The notes beneath the pieces were generated by a model, which had not been told where the DNA came from, did not search any database, and worked only from the letters and a program-made list of their open reading frames with translations. DNA of 60,313 nt, the filler included, from Basidiobolus ranarum (Eukaryota): assembly GCA_040143965.1 (NCBI GenBank). It is 10 parts of 10 records of this genome, joined end to end, with 100 filler letters (N's around TTAATTAATTAA, not from the genome) between each part and the next. Parts side by side here need not be neighbours in the genome. Positions count along the whole stretch, not along the records: positions 48,364 to 54,290 come from JASJQH010008338.1; 9 more parts are not named here. The stretch is one strand, 5' to 3'. Shown one piece after another: positions 1 to 60,313 of the stretch. Both the position numbers and the translations under genes were made by a program. How positions within the stretch are numbered: position 1 is the stretch's first letter; the number at the start of each line of letters is the position of its first letter.

Positions 1-115
1 ATAGAGATATTCCTATTTAGAATATAGGGGCTATAGATATGTTGCTTTCTGTTTCTGATATATGTATCATAACTAAAGTTAACTATGATGTTGAATAAAG
101 ATTAATTATCCTACA
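1..115 (+). repeat. 3' part of short (~172 bp) LTR-like repeat, family A
   Basis: Near-identical to 6070-6241 (reverse complement) and 6390-6563; contains AATAAA and ends ...attatcctaCA. Confidence 0.75.
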
Positions 116-408
116 GTTATCTTATAATTCACTATGATACTATCCATTATTCTCAATTGGAACTTACTTAGAATATTTTTACCCACTTAGAAGCTCTCAG
201 ATATATAGATTTTTCAAACTTGTGCTAGAAGCCCCAAACTTTGCACACATGTCTCTAAGACCTTCCTTAACACATTCTACATATTGATTTACTTACATCT
301 TGACAAAACTATAAATGCCAACTTTCTACTCAATAAATCAATAAGTGAAAACCACCAATTCCTCTAATTTTCCAAACCACTTCCAACTGTCTCCCAAATA
401 CTTTAACA
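116..408 (+). repeat. Copia LTR family B, 5'-truncated by the family A insertion
   Basis: Aligns with 45000-45316, 51444-51773 and 54000-54290 (rc); shared core ctagaagccccaaactttgcacacatg; ends ctttaaCA. Confidence 0.8.
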
Positions 409-437
409 CTTCTAACAGCCTCCTAAATACTTTAACA

Positions 438-1050
438 GATGCAAATTGGGAAGAGACATAGAATATAAGAGATCTACTACAAGATACTTGTTTCTTTGCT
501 GTAAGGGAGCTATTTTGTGAAATTCAAAGAAATAGCCTATCATTGCACTTTTAATAACGGAAGTAGAATACATGGCTGATTGTGAAGCAACTAGAGCAGC
601 AATATGGTTAAGAAATGCTCAACAGATTTAAGCTATTCTTAAAACTCACCACTACAATATTGCAAGATAATCAAACTTTTATCAAATAAGCTAGAAATCC
701 CTTATTTCATACCAGAATCAAACATATTAGTATTAGATATCATTTCATTGGAGAGACTATAGAGAATAACCTTACTGACTTAATTTATTATTCTACAGAA
801 AACATGATTGCTGATATATTCCCCAAACTATTAGCTAGGCAGAAGTTTGAGAAATTTAGACCTTCCTTAGGATTATGACTATTTAGCTGAGGGAGAGTGT
901 TCAAATTAGGATTGCCTAAGCATCTTTAGCCATATGTAGCTTAGTATCTAGTTATCCTATATTGCTTTAATATTTAATACCAACTTAGTGTTGAAATTAG
1001 TATCGTCTAAACACCTATATATATATATAGCTTAGTATTTAGTTATCCTC
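438..1050 (+). mobile_element. Degenerate Ty1/copia RNase H, polypurine tract and start of 3' LTR
   Basis: Interrupted motifs RSTT.Y, EVEYMA..EATRAAIWLR, KHISIRYHF, MIADIFPK; PPT gagggagag followed by TGTTCAAATT at 898; second LTR start at ~988. Confidence 0.9.
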
Positions 1051-1346
1051 CGTTTGGCACGAATTAGTGATGTAGTCATAAAAGGAAACTTCTTTAATAT
1101 CTATTTAGGCATTCGAGGTTACTCCTAACCCAGTAAAAGCACCCGTATAAACAACGTTGAATATTGCGAGCTAACAGAATAATAATATATGTTTCTAACA
1201 CCAAATTACTAGATAAACTTACGTTGTGAGACGTAAATACCCATTAATTTGTTACAACATATGAAGTTGCTGAACTAGATCCTTGATACCATTCGCCTAT
1301 CAATAAATTTATTAACAATCAACTGAATATCCATTTGAAAATAATC

Positions 1347-1958
1347 ATGAAGCCCCTTGCAAGTGCCCTAGTTTTGTTACCAGCTGTGCTCGTAATGGCC
1401 GAAGAACCAACCTTCTTGAATATGTCCCCTATCATTTCGAAACACGCGAACTCTGTCTGTGATGGTGTAGTTGCAAGGCTCGCAGTCTTTGGTATCCATG
1501 TAAACGCTAAGGCCTGTGTCAATGTTGATCTCATTAAGTTAACCGCACATGTAAATATTCCTTTCGCGATGATTTGTGCTGAGGCCGTTGCCGCCGCCAA
1601 GATTCTGGGAATCAAAGCCGCCGCGAAAGTGTGCGTGGCCACTGGTAGTCATGGCAAAGCTCATGGAAAGAGATATGATGTTTATGTGAGCATTATGTAT
1701 AACAAACCTCCAGGGTACCCTACAGCACCCGAGAAGCCGAATGTCTATATTTTCTTGGCGATGTACTTGCGCATTGGCAACGTCCAATATGCTGGGTACT
1801 TTGACTTGAAGCCAGATGGTTCAATGGTGGTAACTGAAGCTGTACCTACACATACGCCGACCCACGTGGTGACTAAGACTTTGAGCGGTATGACAACACT
1901 ATACTTCAGCACCTCCAATTGGGGGACTTGGAAATGTGGCAGGTCCAACCAACACTAG
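1347..1958 (+). CDS. Secreted protein with two C-x18-C repeats and a dibasic KR site (203 aa from ATG 1347)
   Basis: Hydrophobic signal peptide MKPLASALVLLPAVLVMA; intronless ORF; internal repeat visible. Confidence 0.7.
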   Translation: MKPLASALVLLPAVLVMAEEPTFLNMSPIISKHANSVCDGVVARLAVFGIHVNAKACVNVDLIKLTAHVNIPFAMICAEAVAAAKILGIKAAAKVCVATGSHGKAHGKRYDVYVSIMYNKPPGYPTAPEKPNVYIFLAMYLRIGNVQYAGYFDLKPDGSMVVTEAVPTHTPTHVVTKTLSGMTTLYFSTSNWGTWKCGRSNQH

Positions 1959-2155
1959 CCAGTCGCTCAGTTGTACAGCAAAGCCCACTGCTGCAAGCTT
2001 TAACGTTCAATATGAGCTTCTTCTTATCCCTATAAGTATGTTACTTTAATAAGTCTCTGGGTTGTCAATGTATTCATCTTCTTGATGGTCTTTAATAATA
2101 AATGATATTGTTCTAGAGATCAGATACAATACAGTTTATATATCAATAGAGAAAC

Positions 2156-3019
2156 TCATTTCCGAGGTAAAAACTGTCTGAATTCAAGTTCATTTCCTGT
2201 TGCATCAATCCTCTCCACCTCTTCATCCGTCAGCTTAAACGTATCAAGTTGCAGGAATTCGGTTAATCGATGAGGCTTAGTAGATGTAGTGACTACCATG
2301 TTTCCTTTTTGGACGGACCATCTTAAAAGTACTTGGCTGGCGACTTTGGAATATTTCTTAGCAATCTCATCTACTACGGCATCCACCGGACCCCCTGGTT
2401 TGAATACAATTGGAACTAGCCCACCGTATGCTTCAGTTAAAATCCCATGTTTCTTGGTGTAGGCGATCAGCTCACGTGATTGAAGGTAGGGGTGAAACTC
2501 TATCTGATTGACTACTGGTTTGATACGAGCGCTGGGAAGTAGTACGTCAAGATCTTTAATCTGAAAGTTGGATACACCAATAGCACGAGCTAAGCCCTGG
2601 TCAACAAGATTCTCCATCTCCTTCCAAGCCTCTTCAAGGCTGATCCCGTGGGATTCTTTGTTAAATAAAGGTGAGTGAATAAGGTACAGGTCAATGTAAT
2701 CCAACTTTAGGCGAGCCAAGGATTCCTGAAGACCCTTCTTAGGATTACCGATAGTTGACCTTATTTTGGTTGTAACGAAAAGTTGATCCCTTGGGATTTC
2801 TGACTCCTCAATAGCCAAGCCCACATCTTTTTCAGTTCCATACATTTCTGCCGTATCTAAATGGCGATAACCCATTTTTAGGGCCTCCTTTATGCTTTCC
2901 ACAAGCTTGCGGTTAATAGGTCCATCGTTGCTTCCGGTATACCAGGCAGTTCCAGTACCAAACGCAACTGTCGGAGCAACTACATCGGCTGATAAAGAAG
3001 TTGTAAGTTGGTTAGACAT
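2156..3019 (-). CDS. Aldo/keto reductase (conjugated polyketone / alpha-keto amide reductase-like)
   Basis: FGTGT, GYRHLDTAEMYGTE, LFVTTK, DLYLIHSP, IGVSNF, NQIEFHPY motifs; upstream TATATAA near 3100 on minus strand. Confidence 0.95.
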   Translation of the reverse strand: MSNQLTTSLSADVVAPTVAFGTGTAWYTGSNDGPINRKLVESIKEALKMGYRHLDTAEMYGTEKDVGLAIEESEIPRDQLFVTTKIRSTIGNPKKGLQESLARLKLDYIDLYLIHSPLFNKESHGISLEEAWKEMENLVDQGLARAIGVSNFQIKDLDVLLPSARIKPVVNQIEFHPYLQSRELIAYTKKHGILTEAYGGLVPIVFKPGGPVDAVVDEIAKKYSKVASQVLLRWSVQKGNMVVTTSTKPHRLTEFLQLDTFKLTDEEVERIDATGNELEFRQFLPRK

Positions 3020-3334
3020 TGATTCGATACTGTTGGAGGATGAATACTATAATGAGATGTAACTTAGTCGTTGTTTATTCTGTAATAGCATTGGCCCCTT
3101 ATATAGTTGAGAATGAATGATTGTCTCAGGGGATAATTCAAATAAAGGATAGGAGCTACATATAGGGGTATTTGACTTGCTTCTGAGATAAGTAATGATA
3201 ACAAAGTCATGGCGGAGGAATCAATACATCCAAGCCACATTTACTACTAATATCAGAAAAGTGGATCGCTCCGCATTAAGCCAGTATGAACATTTGGCTC
3301 ACAACATAACGCAAAAAACAAATTTCAACAAGAA

Positions 3335-4285
3335 TTGGAAGCATTCCATATTCAAATCGTAAAATACAAACAGGATCAAGGAAACAATAAGATAAAGGAT
3401 GGCAACTCTCTGACATTAAACATCGAAGAAAAAATTAACGAATTTGAGGTGATGTTGAGAAATCAACAAGCACTTGAAATGGTTAACAAAGAATGCGACA
3501 ACATATATAAATCGTATGAACTCAGTGAGAGACTGAATAGGCAACTCATTACATTAGAAGACCAAAAAAAGGGCAACACTCGGACCAGTGATCAACGTGA
3601 GAAAGAGGAATCTACCGAAACCACGGAAAAGCTGAGAGCAAAATCAAATAAAGCCAAGAATGAGAATGCTCGGTTATATTACCAACTAGTCAGAGTGGAT
3701 AGTCAACCTCCAACATTAGCACTGGATGGACTAGTGTTTTTCTCTGATAAGTTTGCATGTAGAATTCGAATGGCGCTTAGCGACTCTTTTAGGTCGCAAC
3801 TAGCAAAGATTGATGAGCGAGTGATGTATCTATCCGGGTTTATGGTGTATGCCTTTGACAAAACATTTAAAGCAATGTTCCAGCATATCATGAAGACGTT
3901 ACACTGCTTAGGACATGAGGAAAACGATGATACAGAACCAAGCAAGCGCAATCGAATTGACACAAAATTGACTATCATTGCCAACTTCAAGAACTCGTCC
4001 TTGCAAATCAGCATGCGCACGAGAATAGTTCATACTCTACAAAACGTTTTCCAATTTAACCAGCTATCAGGTTGTATTCAAACTCTGAATGACCTTATTG
4101 ATGCAATCTTGCTACTTTCGTTGGTAGAACCACAAATTGATTATGATTTTAAGCCACAAAACGATGCTTCATTCTTATTAAAAGATCTACTTGGCCCCAA
4201 AGCAACAGCACAGCTGCCCATTCTACCTGCTATTTACCAAATCGATTCGTCAGGCACCCAAGACTCACCTCGTATGCGAAGTTGA
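3335..4285 (+). CDS. Hypothetical coiled-coil protein (start uncertain)
   Basis: 316-codon open frame in AT-rich DNA; E/K/N/Q-rich helical N-half; listed start is TTG. Confidence 0.6.
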   Translation: MEAFHIQIVKYKQDQGNNKIKDGNSLTLNIEEKINEFEVMLRNQQALEMVNKECDNIYKSYELSERLNRQLITLEDQKKGNTRTSDQREKEESTETTEKLRAKSNKAKNENARLYYQLVRVDSQPPTLALDGLVFFSDKFACRIRMALSDSFRSQLAKIDERVMYLSGFMVYAFDKTFKAMFQHIMKTLHCLGHEENDDTEPSKRNRIDTKLTIIANFKNSSLQISMRTRIVHTLQNVFQFNQLSGCIQTLNDLIDAILLLSLVEPQIDYDFKPQNDASFLLKDLLGPKATAQLPILPAIYQIDSSGTQDSPRMRS

Positions 4286-5582
4286 GCCATAGATTTTGCC
4301 TCTATAGTTATTGGAATTTGGAAGGTCGCGAATAAATTGATGAAAATAGGGAGCTCTTTGACCCATATAGTACTGGAGATATACGTTAGTCATATTGACT
4401 CACTCGTCCAAAATAGATGATTTCCATCTAACTAAAATTGAATCATAGTCTGGCACATTGCGACTTCATATATCATTTCATGTGTAGTATAGTTCCTAAT
4501 CGGAAAAATGGTAGCAAAATTAGTAGTGCAGTAATTGTCTTATAAATCTGCAATAATCTTAGGGTATTCCTAGCTGTAGGAGGTAGGTCCAGTTAGATAA
4601 ATAAACTAACGCTATTTCCGAACCAAATACCAACTGGCAAAAAATAGAAAAGCAATCTCTTTACTATGACGAAAGGGTTTTATTCCATGTCTCCTGTAGA
4701 GGGTCAAGTGCTAATATTTGAAATAGCATTGTTAGCTTTGTTCGGCTAACGTTAAGCGAATGGAATTATAGTTCAAAAATAATAGCAATGAGTGTTACAG
4801 AAAGGACATTACGATTCGATTTAGCAATATAGTGTAAATGCACCTAAACTGGGTGGGATAATCCCGAATACCCATGGTCATAGAGCTGTAAAATTAATAT
4901 TTTGAATGCATAGATTGACAATCAAATTTGCATTGGCTCTGTTATTTATAACTATATGCTCCCTAACCCTAGGTAATGTGGTCAAGTGTAGCTTGGCATC
5001 TTGGGATTGGCACCATCCCTTTTTAGACCTATCGGGTATACAAGAAGTCACATCCTGATCTTGTATGAAAAGAATCGTAATCTTGGAAAGGTTGAATATT
5101 TTCACTTAGGATTAATTGTTTAAGCGGTTTAAATTATGCGATATATTAATGCTAATCGGATTTCCAAGGCGAATTGAAACGCACTATACATTGTGTCCGC
5201 CGCAATCATCCCCCAAATCGAAACATGAGGTTCAGTTATCTGGATGAGTTGTCGGTGAGACCGATGTATACTGCCGCAGTGTCAGGATTTCTACCACGGT
5301 CTGCGTCAGGCATCGATGCCTATATCAAGGACAAAACTACTCACGATTTTCAGAAATATTTTCTGTTTCAACGTGACTTTCGAGACTTGATTTCTCAAGG
5401 TAAAATTATTCTGATCTTACAAATCCTACATCAACTACGTATTTCTCGGTGGTACTTGAGATTTCGATTTGACTGCTCACCTTCTTATATACCTGTTCTA
5501 TCTCACTTTCTAGCTGGGTTAAATTTATCTTTCCTTATTTTGTCACATATATATAACTCCCCTTTCAATCGGTCCTGTCTCT

Positions 5583-5960
5583 ATGGAGTTAACGAACCCA
5601 CACAGCCCATCTGATCTGAACAATAGACACAGTTTTCTTGACACTGTCCTAGGTTCCTCCACTCCAGATAACGTTGAAACCGATAGCTCACCAGAATCCA
5701 GCTACGATGGTAGTCAAACCTCTGAACATACATGTACGCCCATTACAAGTCAACAGCATATATTTACCGTTTATGATTCAGCTCAAGATTCAACTCGACT
5801 AGCATCAGTCAAAGACAAGATCTACTCTTGTACGTTTTCTGGATGCGATAAAAGCTTCGCTCGAAAATACAATTTAAATGTCCACAGTCGAACTCACTAC
5901 CCAGAACTAGCCCGACCCTTTCAATGTCTCGAGTGTAGCAAAGCCTTCGGTAGAAAACAT
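5583..5960 (+). CDS. C2H2 zinc-finger protein, truncated by contig end
   Basis: YSCTFSGCDKSFARKYNLNVHSRTH then RPFQCLECSKAFGRKH. Confidence 0.9.
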
Positions 5961-6060
5961 NNNNNNNNNNNNNNNNNNNNNNNNNNNNNNNNNNNNNNNN
6001 NNNNTTAATTAATTAANNNNNNNNNNNNNNNNNNNNNNNNNNNNNNNNNNNNNNNNNNNN
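5961..6060. other. Artificial contig spacer. Others at 12016-12115, 18067-18166, 24118-24217, 30158-30257, 36197-36296, 42231-42330, 48264-48363, 54291-54390
   Basis: Identical 100-nt N-TTAATTAATTAA-N blocks; flanking contigs decrease in length from 5960 to 5923 bp. Confidence 0.98.
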
Positions 6061-6069
6061 AAGGGAAGG

Positions 6070-6241
6070 TGTTGGATAATTAATCTTTATTCAACATCAT
6101 AGTTAACTTTAGTTATGATACATATATCAGAAACAGAAAGCAACGTATCTATAGCCCCTATATTCTAAATATGAATATCTCTATATCTATATAACAAGTA
6201 TGTCTTATTACCCCCACTTATCTATTATATCTTATTACACA
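6070..6241 (-). repeat. Solo LTR-like repeat, family A
   Basis: TG...CA termini; reverse complement of 1-115 and 6390-6563. Confidence 0.75.
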
Positions 6242-6389
6242 AAACTCCTGAATATCTCAAACAATTGATTTACTTTTCTACTATATAAGTCACTATATAC
6301 TTTTAAGAATAAACTAACTAAAAACACACTATCATAAGTTGCTTCTAATACTCAAAGTCTACCCCCATTATGTCAAGATCCTCCAACAT

Positions 6390-6563
6390 TGTGTGATAAG
6401 TTATAATAGATAAGCAGGGGTAATAAGACATACTGATTTCATAGATATAGAGATATTCCTATTTAGAATACAGAAGCTATTGATACATTGCTTTCTGTTT
6501 CTTATATATATGTATCATACCTAAAAGTAACTAAGATGTTAAATAAAGATTAATTATCTGACT
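6390..6563 (+). repeat. Solo LTR-like repeat, family A (diverged copy)
   Basis: Starts TGTGTGATAAG; inverted relative to 6070-6241. Confidence 0.7.
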
Positions 6564-8743
6564 TGTTGATTGTAACATGAGGATGTTTAGGCTGACTGTA
6601 TTTTACATAATATTTGAGAAGCAGGAGCTTATTATCCCTGTCAATGGTTACAAAAGTCAACCTTTTGATTAGTGTAGTGCTGTTCTATATCCAGATATCA
6701 AGCAATTTTATTTTATTATTCTGCTGCCAAAGCATTTTGAGATTAAAGAAATGTGTCTTATTAGTCAAATATGTGGACATGTAGAGGCAAAAACAGTAAG
6801 ATTCTAGGACTTCCCAATGGTCATCATAGGTAGAATATACAACCTAAGATGCACTAATAGAGGCGTGCAAATTTGCTTGAAATTACAATATGCCAAACTC
6901 CTGAAAATGCTGCTTTTAAAGAGACTATTGGATATTTAAGTAGTACTGATGCCAGAAAACAGATTTATCAAGTAAGCTACCATATGCAATGTATGCATGA
7001 GTATATTGGCGGAAATTTACCAGGACAAATACACCCATTTCAATTTCCCAGCTTTTGAGAATAAGGATTCAATATGCACTGAGAGCAACATTGTAAATTC
7101 AATTTCTCTATACGCGTAGCTTTCCTACTACATTACTAGTTTGTCATTGACATTCTATTGAGCATAATAGCCAAATGTGACTTCACTTCCGTTTCCAATG
7201 ACATTTAAAGGCTGTCAACAAGCAAAATACACTCTATTATGCTAACAGTATCAAAGCTAAGCCCAAAGCCCAAGTTGTAATAGTTGGTTGCTCGTTCTAG
7301 TAGCTGGATTTCTAATTGTTCCAGCTATGTATAGAAATACACCATATAAAAAACTTATACTCGCAGAGAATTACAAATCTTTCAACATTAAGAAATCTGT
7401 GGGCAGCAATAGGAGCCCAATGTCTTCAATGTGAAATAGTATTCAGTAATGGGTATATTTTTAAGTAAAATTCACTAACCTCCAAATGGAGATGACGAAT
7501 CACAGAGCAAATCAAACTCAGTTGCCTACATTCCCTCAGATTCCCATGAACCAGAAACGTTCCAGAATCCCTATGCTTTATAGTATATGTACGATGGGGA
7601 AGGATACTCTTAGCTTCCATTGCAATGTAAGATCCAGAGTACACTTGACCTGGTGACACGGCAAAGGATGGGCCTTACAAGTATGCTGTATTTACATGCT
7701 TGTATCAAGCACAAGCCAAGTAAGAATAAGGCGTCATTCGCATCCAGAGTTTTCAGAATACTATTATGCCTATGTCTGTATGTACGACTATTTAATGAAT
7801 TTCTAGTATCACATCTCTCCCCCGATGTGGCACTGGCAGCAACGAAACGTACTCTACAGCGAGTGCAGCATTGCTTCGTGCACATACGTCAGAGGAGCAT
7901 CTTGTTGCTGAGACCAATTGGTAATTTCGCAAGCCGTTGGTGTAGAGGAGTTCATTTGTACATAGAGTGAAGAGGTGCATGTAATGTAAATTACTGTAGT
8001 TGGTTTCTAGCTAGTAATCCAATGGCATCAGTGGAAAGACTAACACGCCATTGGATTAAGGATCAGCTTATTTATGTCACGGGATAATTCAGGTGAAATA
8101 CTTGAATTCCGCCTTTTCGAAGACAATTTCAGCCTACATCACAGACCTTTAATAGACCACCAATCACGGCTCTGGCCTCAATGCGTGACTGCCGTATGCT
8201 CGGCCACACATAAATCGTACGTATCAACTCCACCTCATGCAACTACGGATGCTCTTTCGCCATTCTGGTCTGCCGCTTGGTCAAAAGGTGCAATCCAGCA
8301 TGTCGTAGAATCGAATTGAAACGACTAACCTGCCACTCCTATATCAGGCATACAGTGACTAAGATGGATTTACTCTTGGTGCATAACCGCCATCATTTGC
8401 ATTACGTGCATTGATTGAAATAGTCAAAAATCGACTCTCAAATCAATCTATCTGGGTGGTTTCATTTACTAAATCAAATACCAAATGGAGAAACCAGCTA
8501 TTTATTATTGTCAAAAGTAAACCAAGTTAAAAGTCCCCAGCCAAAACAGCCAGTTCTGGTTCAATTTGCCACAGACTAGGACTAGTCTAGGATATTCAAC
8601 CGAGTCCAGAAAACATGTCAATCGTTACTCCATATCCATAGCCACCCTAAACTATTACGCTCTCTAAACCACTCCCTTTGGTCATTCTTGATTAATTACA
8701 ATTGATATACTTGATTTTGTTACATTGCCACTTTCACTTCCCT

Positions 8744-9844
8744 ATGAACTTTGGGGATCATCCGCCCGAGTCACTTGTTGGGGACCCTTCGTTGACGGGT
8801 GCCGCGGGGCACTATTTTGATTTGCGTACGGGAGATTTGGTGGATACACACTTGCATTTACGCCAGTGTTTAGATGATTTCCAGGAAGCAACATTATCAC
8901 AGCTCGCTGTGGAATTTCGGGCCTTGCACGACCACCTAGACATAGTGGAGGATAAACTGGAAACAGTTCGAATAATGTCACCTGCCAACGTCTTGCACGC
9001 TAAATTGTCTACAATTGAAACCAAATTAAATGACCTTTTGAAGAACATTCAAATCTCTCCAGTCAGTAGTAAACAAACGAACGAAACACTAACACAAACT
9101 CCCACTAGGCAGCACTTGGCTGATAACTTGCCAAACTTTCAAACTGGACCTATTACTGAGACAAATACCCAAGCACCTCTTACACCAGGTATTTACTTTC
9201 TGTTCCATTTTCACACTTTTATGTCGGACCATAATGTTTAACTGGTTGGGATTCCTATAGTAGCGCAGCTTCCTTCTGAAGAGAATGCTAAAGTCAAGGT
9301 ACTCTTGAGACAATTTGCTGCCAATGCAATGAGTAGTATTGAAAAAAATGCCTTTTCCTTTACCAATGTCAATAATCATGTTGGAGGTATGCTCCTAAAT
9401 GGCTTATATATATTATTATTAGTATCTTGTTTATACGTTTAGAGGGAGTATTGAAAAGCCATTTATTTGATTTTCTGGATGATTAAAAAGGCATATCTCT
9501 AACTCTTGTGCCCTCTACGTTTCGTCTTTATTTAAACATCTCTTAGCTGTATCTGCAATGAAACGATCTGGTATTTATGATTCACCAGCTTGGGATAATT
9601 TTGTTCAACTTCATTTTCCCCACGTTCTTAAAAGTGACCTAAGGGATGAATTAATCAAAATTGTAAGCGTCAAAGTCAAAAACACGAAAGCACGATACAA
9701 AAAGGTATTATCTATATCGATTGAAGTATGCCACATACCAATCTACTTACAATCTCCACTCATTTTCTGTTCTAGCGGCTATTAACCTCGAGAAGCCCCA
9801 GTGAACTACCTGCGTCTGAATCTCCATCTGGCCTTGATTCTTAA
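8744..9844 (+). CDS. Multi-exon hypothetical coiled-coil gene or pseudogene
   Basis: Exon 1 MNFGDHPPES...LTP with heptad-like segment; GT-AG introns near 9189-9260 and 9706-9775; middle exon frame is problematic. Confidence 0.45.
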
Positions 9845-9999
9845 TTGCAAACTTAGCAGTAAGATAGGAACGAATATGGCAAAGCGTATGATCCTTTAGT
9901 GACTGAATTTAGTGAGCTACTACTACTACTACTTAGCTACTTGGCCATCCATCAACGGTAGCATTCTAGTAGTTTTCGATTAGTTCTCTGTATTTCAAG

Positions 10000-11200
10000 C
10001 GGCCATTATTCATTAATTTCTTTAACTCGCCAACGAAAAGGACTATCAAGTTTATTCATTGATATTTATAGTGTTATTATATCTCTATCACCAAAGTCTT
10101 GTTTGTTATCAGGACATTGACTTTGGATCTTTTGGCATTGTTGTAGGTGCTACTTACATGTATTCCAATACTCCCAAGAACTTTTTTCGGAGAAAGCAAA
10201 TCAAGTTTCTTTTAAATGTGCCAAAGTAGAGTCCAACTCTCTAACTCAAAGAATTGGACTTTTTAAAAACATAACCTATTATTTCATGTGAATGTTAACG
10301 GTCCATATGATGTATGCACCTCTACTGAGCCCTTCAAGAATCCAATAGATTCCATTTACTCCTATATGCACCTTTGGTGTCTGTACCCAAGTCCCATGGA
10401 AATAAATGGTATATAAGGAATGTCTCGAGTAACTGCACTCAAGTACATTTATCACTAGACCCTCTGACTAGACTACTTACGCACAGAGTATTTGACGATG
10501 CATGATCAGCAATTAGGACCATGGGCCTTTCGGAAGGAGATTTTTCCATCAACATTTGGTCAAGTAGCGGAGTTTAGAATTTTATGGCAACTTGGATTCA
10601 AGATAGCCCAACTTCTCTGGACTATGCGATATTGATGGAATAGTAAGCAACTTTCTAGCTTGATGATTAGCGCATATTTATTATTGGAAACTTTCGGAAA
10701 TTGGATAATAATCGATTTACCTGTTTCATGGTCAATTGAAGTAAATCTCGCTACCATTTTTCATTGAATAACTACCCTTTTACCAATAAATTGGTATATA
10801 CACTCCACTCGAAAGTCAGCTATTGTACTATAATTCAGAGAGTACTGACAAGCGTTGAGGGCCAAGAGAAGGAAAGAAACCATTCATCGTAATGTCTGAG
10901 AGACAATGAATCAATTTAGAGGTTTGCATTAACGGCAAAAACGAGGTAGGCACTTTACAACGAATGAGGATCTATTGTTCTTCAGGAAGAATATTTAAGC
11001 GAAGGCAGTCTTGATTCTCATAGTATCCCATACCACTCGAGGAATAACCAACCAATCTAGCCCTCCAGAATCACTACTTTATTTGTCAACAGCTCGTTTG
11101 ATCTGAATTCATTCCACATGTGACCATTGGTCAATATTCTGGGATATATATCTGATTTGCTCGTTCATGGTAGAATTTTCACGCATCCTCAGTTATAAAT
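10000..11200 (-). mobile_element. Possible decayed CACTA/EnSpm-like transposase C-terminal part
   Basis: Broken frames KLIHCLSDITMNGFFPSLGP, FRVE.IYQFIGK..SMKN and IIGYVF...LYFG loosely resemble the H.L.H...GP...F..ER block. Confidence 0.3.
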
Positions 11201-14200
11201 AAAAGCATCGGATTCGGTGAAATTCAATTACAAACTCCTGCTCTATTCTTCTGACGTAAAATCACCACCTATGTCAGGGTTAATAGTAGGAAAGATTTCC
11301 TTGAAGGTGTTACATTAACACACCCTCATAAGATCTCTCAAAATTAATAAGACTATACTGTATTAATGTATGAAAGTCTTGGTAGGATTTGAGAACAGTT
11401 ATATTTTATGCGAACTAGTCAAATTACATGAAAGAGTGATTCATGTTGATACATAGGATTCCTCATGAAGTGAACCTACTAGACTCGGATGTGTATTTAC
11501 CAATGATACACTCAAATATTAGCTACGAACTGAATGGTATCACCGCAATCTCGAATGCTGAGTACATGATATTACATACTGTGAACATATACTCAACAAT
11601 GCAACGCAAACCGCTTGACTATTTACCCGCGTTACTCTCATGTACAATCTATTCTTAAACTCAAGGCCCCATCATTTTCTTTAGCCAAGACTTGATTAGT
11701 TGCAGAGAAGTAATACTTCTCATTTGATTTATTTACTCTAAATTATACAGTGAAATGCATTCACCACTCGAGATTACATGGACGAACCAATTCAAGATTT
11801 CATCGGTAAACAACCTCCTGAAAATCGGAATTTTCTGGTGGAAATTTTGAACCTCTTTAAATGAAATATCATTAATTAATCTATATGGTACTTGGTGGAT
11901 CACGTGAATCCCCATACCATATCCCTAACAAACAAACGTTCACCTAGATGTCATAGGGTGGAACTTGTATTTGCAAAACTGAGTCTCTCTCCCAATGGCA
12001 CCTGAATTTATGCAGNNNNNNNNNNNNNNNNNNNNNNNNNNNNNNNNNNNNNNNNNNNNTTAATTAATTAANNNNNNNNNNNNNNNNNNNNNNNNNNNNN
12101 NNNNNNNNNNNNNNNCTAATAGTTGGTCGATTATGGCATGGTGATACGAGACCTAAATACTTTCCACTAATTATGAGGCGTGTAGAAAAAGTAAAGATGA
12201 GGCTTGGTACAGGTCGAGGTTTGATTATTGGCTAGATGTGTGCAAAATATTGATATAATTGAGACATTATATTGTCTCTGAAGTTGCCATTGCTTTTTGT
12301 TCAGTAATTCAATTCCGTAACTTGCTTTTTGTTCAATAATCCAATTTTGAAGATACTATATTGCTCCGATCAGTCCAATATTGTGCACTTATAGCCTATG
12401 ACCAAATCTTGATCTTCACCAAGTTTCATTTCTGTACTTTTCCTACATGCCTAACACTAACTTACGCAAGATGCTCTTGCAAATATCAGATTATCGTAGT
12501 AGATTACTGCTGATAGTATATATCCAGGAAATAGTGATAGTAAGGACATATATTTGATATTCTAATGCTATTGTACATCGAAGGGCACTCTACCGCCGAT
12601 CTGACTAATATTGAGATGGATAACAATACAAGAGCTTTTCGCGATAGGTAACAATTATACATAAGAATTGACGAGGATTTGGATGATGTCCCGTCTATAT
12701 TCAAATTAGTGAGTACAGAGTTACCAAATCGCTGCACTACATCATATACCATGCAATTACAAGTTAGTATCCAAAAGGTCGCTCATGCTGAATGGTACGG
12801 TGAGGGCTTAGTGTTGCAAGTAACAAACTTTCACAAAAAGTACTGAGCTCTTCTCAAAAGGATGTTGGGCTACTATTGGGATCAAGTGAAACCAAAACAG
12901 AGATCATATGTCTTTAAAAGTCCAATCGAGCTTTGTGCCAACTGTGCGTAGAGGTAATCCCTCATTAGTGGCCAAGGTTTCATAGTGGAAAGATATAGAA
13001 ATGATAGGGGAAAAGGTTTACAAATACTTTCATATTAAGAAACAGGATATTAGGGAAAAGCTGAAGTTATAGTTGCTACAACTGACCCGATTTTTCAGAT
13101 AGATTGATTTGCCTTTATAAGCTTAAAGCGTAACTGTTACCGTCAGTCCCCAATAGTGTTTCAGTGATGTAGATTGATCAGATTACGTAAGATAAGATGT
13201 AATCTAGGGATAAACGCTGCAAACAACGTTGCTGTTACACCTAAATCAACGAGGAACATGAATTGATAGTATGAGACCCTGCCTCGTCAAATTGAGCCAT
13301 TCAAACTCAGCTTTCTATTCCATGTCGATTTATTGTGGATTTGAAAAATCATGTTTCTTCCAGGCCTATAGCATTCTCAACTGCTTATGTTGTAGTACTA
13401 AGTCTTTACTAGACTGTTCCGCTGAAGCAGATTAATTGTACAAGGGCATCTGGTCGAGCTTTGACTTGCAACCACTGGAATGATGCTAACTATGGTGAGT
13501 TGATCGAAGGGCTCGCGACAATGAACACGAAGATATTCAAGAGATCCGTATGTGGGAAAAACAAGGTATCTAATTGATGTCATGTGAAAAAGCATGAGAA
13601 TCGCTTCCAAGAAATTGGGGAATATGCAACAAAGCATTAGCGAATTTGGATGGTTTTTTTAACTAGTCTGAGGAAATAGCGTTATCTCAACGTTTCCTAG
13701 ATCAAATGGAGGCCCATTTTAGCTCATCTGTATATCACAATCCGACCAAGTGCATAAATGTTTAGATACTAGATTATTGTGTTCCTGTAGTCGGAAAACA
13801 ACATCGATGCTACTTTCCCTCCATACCTTCACATCCGAGATCTCAGTGCATGCTGGCAAACCACTCAAAGTCTAGTACTTAATGTGATGCTATTATGGAG
13901 ACCTGACTTTCGTAGCAAAGAACACCGGTAGCAAATCTGCTTCTACAGTAACAAAATTCCGCACTTTTAAACTGCTTTACCGCTCCCCCCCTCCCCCACT
14001 GATTCCAATATCTTCTAAATACGGAAGAAATGGGGTGATCTGGTAATGCTTACTTGATCAGGCAAATAACAAATATAGCCGTTCAAAAGAATGCCGAATT
14101 AATATTATAGTGGATTACTATTCATGGCTTGGATGTCTTTGTGAGATTAAATTAATATCCACTTGCAATCATCGCAATCCATGAAGACTAATTAAACACT

Positions 14201-15071
14201 TGGTTGGACATAATATAGCCCCTTTTTGGATAGCATTGGAGTAAACATGCCTTCCCTTCTCCACCTGTATAAGGAAAATATCAAATCCCTTACCCTCAAT
14301 GTTAGAAATCGGAAATCTCTAATATTTTCCAATCTGCAGTGGTTGAAGTTTATATTATTATTACTATTATACCCTAAACAGCGTACAGATTGATCAAGCG
14401 GATCATCCTAAGGGTGGACGTGAAGTGCGGAACGCATGTAGTATCTGGGCTATTTTATTGCTCCTGGAAAGCCACCAGCAGAGCTCGTCGTAATACATTT
14501 GAGTAATCGTGAAGTTATTTGCGTAATAGCGATTCTAGAGGCAGCTGACCAAATCACTCGGTGCTACGTCAGGCGCGTTAAATGTATTGCCCAAAACCGA
14601 CGGAAACACCTCCGAATGGTCTGTTGCGCTCAATATACTATGTGATATCTATAATTGGCAAATCTAGGTAGAAAGATCTCATCCGAATCTAATTAGCTTG
14701 TGGATATGAGTGTCAATCGGCCCATTATGCATTTCCAAAATGGTACCCCAATCTAGATGTTTACCCAGATGTTTTTCCAGTCATCTGCACACTTTGTTGA
14801 AACATGAATGTAAAAGAGAAGGCGTGGGTAACTTAAATACAGTTTAATTGAACAAAAACATTAGGCTACTGAAGCATTCATTGTTGATATACAATACAAT
14901 ACAATACATCACATCACACCGCACCGCACCAAATCTACCCGTCTTCTTAGCTGGGTGGATATGAGAGATGAGCTTTGCATATGCGTTATTGAAGCTGACT
15001 GCCTCTAATTCGATTAGCTAAGGAGGGGATGCATTATCTCATAATGGTGATGGTAACTGTGGTATGCTCAA

Positions 15072-15692
15072 CTACCTCTCCTCCTTTTCAACTTCCTCAC
15101 GATTATAACTAGTTCGCCGTGTGGGTACTTGTACCCCTTGTTTTGCAAAGTAATTGGTCAATAGAGTTGATTTATCCACACCTGGGAATTCTCGACTGGT
15201 GTAAATGGTAAATGGATTCGAGAAACAATCGGCCAAAATGCCCGCACTGGCGTTCTCAGCAATCCTCATAATATCTGAGAGAACAAACTTCAAGGTAAAT
15301 CGGCCTTCTGTTCTAATCGATAGGTCAGGAAATACAAAGTAAATTCCTTGCTCCTCTTCAAGGTTGAGTAAATGATATGATGGGGAAACTAGCGATCCAA
15401 CTAAATTCCTTGCATATACCGGGGATTTTAGAGAGATGACACTTGTGCTTGAGGATGTTGGCTCATTAGGTACTGAGGCAGGGTTAATGACAAGATTTCG
15501 AGGTTTAGTTGTGTCTGCCGACCATAGATCTGCGTGAACTACTAAATGAGAGACATCAATGCTGCTAATCTTTGCATTACTCAGTGATAATTTCAAGATA
15601 GGGGGTGGATCGAGCGGACATCTACGAGTTCCAAAGCCGGACAAACGAGCTCTGACTGGGTGTTGAACTACTTCTAATTTGTAAGTTACCAT
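15072..15692 (-). CDS. Velvet-domain protein (compact, intronless)
   Basis: YKLEVVQHPVRAR.SGFG...PLDPPPILKL; GIYFVFPDLSIRTEGRFTLKF; FPG...ST.LT..FA.QG; upstream TATAAAA near 15800. Confidence 0.95.
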   Translation of the reverse strand: MVTYKLEVVQHPVRARLSGFGTRRCPLDPPPILKLSLSNAKISSIDVSHLVVHADLWSADTTKPRNLVINPASVPNEPTSSSTSVISLKSPVYARNLVGSLVSPSYHLLNLEEEQGIYFVFPDLSIRTEGRFTLKFVLSDIMRIAENASAGILADCFSNPFTIYTSREFPGVDKSTLLTNYFAKQGVQVPTRRTSYNREEVEKEER

Positions 15693-16639
15693 TGCATTAA
15701 CAAAAGTGTGGGGATTATTTGGGCTGAAGACTGGTTCAAGGCGTAGTAGTATCTGAGATTTCGTATGAAAGTAGATTGTGATTGAAAAAAATGGTATCTT
15801 TTATACATGTAGAACAGTTTTTCTATCTTGGTTTGATAATTCAATATTGATTCCCATCCAATAGATCACCTTGTACCTGATAGCTTGGATGACTATCAAA
15901 ATAGGCTTTCCTAAAAGAAAAATGACAATTACGGATAAATGATCTGAATTGTGATCACACTATTTGGGAGAAATTGCGTTCATAAATCTCACTCTAAATG
16001 GAAGAATAACTGTTGAGGCTGGGCCACCACTCTCAATGCATTCGGAACAAAGAATATTATAGCATTTACTAGCGAGAATATGGTTACCAGATGCATATTA
16101 GAAAAGGAATATCTCAGTACTGTAAGCGGATGAGTTGTAGTACTATGTCGATAAAAACAACCATTTATCTCCATGAATTTAACCGAAATCGGTTTGTCAC
16201 TCCTGCCTCGCATCTGCCTAGCATTAGACAAGAGTTCGGTTCTTCAGTTGCAATTCGCCTATGAGACCGGTGCAACGAACACCTTCGAGGCTCTACTTTA
16301 GTAGCTATGATCCCTCTACATAGATCAGTATAGTAAACACATTTATATAGGCAATGAATAGAAGTGTGAGTGTCCAAAGCGGAAAATCGTGGTCCGAAAT
16401 ATGTTATGGAATTATACATCCTTCTTTTGTTTATCTCCTTAGCCATTGTTCTACGTAGCTTTGTCATATCCTCTAAGTACCACAATTATTAATCGAAGTG
16501 TTGGATCCATCCGGTGCAATGTGAGATAATTATAGTTCAGAAAATATGACAATGATAAAGTTCTAACCAGGTAATTAGCATCACCATAACGGAGACGAAA
16601 TCGAGTTTAATCACGCTCATGCCAATATAGGAAAGACTT

Positions 16640-17430
16640 ACCTATTCAGCGAACTCCACCTGGTCTTGTTTGAAGAATTCTCTTTCCTCATCCATCGCAA
16701 ATATCAAATTACGTTTATCCATATTCATACCTGCAAAATCAATGATCTATCCATAATACCAGTCATTTGCTTGCTAACGTGTCGACTTTGGCCAAATTGA
16801 CCAACACGGCTGCTCTCCCAATGGTAAGATTGATTAGAGCATCCATCATTGCTTCATCTCCACCTACCCTGTTGCCAAGTATAGATAAGGGTTTCTTCAG
16901 TGCGGTTTGATACTACGTCAGATTAAAGCTATACACGATCGGATTTCCAGAGTAGGGAGACTATCGAGATTAGTAACCCCATCCAATCTGGATTTACCGG
17001 TGAGACATGACGGAAACTTAGTAATGGTATAAGTCCAATTAGGATATATTGCATTGAATATCTAGGAACAAAGTTACCATTCAGAAGCGAGAAATCTCGT
17101 TCATTGGCTGTCTATGTTTAACGTGTATATTCCTTAATTGCCTTGTCTTCTCAAGCGGGTGTGGCTAGGAATCAATCTGGATGAACTGTGTAACCGGATT
17201 TTTGGTTGAAGAGTAAGCTTTTTGAGCTACTGCTCCATATCCAACTCTTGAAGCCAAGTCAGGCCAAGTAACTTGAGCTGGTCCAACAAATGAAGTCAAT
17301 GTTTCGGCAGCAAGTTGATTTCCAGCACAGTAGATCAATGTGCCATATGCATGCTGTCTAACCCTCCGCTAGTGCTCTATCACTCTCCTTGTAATCACCC
17401 GGTCCGATTCATGTCCAATGTTCCCAGGTT
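16640..17430 (-). pseudogene. Unidentified decayed coding sequence
   Basis: Long protein-like stretches (QHAYGTLIYCAGNQLAAETLTSFVGPAQVTWPDLASRVGYG..., IDFAGMNMDKRNLIFAMDEEREFFKQ) broken by scattered stops and frameshifts. Confidence 0.35.
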
Positions 17431-20400
17431 TATTTATGAGTTAAGGTAGAGCCTGGCCGTTTATAGCTATTCAGACTAAATACAGAGAAGTTGCGCTATC
17501 TTACTGCCTCTGGTTAAAAATCAAATCATGTTGATATACAATTTTATGACATCATTTAGCCCCAATTTTTTGGGGTCTCCGTTGACCTATGGAGGTAGAG
17601 GTGAATTATGAGGAAATCGACACAATACTAAGAATTACATCCTAATACTCCATAAGCTCCTGATTACGATAAAATTGAGTATTCATTAATCCTCAATAGA
17701 AAAGTGATTGGTGGATGAGATTTCTTCCAAAGTATTTCGTTCATTTCGGTTAACGTCCACCACACTGGTTGTAGTTTGCTGGTTCCTTACCAAAGCAACT
17801 TCATCTACCTTTATCATACTACTTAAGCAGTCCGCTTTTCATTTTCTAGACTCTATCTTCATTGGCCAAAATAAGAATATTTTCAATACGCGTATTCTTA
17901 CTTCAATAACTTTTGATCTTGACTCTATTGTGTATTTGTCATTGTTCCCTCTACTTTTTTTGGTCGATCTATTTGGTGTGCTTCTTTGACTTGGTAAATA
18001 CCTAAGAAAATCAAAAATAGATTCATCTATTTGTATTTCCTGAGTTTGGCTCCAGATTTAAAATGTNNNNNNNNNNNNNNNNNNNNNNNNNNNNNNNNNN
18101 NNNNNNNNNNTTAATTAATTAANNNNNNNNNNNNNNNNNNNNNNNNNNNNNNNNNNNNNNNNNNNNGTAAGTCACCCAAAGCAAAGAAAAATAGGGGCTT
18201 GGAAGACTTTATGCTTCAGATGGCCCGAGTTTCCAACATGCATCAATATCAATCATTATCTTCCCAAGAAGAATTAGCTCCCAATGCCAAATCCCTTCAC
18301 TAACTGTACTATCACTCTAATCACTTTAGTCGCATTTCACTTTTCATTGAACTTGTCTAAGTTTGCCATTAATCTCATGTTTACACTATTGCCTTCAACA
18401 GGTACTACCTTGATTCCTATTGTAATAAACCGCTTGATTCTAGTTTTACTCAAGATAAATATGTGTTTGTTGATATTTTCGAAGTTGTAGGCTTGATATC
18501 GAAACACTTTGGATAGAATCTTATTATTTTAGTTATATATATCAAGTACTTTGACTTATTCTGCCATTGTCCTAATAATGTATCCGTGTTCAGGTTATAT
18601 ATTTTACTGGGGCATAAGCTGTGGATTAGATCTGTTAGTCCTTTGCTGTGTATTAACCGACATATTAAGATATGATGACTTCTTTAAATTTCCAAATTCC
18701 ACTGAAGAGACTAGTAAGCTAAATTGATGTGAATAAGTATTTGACTTGATATACATTTCAGGTACTATCCATACTACACTACTGCTGTATAGGAGTAGGA
18801 GGGAATTCAGATGTTTGAAGTTAGCTGATTTCTTGGCTGAAATTGTGACAATGAAATCTCAATGAGAAGCATTCCACATTCCAGTAACTTGAATAAAAAC
18901 TGCACATGTTGCCCTTCTGTCCTTCTACTATTAGGATAACCGAGTATACATTTGCATAACCTGAAGAAAGGAGTGAATTTCTCTGTGCTCAATCAGGGAG
19001 TTAACAAGAAGAAAGATGGTGCAAACGAAGTAGAATTAAGCAGAAGCAAAAGAATATTTTTATCTGTTCCCAACTTGTCATGGTATCCACTTTTTACTTG
19101 AATTTCACAAATATCTCATTCAACAGCGAGGGGATACCGTCAATGCACTATACTGCTCATGAATAGTGTCTTACTGGTATGGTATGGTATGGTATGTATT
19201 GCCAATATTTTCCAAGTTGGTTAGCTATTTATTAATAAGTATATCATATCTATTTGGTTTAAAAATATCCAGTATTTGCTGGATTTTTGGCATAAATATC
19301 TGGGGGGATAAATCTGTTGCATACATAACACAGCATTCTTTATTGTGACTTAGCTTGACAAATGTTTTAGTATACTGAATACTTAGAATCTAATATGGCA
19401 CCAAACTGAAAGGCTCAATATGCCATCTCTATGCTTCGATTTTCCGGTCATCTTTCCTCCCAGATATTTCGGGGCTCAAGATGATTGCACATATTCAGTA
19501 CAAGTAGTAAAGTTATACTTACATTGGCATAAATAATTTGATTTTTTGAGCCTGCATATGTAAATATTTGACTAAAGTTATGTATATATCCTCACAATTC
19601 GCTCACGTGCAGCCTCAGAGATAAGAGTGATAAGCGAAAAGAGGCTTGCATCTCCATCCAGAGCCTGATTTCAAAGATTAGCAAATGTCACACAGAAATA
19701 AAACCATGTTGCTTCGTTTTTAAATTACTCTCTTGAATATCATACATTCTGGCTCGATATAGCGAAACTAGTCTACTAAGATTATCAAACCGTCTCAGAT
19801 ATCGCGTCAATCGTAGGAAACAATGTTGTGTCTCGGATATTCAGCACTTTGCCCTCCTAATAAATGACATATCTTATACTATTGGTGCCCAGAGGATATC
19901 GCTCCATTGAACAGGAAAGCTTGAACCCTTTTGGAAGCTGGAGAGCAATGTATACGCCTACGCTGGGTATTAAGATATTCGGTTTGGAGACTCTTTTGTT
20001 TCATGTTATGTGGGTATCTATGTGATGAATTATCTCATCATGAGAAGAGCTTACAGCGAACGGATCTAGCATCAATACTGAAAGTAAGCTAACTTGGGGT
20101 ATTTGTTATTTATTTCTAAGACAGCACGACTAATCATAAGACTTCTATTAAATATATATATATATAAGGTGTCGTGCTTGAATATGATTTAAAGCCAGCG
20201 AAGGATTCGAGGATATTACTATGGAAAGATTTCCTTTCAAAGGCGCTCTTCTGAACGGTTATAGAGTAATAGGAACAATGAGCTCTTCTCTATTAAACTT
20301 CATGAAGTAAAGGAGTCGAGAATATGGAAGGATGTTTGTAGTTTAAATTTCTTGTAGAGAATCAGGGCCGGGCAGATTTCTTCATTCTTTAGTCTAAATA

Positions 20401-20433
20401 GGATGGTATCCAGCATCGATCGACAACACTGAA

Positions 20434-20688
20434 TTAGGTCCTGGGTTGGAATTCAAATGGCTCTCCGAAGTTCTCCTCTACAACGGCATTTCTTCTTCTG
20501 AAGACGTATGCTGGAACCTCTCTATCGAGGAGGAGCTTCCCAAAGGATCCGCTTAGTTTCGGGGACGATGTCGATGAGAATGGAGAGCGAATTGGGGATA
20601 GAGTATTGGCTCTGCACTCTGAATGGTTACTGTTAGAGTGAGACAAAGACATCGACGGAACACTGGGAAGAGATTGGACAACAAGCAT
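20434..20688 (-). CDS. Small Ser-rich protein with RRRNAV motif
   Basis: ATG-initiated 84-aa ORF; TATAAAA at 20774-20780 (minus), ~85 bp upstream. Confidence 0.6.
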   Translation of the reverse strand: MLVVQSLPSVPSMSLSHSNSNHSECRANTLSPIRSPFSSTSSPKLSGSFGKLLLDREVPAYVFRRRNAVVEENFGEPFEFQPRT

Positions 20689-22772
20689 CTTGAATGTGAG
20701 AAAGGATGTTTACAGTTATGAATTAATGAAGTCTAAGAATTGAGATTGAGAGTCCTCGGTGTAGATAGGCTCCTTTTATACTACTGGCATTTAGGTTAGA
20801 CTCAGATTAATTTACATCCAATTATAACCCTGGATCAATTTTAACTTTCACTCCTTTGATCTAGCGAATCACTGCCCGATGATGTGGATCCCATAGTGTA
20901 GATAAACCGGTATCAAGCAAATTACACTATTCAATTTAGCAGCTTGAAAACGATTGACCTATCACGGACTAAGGTATGAAAGCGTAGTAGTAAAGCAATG
21001 ACAATAGAATAAAGGTGGAGTTTGAGAGTATGCTCATACTACCTGGCCTTCAGCGGTGTTTTGATCCTGTTTAATTTGTCAACCGGTTGGATAAGAGCAA
21101 CCTTAATTTATGCAAAGAGCCACATAAATGAGAATACCTGGTTTAAATTGGTATTAAACCGAATTTAGTTTCCTATTAAGTAATTGTTTTGATTGACAGG
21201 TTTTATCTGAATGTGATCATTTGCGACAAGTATTGGAAGTACCAATGATTTCATTCCATATAGAGATTAGTAAATGAGTCCAGATGTTGATAGGTACTTA
21301 ATGTACAAAATCCTCACTTCACTTCCACTGCACTTGACTCGTTATCTACAGAGTGCATCTCGTAGAATACTGGTAAATTCTACGCCTAAATTCGATGTGC
21401 AGTGTCCCACACAAACCTGAGTACCATTTCATTGAGCAACCAGTGGCTTACAAACAAGCATGTTATGAGCAGGTTAGGTGACCTTTCAGGCCGGCTATCG
21501 AGAATAACTTATTGAGTTAGTTATTTACCAAACGCTGCACTACCAAATGAAATTTAAGCAGAATTCTGTAAAAGAAAATTGGTTTCATCATGTCTCTACG
21601 ATGAAAATCACTGTTATTTCAGTGTCTCTACTATCTCATGATCATGTGTTACACCGGCGTTAAGATGGCACCGTATTGGCGAATTGTTTGTATATCCGAG
21701 AATCCTATCCCTCGCTATTAGTCCTCTATTGGCCCGTAAGAACTACTGCCACAAGTGATTCGTTTCGTCACTCAAAGTCTTTACTTTATATCTATACATG
21801 TACTGCACTAAAGCAGTTTGGTTGGATATCGTCTGTTTGCTTTATAAGACGTGGGTATGTTGTGGCAGTTTGGTCGTATTACGATAGCAGACAGAGCAGT
21901 CACACTTTGTTAGACGTAAACAAAGCGCCCTAGCGCCAACCGCTCTTTGTAGGCAAGCTCTCAGTCCATCAATTCTAGTGAACTCTACATTTTTGACATC
22001 ATCTCAAAAAGCTTGTATAGTGAAAGTTTGACTGTAATTTGTATCAGGTTGGTCATATGGTTGTTTACAAGGTATTCTTTCTGTTGTGTAACTTTCGTCA
22101 CAGTTTTCAGGTTTATTCGTTGAATTTCTACTAGTAATCATAGATTTTACGACAAACCTATATGTATCAGTAAGGAGTTTCGTAACCACCTTGAATAGAC
22201 TCATAACTACATAGTCTCACCCTCAAGTCTACATGTATTTTACATCCACTTGTTGTTGGATGAATATGTTGCAATTCACGAACAAGGGATTCAAAGGGAA
22301 TACCATTATGGAAACAGTATCCATCCTAATCCCTTCGCAATCGGAAAGAATTAGTGGCAAGTACGCACCTGATTTTGATTGGAACCTAATATAAATATGT
22401 TCGAGAAGGTTATTGTTTTTAAACATGGCATCCTCTCATGAGCCGAGAAGGATGTAAGGCCAAGTCATAGCTACTTCCACCATTCAGGTCATCTATTCTC
22501 AAGCGCTTCATTGGACAAGACATGTCAGCGAGTTGTCTTGATAGTTCGTATTTTCAACCAAACATATGAGATCAATGCTTGATTGGACCTCAGCTCAATC
22601 AACATACGGAATTTGCTCTAATCACTAAGCAACAGGCCAATCGACAGAAAACCAAGATACATCTCAGTATACAGAAATAGCTACATGGTAAATGGCCAGT
22701 ATCAGTCAGCAAAGAATCAAATCCTACCCACTATAAAGCAGGCCGACCATATCCAGGTCAAGGCATTCAAAA

Positions 22773-23634
22773 ATGATTCTTCGTTGGAATATCACCCCCC
22801 TAATCTCAGTACTATGTGGATTCACATTTCTATCTTTTCTCCTTCTTGATGCATATCCTACCGAGCCGGTGCAGACGAAGTCGATGCAACTCCGACCCGA
22901 GGATATAGCCATAGTATTGGCTTGGGATCAAAAGATGGAGGAGTATTGGGTGCCGCGCACACTGAAAGATAAACAAGAGTACGCCCGCCGACACGGCTAC
23001 GATCTTCTTCTCAAAAACACTACCGATGACGGTCGCGCAGTGGTAAGTAATGATAGTAAAATTTTTTCACCGATCGGTTAGCTAAATGAACTTATATTTG
23101 TTCACACAGAGCTGGTCTAAAATCATCAACCTCCGTCAAGCAATGCTGGAGCACCCGGATAAATTGTGGTTCTGGTGGCTTGATATGGACACTCTCATCA
23201 TGGAGCCACAGTTTTCTATTGAGGAGCATGTGTTGGAGCATGCATCTCAGCATCAATACATTGAGAAAGACATCGTGATGTCATGGGACTGCTTTGGCCT
23301 CAACACTGGTAGTATGTTCATGAGAAACTCTGACTGGTCATTGAAGTTTCTCGAGGACCTACTTACATTGTCTTGGCATGATCCTATCATGTATGGGGAG
23401 CAGCGGAAAATGCAGGATCTGTTCCACACTGGTCAAGAGGGAGTGGACCACTTTGATTTTATTCCATTGAGAAAAGCGTGCGCTGCTCATGATCACAAGT
23501 GTGATCTCGATAGCCAGGCTGAGTTTCAGTACAACTATCACAAGGGGGATTTCTTGATACATTTCGCCAACTGTGCACCTGATAATTGTCATAGTGAACT
23601 GGATCGTTACCACAGTATGCTTTATTCTAGATGA
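22773..23634 (+). CDS. Glycosyltransferase family 34 (MNN10/GMA12-like); exons 22773-23042 and 23110-23634
   Basis: Type II TM anchor, YARRHGY, WSKI, WWLDMDTLIM (DxD), GLNTGS, GDFLIHFA; 67-nt phase-0 GTAAGT...CAG intron joins the two ORFs. Confidence 0.92.
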
Positions 23635-23689
23635 AAATGCTCTCAATTAAATAAAATCATAAATGGTGTGTCACGCTTCAAACACCAAG

Positions 23690-24117
23690 TCAATGCAACA
23701 TATAACCAACGGCCTCAGTGTCTTGGACTGTTAGTAAATTTTGGGCCTGCATACTGCAGAATGTGGGTAAATTACAGCCGATAGATTCTTTCAAGATGAC
23801 CTTTATCAATTCCCTAGGACACAGGACATCATCACAGCCAGGTATCTTCGTGGGTACTTCATTTACCAGTAGTTGAACTCTCAGTGGATTGCCTTCATTG
23901 CATTGGTAAAGTTCAAAAATGATATTCGCTCCGAAAGGTGCCATTTGACTCGTCCGGAACTTCCTCTCTTGGAGGAGATGTGGAATATTCGGGATCGTCC
24001 ATTCCGCTGTATCCTTGTGCAAATTCTACAGAGTGTTCTCGTAAGCATTAATAGATACAATATTATAGTAGAACTCATATACCAGTATCGTAGTGAGAAA
24101 TAGGATCGTTTCTGCAT
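23690..24117 (-). CDS. Histidine acid phosphatase (MINPP1/phytase-like), 3' end; intron 24026-24082
   Basis: Spliced (H)AETILFLTTIL|NLHKD...FRTSQMAPFGANIIFELYQC...VQLLVNE...PGC...C. Confidence 0.85.
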
Positions 24118-24217
24118 NNNNNNNNNNNNNNNNNNNNNNNNNNNNNNNNNNNNNNNNNNNNTTAATTAATTAANNNNNNNNNNNNNNNNNNNNNNNNNNN
24201 NNNNNNNNNNNNNNNNN

Positions 24218-26670
24218 GTCCAAATCAGATTGTTTCAGGCTTAGAAGTTGAGAATATCACAAAATTGGTTCTGTGTGATGGTTGCAAATATGGAAAACAT
24301 CACAGATATCCTCTTCAATCTCTGGAGAGATTGAATTCACTCATAATCTTGCTCTGAATCATTCTGACCTATGATGGCCTATGAAAAATGCTTCACTAGA
24401 TGGGAAATGGTACTTTATGATCTTAACTGTTGACAAAACAATATATATTTTGACATTTTTTCTCAAATCAAACTTGTAAACCTTAGCAATATGCAAACAC
24501 TACCAAGCAAAGGTTGAGAAAGAACCATCACAAATAATAAGGGTACTAAGGAGTGATAATGAATACTACTACTCTAAAGACTGTGCTGGTCTTTCTTCCA
24601 AACATGTCATTAAGCAACAAACTACAGTGCCTTATACACCACCGCAAATAGAGTTGCAGAAGATGCTAATAGGACCATAGATGAGATGGCAAGATGAATA
24701 TTACATGATCAAATGTTAGAGTACCAATATTGGGCTGAAGCTGTCTCCACCACAGTCTATGTCAAAAACAGAAGCCCAACAAGTTTGCTACAAAATTCTA
24801 CCCCATTTGAATCCCAAAAAAACCAAGTGTGGATCATCTAAGGCCCACAAATTAGTTGGTACCAAAAATCATTGTGGACCAGAAAACACAATCAGTACAA
24901 TTCAGGAAGTGTCATACAACATACCAGCGGTATCTGAGCCCTATTCAACCATATTTCTAGTCCCTATTACATCAGAGAATGATTCATGACCCAAAAAATC
25001 AACCAGAAGGAGTAATAAGCCAGGAAATTGGTGGAACCCTTCCAATGATGATGTATATGCTTATGCAGCATTTTATGACAAGCTACAGACTGAAGACCAA
25101 GATCTGGAGTGTACAGAGTTAAAATTATGGGAAAAACCAATGTCTGATGTGTTTTCCACACTGCCGGACAATAACATATAGCTTTAAACTTTGTTATTAT
25201 CATGGAGAAAGCCATTAGGGAGCAAATGGCTCTCCAAATTAAAAAACCAAGCTGATGGAACCATAGAAAGGCACAAAGAACGATTAGTTGCAAAAGATTA
25301 TTCCCAGACTCCATGAGTTAATTTTATTTGAACTTCTACTCCAGTTGCTAGTTTTAGCTCCATTAGATCAATCCTGGCACTCTCAGCCTTTCACAAACTT
25401 GATTTACATCAAATGTATGTAAAAACAGCTTTTCTGAATGGAAAACTACAAGAATAGATCTATATAGAGTAACTAGATGGATTTGTTGACCCAAAACACC
25501 CTGATATGGTCTGTAAACTGCAAAATTTGCTCTATGCACTCAAGCAAGCACCTAGGGCTTGGTACCACAAGATAAATACATGTTTGGAATCATTGGAATT
25601 CTGAAAATTCACACCAGATTACAGTATTTACATCAAAACAACCAGAAATAGGTTTGATATCATGACACTATATGTGGATCACTTGATCATAGCCACAAAT
25701 GATCTAGAAGCACTTGATCAGACAAATGCAGATAAACCCAATGAAAAAATCTTGCTGTATCAGTCAAGACCCATCCTGGACATCCTAAAAAACTTCAACA
25801 TGGAGAATTGTTAGCCTGTATCAATACCAATGGATTCTAATGTGAAATTAATCATAATTGCATCCTGTTTGCCAAATATGACTCAATTCTAAGCCAGGAT
25901 GTCCCTTATCGATCCATGGTGGGGAGTTTAATGTATTCAATGGTTGGAACATGTCCAGGCATTGCTGTGGCAGTCAGAATAGTCAGCCAATATCTCAACA
26001 ATTCAGGATCTGAACATAGAATTGCAGTCAAACAAATATTCAGGAATTTGAGAGGAATTGTAGATCTACTCCTGAAATACTCTGCCACTCCTGATGAGCA
26101 AATTACTGAAGGCTATAGTAATGCAGAGTGTGGAAGAAACCTTGATGATAGAAGATCAACAACTGGGTACTCTTTTCTCTATGGTAATGGGGCCATAACT
26201 TGGACTAGTAAATAGCAACCAATCACATCACCTTTCACTATGGAAGCAGAGTATATGGTTGCCTTTGCTACTACACAAGAAGCCATGTGATTGAGAGAGT
26301 TATTTACAAACTCAGGATTTATGCAAAAACATGCTATTACAGTGTTTGAAGATAATCAAAGTTTGGTTTCAATAGCTAAAACCCTATATTTCATGCTGAA
26401 ACAAAACAGGCTTAAGAGAAATACAAAGTAATCAGTTGAGTGGGAATGTTGAAATTAGGTAAACAGCAACTCATTATTTATTATTGAGCTTACTCATATT
26501 ATGATGATATAGCACTCAATTCTGCCATTCAAAAACATGTGTTTATTGCTCTAGGTGCTAGAAACATCAATTAGTTCACTTTTTCCACTTTTCATTATTT
26601 TCTAAAATTTTCTCCATATCACCTCAAATCAGCAAAAGTTTCCAAACCACTTGGGAAATACTTGCTGGAC
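24218..26670 (+). mobile_element. Degenerate copia element: integrase, RT, RNase H, PPT, partial 3' LTR (family C, from 26447)
   Basis: [42 protein letters not shown] with many stops; PPT gagtgggaa then TGTTGAAATT. Confidence 0.92.
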
Positions 26671-29600
26671 TGTATCAGACTCAAAGTCTGGCTAATTGGT
26701 TATATCTCAGACAAAATTTTTTGCAATTCCAATGAAATCTGATGATTCTGTTGCTAATCATACATATTGAATAAAAAATCTGGCAGGGCCACTCTCATCC
26801 ATTTGAGCATTTCTAAATGAAGAAGACTTAGTCATGACACTGCTTGAGAGCCTGCCACACTAACTTGGAAACCTTGTATTTGCCCTAGACTCAAGATCAG
26901 TGCCATTAACAATGGAACAGATTATAGCCAGGCTTTTGAATGAGGTGTTAACAAAATTGAATTATGAGCAAAATAATGCAGGTCAGGCATTGTCGGAGTT
27001 ATCAAATGTCCAACAGTATTCAATAATGGTGCCTTTAATAGAAAAGTGATCACTTGTAAGTTTTGCAAGAAACCAAGCCATTTAACCAAAGATTGCAGAA
27101 AAAGAACTCTTATCACAAAGCTAAGATTGGAACAAAAAAATCTAGTAAGCACTACTGGTGATTAACTATTTAAGTCTGTCCTAAAAGTAACCATTAGTGA
27201 AGATTCAACAACATGGTACATTATTTGAGGAACTTCCCAGCATATCTCAAACAAGCCTGACTGGTTTTTTGCCTTAAAGCCCTACTTGAGAGAAGACAAT
27301 GCACTAGATGCAGTAGGCTAAGGCACAGTTGGGCTCAAATTAGACCAAAATTCAGCTACACCATCTGCAAAATTAGATAATGTACTTGCTATACCAAATA
27401 TAGCAAAGGACTACCCTTAGTTAGCCATGCAACAGTTTAGGTATTAACTTGGCATTCAGCATGGCTGATTGCACTATCACTGACCAGAATTATGCCTAAT
27501 TAGCTATTGCAATCAAAACTTCATACTTGTACAGGCAATCAACAAATTACACACTGAATGTTCAAACTTAGGCAAAACTAGTAAAAAAGGCTTGCAAACG
27601 TGGCATATAAGATTAGGTCACATGGAGGAACAACAACTGGCACATATGATCAAAAATCTGCTTGTTTCAGGCTTAAAAATGAAAATATCACCACATGGAT
27701 CTGTGAAAAGGTTGCAAATATGGAAAACATCACAGACGGCTATTTTGAGGCTCCAGAGAAGTTAAATCCACTATGCATTTTGCCCTGGCTATTCTGAACT
27801 ACGTGGGCCTATGAATAATGTTTCAATAGATGTCAAAAGGTACTTCATGACCTTTAATGATGAAAAAACAGATACACTTGAGTTGTCTTTCTTAATTCAA
27901 AATCTGAAGCCTTGAACTCACGTAACCACCACAAAGCAATAGTAGAGAAAGAATTGGCACAGAAAATAAAGCTGCTAAGGAGTGATAATGATGAAAAATA
28001 CTGCTCTACAGACTTTGCTAGTTTCTGAACTAAAAATGGAATTAAGCAACAACTACGGTACTCAAAATTCCACAGCAAAATGGAGTTACCAAATATGATA
28101 ATAGGACCATGGTGGATTTGGCTACATCAATGCTACATGCTCAAAAGATAGATCACGAATACTAGGCTGAACCTGTTTCTACTGCATTCTACATCAAAAC
28201 AGAGACAAAACAAGATTGCTTCAAAATTCTACCTTATCTGAAGCTCAATATGGAGCTAAACCATGTGTGGTTCATCTCAGGATCCTGGGTGGCACAGCAT
28301 AGTCCCTGATTCCAGCTCAAAAAAGCTCTAAATTGAAACCTAAAAGCAGTATATGTATATTTCTTGGTAGCTGTAGTGAATACAAGGCCTACAGACTATA
28401 TCACACTTAACATATGATTTGATTTAGTGCAGAGAAGAGATTTTTGAAGAAAAAGCAAAGTTTTCACCACAAATTGTGGTTTTTGATCCAGAAAGACAAT
28501 TGGGACTATTTTAACATAATTCCAACTCTATCTGAGCCCAATTCAGTCAAAATCCCAGCGCCAATCACATCAGGGGATGATTCAGGCCTTGGAAGATCAT
28601 CCAGAAGTAAGATAAGCCTGGGTGATATTTAAACACTTCCAATGATGCTGTTTATGCTTATACAGCATTCTGTGATGATCCATAGATGATCAATCAAGCT
28701 ATGTATTGTTCAGAATCAAAATAAGGGAAAAAGCAATGTCTGATGAGTTTTCTTCACTTCAGGACAATGAAATATGGGCTTTAAGTTGACCACCATTAGG
28801 AAGAAAGCCAAGAGATTGCAAATGGTTCCACCAAGTCAAAAAGCCCTGATATGGCATGTAAGCTGGAAAAGTTGGTATATGGACTCACAAAAAAACCCAG
28901 GGCTTGGTATATTAAATAGATGGCAATTTGGAATCAGTGAAATTCCAAAAATGTACAGCAGTTCACAGTATTGACTTCACAACAACTGCATATAGGCTCC
29001 TTTCTTGGCACCATTTGTGGATGATTTAGCCAAAGCCACAAATGATCTGGAAGTACTTAACCAGACAAAAAGCAACATATCACTCAAAATTGGTTGATAG
29101 ATATGGGGTAATTAAATTAGTTTCTTGAAATTCAAATCAAAAGACATAAACCCAGTCAGAAAGTCTTGCTGGACTAGTCTAGATACATCCTAGGCATCAA
29201 AAAATGCTTTAACATGGAGAAAGCAAGCCTGCATGAACCTCCACTTGTTCCGAATGTGAACTTATTAGAAATTCATCCAATTTGGCTCAGAATGCTTCAA
29301 ATTATAGTAAGCAATTCCATCATTAGTGTATCATGGGTACGTTAATGCATATGATGGTTGGAACATGTCCAGATATTGCTGTGGTAGCGAGAACTGTCAG
29401 TCAATATCTCAAAAATCCAGGATCTGAGCACTAAGCTGCAGTAAAACAAATATTCAGGTATTTGAAAGGAACTGTAGATCTAGTTCTGCAAAATTCTTGC
29501 ACTCCTGATGTACAAGATGTGGAAGGTTACAGTGCGGCTGATTGGTGAAGAAACCTTGATGATAGAAGATCAACAACTGGATACACATTTCTCTATAATA

Positions 29601-30157
29601 ATGGAACTATGACTTGGAATAGTAAGAAGCAACCCACTGTAGCACTTTCCACTTCAGAAGCTGAGTATATGGCTGCCTTGGGCACTACTTAAGAAGCTAT
29701 GTGGTCAAGGAAGTTAACTATAGACTTAGGATACATGCAAAAAAATTACAGTATTTCAAGATAATCAAAATTGTATTACATCAGCAAAAAAACCTACATT
29801 TTGTGTTAGAGTAAAACACAGCAATATTAAGCGTTATTTTATTATAGAAGCAATAGAGACTGATATAATGCAATTTGTCTATTGCCTTACTGGAGAAATT
29901 GTTGCTGATATATTAATCAAACCTTTAGCCAAAGTGCATTTGGATTTAATCAGTTTTAAGGTAGGTTTAAGATAAATTCATAATGATTAGATTAGTGAAA
30001 CAGTTAAATCAGGAAGCTAGCAACTCAATATTTAGCAGCTAGTTTATTCTTGTTTTGATTATTATCACTCAATTATGCCATTCAAAATCATGTGTCTAAT
30101 GCTCCAATTGAAGTAAATATCAATTAGAACACTTTTACCAATTTTCACTATTCTAAT
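26670..30157 (+). mobile_element. Second degenerate copia element, gag through RNase H plus LTR remnant
   Basis: Gag LVMTLLESLP, zinc knuckle CKFCKKPSHLTKDC (27055), WHIRLGH (27601), [29 protein letters not shown]. Confidence 0.92.
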
Positions 30158-30257
30158 NNNNNNNNNNNNNNNNNNNNNNNNNNNNNNNNNNNNNNNNNNN
30201 NTTAATTAATTAANNNNNNNNNNNNNNNNNNNNNNNNNNNNNNNNNNNNNNNNNNNN

Positions 30258-32790
30258 TCTTTCTGAATTTCCATTGTTGGATCTCACTAGGTGTGAAAAG
30301 GTATTTTATGACCATTATTAATGACAAAACAAGATATTCTAGCATATTCCATCTCAAGTAAAAATTGGAAGCTTTAGCTACATTCAAGCATTACAAAGAA
30401 ATGGTAGGGAAAGAATCAGCAAAAGAAAAAGGATTAAAGAAGTGATAATGGTGGAGAATACTGCTCTATAGACTTTACTAGTTTTGTTCTAAACAAGGAA
30501 TTAAGCAACAAATTACAGAACCTTTTACTCCACAGCAAAATGGAGTTGCAGAATGTGCTAATAGGTCCATAGTGGAGATGGCAAGATCAATATCACTTGA
30601 TCAATAGTTAGATTACTAATATTGGGCTGAATCTGTCTCCACTGCAGTCTATATCAAAAACAGATGCCCAACAAGAATGCTGCAAAATTCTACTCCAAAT
30701 CAAGCCCTATATGGATCAAAACCAAATGAGGATGATCTAAGGATCTTTAGTTGCAGAGCATATTGCCCACTTCTAGCTCAAAAATGCTCTAAATTGGATC
30801 TCAAAGCAGAAATTGCATATTTCTTGTTTACTGTGATGGATCTAAGGCCTACATATTTGTTGATGCCAAAAATCAGAAGCTCATTAAGTGCAGATATGTG
30901 ATTTTTGATGAAAAAGCAAATTATTCACCTCCAATTATAGTTCTTGATCCAGAAAAGACCATCATCCCTCTTCAGGAAGTGTCTGACACAATACTGGCTA
31001 TATCTGAGCCCTTTTCAAACAAAATATCAGTCCCAATTTCATCAGAGGATGATTCATGACCAAGATGATCATTCAGAACAAGATATAAGGCAGGAAATTG
31101 TTGGAACACTTCCAATGATGATGTATATGCTTATGCAGCCTTCTGACATTGACCACAGATGCTGGATCAAGCTCTGGAGTGTCCAGAATCAAAAGTATGG
31201 GAAAAAGCAATGTGTGATGAGTTTTCTTCATTTAAGGACCATAAGAAGTGGGTTTCAAGTCCTTGACTATCAGGGATAAAGCCAATAGGCTACAAATGGG
31301 TTTGCAAAGTCAAAATCAAGCTGATGTAACTATGGAAAGGTACAAAGCAAGATCAGTTGCAAAAGGTTATTCTGAGACTCCAGGGGATGCTTTTTGTGAA
31401 ATTTTTGCTTGAAAGTCTAAGCTTAGTTCTATTAGATCAATCCTGGCACTCTTAACCATCCACAACCTTGATTTGAAGCAAAGAATGTAAAAACAGCCTT
31501 TCTGAATGGAAATATAAAAGAAGAGTTCATAATGGAACAACTAGAAGAGTTTGTTGACCTATAACACCCTGCTAGGGTATGCAAGCTGCCAAAACTACTA
31601 TATGGACTCAAGCAAGCACCCAGGGCATGGTACTGCAAGCTAGATACTTCTTTGGAATTACTGAAATTCCAAAAATGCACAGCATATTGCAGTATTCATA
31701 TCAAAACAACCAAAAATAGGATCCTTATCTTGGTACTATATGTGGATGCCTTGATCATAGCCACAACTGTTCTGGAAGTGCTTGATTAGAAGAAAAGCAG
31801 CTAATCAAATCAGTTTCAGATGACTTATATGGGTGAATGAAGTTATTTTATTGGAATTTAAATAAAGAGAGAAAAACCAAATCAGAAAATCATGCTGAAT
31901 CAGTCTAGATATATCCTAGACTTCCTAAGAAGCTTCAATATGGAGAATAGCAAGCCTGTATCAATACCAATGGATCCCAATGTGAAATTAATTACAATTT
32001 CATCCAATTTGGCCCTATATGACTCAAATCAAAGCCAGGAGTTCCCTTATCAATCCATGATGGAAAGTATAATGTATACAATGGTTGGAACACATCCAGA
32101 CATAGCTGTGGCAGTGGGAACTGTCAGCCAATATCTCAAAACTTTAGGAGCAGAGCACAAAACTCCAGTAAAACAAATATTCAGGTATTTGAGAGGAACT
32201 GTAGATCTAGTTCTCTAATATTCTGCCACTGCAGATGGACAAAATTTTGAAGGCTACTGTGAGGCAGATTGGTGAGGAAACCTTGATGATAGAAGATCAA
32301 CAAGAGGGTACACTTTTCTCTATGCTAATGGAGCCATAATTTGGAATGATACAAAGCAACCAACCAAAGCACTTTCCACTATAGAAGCAGAGTACATGGC
32401 TGCCTCTGCTACTACAAAAGTAGCAAGATGGTTAAGGAAGTTATTTACACACTGAGGATTCATTCAAAAACATGCTATTATTGTATTTGAGATAATCAAA
32501 GTTGTATTTCCTTGGCTGAACACCCTACACTTTATCCTACATCAAAACATATAGATATTAGGCATCACTTTGTTAAACAAGCAATAGAGAATGATATAAT
32601 TGAACTTGTCTTTTGCCCTACTGAAGAAATGCTTGATGACATCTTAACCAAACCTTTAGCTAGAGCACTATTTTAATTATCAAGAGATAAGTTAGATGTA
32701 AGAGAAATACAAATAATTAGTGGAGTAGGAATGTTGAAATTAGGTAAATAGCAACTCTTTATTTTGTAGTTAGTTAAAACTGCCTACTAT
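30258..32790 (+). mobile_element. Degenerate copia integrase-RT-RNase H with PPT and LTR start (32732)
   Basis: [49 protein letters not shown]. Confidence 0.92.
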
Positions 32791-32853
32791 AAGTTAAATG
32801 CCATGATGCCTGCATTTATTCATTTAACTGCACCTGGTATTACACAGGGAATA

Positions 32854-33203
32854 TGTTGAAATTAGATAAATAGCAACTCACTATTTAGTAGTAAGTGTGT
32901 TCATATTGTGTTTATTTAGCACTCAATTCAATCATTCAAAATATGATTGGACTGCTCTAATTTTAGAAATATCAACTAGAACACTTTTATCAATTTTTAC
33001 TATTGTCTTAAAACTTCTAAAAATCACCTCAAATTTTCAACCATGCTTAACAGGCATGTTTGTTATGATATAAGCACATCCAATAGTCCTATTTCACAAT
33101 AAATGATAAATATGACATATTTGATTCAATAAAACTTAAGTGTCCAATTTACAACTCCAAATCCTGTCTAAAGCACTTCCAAGTCTCCTAAACACTTTTA
33201 TCA
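32854..33203 (+). repeat. Copia LTR family C
   Basis: TGTTGAAATTAG...cttttatCA; homologous to 35151-35539. Confidence 0.8.
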
Positions 33204-34190
33204 TTATCCACCATTATGAAGACCCATTTTCCTGATTTTAGTTCTAGTTTAAACTCCACATGTGTTTTAAAATATCTAGAGATAGAGAGAGCTTCTTTTT
33301 TTCCATAAAGTAGACCCATGTGTGTCTTGTATATTCTTCAACAAATGTGACTAAATATATTTTTCATCTAAAGATATATTTGCATAGGTCTACACAAATC
33401 TGAATGAATTAGATCCATCATTTTGACTGATTTGATTGAATCAGTGCTCTTGAATGGTTGCCTAGTTTATTCTTCATGTATACAACCCTGACCAATTTCT
33501 ATTTTGGTTGGGTGATGTTAATTTGGATTCCCTAAATTAGGCAATTTTTGTTTATTTTGCTCATATAATCAAGTCTAATGTGGTCAAATCTGCAAAGACA
33601 TAATTGAATAGTTTCTATTTCAGAATATACACACATAAACCTCATGGATTGTATGTGAGCTTGTAGATGTTCTGAACCTTTTCTCCTAATGCGGATTAAT
33701 TTACCTTTTAAGCAGTGCTGGTGCATCCTGATTTATCAAAATTGAATATATCCTCTTCTGAGGTGGCCTTGCATACAAATAAAATTTTTTTGGCAAATCT
33801 GGAACAAGAAGTATGAACTGAAAAGTATACACTTTCTCTTTCAAAGCTCCAGTAAATGGACTTCATTTTTCCCATTTCAATGGCATCCAATGTATGGTCA
33901 TATCACAGGAGGATCTTTCCAACAAGGATTTCCTCATAATTCATATATCATGATCTTCATTTGTGACATGCTGAGATGTTCCAGAATCAATACACCATTG
34001 TGGGGAAGACTTGTTGATAGTCACAGATAGTGCAGACATGAACAAATAATCATCTGTTATAACCCTATTTCCAGATTCAGTGTGTTTTTTTTGCAGTTGG
34101 TTTAAAGGAATCTTTGCTTAAATGGCCAGATCTTTTACAGTAGTCACAGAATGTGTTATTTTTCATCTCGAAGTGCTTTTGACCTCTATA
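33204..34190 (-). mobile_element. Degenerate copia gag zinc knuckle, protease and integrase N-terminus (same family as 45317-46660)
   Basis: CDYCKRSGHLSKD, WCIDSGTSQH, RFDH; similar to the element at 45.3-46.7 kb. Confidence 0.85.
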
Positions 34191-34192
34191 GA

Positions 34193-34488
34193 TGATAAAA
34201 GCATTTAGGGGATTTAGAAGTATTTTGGACAAGATATGGGTTTGTAAATTAGGCATTAAATTTTTATTGAATTGAATGTGCACTATTTACAGTGTACTAG
34301 GAAATAGGCCTCTTAGATGTGCTGAGAACATAACAAACATGCCTGTTAAGCATGGGTGAATATGGGAGGTGATTTGGAGTAGTTGTGAGAAAATAATGAA
34401 AATTGGTGAAAGTGATCAAATTGCTGTTTCAATCATCTTGAGCAATAAACACATGTTTTTCAATGGCAGAATTGAGTGCTAAATAATT
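34193..34488 (-). repeat. Copia LTR family C, partial
   Basis: Reverse complement of 32854-33203 core (catgcttaacaggcatg). Confidence 0.75.
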
Positions 34489-34499
34489 GGAATGCATCC

Positions 34500-36196
34500 A
34501 GAGTGCCAGAATATTCCAGAGCCAGATCTACAGTCTCTCTCAAATACTTGAATAATTGATTTACTGCAGTTTTGTGCTCAGATCCTGGACTTTTGCAATT
34601 TTGGGTGACAGTTTCTACTGCCATAACAATGTCTGGACAATCTCCAACAATTGTTTACACTAAACTACCAATCATAGATTTATAAGGGAATGCCTGGCTT
34701 TAATTTGAGTCATATTGGGCCAAATCAGATGCAATTTTAATAATCTCACATTGGGATCCATTGATCCTAATACAGGCTGGCAATTCTCCATTTTGAAGGA
34801 TTTCAGGATGTCCATGTTGTATCTAGACTGATTCAGCATGATTTTCTAATTGGGTTTATCTCTCTCTATTTGACTTCAAAGAAAATAACTTAATTTGCCA
34901 ATATTGTGCATCTGAAATTGGTTTAATAAGCTTTTTTTTCTGACTAAGTGCTTCAAGATCATTTGTAGCTATGAACAAGTCATTCACATATAGTGCCAAG
35001 ATATGGATCCTATTTCTGGTGGTTTTAATGTCAATAATGTGATCTGCTGTGCATTTTTGGAATTTCAGTAATTCCATATAGATATCCACCTTGTTGGACC
35101 ATGCCCTTGGTACTGGCTTGAGTCCATACAGGGATTTTTGCAGTTTGCAGTGTTGAAATTAGATAAAGGGCAACACATTATTTAGTAGTTAGTTTATTTG
35201 TATTCTGATTATTTAGCACTCAACTCTTAGTTTATTTGTATTCTGATAATTTAGCACTCAATTCTATCATTGAAAAACATGTGTCTATGGCTCTAATAGA
35301 TAGAAATATCAATTAGGTAACTTTTACCAATTTTCACTATTTTCTCAAAACTTCTCTAAATCACCTCAAATTTTACCCATGCTTAACAGGCATGTCTGTT
35401 ACAATCTAAGCATGTCTAATAGTTCCATTTCATAGTAAACTATGAGTAGTACATATTCAATTCAATAAAGCCTAAGTGTCTAATTCTCAAATCCAAATCT
35501 TGTCCAAGGCACTTACAAGTCCCATGTACACTTTTATCATGCAGACCATATCAGGAAGCTTGAGGTTAACAAATCCATATCGTGGGCCCATTTGCATCTC
35601 TTCTTCTAGATATCCATCCAGAAAGGCTGTTTTTATAGCCATTTAATGTAAATCAAAGTTACAGAAGGCTGAGAGTGCCCAGATTGATTTAATGGAGCTA
35701 AACTTAGCTAATGGAGCAAATGTTTCACTAAATGGAACTGTTGGAGTCCCAGAATAATCTTTTGCAAATAATCTTGCTTTTACATTTCTATGGTTCCATC
35801 AGCTTGGTTTTGGACTGTGTAGTCTCATTTGTAACCTATTGGCTTTCTCCCTGATGGTAGAGGACTTGACACCCATGTCTTATCATTGAGAAGTGAAGAA
35901 AACTCATCAGACATTTCTTTTACCCAACATTTTGATTCTGGACACTCCAGAGTTTGATGTAGAGTCAAAGGCATGTCACAGAATGCTGCATAAGCATATA
36001 CATCATCATTAGAAGTGTTCCATGAGTTCCCTGGCTTATTACTCTTTCTGGATGATCTTTTAGGTCTGGTAGCATCCTCTGAAGTAATTGGTACTGGAAT
36101 TTTGGTTGAATTGGGCTCAGATATAGCTGGAATTATGTCAGGCTTGGCCTGTGTATTGCTGATTGTACCTTCTGGATCAAGAACTGTGAATTGAGG
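34500..36196 (-). mobile_element. Degenerate copia reverse transcriptase interrupted by a solo LTR
   Basis: MVC|KLQKSLYGLK is restored across the insertion; ILALYVND, KTAFLDG. Confidence 0.9.
35151..35539 (+). repeat. Solo LTR family C with 5-bp target-site duplication TGCAG
   Basis: TG...CA termini flanked by tgcag at 35146-35150 and 35540-35544. Confidence 0.92.
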
Positions 36197-36346
36197 NNNN
36201 NNNNNNNNNNNNNNNNNNNNNNNNNNNNNNNNNNNNNNNNTTAATTAATTAANNNNNNNNNNNNNNNNNNNNNNNNNNNNNNNNNNNNNNNNNNNNTATT
36301 TACTCCTGTGATCTCTGGAGTTATTGATTTCTGTGACGATCCTTAG

Positions 36347-37600
36347 CAAGGATTTATCATGAACGATAGAGCACAAGATTTAGGATATGGGCTCGCTAAA
36401 GTCTGTAATTTCGTTTACTACGTTTTTATAGCCCTATATGACTAATCCCAAGATAACTATTATACAGGGTGCAGCAAGCTTCTTATCAAAAATGGTGTAC
36501 GGCTTCTCGGATAGCTTTTCCAAGTTCACTGACAGTGTTGGTAAAGGATTATCTGCAGCTACACTTGATCAAGCATTTCAAGATAAACGTCGTATAACTC
36601 GCACACGTAACAAACCTAGACACGCCTTCAATGGTGTTACTCAAGGTGCCTCTTCTTTAGCAACTAGCTTTGCTAGTGGTATATCTGGCGTTGTGGTACG
36701 TTTCTCTCCATTACCAAGTTACTTAATCTTATCTGATCATAGACAAATGTAGACACAACCAATTGCGGGAGCAGAAAAGGGTGGAGTAGGAGGGTTTTTC
36801 AGAGGAATTGGCAAAGGATTAGTAGGGTATGTATAGCATCAAAGTAGCACATCCTTGTGTATTATAAGAGAGTAATCCAATCGGCTTCAATCAGAGTTGT
36901 GACAAAGCCCGTAGTTGGTGTATTTGATATGGCTAATAATGTTACAGAAGGTGGGTCACAGTACATCTCAATTCCCTTAAATCATTCAGTTAATGTATTT
37001 TTATTGGTAATGAACTTTCAGGTATTCGTAATACTACCATTCTCTTCGATCAAAATGAAAGCGAACGAATTCGCCTTCCACGCTATGTTTCAAGAGATGG
37101 AATTCTAAGAGTAAGGATGTGTTTCAAATCCTTTTTGTAACTCAGTAACTGAAAATTTTACTCTTAGCGCTATGACCCTGTTGAAGCTCAAGGACAGTTT
37201 TGGTTAAAAGAAGTTGATAAAGGAATGTACTTTCATGAAACGTATATTGCACACTTAGAATTACGTGGTGCAGATAGGATAGCCCTCTTGAGTTACTCAT
37301 ATATCATGGTGATACGCATCAAGAAAGTGACTTCCGATTTCGTTGTTTCCTTTGAAGGTACGTATCTTTATAGCTATCCAAGATGCCATCAAAGTAAGCT
37401 AATGAATGCTTTGATCACACTCAGACCTTCAAACACCAATCATCAGCGCTACAGGGATTAACCTGGTTCAAACTACTCATACCCGTGACCCCCCCTCATT
37501 ATTCATTCCAATTTCCAACGAGAAACACAGAACGGAATTCTACCGAAAGTTAGAAAATACTTTTAATCAATACAACGTAGAAAGGAAGCCTCAGGAGTAG
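36347..37600 (+). CDS. VPS13: Vacuolar protein sorting 13, 3' exons
   Basis: SDSFSKFTDSVGKGLSAATLD, RNKPRHA, GAEKGGVGGFFRGIGKGLVG, TKPVVGVFD, IRNTT...RIRLPR; about six short GT-AG introns; TAG at 37598-37600. Confidence 0.95.
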
Positions 37601-38585
37601 AAATTCTTCGAAACCTGAGCTCTCTCTGGCATGTAGTTATTGGAATCCTCTATCCAACATGTATATTTCCCATGGGCACGTTGTTTTATAAGCCAGTACA
37701 TTTACTGGTCTGACTAGAATCTATATTATTCTGCTTATCTCAAGCCTTTAGATGTTGAGCATTTGAGTATTTAATTTCCAACAGTCATTTAGTTTACTAT
37801 ATTTAGATCAGCTATCAAGTGATATAGAGGCCATTACACCAAGATTTAATTAAAGCTAATAGTTGTCCTGAAACAGAGCATTATATTTGTCACACGGAAA
37901 ATCAACAAGTGTTCACAATTTCGAACACGCATTGCACAATGTGACCCTGCTTGGCCAAATAATGGGGGATCTGTTGCACTTCTAGATTAATCAGAGAACA
38001 TAATCTCGATGATATATATGAGATGTTTAGCTCGTCCTACAAATGCTGTACCCCGATAGGAATTCAGATTGACCAGAGACCCCAATGCTTTCGGGGTTTC
38101 TTTGTTGATCCAGTTTGCGAACTCTGTATACACGAAACTAGAGGGAGTCTTGATAGACCGTAGGACAAGCTGCATAGCCTATCTCATCGTGACCTCAGGT
38201 TGATTCGTTTGGGGGATGAGATCTTGCATGATGTACATGCTTAAGCACGATTTCTGTTTGGTACAAGCCATTCGTAATGATCCGAATTGTCAGTATAATA
38301 CAAACACTCAGTCGTTACAAGGTGATCTCTTGATCACGCCGTGGGCCTATACTCAAATATTTGCAAATCGTATGCGGTAATTCTCAATCATCTCATGATT
38401 GCATTACTTGTGCTTGGGGCTGTCTTATGTGAGCCATCTCATATTAATATCTACGAGTCTCATGTATTATTAGTAGTGCAGCACCATGAGGTTGGCGGAT
38501 GATTGGAACTCAAGGAGTTTGGTCCACGTTTCTTTGAAGCATGCCATTTGAAGTTATAAATGCTGGAGCACTTTCTACAGATTAC

Positions 38586-39035
38586 CTGCGTACTGATCCC
38601 ACAGATTCTTTAACATCTTTTTGAGCAAAAAATATTCTTTTCCATTCTCTACCTTGTTTACTTTTAAAGGACTTCCGCTACCCATATCGATGTCTCGTTT
38701 AAGATCCCTTAAAAGGTGTCCACTACTGGTTGAACCAGCTGCTCGTACTGTAGTAATCTCACGCGCTTTAGCTTGTACGTCTTGTAGTAATCAATTATGG
38801 TCAAATTTTTGATAATCTTACTCACTCTTAGTATTACTTCAAATTGAATAGATGGAGTCTTTGTAACCATACACTCACCTGCTGCTTTTGCTCCTTCACC
38901 CAAAATCGTGACCAATGTAGACCTTAAGGAAACTTAATTAGAGTACATTCCCGCCAAGTAGAAATAGCGTCACCTATCACTAATGAATTTGCTCAGGCTG
39001 TGATTCCCATTCTCAATTTTTTCAGTATGGCCGCC
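38586..39035 (-). CDS. Unidentified short multi-exon ORF or pseudogene
   Basis: Two canonical introns join HTEKIENGNHSLSKFISDR|STLVTILGEGAKAA|DVQAKAREITTVRAAGSTSSGHLLRDLKRD... in frame; start not found. Confidence 0.4.
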
Positions 39036-40068
39036 TAATTATTTATATTGGACTCCCATGAGATAAACAACCAAAGACCAAATATCCAGGCCTTCTGTTT
39101 CAACTTTACTTTCCCACTATGCTTACTTATTACCCTCCTTATGTTATTATAGATACGATCGGTTTATGTTCACTAGAACTACTGAATCTCTTTAACCACT
39201 TGGCTCTATCATCTAACTTGCTACCCAAACTATTCTTGTATCTAATCTACCCATAAACGTAATTAAATATGTACGATTAAATCTAATCAGGTTATTTGAA
39301 CACAAATAAGGATGTGACGGACGGTCTTTTTGTTGCACTAGGGCGATTCGTGTGATTGTGATGTGTAAAAAGGATTTTTCTTTGCGAAAAGCACTGTGTT
39401 GTATTGTGTGAAGACATGTATAACTGGAATATTTAGCAATGATACGCTGTGTAATAAACAAACAAGATCCTGCTCCCTCGATTCTAAATATAACTAACTT
39501 TCATATCTTTATCATCAAGCTAAGTGATACACACGTAGTACCCTCTGAAACGCACAAACAAGTACCACCGGGGGACAATTACCAAATGAAATACTTAATA
39601 TATGAAATGTCTGTATTAGAACTTCAGTGTCGGACAATATGAGAGTACACACCATCTATCGTTACTATAGACACGAGCATAGTTGCTTTCTTTAAACTTA
39701 GGACAGCATTCCTCAACAGATATGGCAGGTTTATTTCGACACAGTTGAAGCGTAAATTTGCTACATTAGTCAGACTAGCAAGATTCCAAACGAAAAGTCA
39801 AGTGTAACTCTATATAACACCGAGACTGTTGTCACTACTTCATAAGGATAAGAAAACCTGGCTGCCATCCTCCACCATAGAAAGTTGGATCTTCAAGTGG
39901 TACCTGTAGCTCAGAAGCTTCTGTATCTCAGCGACGGTGCTCATCAATTTAGTACCAATCTTGACCTTCCCAACTGACCAATTTTTACTTACTCTTGTGT
40001 ATATAATCTGATTTCAGGATCTGACTCCTATACAACAATTAAAGTTTGATTACCTCTGCATCACTAAC

Positions 40069-40644
40069 ATGAGCGTTGGCCTTTTCCGTACAGCAAGCCC
40101 AGTATTGAAATTTCAGACTTCTGTAATTAAAGGGCGACTCTCTCAACTACCCACTAACTTGATTGTACGTAGAGCTCACAACTTACCACAGGCTCCAAAC
40201 CTTCGCTCTGCAGCAACTACCACCTTTTCTACAAGTGAGGTCAATGCCGCGAAAGGTTGGCGTAAATATGCAGACCAATTCCGTTCGAAGCCTGTCAGTC
40301 ATATCGTTTCATTCGCCATTTTGCATGAAATCACAGCCGTGATCCCCGTTGTAGGTGTTTATTACTTTTTGGATATTACCGGGATGCGCATTCCTATCCC
40401 TCAAATTGCTCTTGAGCACAGCAATAAAATTCTATCGAAGCTTCGGGGCCGTGTAGGTCTGGAGCCTTTGTCCTCAGACTCTAGAGCAGTAGTTAACCTG
40501 GCTGCATCTTACGCCATTGTGAAGGCTATTATGCCTTTACGCATCGCTGCCTGTTTCGCCCTTACTCCTTGGTTTGCCAGAAGTGTGATTCACCCTTGTA
40601 CAAATGTCGTAAAGCGTATTAAGAACTTTGGTCTCGCAAAGTAG
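40069..40644 (+). CDS. MRX11: Mitochondrial FLILHELTA-family protein (Mrx11-like)
   Basis: Basic presequence; PVSHIVSFAILHEITAVIP; YAIVKAIMPLRIAACFALTPWFAR. Confidence 0.88.
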   Translation: MSVGLFRTASPVLKFQTSVIKGRLSQLPTNLIVRRAHNLPQAPNLRSAATTTFSTSEVNAAKGWRKYADQFRSKPVSHIVSFAILHEITAVIPVVGVYYFLDITGMRIPIPQIALEHSNKILSKLRGRVGLEPLSSDSRAVVNLAASYAIVKAIMPLRIAACFALTPWFARSVIHPCTNVVKRIKNFGLAK

Positions 40645-41682
40645 TAGCTATCGCGATTGTATGTATTTAGTCACTCTTCCTCTTATATACCCGTATTCAT
40701 TTTTGTTAACAGTATACCCGCTATTATCAGATCTTTTTGAAATATTTACTCTCGCTTTTCGATCTATCACGTTTTTATGAATCATTACTCCATGTTGAAC
40801 ATTTATTTTTCTTAAAAACGTTAATAAATATTTACTCTTTCTGAAAGTAGGACATAGTAGCGAATCTGCATATTAAACTTGAGTAGATGCAAGTAAACCG
40901 GTTGAGAGTATCGGCCATCGCAAGGTATCTTTATTTTTATAGTGCCGAGTTCGCGCCCTGTTAACATATTTTTTCATGCGTTCATTTTTCGAATTAATTC
41001 CCTTTTTTTACAGTTGCTTTCCTATTACTCTCTCCGCTCCCAATGCTCAGCTGCTTTGAATTATTAGTCGAGTTTGTGTCGAGGCTATAGTTAGCACACT
41101 CCAAGTTCGAACGATATCGTAAAGTTGAACCTAGCACTTCTCTTGAGCTATATGGAGTAGCTTGAGATTTCTGTGAGAAACTTTGTGCATCCAGAGACTA
41201 GCAGACTTATATACATTTCCCACGTTATCATGTACATAAAGGAGTTGCTCTAGATGCTACTTGGATAGCGAATCAGATTACCCGTATCTCTCTGGCATAC
41301 AATACTAATGGAAGTTCTTTTCAGCTTGATTGTGGGAGTGGAGCAAGCAATACAATTGAATTCCTATTTTTCTACAAATGGTTAGCTTTCCTTGCATCAT
41401 TACTCAACAATCATCCATTTGGAATCCAAATTAATCGAGATTGTTTTATTTCTCGATAATAATATGTCTTGAAATATTGAAATTTTCACCCCAATTACCA
41501 GGAATGAGGGGAAATCTGTGACTTTCATTCAATTAGTTATTACAATTCCATCTCGTGATGACTAATTTTGATGAATTCGCTATTGTTTATATTTCCATGA
41601 CTTGAAGTGCCTTGACTTAGCTTCTCTTTGTATCTATACCTTTGGGCTTTTTTCAACCGTTTCAAAAAGGGGTTTGTTTGAT

Positions 41683-42230
41683 ATGAGTGTTGCTGGGAAC
41701 CGAAGAAAAGTGGTTATATGTGGGGGAGGAGTTATCGGTGCTTCTATTTCGTATTATTTAAGTACGATGGATTCTTCAAACTTCGAAATATGTCTAGTTG
41801 AACGAGATTCCTTAGCTTGCGGAGCGTCAGGAAAAGCTGGTGGTTTTTTAGCTTTAGATTGGTGCGAAGGTAGTACAACAGACAAATTAGCACGCGAGAG
41901 TTTTAAACTGCATATCGATCTAGCCAATAAGTTGAATGGCGCCGAGCGGTACGGGTATCGCTGTTTAGATGCTTTAGCTGTAACAGCCTCCTTAGAAAAC
42001 AAGGGTATAAAGGAGCCACCTTTATCTTGGTTAAACAAAGGTGTAATACAAAATACAAGCATTTTGGGTGGTCAAGCAACTACAGCTCAAGTACACCCAT
42101 ATCACTTTACGCATACCCTATGGCAGGAGGCCGAAGCACATGGTGCCAAGTTGCTACACGGTTGTGTGCAAGGAATAAAATATGACCAATCAGGAAAGCC
42201 TGAGGGAGTATTTGTTGATGGTCAAGTCAT
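41683..42230 (+). CDS. TDA3: FAD-dependent oxidoreductase (DAO family, Tda3-like), 5' part
   Basis: VVICGGGVIG, ACGASGKAGGFLALDW, TTAQVHP; truncated by contig end. Confidence 0.88.
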
Positions 42231-42330
42231 NNNNNNNNNNNNNNNNNNNNNNNNNNNNNNNNNNNNNNNNNNNNTTAATTAATTAANNNNNNNNNNNNNN
42301 NNNNNNNNNNNNNNNNNNNNNNNNNNNNNN

Positions 42331-43389
42331 AAACTCGACCGCAAGGCTCTTCCACCACCAGATATGCACTCGTTTGCCCACCAGGAATATGAAGCACCAC
42401 AAGGTGACATTGAGAGAGGCTTGGCAGCAATCTGGAAAGAATTGCTAGGTCTGGAGCATATCAGTCGCCACGATAACTTCTTTGAACTTGGTGGGCATTC
42501 GTTACTTGCTGTGCGGATGATCAGCCATATTCGCGCCAAGTTAGGTATCGAGATTGACTTGAGGATGTTCTTTGAAGCACCGTTCATTGTAAATTTTGCA
42601 AATCAAATACAAATGAAAGATGATGCACCCAGTAATCCATTTGATGTGTGGCTTCCAATTCAACCTAAAGGTAACCGTCCTCCATTGTACTGCATTCATC
42701 CGGTCATCGGTTTAAGTTGGAGTTATATTGGACTTTCTAAGTATTTGGATTCCGAACAACCTGTTTATGGTCTGCAAGCCCGAGGACTCGATGAACAGGC
42801 ACCAGTTGGGGAAACAATTGAAGCGATGGCACTAGACTACCTCGATCAAATTCGTAGCATCCAACCGAAAGGGCCTTACCACTTGCTTGGATGGTCCTTT
42901 GGTGGTAGCATTGCCCATAGTATCGCAATATCACTCCAACAACAAAACGAAACGGTAGCACTTTTAGCACTGATAGATAGTCCTTTAGCTTATGCTCATC
43001 TGGAAAATCAATGCAACTTGGAACAAGTAAGCACTTACGTAAAGCTACCTCGTTATAGTGTTGACCACTATTCAGAACAAGGTGAGCAATTATGGAAAAA
43101 AGTGCGACGAGTTGTTGAAAACAACTTAAGTGTTGCTAAGAAGCATTTTCCGCTAGTTTATTATGGAAATGCACTCTTCATCAGGGCAACAGTACCAGAG
43201 GATGAGGGTCATCCCCTTGTTGCGCCTGACATGTTGAAACCTTATGTTCACGGAAACATAGAGACCCATAATATCAACTGCAAACACAGTGATATGGATA
43301 ACTCTGCGCCGATAGCTGCAATCGGGCGTATTCTGGCAAATAAATTAAATGAAAGGGATTTGTCATACTCGATACGAGCTCGACTTTAG
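42331..43389 (+). CDS. Nonribosomal peptide synthetase C-terminus (end of A domain, PCP, type I thioesterase)
   Basis: A10 motif KLDRKALP at contig start; DNFFELGGHSLLAV; PLYCIHP...YGLQARG...GPYHLLGWSFGG; C-terminal His (CKHSDM); no introns. Confidence 0.95.
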   Translation, partial: KLDRKALPPPDMHSFAHQEYEAPQGDIERGLAAIWKELLGLEHISRHDNFFELGGHSLLAVRMISHIRAKLGIEIDLRMFFEAPFIVNFANQIQMKDDAPSNPFDVWLPIQPKGNRPPLYCIHPVIGLSWSYIGLSKYLDSEQPVYGLQARGLDEQAPVGETIEAMALDYLDQIRSIQPKGPYHLLGWSFGGSIAHSIAISLQQQNETVALLALIDSPLAYAHLENQCNLEQVSTYVKLPRYSVDHYSEQGEQLWKKVRRVVENNLSVAKKHFPLVYYGNALFIRATVPEDEGHPLVAPDMLKPYVHGNIETHNINCKHSDMDNSAPIAAIGRILANKLNERDLSYSIRARL

Positions 43390-44999
43390 GTTGCTTCACC
43401 CACAGAGGTTCCCACTGCGCGAGATTGTAATATAAAAATTTACTTACTCCACCATTACGATAGTTATCATTGAATGTGCATTATCATTACTCATCTAATA
43501 GCTTTTTAATAGGTTATACATCATACTCTCATTATTCTGTACCCATTACCACGTTTGTAGTTAATGTTGACTCAATAAACCTAGATCATTTTTGGAAAAT
43601 AGATTTTCTCTAGCCTAGTGGAGGGCGCTCCCCACGCAAACACACACAGACCTCTTATTCTTAGTAGTATTACCAATTTAACAAAATATTATTCCGAAAC
43701 ATACCACTACATCTCCCAGATGCACGTGATGCATATCTATATGATATAAGCTTTGATCATCCACCTCAATCCTTTATCACGTTGATGTTTTGACTTGAAG
43801 TTTTAACGCAACCTTTTACAACCAATGAAAAGATTCATTTGTAGGGATGTCTCACGCATGTGGTCAAGATCCCTAACTTGGATAATCGAGAAAATGCTCT
43901 TTCATTGGCTACCAATTTTCCTGATCATCGCCTAAAAAGGTATCAGATTCAAACTAATAATCTCATTGATAACATGGTAGCAAGGTAATTTCTACTCTTG
44001 ACGAAATCTATTCCATGCATCTAACTGTTCCAAATGATCATAAAATTGGGTAATTCCCACGTCATTGATTGTTTAGCAGGATATTCAGCCTAATTCCGAA
44101 GCATAGCATTCATGTTTCAAATGTAAAGAATGGATAAATTTCACTGGTTTTGCTAGATTACCATACTCTCACCGTATCTTTCAGGAAGTAGTATAGTATT
44201 ATATTATTGGGATAGGTTGCATGTAAACTCTAATAAGCCCCTGCATTGCACAATTATGAAATATTTCAAGAAACACTTGCCTCCCAATGCTAGTTTCATC
44301 ATCGGTATTTTGATGGTTCCTACATATGAAACCTGTTTTATTTGGCCAGGATTAGTGAATTTCGACCAAGTACAATAAAATCCTGCTGATTGAAACCAAT
44401 CATAACAAAGAGTGCTGGATAGTGGTAGACTGACCCGTGCAACCCCTTTGAAATATTTGGCCCAAGTCTATATATTGCATAGTCCCAATAAGTAAGCCGT
44501 GACTAAATAGTCAAAGTGCAGATCAATTCTTGCTAAGCATCTGTGACACTATAATATACCTGTCGTCATTGTGCTCCAAATGAAAATCCTAGTAATGCAA
44601 GTTCCGTTGAAAATCATCAGACATATGCCAAAGAGTCTCTCATGCATAAGGCTTGAAGACTGCATAATCAGTTTTGAATCCTTTTATCAAAGTTTAAGGA
44701 TCTCATATTCATCTTACTTACATGCAGAAAACATCATTGCGAACAAATCAAGCATGTAGCGACCTATTATGGCTCAAACCGTTGAAAATATCATTCTTAG
44801 TGATGTAGGTAAACCAAATAGTTCATCATACGTGTAACTAACTTATCAGATGTGATAAACAAAAGAATTACTAAAATTGATAACCAGCCCACGAACTAAA
44901 TTAGATCCAAAACTCCCCTAATTAAAATTTATAGGAACTTCAGAGACCCATCATATTAAAAAAAGTTTGCAAACTTCTTCCTGAACTACAACTAAGTTG

Positions 45000-46660
45000 T
45001 GTTGAAATTAGAATTGCCTAAACACCTATACAGTCACATATAGTTTAAATAGCTTAGTATTTAGTTATCTTATATTCAACTAAGGCATTACCCATTATTC
45101 TCAATTGGAACTTACTTAGAATGTTTTACCAACTTAGAAGTTCTCAGATCTATAGATTTTTCAAGTGTGTGCTAGAAGCTCCAAACTTTGCACACATGTT
45201 CCTGGGACCTTGCATAGCACATTCTACATATTTCAACTCAATAAGTGAACAAATGGAAAGCACCAATTATTCTAATGCTCTAATTCATTTCTAACAAACT
45301 TGCAAAGACTTTAACATGTTATGAGCCCTAAGCTTGCACTGTCTGTTACTTTGACTTCTCAAATTTTTGAAACCTTTCCCTCTTCTGTATTACAATGACA
45401 TTGCTGCTGCAAGAAAAAGAACTTTAGGACACTGTTGTAGGATAAGAAAGCAATGCAAAACTATGTGAAACAAACGTTTTACATAAGGTTAAAGAAGAAC
45501 TGAGTGACATTAAGACAAGTTGCCATGTGGATTAAGACAAATTGCTCATGCATTGTTAATAGCCCAAGACTACCAAGAAAGTATGGAAGCCCTTGGAAGA
45601 AACCTACCAAACATGTTCTGCAGCCAAACAGATGTATCTTACAAGACATTAAATCACTATTTAAAAGAGTCATTTATTAAGCCAATGAAATGGAATGCAT
45701 TGGGGTGTGTGGTATTGATCAGGATATCATACATACAATCCTGAGTAGACTGTCTCACCAGTTTTAGAGCTTAGTAAAGGCTCTAGAATCCTGAACTGAA
45801 GCTTCAACCCTAACTATATATTTGACAGACTTCTGAATGAAGATCAACATTTTTTATGATCTAATCAAAAGAATGAAGAAATGTTTTTATAGGATATGGG
45901 AAATCTTCCTATAAAAGTCACAAGCACTTTAAGAAGAAAAGTAGCACATTCTGTGATACTGCAAAGGAACTGGCCACTTAAGCAAAGATTGCCTTAAAAG
46001 AATTGTAAAACAATAAAAAAATGCATCTGGAAATGTCATTATGATAGAAGAACACATAATGAAGAAATCTCAATTAGAAAGGTTGTCATTGTAGATAACT
46101 ACACAGTGAATACTATTGGAATGGAAACAATTAAAGTGGTATAACTGGTGCATCTGAAGAGAAAGTTTATACTTTTAAGGATGTCCTGCATCTTCCCAAT
46201 ATTGCCAAGAACTCAATATCTGTATGCATGTTAGATCAGAAGGACTAGAATTCAATTTGGTAAGTCAGGATATATCATCAGCAACAGAAATGGAAATTAT
46301 TTAGCTTTGTGAGAAAAGGAACAGTACTTAAGCAAACTGACATATAATTCAAGTGTTTGATGTGTAAATATAAGTTATTCCAATCAAGAAACTGTTCAAA
46401 TATGGTATAAAAAATTTACAATATTAGATTTCATTAGTTGAGCAAAATTTTCAAGAATTTTGAGATTTCTGGAATTCAAATTAACCTCCCAACCAAAATA
46501 GAAACTTTTGCTAGTTGAATATAAGAAAAATAAGCCAGGCAACCATTCAAGAGCTCTGGCTTAAACAAATCTGTCAGATAAGTGAATGTGACTCATCAAG
46601 AGTTGTGTGTACTTAAGCAAAATTTGTCTTCAGGTGGAAGAGAATATTTTATCAAATCAA
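45000..46660 (+). mobile_element. Copia 5' LTR (family B, 45000-45316), PBS and degenerate gag-pol
   Basis: TGTTGAAATT...ctttaaCA followed by tgttatgagccc; decayed gag and zinc knuckle near 45950. Confidence 0.85.
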
Positions 46661-49594
46661 TTTTGAATTATTTTGTTTCTAGGGTAGTACTTCTGCTCAT
46701 CAGGATTAGTCACTTTGAATTAGGCTGGATAAGTTAGATTTGGCTTTCTTCAAGGTCTTCAGTTTTTTGGTCATTGCAATAAAATCATATCATAAAAGAC
46801 TAGTAAAGTTCAGCTTGTTTTATTAGATCTGAGCTTGACAATATATTGAGCATTATGCTTGTGGAACTGAAATACTTCCAAAAGTTGGCAATATTTTTTT
46901 GAGCCTTCTGGAGTTAAAAGCTCAACTTGCTGGTATATTTAGATCTTTTTAGTAAGCTCATCATTGAAAAACCAATCTTGACATTCTTCTAATATACAAC
47001 AAACTGTATTTAGCAGAAGCCAATAAATCAATTGAGTAGAATGAGACTCTTCTGTGGTGGCAAAGTTCCTGTATGCAGTATTCCAACCATACAGGAGTAG
47101 CCTTGCACCTTTTTATATTACAATCAAAGTTATATAGAGATTTAAACATCTGTTGGTGGCCATCGGATAGTCAATAACAAAGTGAGTAAATCAAAGTCCA
47201 TATTCAGTTATAAATTAAAGCTTAACACAGATCAGTCATTGCAGCTCTCCAAACTTGTTGTGCAAGCTATTCATGGCCCCTTTTACATTCTGCACTCTGA
47301 TACATGCACTTGGCAGGCAAAGGTTGAATTTTGGAACTTATAAATACAATATTGAGGGCTATTGTGGATCTGCGTTGACTTTCAAAGTTGGGATAAAGGC
47401 ACCAGTATATCTGCCATTATATTGGGCACTTCTTCAGAATCTGTATTGCCTGAAGATTTTGCAGGAAAACCATTTTGCTAGTTACTTTGCATGTATTCAT
47501 TTTAGTGATGGACTTAGCATAAAATGATATTTTTCATCATCTGATATCATTTGTACCCTAGCAAAAATAAAATCAATTTGATCCAGATCAGATTCACCCT
47601 TCTGGATTACAAAACTGTCAGAGAACCATCACAATATTAATGGCTTGCATTCTGCCAGGGATTTTGATAATGTGATGTCAACTTCTTGATGGTATTTAGA
47701 TAGTATTCATTCATGTTAAAATATTGATCTTCATATTTAGCATGCATCATTTAACTTCCAGCAATTTTCACAACAATCCAATTTTCAAATGGCAAGTGAC
47801 TGGGTTTACTGCTGTAGGAAATTGAATTTATATGCATGCCTTTATTTAGATATTTTTGGTTTTGTATTCCAGCCATAATGAGAATCAAAAAATACTAGAA
47901 TCTGATTGTGTTTAGTCTCTACAGATTAGACATAACTCAACAACATCAATATACTTTACCAGCAAAGTAATGGTGCAAAAATTGTTAAACATCTGAAATT
48001 TTGAATAGCACTGACACTTGAAAATGGCTGACTCTTGTTACCTTTCACAATAAGAATAAGCTACTGGATTTTGACAAATTTCTGCAAAGCATTCAGTCAA
48101 TATATGCCCAACCCCTAACAGAAATTTGAGGATTGTTATTGTAGGAAAACCATCACAATTTTAATCCATTTGGGATTGACCGTTTACTTACCGTCATAAA
48201 ATCATCAAGTTAGATTTGATTGTAATCAATTTTTTCAGTTTCAGGAGTGAAATTTCAAGATCTNNNNNNNNNNNNNNNNNNNNNNNNNNNNNNNNNNNNN
48301 NNNNNNNTTAATTAATTAANNNNNNNNNNNNNNNNNNNNNNNNNNNNNNNNNNNNNNNNNNNNTTTGTTGAGAAGACATTCTTAAGAGTTAATCGATTGA
48401 TATGAGAATTGAATGTAGTAGAGTCGTAGTATTTTATAGTAATTTCTATTCCCCCTCCCATGCTAGATGTTTTTTCGGGATATATAGAGTTATATCCAAT
48501 GGCGTAAATATCTCACAAATGTACATTAGTAATTATTTTAATTATAATGATCTTTCATGATATCTCTCCATGTAGCCAATCGCGTAAACATCGCGTGTGT
48601 ATGCAACATTGGCCATGTTATTGGATTACTAATTTGGAATGAAACTTAATTTCTAGAACTTATTTGTATTACCATCGGACCGTCAGATTCTTTCTTCTTC
48701 CTCCAATAGCCGAATTAACTCGCTGTACATAGATTTGGTATCTACAACTGTGATGAATTCAGGCTTAAATGAAAGAAACAACAATGGCTTTGTCAGGGCT
48801 TATGTCATGGATTAAAAGAATGGAAAAGTCGCATGATGGTCCAATCCAAGAGTTGAAACGATTTCTCGGCATCTAAACTAAAATAAGTAATGGCTATTTC
48901 CCTCCCCTCTATTTGTAATGGATAAACTCGATTACTATAACCGTTCTAGGTAACTGACATTTGAAGCAAGTAGAATGCGGTGGTCAGAAGTATCTAACAC
49001 CTCTCAACCGGAAAGCACTATGAGTAGAAGGCCAGTGTCTATAACCTATAAATAACCTATAAATAAACCCATTTACCCAATGAAGCGTTTCAAAAGAGTA
49101 AATAGGATAAAACTTACTCTATAAAAGTTGATGAATATTTAAAATAATAGATGCTTGTAAAGCAGGTAGGAGACATCATGTTTTCTTTTAAATGCTCCTC
49201 AACAGATACGTAACGCAATCAGTATTCAATCTTGTACAGAATGTCTCCTAAATATTAAACGAATATTTTTTTGTATTTTAATGGCTGGAAGGGATGTTTA
49301 GGTAAGTAACAGGAAAGGTCGATCCATGACTTCAAATACGATCAGATGTAGATTATAGTAATTGGGATATGTTGCTGCAACAACTTCCCATGCTGTAGTG
49401 CTTTGCTAGAAAGTTCTGACTATCTAGTGATTCGCATGGCATATTAGGTCAGTAGTAATAGGTTATATTTAACGGATATGAAAGTCAAATTGACATATTC
49501 TTTGTCTACCAAGTTCACTTTAATTCAGTATTAACTGGATATACTTGTATCACAACAGAACTATTTCGAGTATCAGAGTCCTCCTTGAGCGCTG

Positions 49595-49943
49595 AATGCA
49601 TCCATTCCTGGTATTCAGAAATATGCTTTGCAAAAATATTAGCAAGACTATCATCCTCATATAATCTCTAATCCCGAGCTAACTCGGCGACAACTGAGAA
49701 AACGTTCATTGGTTGAACGCCAGCTTGAACCATTCGAGCTAATGTAAAATTGCTTACTCCTCAGTTGAATGTTCCTGATGCGTCAAGCACAGCAAATACT
49801 TCATAGCCGTCCCTAACTGCTGAAAGGGCTGGAACTGTAACTCAAACATCTGTCACAATACCGGTCATGAACATACGTTTTCTCCCGGTTGTTTGAATTG
49901 CTCAAACTATCACAGGGTCATCCCAAGTATTGATCTCTCCATC
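49595..49943 (-). pseudogene. ycaC: YcaC-like isochorismatase-family hydrolase, C-terminal half, four in-frame stops
   Basis: GEINTWDD...TGRKRMFMTGIVTDV*VTVPALSAVRDGYEVFAVLDASGTFN...RMVQAGVQPM...ELARD*R, collinear with enterobacterial YcaC as recalled. Confidence 0.88.
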
Positions 49944-50629
49944 ATTACCAGCACCTCTATTATCATAGTCATATGCACCAGCACCATTACCTCCCCCCTT
50001 TAGTGGCACCTCCATTTCCATCCGTTACTATGGTTTCGTTACAGGTTGTTATGGTCATGATGTAGAGTTTCCTTGGATTTGGTCAGGTCACACTTGCGGC
50101 GATAAGGGACCTAACCCCAAGCCAAACCTGTACAATCTATATATCGGTAAGTGTTTGATTGTTAATGCTAGAAATGAAATATCGTACTAATCTCACCTTG
50201 AGCGAGGTCGAAACAGAACGTTCAGACTGTAATTATGCGCCCCCTGGCCAAGCTAGTTTAGCGTAATCTGGATAGTTCTGTTTTGAAATGATAAAATGGT
50301 TTATTTAGGGCTGTCTATGAGGCTTCAATTTACGTTATGACTTTGTTAGAGAAACTATCTACACCTATACAAGTGTGCAATATTGACGATGTGTTTGTAT
50401 CATGATGGAGCTAGTTTCAATATAGATACTCACTCGTAATGTACATATGCATGTTGCCTGAATAAACTCAATAACCAATAAACAGATTTACAAGCGAGTG
50501 AGCTATCGGAATACTATTCTTCTACTTTTATTTGTTATTTCCCAGGAAAGAGGAGGATGTTCTCTTACGTAGCATAATCTTTACCGCTGGTACATTGCTA
50601 CAATATTTCTTGGTGTATTATTTGATTTC

Positions 50630-51335
50630 AGTGATGATTATGGTCATATAGAAATGACTCAGCCTCATCCTCGTCAGTCCCAGTATAATCCTACATACAA
50701 GGGCACTCCAGACTACAACATGGTAGCCCCACATAATCTTTGTAAGCTATAATTACGAAAGATTGTTATCAGATGACGATGAAATAATTCTTAACCTTCT
50801 CTAACTGACACTTAGGTTTTCTGATTTAGGGTTAGCATTAGAAAGGATAACATCCAAATAGTAACTCCATTTTTTAAGCCAGATTTCAATAGCGACGAGA
50901 TGAATATTTTTGTCATTCCAAATACAGAATTTGAATTTAATGTATTACTTGAAGTCACAAATACAAAACCTCCGCCTCCTATTCAAGATACTATTTTATC
51001 TTATGACTCTAAACGAAGAACCGATATCCCTCGAAATAATAATGAACTGCTTCCTACTCTACTAATAAACACTATTTCCAAAAAATGTATGTTTTTCTGT
51101 CCAAAATTTATTTCGTTTGGCAATACCAAACGGATGTAATAGAACCATATACAATGACAAGATTGTCACTAAATCTGTTTCAAATTTTAGTATAAAAAAA
51201 TTCACTCTCAACATGCAGAAAATATGCATTAGATATTTGCATTGGAAGGGGTTATCTCCAATGTCAACAGAGCGCCACTTTACGGTAAGGGTTCTGAAAA
51301 TATGTTATCATCAGGAGCCACAGGAACAAATTAAA
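50630..51335 (+). pseudogene. Decayed beta'-like RNA polymerase of plasmid or viral type
   Basis: Ordered motifs YGHIEM..P (50639), ERLLSDDDEIILN (50757), PDFNSDEMNIF (50879; cf. ADFDGDEMN), PIQDTI (~50980), NMLSSGATG (~51300; cf. M..SGSKG). Confidence 0.7.
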
Positions 51336-52205
51336 CCGCACCCAAATCAGCAGATGTTTGTGACATCAATACATGCACAATCTCTTTTCCAATGTGCAGA
51401 TTTTTTTACAAGTATGGCATTGACCTAGTCTCCTACTTGTATGTGTTGAAATTAGCATAGCCTAAACATCTATATAGTCATATATAGCTTAGTATTTAGT
51501 TATTCCATATTTCACCAAGATATCACTCTTTATTCTCAAGCGGAACTTACTTAGAAGTTTGAAGATATACAAGTTTTTCAAGCTAGTCCTAGAAGCCCCA
51601 AACTTTGCACATATGCTTCTGGGACCTTCCTTAACACGTTCTATACGTTTGCTTGTTTACCTCTTGACAAAACCATAAATGACAACTTTCTATTCGATAA
51701 TTCAATAAGTGAAAAGCACCAGTTCTTCTAGTTCTTCAAACAACTTCCAACAAACTCCCAAAATACTTTGACATTATTGATGTAAGTGTATGATTAATAG
51801 GATCTTTAGTCCTTGATGAATTTCATGTGTTAGGTTGAGGTAGATAGGTGGAGGAGAGTGAAAAGTCTTATTGGTATAACGCACTATAGAAGTTGAATCA
51901 TCAATTGAGTGTACATCTAGTTTTGTAAATATAGTAGATTCTATCCCAAATAAAAATGGCAAATTGATTTCTTAGTAGTATTATCAATGAGTCTGTCACT
52001 CTGTAATGCTCAGCACATTAATATTCCAACCTCATTTTGGACTTATGACCAAATTAGACAAGCTATCGGGAGGGTCATTTATATATATATGGATACAATC
52101 ATACAAAGATTTCCAAAAGTCTATCATAGCAAAATTAGAAAGTATTTAAAGGATATATTTTCTAGTGAGGATAATAAGAACTGTCTAATGCTGAACGTAT
52201 TGTAA
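51330..52205 (+). pseudogene. Decayed DExH SF2 helicase (poxvirus D6/D11 or pGKL2 ORF4-like), split by a solo LTR
   Basis: PHPNQQMFV (Q-motif-like), LVLDEFH (51806-51826), NKNGKLI, SSIINESVTL, HINIPTSFWTYDQIRQAIGRVI (motif VI, ~52059). Confidence 0.72.
51444..51773 (+). repeat. Solo LTR family B
   Basis: TGTTGAAATTAG...ctttgaCA; homologous to 45000-45316; no clean TSD. Confidence 0.85.
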
Positions 52206-52758
52206 AGAGCTTACGGGTAGCTTACGGGTAATGATAGTATATATATATTAGAGGTCTGTATGAGTCAGAGATATTTCAGTCTTAGCTAAATTAGCGTATG
52301 TTGTCAACTTCACTGAAAATCTAGCTATGATAAGAAAAGTCATCTGGAATCGTATTATCATTGGACCGTAGTAGACTGTCCTGTATATCTTAATGACCAA
52401 AAACGTGGCTTAACTCTGATAGAGCAGCAATTGCTGGAAAGGAAACAGGTAAGGCAAGAGGAGAGACGGAGTCACGAACTTTCCATAACCATGCGATTGC
52501 ACCAGAAAAGGCGAAAGTAAGAAATGAGGAAGACAACGTACGGAATGTGGAGCAAGCCGCCGATCGTCAATGTGACAACGCATGTGAAGAATGATTTTTG
52601 CGTAGGATTTGGTGATGCAGAAAGGGGAAGTTAGAATGCAAATAGAGATGTTGAAAGTGCTCAGAGTAAGTCAAATCTGTAGATATCTAGGAAGCGTTGA
52701 CTCTCTCGTGAACGAGATGAACGAACTCTTATCTTTCGGAGCAAGAACACGAGTCTCC

Positions 52759-53463
52759 TCACGCCTCAAAATGGGTCCCAACATGCCACTCTACAGCTCT
52801 CTCATCTCCCTCAAACAACCCACAAACCGGGCAAGTAAGAGCCTTCTCCTCCTTCTTAGCTTCGGATCTCAGAATCTCAGATCTAGGTAACTCATCCCTC
52901 GTCCTCTCTCCACTCTTTCCACCTCTAGACTTCCCCTTCTTCTCTGAAAACCGGCCTTCCTTTACAAACACAGATAAATCATACTCCCGCTTCGGCTCAG
53001 CCTCTTGTGCTAAATTCGCATACTCGTTATCACGTTTCCCCCGTTTACCCATTCCAAACCTTCTGTTCGACGTCCTACCCTCTCTATTATCGTTATAACA
53101 CGCGTCGTGTTGTGTAGAGGAACCACCTTCCCCAGTGGTAGATGATAATAAAGATTTTTCGACTAAATCTGACGAAATAACGGCTTGAACTCGGCCTACT
53201 CGACCGTCGCGTAGGCGAACTTTAACACCACGTGGGTGGTCTCCGCGAGTGAGGATTTCATTTACGTACCCGGTTACTTGGCGGCCGCTTCTTTGGTCTT
53301 GTTTTAGGATTATTGAGACTGGTGTCATGGGGCGGATTTGGGATATTGGTGGGACGGAATGGTAGTTCGGCATGGCTGTTGCAATGTTGTGTCGACTCTT
53401 GTTGAAAAGTATTCTTGAATCGAAAGGAAAAATTCTACCTACCAAAAAACGTGGTAGATTCAT
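52759..53463 (-). CDS. DUF2196/YwbE-domain protein with C-terminal UBZ-like zinc finger
   Basis: VSIILKQDQRSG...G.V.EILT..DHPRGVKVRLRDGRVGRVQ; CPVC...HVGTH. Confidence 0.85.
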   Translation of the reverse strand: MNLPRFLVGRIFPFDSRILFNKSRHNIATAMPNYHSVPPISQIRPMTPVSIILKQDQRSGRQVTGYVNEILTRGDHPRGVKVRLRDGRVGRVQAVISSDLVEKSLLSSTTGEGGSSTQHDACYNDNREGRTSNRRFGMGKRGKRDNEYANLAQEAEPKREYDLSVFVKEGRFSEKKGKSRGGKSGERTRDELPRSEILRSEAKKEEKALTCPVCGLFEGDERAVEWHVGTHFEA

Positions 53464-53999
53464 CAAGCAAGGAAGAACAAAAGTAAGAGTAGGCGAGACA
53501 AATGGCGACTATCTTATATGTATATACCACGTGTTCCAATATGACCTGAAAAAAATATCCCGAAAAACTGTCCCCCCATTAGATTGGATCACTGCAAATT
53601 TGGTAGGGATTTAGGATTTGTTCTCCATTTCAGTGAACCTGGGTGGGTCGACATTGTTGGTCACAACGTAGCTGAGGAGCTACTCTAGTCAATTGCAGTT
53701 GAGGAACTGAGAGCTTACTTTTTCACAACTTCTTCGATTTCGTCGAGACTTTGGTTGAGAACCTTCACCTTTGGGCTATATGAGAGACAGCGAAACATAC
53801 TCCAAATGGCCTCTCACTTCCTGCTTCATATTCCTCAACTAACTTCACACTTGCTTGATTTTCATTCATAAGCCTGAAAATTTAGCATTCATAGAAGATC
53901 AAGCCTAGTTGCCTCACAAGCCATCTCTCTACCTTTGATTTTCTTCAAGTTTCATATCATTACAGGGCTGCTCTGTCAATGATTCCCATTTGAAGTGTT

Positions 54000-54290
54000 T
54001 GTTGAAGTATTTGGGAGCCTGTTGGAAGTGGTTTGGAGAATTAGAGGAATTGGTGGTTTTCACTTATTTATTTATTGAGTAGAAAGTTGACTTTATAGTT
54101 TTGTCAAGATGTAAACAAACTAACGTGAAGAATGTGTTAAGGAAGGTCCCAGGAACATGTGTGCAAAGTTTGGGGCTTCTTTGAAAAATCTATATATCTG
54201 AGAACTTCTAAGTAAATTCCTTATGAGAATAATTGATAATATCTTAGTTCATTATAAGATAACTAAGTACTAAGCTATATATGACTATAT
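54000..54290 (-). repeat. LTR family B, truncated by contig end
   Basis: Reverse complement of 116-408 and 51444-51773. Confidence 0.85.
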
Positions 54291-54953
54291 NNNNNNNNNN
54301 NNNNNNNNNNNNNNNNNNNNNNNNNNNNNNNNNNTTAATTAATTAANNNNNNNNNNNNNNNNNNNNNNNNNNNNNNNNNNNNNNNNNNNNGCGGTGATGC
54401 GTGGATACTGTTTTTGCGTGTGGTCCTAATCTGGTTGCAAGTTCGATCAATATATTACACCAATATTCGGAGAGAAGGAATCTGAAAAGGATGGGAAAAT
54501 GCCCTTAGGCTGTGACTTGGCTGATCCTACCTCTTCAGCCTAGATTTTACCGCATCTTTCCCCATTTGAATTGGTAAAAAATCAAGAGAAGTACCTTGAG
54601 ATTAATGATTGTACCCTCTGAAGGGCAAATGGCCCCAAGTTGAATTTGGGTATTAATCTCACATTCAAAATTCCTCAAGGGAGTTTCGGTAATGGAAATC
54701 CGAGTGCCGACTGTTGTCAACTCCAGTCAAATACATACCTGCTAATATCGAATTCATGGATTGGCCTATGCTTGCGTGCATTGATTTAGCAGGTTTTAAA
54801 TCGGTCAGATTTATTATTCTCATTTATTAACAGATCATGCCTAGCTCTCCGAGGTACCGATCAACCGGATGACGTGGCTTGGTCAGCAAAATATATAAAT
54901 CAACACAAGTGTGTCGATCATATCAAACCATACAGATTTAACGCAACACAACA

Positions 54954-57900
54954 ATGTCAAGCAATCAATGCCCATTCAAACAGGCTGATACCAAGCAAGA
55001 ATCAGTCGAAAACACCACCGCTGGCAACGCCGAAGCTGGAATATCCAGCACAAAGAGAAAAACAATAGTGGTCGCATTCTCAGGACAAGACATAGAAAAA
55101 TCTGGAGTTGTCGTCAGGCTGCAGACTAACTGGGATCTCGATGACGTGAAGCAGGATTGTGGAGAGAAATTGAGCATCTCTGGATATAACCAGATAGAAT
55201 TCTATAATGAAGAAGGGGAAAAGATAAATTCACTTAGCCAACTTATGGATAACGATGTTGTCTATATTCCAGGGAATGATTCTTGCCACCAGGAAATTCC
55301 CACTCCTCCGACAAGTATTTTCTTTGGTACACTCCCTCAACTCCTACCGGATACTCCAGGATCTCTTAGACGGCTCTATAAAGAATACAAAACTCCTATC
55401 CTTCAAATCTACATCTTCTCAACCAAAGTGATTGCCACAAACCACCCAAGTATTGCAGAGGTGATTGCCCAAGAAAGTGAGTACTTCACCAAGAAGATGG
55501 TACTCCCATTTGCCGAGCTAAAGGCCATAGGTGGTGAAGGACTTTTTACCACAAACACAGATGAGAAAGTGTGGAAGTTAGCACACAAAATACTTATCCC
55601 TGCATTCTCTAATTCCTCCATGAAGACCTATGCAGAGGAAATGGGTCAGCTGGCTTTAAAATTATGCAACGTACTAGGAAGTTTTAAGCCAGATGAATCC
55701 TTCTTGGTAACTGATTGGATGACTAGAATTACTTTTGAAACCATCGGAATGGTAGGATTTGGATATGATTTTAAAGTGCTTGATTCTAGAGATTCCCCGC
55801 TGCATCCATTTATTGAGGCCATGTCATATTGCTTGACTGAGACGAAGAAAAGGACCAGTCGTTCTCAATATTGGAAAAAACTACCAATCTCGTCCAATCA
55901 TAAATTTGATCGAATGATGGACTTGATGAAAGACACGGTGGACGAAGTGATAACTCGACGCAAAAAAGACGCTGCACAAAACAAGACAAGCAATGATCTT
56001 CTATCATACATGCTGGAAGCCAGCGATAAATCTACTGGGGAAAAACTGACTGATAATGTCATTCGTGACGAGGTAGTGACTCTCTTAATTGCTGGCCATG
56101 AGACTACCTCAAACACACTTTCTTGGTGCTTGTATCTACTGGCCAGACATCCAGCTGTCTTGAAGAAAGTCATTCAAGAGATAGTCAACGTCGGTATCAA
56201 TGATAAAGAACCTCCGACCATTTCTCAAGTATCCAAACTCAAGTACACTAATCAAGTCTTAAAGGAAACGTTAAGAATGTATCCTCCGGTTTCGTCACTT
56301 CAGAAATATTGTATTAAGGATTGCATTCTACCACTTGGATATAAAATTGAAAAAGACACCGTAGCACAGATCAACATTTACTCTCTGCACTATAATCCAG
56401 ATTTCTGGCCTGAACCAGAAGTATTCAATCCGGATAGGTTTAGTTCTGCTGAGGAATCCAAAAGACATCCCTACGCGTGGCTACCTTTCTCCTCTGGGCC
56501 CCGCGCCTGTCTTGGTACGCAGTTTGCCTTGCAAGAGGCTAAGATCGTCTTGGCAACCATGTTGAGGAGATTCGAGTTTCATCTGATGGATAACAAACCA
56601 GTTCTTTATGCCACCAACTCTGCTGCACTGAAACCTGAAAATTTTTACATGAGGATCACTCGTAGAACTGAGCTGCCTGAATCAACTTCTGAGTCACCCT
56701 CTGATTCCTCAACCCCAAGAACTGAGCTGACCACACCATTGATCGCTAAACCCCTCTCATCAAATGTGGTACCCCCAAAGCTCACAGTTTTATTTGGAAG
56801 TAATATGGGACTTTCGGAGGAGTATGCAAACAAAATTACCAAGTACGCTATTGAACTTGGCTTTAAAGAGGTTGAAATTTCCCCACTAGATGAATGGAGT
56901 GTTTTAAAAGCTGGTAGATACGAAGAACAAGAGGTAAAGGACCCCAATGAAATTCCCATAATTCTCGTGGTTACTAGTACCTATAATGGCCTGCCACCAG
57001 ATAATGCAAAAGATTTTGACCGATTCATTAGCGTTAAAAGAGATGAATCCGACAAACCATTAAAAGGTCTTCGTTATACAGTATTTGGATGCGGAAACAA
57101 GCAATGGAGAACTTATCAGGTCTTCCCCGGAAAAGTTAACGAGGCTTTGGAGCGTTTGGGAGCTGACCAGATATTCCCTGTCGGAGCCGGTGATGCTGAT
57201 GGTGATATCGATGCTGATTTTTCAGAGTGGATTGCTAAATTGTACGCATCGTTGTTAGCTGATTTAGGCATGGAAGGCTCCGGTTTAAATCTTCTTGGTA
57301 CTACTACCTCGCAAGATCCCACTGTTGGCATTAACTTACAGTACATCACTCCTAACTGTACAAAGGAAGTTGATATTGCTAAAAGTAATATCGGTAATAT
57401 GCCTCAAGCTCAGCTAGTCGAAAATAAGGAACTCCAGGTGACTGAAAAGAGTCATCGTAGTACACGTCATCTGGAGATTGAGTTACCTGAAGGTACTAAT
57501 TATAGCGCTGGTGATCATTTAGAAATTGCTCCAGAAAATCGGGCCAGTCTGGTTGAAGAGATAGCGATGGCATTTGGCTATGCCTTGGATGCAGTCTTCG
57601 AAGTGAAAATCGATAGCTCTGTGAACAGTTCAATTAGCTCTCGTTCGCTGGCTGCAGTCATCAAAGGACCATGTACTATCCGAAATGCCCTAACTTATTA
57701 TGCAGATCTCTTGGCAGTTCCGTCTCGCCAATTCCTGGGTGTGTGTGTTTCAGTCATTTCTGAAGAATATCCAGAATTGGAAAAAAGATACTTGGAAGGA
57801 ATATGTCAAACTGGAGAGGAAGGAAATAAGATTTATGCCGAGTTCGCGAAACAGAATCGAACTTTACTTGATTTAATTCACAATTACCCTATGATCAAAA

Positions 57901-58622
57901 AACTGGATTTTCTGGCTTTCCTATGTGCCATGCCTGTGATGTCAAAACGTAGGTACTCAATCGCTAGTAGTCCACTGGTAACTAAGAATATAGCCCACAT
58001 TTGTGTGGCAGTGGTTGAAGACTCTGGGTTTGAAAACAAAATCTACCCAGGCCTTTGTTCCAGCTTCCTTGCTAATTCCCAACCCGGAGTAGCAATATGT
58101 GCTCACGTAAAACCGACAAAAGATATTTTTCATTTACCAGAAGACCCTACTATCCCTGTAATCATGGCCTGTGCAGGTACTGGGATTGCTCCTTTCCGAG
58201 GGTTCCTCCAAGAACGTCAGTGCGACGGATTGAAATCCATCCAAAAAGGAGGTAGATCCACTACCCATCTATTCTTTGGGTGTCGCTCTCCCGAACATGA
58301 TTTTATCTATCGTGATGAACTTGAAGGATTTGAAAGCGATGGCACCCTTGATAAGCTACACCTCGCGTTCTCTCGAGTCGGTGGTTCCAGGAAGTATGTC
58401 CAACATGAACTACTTGCCTCGGCCTCCTTGGTGTGGGATCTCTTACATAACCAAAAAGGGGCATTCTATGTCTGTGGATCAGCTTCTGGGATGGCTAAAG
58501 ATGTTGCCTCAACACTCATCACCATTATTCAACAAATCGGAGGTATGAACGATCAAGAAGCTAAGCAATATTTCCAAGAATTACAAGAGAATGGGAAATA
58601 CAATGAAGATGTTTGGGGTTAA
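54954..58622 (+). CDS. Self-sufficient cytochrome P450 / NADPH-P450 reductase fusion (CYP102/CYP505-like) with extra N-terminal domain
   Basis: GEGLFT, LIAGHETTS, ETLR, PDRF, PFSSGPRACLG; flavodoxin FGSNMG, VFGCGN.QW; RRYSIASS, AGTGIAPFRGF, FYVCG, DVWG; 1222 aa, intronless. Confidence 0.97.
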   Translation: MSSNQCPFKQADTKQESVENTTAGNAEAGISSTKRKTIVVAFSGQDIEKSGVVVRLQTNWDLDDVKQDCGEKLSISGYNQIEFYNEEGEKINSLSQLMDNDVVYIPGNDSCHQEIPTPPTSIFFGTLPQLLPDTPGSLRRLYKEYKTPILQIYIFSTKVIATNHPSIAEVIAQESEYFTKKMVLPFAELKAIGGEGLFTTNTDEKVWKLAHKILIPAFSNSSMKTYAEEMGQLALKLCNVLGSFKPDESFLVTDWMTRITFETIGMVGFGYDFKVLDSRDSPLHPFIEAMSYCLTETKKRTSRSQYWKKLPISSNHKFDRMMDLMKDTVDEVITRRKKDAAQNKTSNDLLSYMLEASDKSTGEKLTDNVIRDEVVTLLIAGHETTSNTLSWCLYLLARHPAVLKKVIQEIVNVGINDKEPPTISQVSKLKYTNQVLKETLRMYPPVSSLQKYCIKDCILPLGYKIEKDTVAQINIYSLHYNPDFWPEPEVFNPDRFSSAEESKRHPYAWLPFSSGPRACLGTQFALQEAKIVLATMLRRFEFHLMDNKPVLYATNSAALKPENFYMRITRRTELPESTSESPSDSSTPRTELTTPLIAKPLSSNVVPPKLTVLFGSNMGLSEEYANKITKYAIELGFKEVEISPLDEWSVLKAGRYEEQEVKDPNEIPIILVVTSTYNGLPPDNAKDFDRFISVKRDESDKPLKGLRYTVFGCGNKQWRTYQVFPGKVNEALERLGADQIFPVGAGDADGDIDADFSEWIAKLYASLLADLGMEGSGLNLLGTTTSQDPTVGINLQYITPNCTKEVDIAKSNIGNMPQAQLVENKELQVTEKSHRSTRHLEIELPEGTNYSAGDHLEIAPENRASLVEEIAMAFGYALDAVFEVKIDSSVNSSISSRSLAAVIKGPCTIRNALTYYADLLAVPSRQFLGVCVSVISEEYPELEKRYLEGICQTGEEGNKIYAEFAKQNRTLLDLIHNYPMIKKLDFLAFLCAMPVMSKRRYSIASSPLVTKNIAHICVAVVEDSGFENKIYPGLCSSFLANSQPGVAICAHVKPTKDIFHLPEDPTIPVIMACAGTGIAPFRGFLQERQCDGLKSIQKGGRSTTHLFFGCRSPEHDFIYRDELEGFESDGTLDKLHLAFSRVGGSRKYVQHELLASASLVWDLLHNQKGAFYVCGSASGMAKDVASTLITIIQQIGGMNDQEAKQYFQELQENGKYNEDVWG

Positions 58623-60066
58623 AACGACACCTCTATAAGCACAGGCGGATAGCAAATCTTATTTATCTCATGCAGTTATTATGGTTACTTTATATCAGAT
58701 TAGTTGTTTTAGTAAATGGACCAAACTTATCCATCAATTTAATCCTTGAAACGTGGAATATGTATTTATTATTTCAAGATCGAGACTGTCAACGTGGAAT
58801 ATGTTCAAGATCGAGACTGTTAATTGAGTTGGGTAGATTCGAAGTCGCTACCAAAAACTCTATTAGATTAGAAATAACTTTCCATTGGTTATCACCTTAT
58901 ATGGTATCAAGTCTGAACTCAGTTTTTCCGGCCATCAGACCATTCTTATGAATCTAACTATATTTGGTATATTTCCCCCGAAGTTCGATCATTAGTACTC
59001 TTGAGATACTTGCAAAACAATAGTGAGCTTGAAACTGATAATGGCAGAATTGCATACAAATATAAGTAACATCAGAAAAAGCTAAACCTAGCTGCGTGGA
59101 TCAAGAAATGGAAATATTATGATGTTTAGAATATCAACGCAAGTTACTACTTCAGAGAACGAGCGCCCTGACCCTGGATAATTATTTCTCTGGTAGAATT
59201 TTTGTAGTATTGAATAGTAAGTAAAATGTATGAAGTAACCAACTTCAACAGTATTGAATGTACGTTTCTCTTGTTATTGTAAGATAAATTGTGTAGCAAT
59301 CTTGGTGTGAATACATTGATCATCATACTTAAGCGGAGTTTACAATATATCCTAAGGTGTAACTTAGAGTTAGGGTAAGCTGGGAAGTATCAAAAGTTAG
59401 GGATATTATAGATTAGGGATAGCATGATAAATCTTGGTGTAGTAAGCAGGTATATTATAATTAGGACCATTCTTTTGTAGTGCACAGGTATATTACAATT
59501 CCTTCACTCTCAATTGCTAAGAACAGGCTATTATGTTTTTCATTGCCATCGAAGATATCTTGTTGGCTCTGAAGGTTGAACCAACGGTAGGGAAGTTCGC
59601 ATTGTCATCCAATAGATGAGAGTGTGAATGACCATATATGCTACCACAAGTTAGATCATTCTTTTCAAGGAATTGATAGTGATAGCCTTAACCTTGATGG
59701 CTATAATCAAGGCCAAGGATTTTAGCAATTACTCATTTAGCAATTACTCATTATCCAGTCAGAAGTAACTATAGTTCGAAATTCAGTTGATTGTTGCAAA
59801 ATGGCGATCTGACGCCCATTTTCTGATTTATTAACATCACTAAGCTTAATAAATAAAGGGTACAAGACTCCTCTCATGGCCCAGATGATGTAATCAATTT
59901 GATCAGATCTCGCTTACATCTTGGTACCACTTTTGATGACATCCGATGTTGACTCTGGGTTTCTTTGTGAAATAAACTTACAATGATATCTTTCGATTAT
60001 TTAGAAATTACTTTATTGAGCACAACTTGTTGGTGTTGTTTAAGGTGATCCCCTCTAACGTCATTT

Positions 60067-60309
60067 CTATTTGCAGTGATCATTTTGTTGGGGGAAGGTC
60101 CCGCGACATCCATCAACACATTTTCCAAGATCTACAGCTACTTCACGATAGGCATTACACTTGTAGAGATTATTTTCAGAGCACGAGTCACCGACTAGCT
60201 GGAAACCACAGAAAGTTCCTTTGCCGGTGGCTGAAAGGCAATAGCAGGCGGCATCAGCTCCAGTAATATATAAGGCGGCGATAGCAGACAAGACGATAGT
60301 GAGCTTCAT
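60067..60309 (-). CDS. Small secreted cysteine-rich protein (8 Cys)
   Basis: Signal peptide ending ADA; ~60-aa mature region with 8 cysteines. Confidence 0.85.
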   Translation of the reverse strand: MKLTIVLSAIAALYITGADAACYCLSATGKGTFCGFQLVGDSCSENNLYKCNAYREVAVDLGKCVDGCRGTFPQQNDHCK

Positions 60310-60313
60310 GGTC

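Follow-up and report, generated by a model that had tools for sequence, protein, structure and literature searches.

The window analysed here is a stretch of 60,313 nucleotides, filler included, from Basidiobolus ranarum (GCA_040143965.1). At 50727-51375 on its + strand it carries a collinear relic, about 650 bases long, of the N-terminal half of a beta'/Rpb1-type RNA polymerase gene. The relic lies in gene-poor DNA, with pseudogene and transposable-element debris in its flanks, and the features of the locus are as follows.

50579..50737, + strand: 5' fragment of an LPMO-like / chitin-binding type-4 gene, from phmmer and tblastn matches to P0002 and P0003.
50727..50801, + strand: relic piece 1, phase 0, just upstream of the NRQPSL-type motif; profile positions 284-306.
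50795..51001, + strand: relic piece 2, phase 2, Rpb1 domain 2 with the catalytic loop and the QDT motif.
50994..51285, + strand: relic piece 3, phase 0, region of Rpb1 domains 3-4; profile positions 387-489.
51299..51375, + strand: relic piece 4, phase 2 then 1, with SGAKGS-type and GQQ-type motifs and one stop.
51442..51773, + strand: solo LTR-like repeat of 332 bp with TG...CA ends, from blastn copies in the window.
51774..52205, + strand: AT-rich stretch (31% GC), claimed in an earlier note on this DNA to be a helicase; no significant match.

The relic spans about 215 codons from the middle of the gene, covering Rpb1 domains 2-4 and the SGxKGS/GQQ segment. Comparison by tblastn with P0006, a Basidiobolus ranarum protein annotated as DNA-directed RNA polymerase, showed that 50 of 73 residues (68%) were identical over residues 315-387 (E 7e-23), and residues 290-447 of this protein aligned to the relic across frames. 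P0004, a 576-aa Rpb1-domain protein, matched piece 2 with 34 of 74 identical residues (tblastn, E 6e-10) and was also found by phmmer (E 5.4e-5) when a 254-aa read-through of the relic, with stops as X, was compared with 1.84 billion proteins. Three proteins (P0002, P0003 and P0004) were obtained in that search at E <= 0.001. Both P0004 and P0006 match Pfam RNA_pol_Rpb1_2, at 4e-29 and 3.6e-29, respectively.

With a profile of 23 family members, the pieces of the relic ranked 1, 2, 3 and 5 among the window's 3606 stop-to-stop fragments. Along profile positions 284-489 the pieces are collinear (284-306, 306-386 and 387-489 fall on 50727-51285), C-terminal columns 21-46 follow at 51299-51375, and the canonical block order is kept. 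The relic is significantly similar to Rpb1 domain 2, including the region of the catalytic loop, by the profile (i-E 1.9e-11) as well as by the P0006 match. Pfam searches of eight single frames of the region gave nothing relevant at E <= 10; generic models do not pick up a relic this broken.

Piece 1 aligns with residues 290-314 of P0006 and had a profile i-E of 0.024 (rank 3 of 3606). Piece 2, which contains two in-frame stops and a 6-residue deletion, had profile i-E values from 1.9e-11 to 2.3e-14. Piece 3 contains two adjacent in-frame stops, aligns with residues 390-447 of P0006 and gave a profile i-E of 3.8e-9 as a whole frame and 3.3e-4 as a fragment. Piece 4, which corresponds to columns 21-46 of the 119 C-terminal columns, is collinear with and adjacent to piece 3; it was not significant by HMMER alone (score -1.7), and in a frameshift-aware alignment its score was 39.0, with a null of 22.3 +/- 4.2, while 6 of 300 control segments scored as high. 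Polymerase sequence is detectable as far as 51375. Candidates for a continuation were rejected: an RR-VK-type string, picked by eye beyond the LTR, had an N-half tail score that 290 of 300 controls reached, and QAIGR, taken as the trigger-loop motif AQSIGEP of a C-half, had a score reached by 11 of 120 controls, so that an Rpb1 C-half was not detectable downstream in the window.

All ten peptide strings from which the earlier note had read a polymerase followed by a helicase are present on the + strand where it had placed them. The assignment of ERLLSDDDEIILN, PDFNSDEMNIF, PIQDTI and NMLSSGATG to a polymerase holds, as they lie inside the collinear relic. PHPNQQMFV, which had been given to the helicase, lies inside the polymerase relic as well, within piece 4, and was read in the wrong frame.

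The relic contains four frame switches and five in-path stops, and about 290 N-terminal codons are absent from it. In its catalytic loop DFNSD replaces DFDGD, with loss of the middle Asp. It has neither the intact frame nor the three catalytic Asp of a functional gene, and 50727-51375 is a non-functional molecular fossil that now encodes nothing. Its GC content is 33% versus 42-47% for the neighbouring genes.

The upstream junction of the relic, at about 50727-50737, abuts the first 50 or so codons of an LPMO-like gene, which runs in the same direction. This fragment, which is without a start codon, consists of a degenerate signal peptide and a mature N-terminus that starts with His. It was matched by phmmer to two Basidiobolus meristosporus proteins with chitin-binding type-4 / type-3 domains, P0002 (E 2.3e-6) and P0003 (E 2.2e-5), with 75% and 59% identity over 32-37 aa, while tblastn gave 27 of 51 and 21 of 33 identical residues. 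YGHIEMTQP, formerly taken as a polymerase motif, is the mature N-terminus of this LPMO-like protein. The rest of the gene (residues 53 onward) had no match anywhere in the window by tblastn at E <= 10, and the LPMO-like gene is itself dead. The closest named proteins are from Basidiobolus both for this fragment and for the relic.

The LTR starts 66 bases past the last polymerase sequence and separates the relic from the stretch claimed as a helicase. Its ends were set on the alignment of its copies, which were found by blastn in the window at 54005-54290 (- strand, 81%), 185-408 (81%) and 44998-45317 (73%). No clear target-site duplication was found in its flanks. Weak copia gag traces follow the copy at 44998.

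Searches for other viral core genes (DNA polymerase, D5, RPB2, capsid and capping enzyme) found none in the window by tblastn with 4039 ORFs, taken from 160 loci, or by six-frame Pfam searches of 43.4-50.6 kb. The same two kinds of search detected in the window none of the other genes shared by fundsalphaviruses (D5, D6/D11, RPB2, RPB5, SAM methyltransferase and NCLDV-type DNA polymerase). The element is therefore a lone fragment, and its donor is not typable from neighbouring genes.

The remaining strings of the claimed helicase, LVLDEFH, NKNGKLI, SSIINESVTL and FWTYDQIRQAIGRVI, are spread over three different frames, and sequence and profile searches detected no helicase in them. At 51774-52205 no helicase match was obtained with Pfam at E <= 10, with phmmer against PDB in all 3 frames, with a word search of 5.8 billion proteins for longer proteins (32 candidates) or with tblastn and the same 4039 ORFs. 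The stretch contains no continuation of either Rpb1 half, and it has neither significant similarity to a helicase core nor motifs I-VI in order with normal spacing. A Helicase_C-type HMM built from 12 helicase ORFs placed the frame at rank 165 of 2477 domain hits, with 0.2 bits. A SNF2/RING helicase ORF from locus L025 gave a single-sequence frameshift alignment with a score of 51, which 11 of 300 controls reached; it was given no weight because its path is implausible and rich in frame switches.

The one sign of a helicase was a weak language-model lead to Helicase_C. The 83-aa frame at 51954-52202 gave a first-match score of 0.91 in ESM Atlas, with Helicase_C in 17 of 30 named matches, these 17 being clusters in which 13-40% of the members carry the domain. 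A score of 0.9 is reached by 4-10 in 100 shuffled proteins, and the features in common numbered 97-118 of 256. By eye, the strings S-x-x-x-E-S-V-x-L and Q-A-I-G-R lie about 28 codons apart, which would be a typical spacing for motifs V and VI. The Atlas lead and the motif of the earlier note are not independent, because the same few residues underlie both. In addition, LVLDEFH as motif II would precede the putative motif V by only about 55 codons, a distance much too short, and the strings require two frame switches within 100 bases. A D6/D11-like SNF2 helicase is among the shared genes of fundsalphaviruses (Gong et al. 2020, PMC7017919). We regard it as possible, if doubtful, that the same viral insert included a D6/D11- or SNF2-type helicase, now decayed, of which about 51880-52100 would be the C-terminal end with motifs V-VI; the stretch at 51774-52205 may be such a relic or unrelated junk. 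If it were a helicase, the pairing of polymerase and helicase would be right for the downstream part. As a cassette the pairing is not supported, since the helicase is without significant support.

The relatives of the relic are stand-alone Rpb1 N-halves of about 600 aa (447-660 aa). This compact family carries Pfam Rpb1 domains 2-5, with domains 2, 4 and 5 recognized in P0004. Each of the 23 aligned relatives begins at the Rpb1 N-terminus, where the Cys/His columns are invariant, and for those of 576-660 aa the end lies some 55 residues inside Pfam Rpb1 domain 5. Archaeal A' (Rpo1N) shares the domain order and is split at the same point within domain 5, but is about 880-910 aa long rather than about 600 aa, and the host here is a fungus. 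Comparison of the family profile with PDB gave 364 bits for eukaryotic Pol II RPB1, about 310-322 for archaeal A', 254 for ASFV and 162 for vaccinia. Bit scores to P0004 were 230-433 within the compact family versus 140-163 for long proteins.

In a 65-row IQ-TREE tree (quick search, SH-aLRT only, without bootstraps), 24 compact proteins and the IMG/VR locus L001 formed one clade (support 88), and P0004, P0005 and P0006 grouped together (support 99). Pol II, Pol III, archaeal A' and 12 of the 14 RPB1 rows from giant-virus MAGs fell outside this clade, which in this quick search stood alone on long branches and was not nested in the sampled giant-virus MAG RPB1 clades. Archaeal A' grouped with Pol III and not with the compact proteins. 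In L001 there is a match to Pfam Rpb1 domain 1 at 1.5e-26, and next to it lie a D5-like primase-helicase, an mRNA capping enzyme with an N7-methyltransferase region, DUF2738 and DUF5757. This viral-type context supports a viral origin of the compact family.

Taken as a whole, the locus is probably best explained as a dead viral fossil whose polymerase relic came from a nucleocytovirus-like element of Basidiobolus-type fungi. We infer that a DNA piece of such an element was joined to chromosomal DNA, by end-joining rather than by a dedicated integrase. The likeliest donor would be the fundsalphavirus lineage of Gong et al. 2020, in which RPB1 consists of separate N- and C-terminal genes. Such donors may or may not be true virion-forming viruses: in the available text of Myers et al. 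2026, NCLDV capsid genes are reported from none of 40 non-zoosporic fungal genomes. An LTR retrotransposon would later have landed next to the downstream end of the relic and been reduced to a solo LTR, and the fragment would then have decayed neutrally, with the four frame switches, the five stops and the lost Asp as the outcome. What stands of the earlier note is that a multisubunit RNA polymerase gene of virus type, foreign to the host, has left a fossil in the AT-rich, gene-poor nuclear DNA of a fungus that is not a yeast. Of the two origins that the note had proposed, the nucleocytovirus is the better fit; the pGKL2-like plasmid is not supported, the relatives being unfused N-halves with the N-terminal clamp region.

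The suggestion that the element was possibly undescribed is superseded by the report of Gong, Zhang and Han 2020 (PMC7017919), in which Basidiobolus meristosporus and B. heterosporus are described as carrying endogenous NCLDV-like elements whose RPB1 is split and whose genes include a D6/D11-like helicase. The relic fits this already reported kind of giant-virus-like fossil from Basidiobolus. In the accessible text of that paper (PMC7017919), the fundsalphavirus elements are, like the relic, nuclear insertions in Basidiobolus, found also in other early-diverging terrestrial fungi, with premature stops, frameshifts and retrotransposon sequences nearby. The N-half of their RPB1 is a gene of its own, 'RP1n', separate from the C-terminal gene, and this architecture is that of the relatives of the relic. 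Host genus and gene architecture are the grounds on which the relic would be equated with RP1n. Unlike those elements as described in PMC7017919, the relic is a lone fragment of about 650 bp without their defining DNA polymerase or their other shared genes. Our literature search found no paper pairing Basidiobolus with Nucleocytoviricota and met the name fundsalphavirus only in the original paper. Short dead fragments of cytoplasmic-element genes, without integrase signatures, are also present in yeast chromosomes as NUPAV-type captures, which come from virus-like element (VLE) plasmids and RNA viruses of budding yeasts. The relic resembles these in being a short dead fragment joined to chromosomal DNA and in lacking integrase signatures; its source, unlike theirs, would be an NCLDV-like lineage of polymerases, and its host a Basidiobolus-type fungus.

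A bolder reading is that the relic stands for small NCLDV-like viruses, or elements without a capsid, that make up a separate lineage in terrestrial fungi; they could still be active, and their uniquely compact (about 600 aa) split Rpb1 would be a deep clade of its own beside the polymerases of cells and of classical giant viruses. We consider this rather improbable. Such a lineage would also be marked by a reading frame of 447 aa that is open in Basidiobolus ranarum and by metagenomic relatives, at least 24 in number, whose contigs reach 97 kb. If this lineage were real, it could be the link so far lacking from nucleocytoviruses to the reduced polymerases that fungal cytoplasmic plasmids carry.

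That the relic came from a pGKL2-type cytoplasmic linear plasmid (a VLE) is very unlikely, although it is AT-rich and the P0004 contig, at 19.8 kb, is of plasmid-like size. The relic keeps the segment of the NRQPSL-type motif upstream of the catalytic loop, a motif that we take to belong to the beta'a1-a10 block. According to the accessible part of Sykora et al. 2018 (PMC6211774), the VLE large subunit, K2ORF6p in pGKL2, is a unique beta-beta' fusion in which the beta' part comprises only residues 754-974, without most of the clamp (beta'a1-a10). The relic family resembles K2ORF6p/K2ORF7p as an AT-rich, reduced, virus-derived multisubunit RNA polymerase of a fungal cytoplasmic element, and the beta' of these proteins is split near the same region as archaeal A'/A'' (PMC6211774). 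In contrast to the K2ORF6p fusion described there, the family consists of unfused Rpb1 N-halves of 576-660 aa, and its stand-alone relatives, which begin at the Rpb1 N-terminus and carry Pfam Rpb1 domains 2-5, are, at 447-660 aa, too short for a beta module fused upstream. The relic itself is uninformative on such a fusion, because the sequence upstream of it is the LPMO-like fragment. The clamp is not absent from the family either, as seen from Rpb1 domain 1 of L001 and from the conserved Cys/His columns in the relatives. Neither a protein-primed family-B DNA polymerase nor a capping enzyme was found in the window by Pfam (six frames of 43.4-50.6 kb and frames of 50.5-52.2 kb) or by tblastn with the 4039 ORFs, nor did terminal inverted repeats come to light in these searches, and the contigs of many relatives are of 32-97 kb. 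VLEs with a full housekeeping set, including two RNA polymerase subunits and a helicase, are known from Coemansia (Zoopagomycota) and several Mucoromycota (Heneghan, Salzberg and Wolfe 2026, PMC13348850), but Basidiobolus has 0 occurrences in the accessible text of that paper.

A processed or duplicated pseudogene of the largest subunit of host RNA polymerase I, II or III can be dismissed with near certainty: the best PDB matches of the family profile are indeed eukaryotic Pol II RPB1, ahead of ASFV and vaccinia, but 120 long Rpb1/Rpc1-type proteins (1009 aa or more, fungal Pol II and Pol III included), of which 114 touched the region, gave a best E of 0.053 (median 1.7) versus 7e-23 for P0006 and 1e-8 to 1e-10 for the compact family, so that the best matches are not host nuclear Rpb1, and both the lower scores of the long proteins to P0004 and the place of the compact clade outside Pol II and Pol III point the same way.

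Read as the fossil of a nucleocytovirus-like element, the relic would be one more dated footprint of the contact of dsDNA viruses with Basidiobolus-type fungi; it already adjoined an LTR insertion whose copies are now 73-81% alike. It has no function itself and is useful only as a paleovirological marker. Viral footprints can be tiny lone fragments, and screens based on DNA polymerase, like that of Gong et al., would therefore miss them. The more interesting by-product is the compact family of Rpb1 N-halves of about 600 aa, which has as yet no place among the known virus groups. This family is almost absent from IMG/VR, with one locus among the matches listed. A single-protein scan of IMG/VR with P0004 found no relative, and two degenerate motif scans of it found no family member, L161 from such a scan being a chance match in a tailed phage. 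When IMG/VR and a metagenome collection were scanned with the family alignment, L001 was the only family member among the matches listed; these were mostly archaeal and classical giant-virus genes, with universal polymerase motifs.

The ten peptide strings on which the earlier note had based a polymerase and helicase cassette at 50630-52205 were all found in the sequence. The single-frame translation of 50573-51334, with X at stops, was run by phmmer against 1.84 billion representative proteins and gave three matches at E<=0.001. One of these, P0004 (576 amino acids, with Pfam Rpb1 domains 2, 4, and 5), covered the stretch from PDFNSDEMNIF to PIQDTI (E 5.4e-5), which upheld the attribution of these strings to a polymerase. 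A search with P0004 gave 360 proteins at E<=0.001, and the top of the best 120 of these was a family of roughly 450-660-aa proteins (230-433 bits). This compact family includes P0006, a 447-aa protein of Basidiobolus ranarum annotated as DNA-directed RNA polymerase and located on a 3.5-kb contig. In tblastn against the window, P0006 was identical at 50 of 73 residues over 50795-50995 (E 7e-23), and its residues 290-447 corresponded to 50727-51167 across frames. A family profile built from 23 aligned members (A1) matched whole frames of the window with i-E of 2.3e-14 and 3.8e-9; among all 3606 stop-to-stop fragments in the window, the pieces of the relic ranked 1, 2, 3, and 5, and they covered profile positions 284-306, 319-386, 387-407, and 420-489, in order.

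A frameshift-aware alignment (our own code) carried the relic on to 51375, through SGxKGS-type and GQQ-type motifs, with a score of 39.0 against 22.3 +/- 4.2 (6 of 300 random same-length window segments reached 39.0). This alignment runs through PHPNQQMFV in a frame other than that of the string, which is therefore not a helicase motif as had been proposed. The path includes four frame switches, five stops, and a six-residue deletion, the catalytic loop reads DFNSD instead of the DFDGD of the compact family, and ~290 N-terminal codons are missing. The relic is now functionless.

The other two phmmer matches (E 2.3e-6 and 2.2e-5) were confined to query residues 22-58, the YGHIEMTQP stretch, which had been taken for the first polymerase motif. 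Both are Basidiobolus meristosporus proteins named for chitin-binding type-4 or type-3 domains, with weak Pfam AA9 signals, and YGHIEMTQP therefore marks the N-terminus, with its leading His, of a mature LPMO-like secreted protein. This LPMO-like fragment lies on the same strand as the relic and joins its upstream end within ~10 bases (50727-50737), and the remainder of the LPMO-like gene was not found anywhere in the window.

Features of the window
In the window: velvet-factor gene
In the window: GT34 glycosyltransferase gene
42331-43389 (+): carrier-protein (PP-binding) and thioesterase end of an NRPS/PKS-like gene, abutting a masked N run
44998-45317 (+): LTR belonging to the family of the repeat at 51442-51773, followed by weak copia-type gag signals at ~45540-45810
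~49707-49931 (-): isochorismatase-domain fragment with in-frame stops (Pfam E 9.7e-7), directly upstream of the region studied; a pseudogene or intron-broken exon
50579-50737 (+): truncated 5' fragment of an LPMO-like/chitin-binding type-4 gene, without a start codon
51442-51773: repeat with TG...CA ends, with three further copies in the window (73-81% identical)
52759-53508 (-): DUF2196 gene
54942-58619 (+): P450-flavodoxin-FAD-NAD fusion, a self-sufficient P450 of the P450-reductase type, in an intronless 1226-aa open frame (Pfam p450 5e-102)

The DNA of the window is fungal nuclear, and its N runs are masks at regular spacing. From 43.4 to 52.7 kb, genes are sparse and the DNA is AT-rich (35% GC versus 42-47% in the neighbouring genes); the relic is at the end of this tract, which carries LTR copies, weak traces of copia gag, and the minus-strand isochorismatase-like pseudogene. 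Upstream of the NRPS/PKS-like end, the frame 41575-42282 resembles, by eye, an FAD-dependent oxidoreductase.

No target-site duplication is clearly visible around the repeat at 51442-51773, which we read as a solo LTR. The copy at 44998-45317 and the gag signals that follow it (Retrotran_gag_2, E 0.011 and 0.062 in two frames, + strand) look like a decayed LTR retrotransposon. The polymerase was not detected again after the solo LTR: the remaining columns of the Rpb1 N-half scored 16.5, under the null mean and reached by 290 of 300 controls, and the score of the C-terminal half (profile from 32 long sequences) was reached by 11 of 120 controls. The detectable polymerase therefore stops at 51375.

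Sequence comparison indicates that the donor was not a host polymerase. Among 120 proteins of at least 1009 aa, fungal Pol II and Pol III included, the best E against the relic region was 0.053, and these proteins scored 140-163 bits with P0004, far under the internal scores of the compact family. In a 65-row tree (IQ-TREE quick search, SH-aLRT only), 24 compact proteins and L001, a viral locus of IMG/VR, formed one clade (support 88), within which P0004, P0005, and P0006 grouped (support 99). This clade was apart from Pol II, Pol III, archaeal A', and 12 of the 14 giant-virus MAG RPB1 rows, its deeper position being weakly constrained given the long branches and the quick search.

Nor does the donor appear to have been a pGKL2-type plasmid polymerase, the origin favored by the earlier note. 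K2ORF6p is described as a beta-beta' fusion whose beta' part has ~220 residues, with most of the clamp absent (Sykora et al. 2018, PMC6211774). Unlike it, the relatives of the relic are unfused, begin at the N-terminus of Rpb1, where their Cys/His columns are invariant, bear Pfam domains 2-5, and end ~55 residues into Rpb1 domain 5. In the relic itself, the stretch that precedes the catalytic loop is kept. In architecture the gene is of the RP1n type and is likened to the elements of Gong, Zhang and Han (2020, PMC7017919) by their description. These endogenous NCLDV-like 'fundsalphavirus' elements are reported there in 14 fungi, including B. meristosporus and B. heterosporus, with RPB1 as N- and C-terminal genes, D5, a D6/D11-like helicase, RPB2, RPB5, and a methyltransferase; stops and frameshifts occur in them, and retrotransposon sequences lie close by. 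Endogenous polymerase fossils of the NCLDV-like kind have thus already been published for Basidiobolus; the literature searched contained no later treatment. L001 is the one compact-family member with readable neighbours (a D5-like primase-helicase, an mRNA capping enzyme, DUF2738, and DUF5757). Counting against such a donor, no further viral genes were found in the window by tblastn with 4039 ORFs from 160 viral and metagenomic loci or by six-frame Pfam of 43.4-50.6 kb.

The helicase said to adjoin the polymerase had no significant support in Pfam, PDB phmmer, word search, tblastn, or our own HMM. LVLDEFH, NKNGKLI, SSIINESVTL, and FWTYDQIRQAIGRVI were spread over three frames within 51800-52100, and putative motifs II and V were only ~55 codons apart. 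At E<=10, Pfam gave no match in the frames of the stretch (51774-52205), and PDB phmmer gave no helicase or polymerase in any of the three frames. A word search of 5.8 billion proteins for longer proteins scored 0 of 32 candidates, and tblastn with the 4039 ORFs gave no match at E<=0.01 over 51376-52205. With a Helicase_C-type HMM grown from 12 helicase ORFs of the 160 loci, the 83-aa frame ranked 165 of 2477 domain hits (0.2 bits). The sole positive was the ESM Atlas feature search (first match 0.91; Helicase_C-bearing clusters in 17 of 30 named matches), in which only 97-118 of 256 features were shared and, by the tool's figures, 4-10% of shuffled proteins attain such a score; the signal leans on QAIGR, a string already picked out in the earlier note. 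We consider it rather doubtful that the post-LTR stretch is a relic of a helicase C-terminus; such a relic is plausible because, by the account of Gong et al., elements of this kind carry a D6/D11-like helicase.

In the most likely history, a viral DNA fragment would have been captured by end-joining beside or within a copy of the LPMO-like gene, a copia-type element would then have inserted just downstream and shrunk to a solo LTR, and the whole region would have undergone neutral decay within the TE-rich tract.

Beyond the fossil itself, the compact Rpb1 N-halves are a point of mild interest as a family. This family forms its own clade, separate from cellular and classical giant-virus polymerases, and B. 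ranarum has an open frame for a member. In IMG/VR it is nearly absent, L001 being its only clade member among the matches listed. In 40 genomes of non-zoosporic fungi, Myers et al. (2026) report that NCLDV capsid genes were not found. Proteins P0004-P0056 are stand-alone Rpb1 N-halves of ~560-660 aa from metagenomes, with contigs as long as 97 kb. On L001, a 40-kb viral contig, the Rpb1 N-half gene has 780 aa and stops in domain 5. A split RPB1 may exist in more than one viral lineage: the giant-virus MAG contigs L064 and L074 carry RPB1 as N-terminal ORFs of ~905-913 aa, which in the 65-row tree lie on long branches, without resolution, at the base of the cellular-plus-virus cluster.
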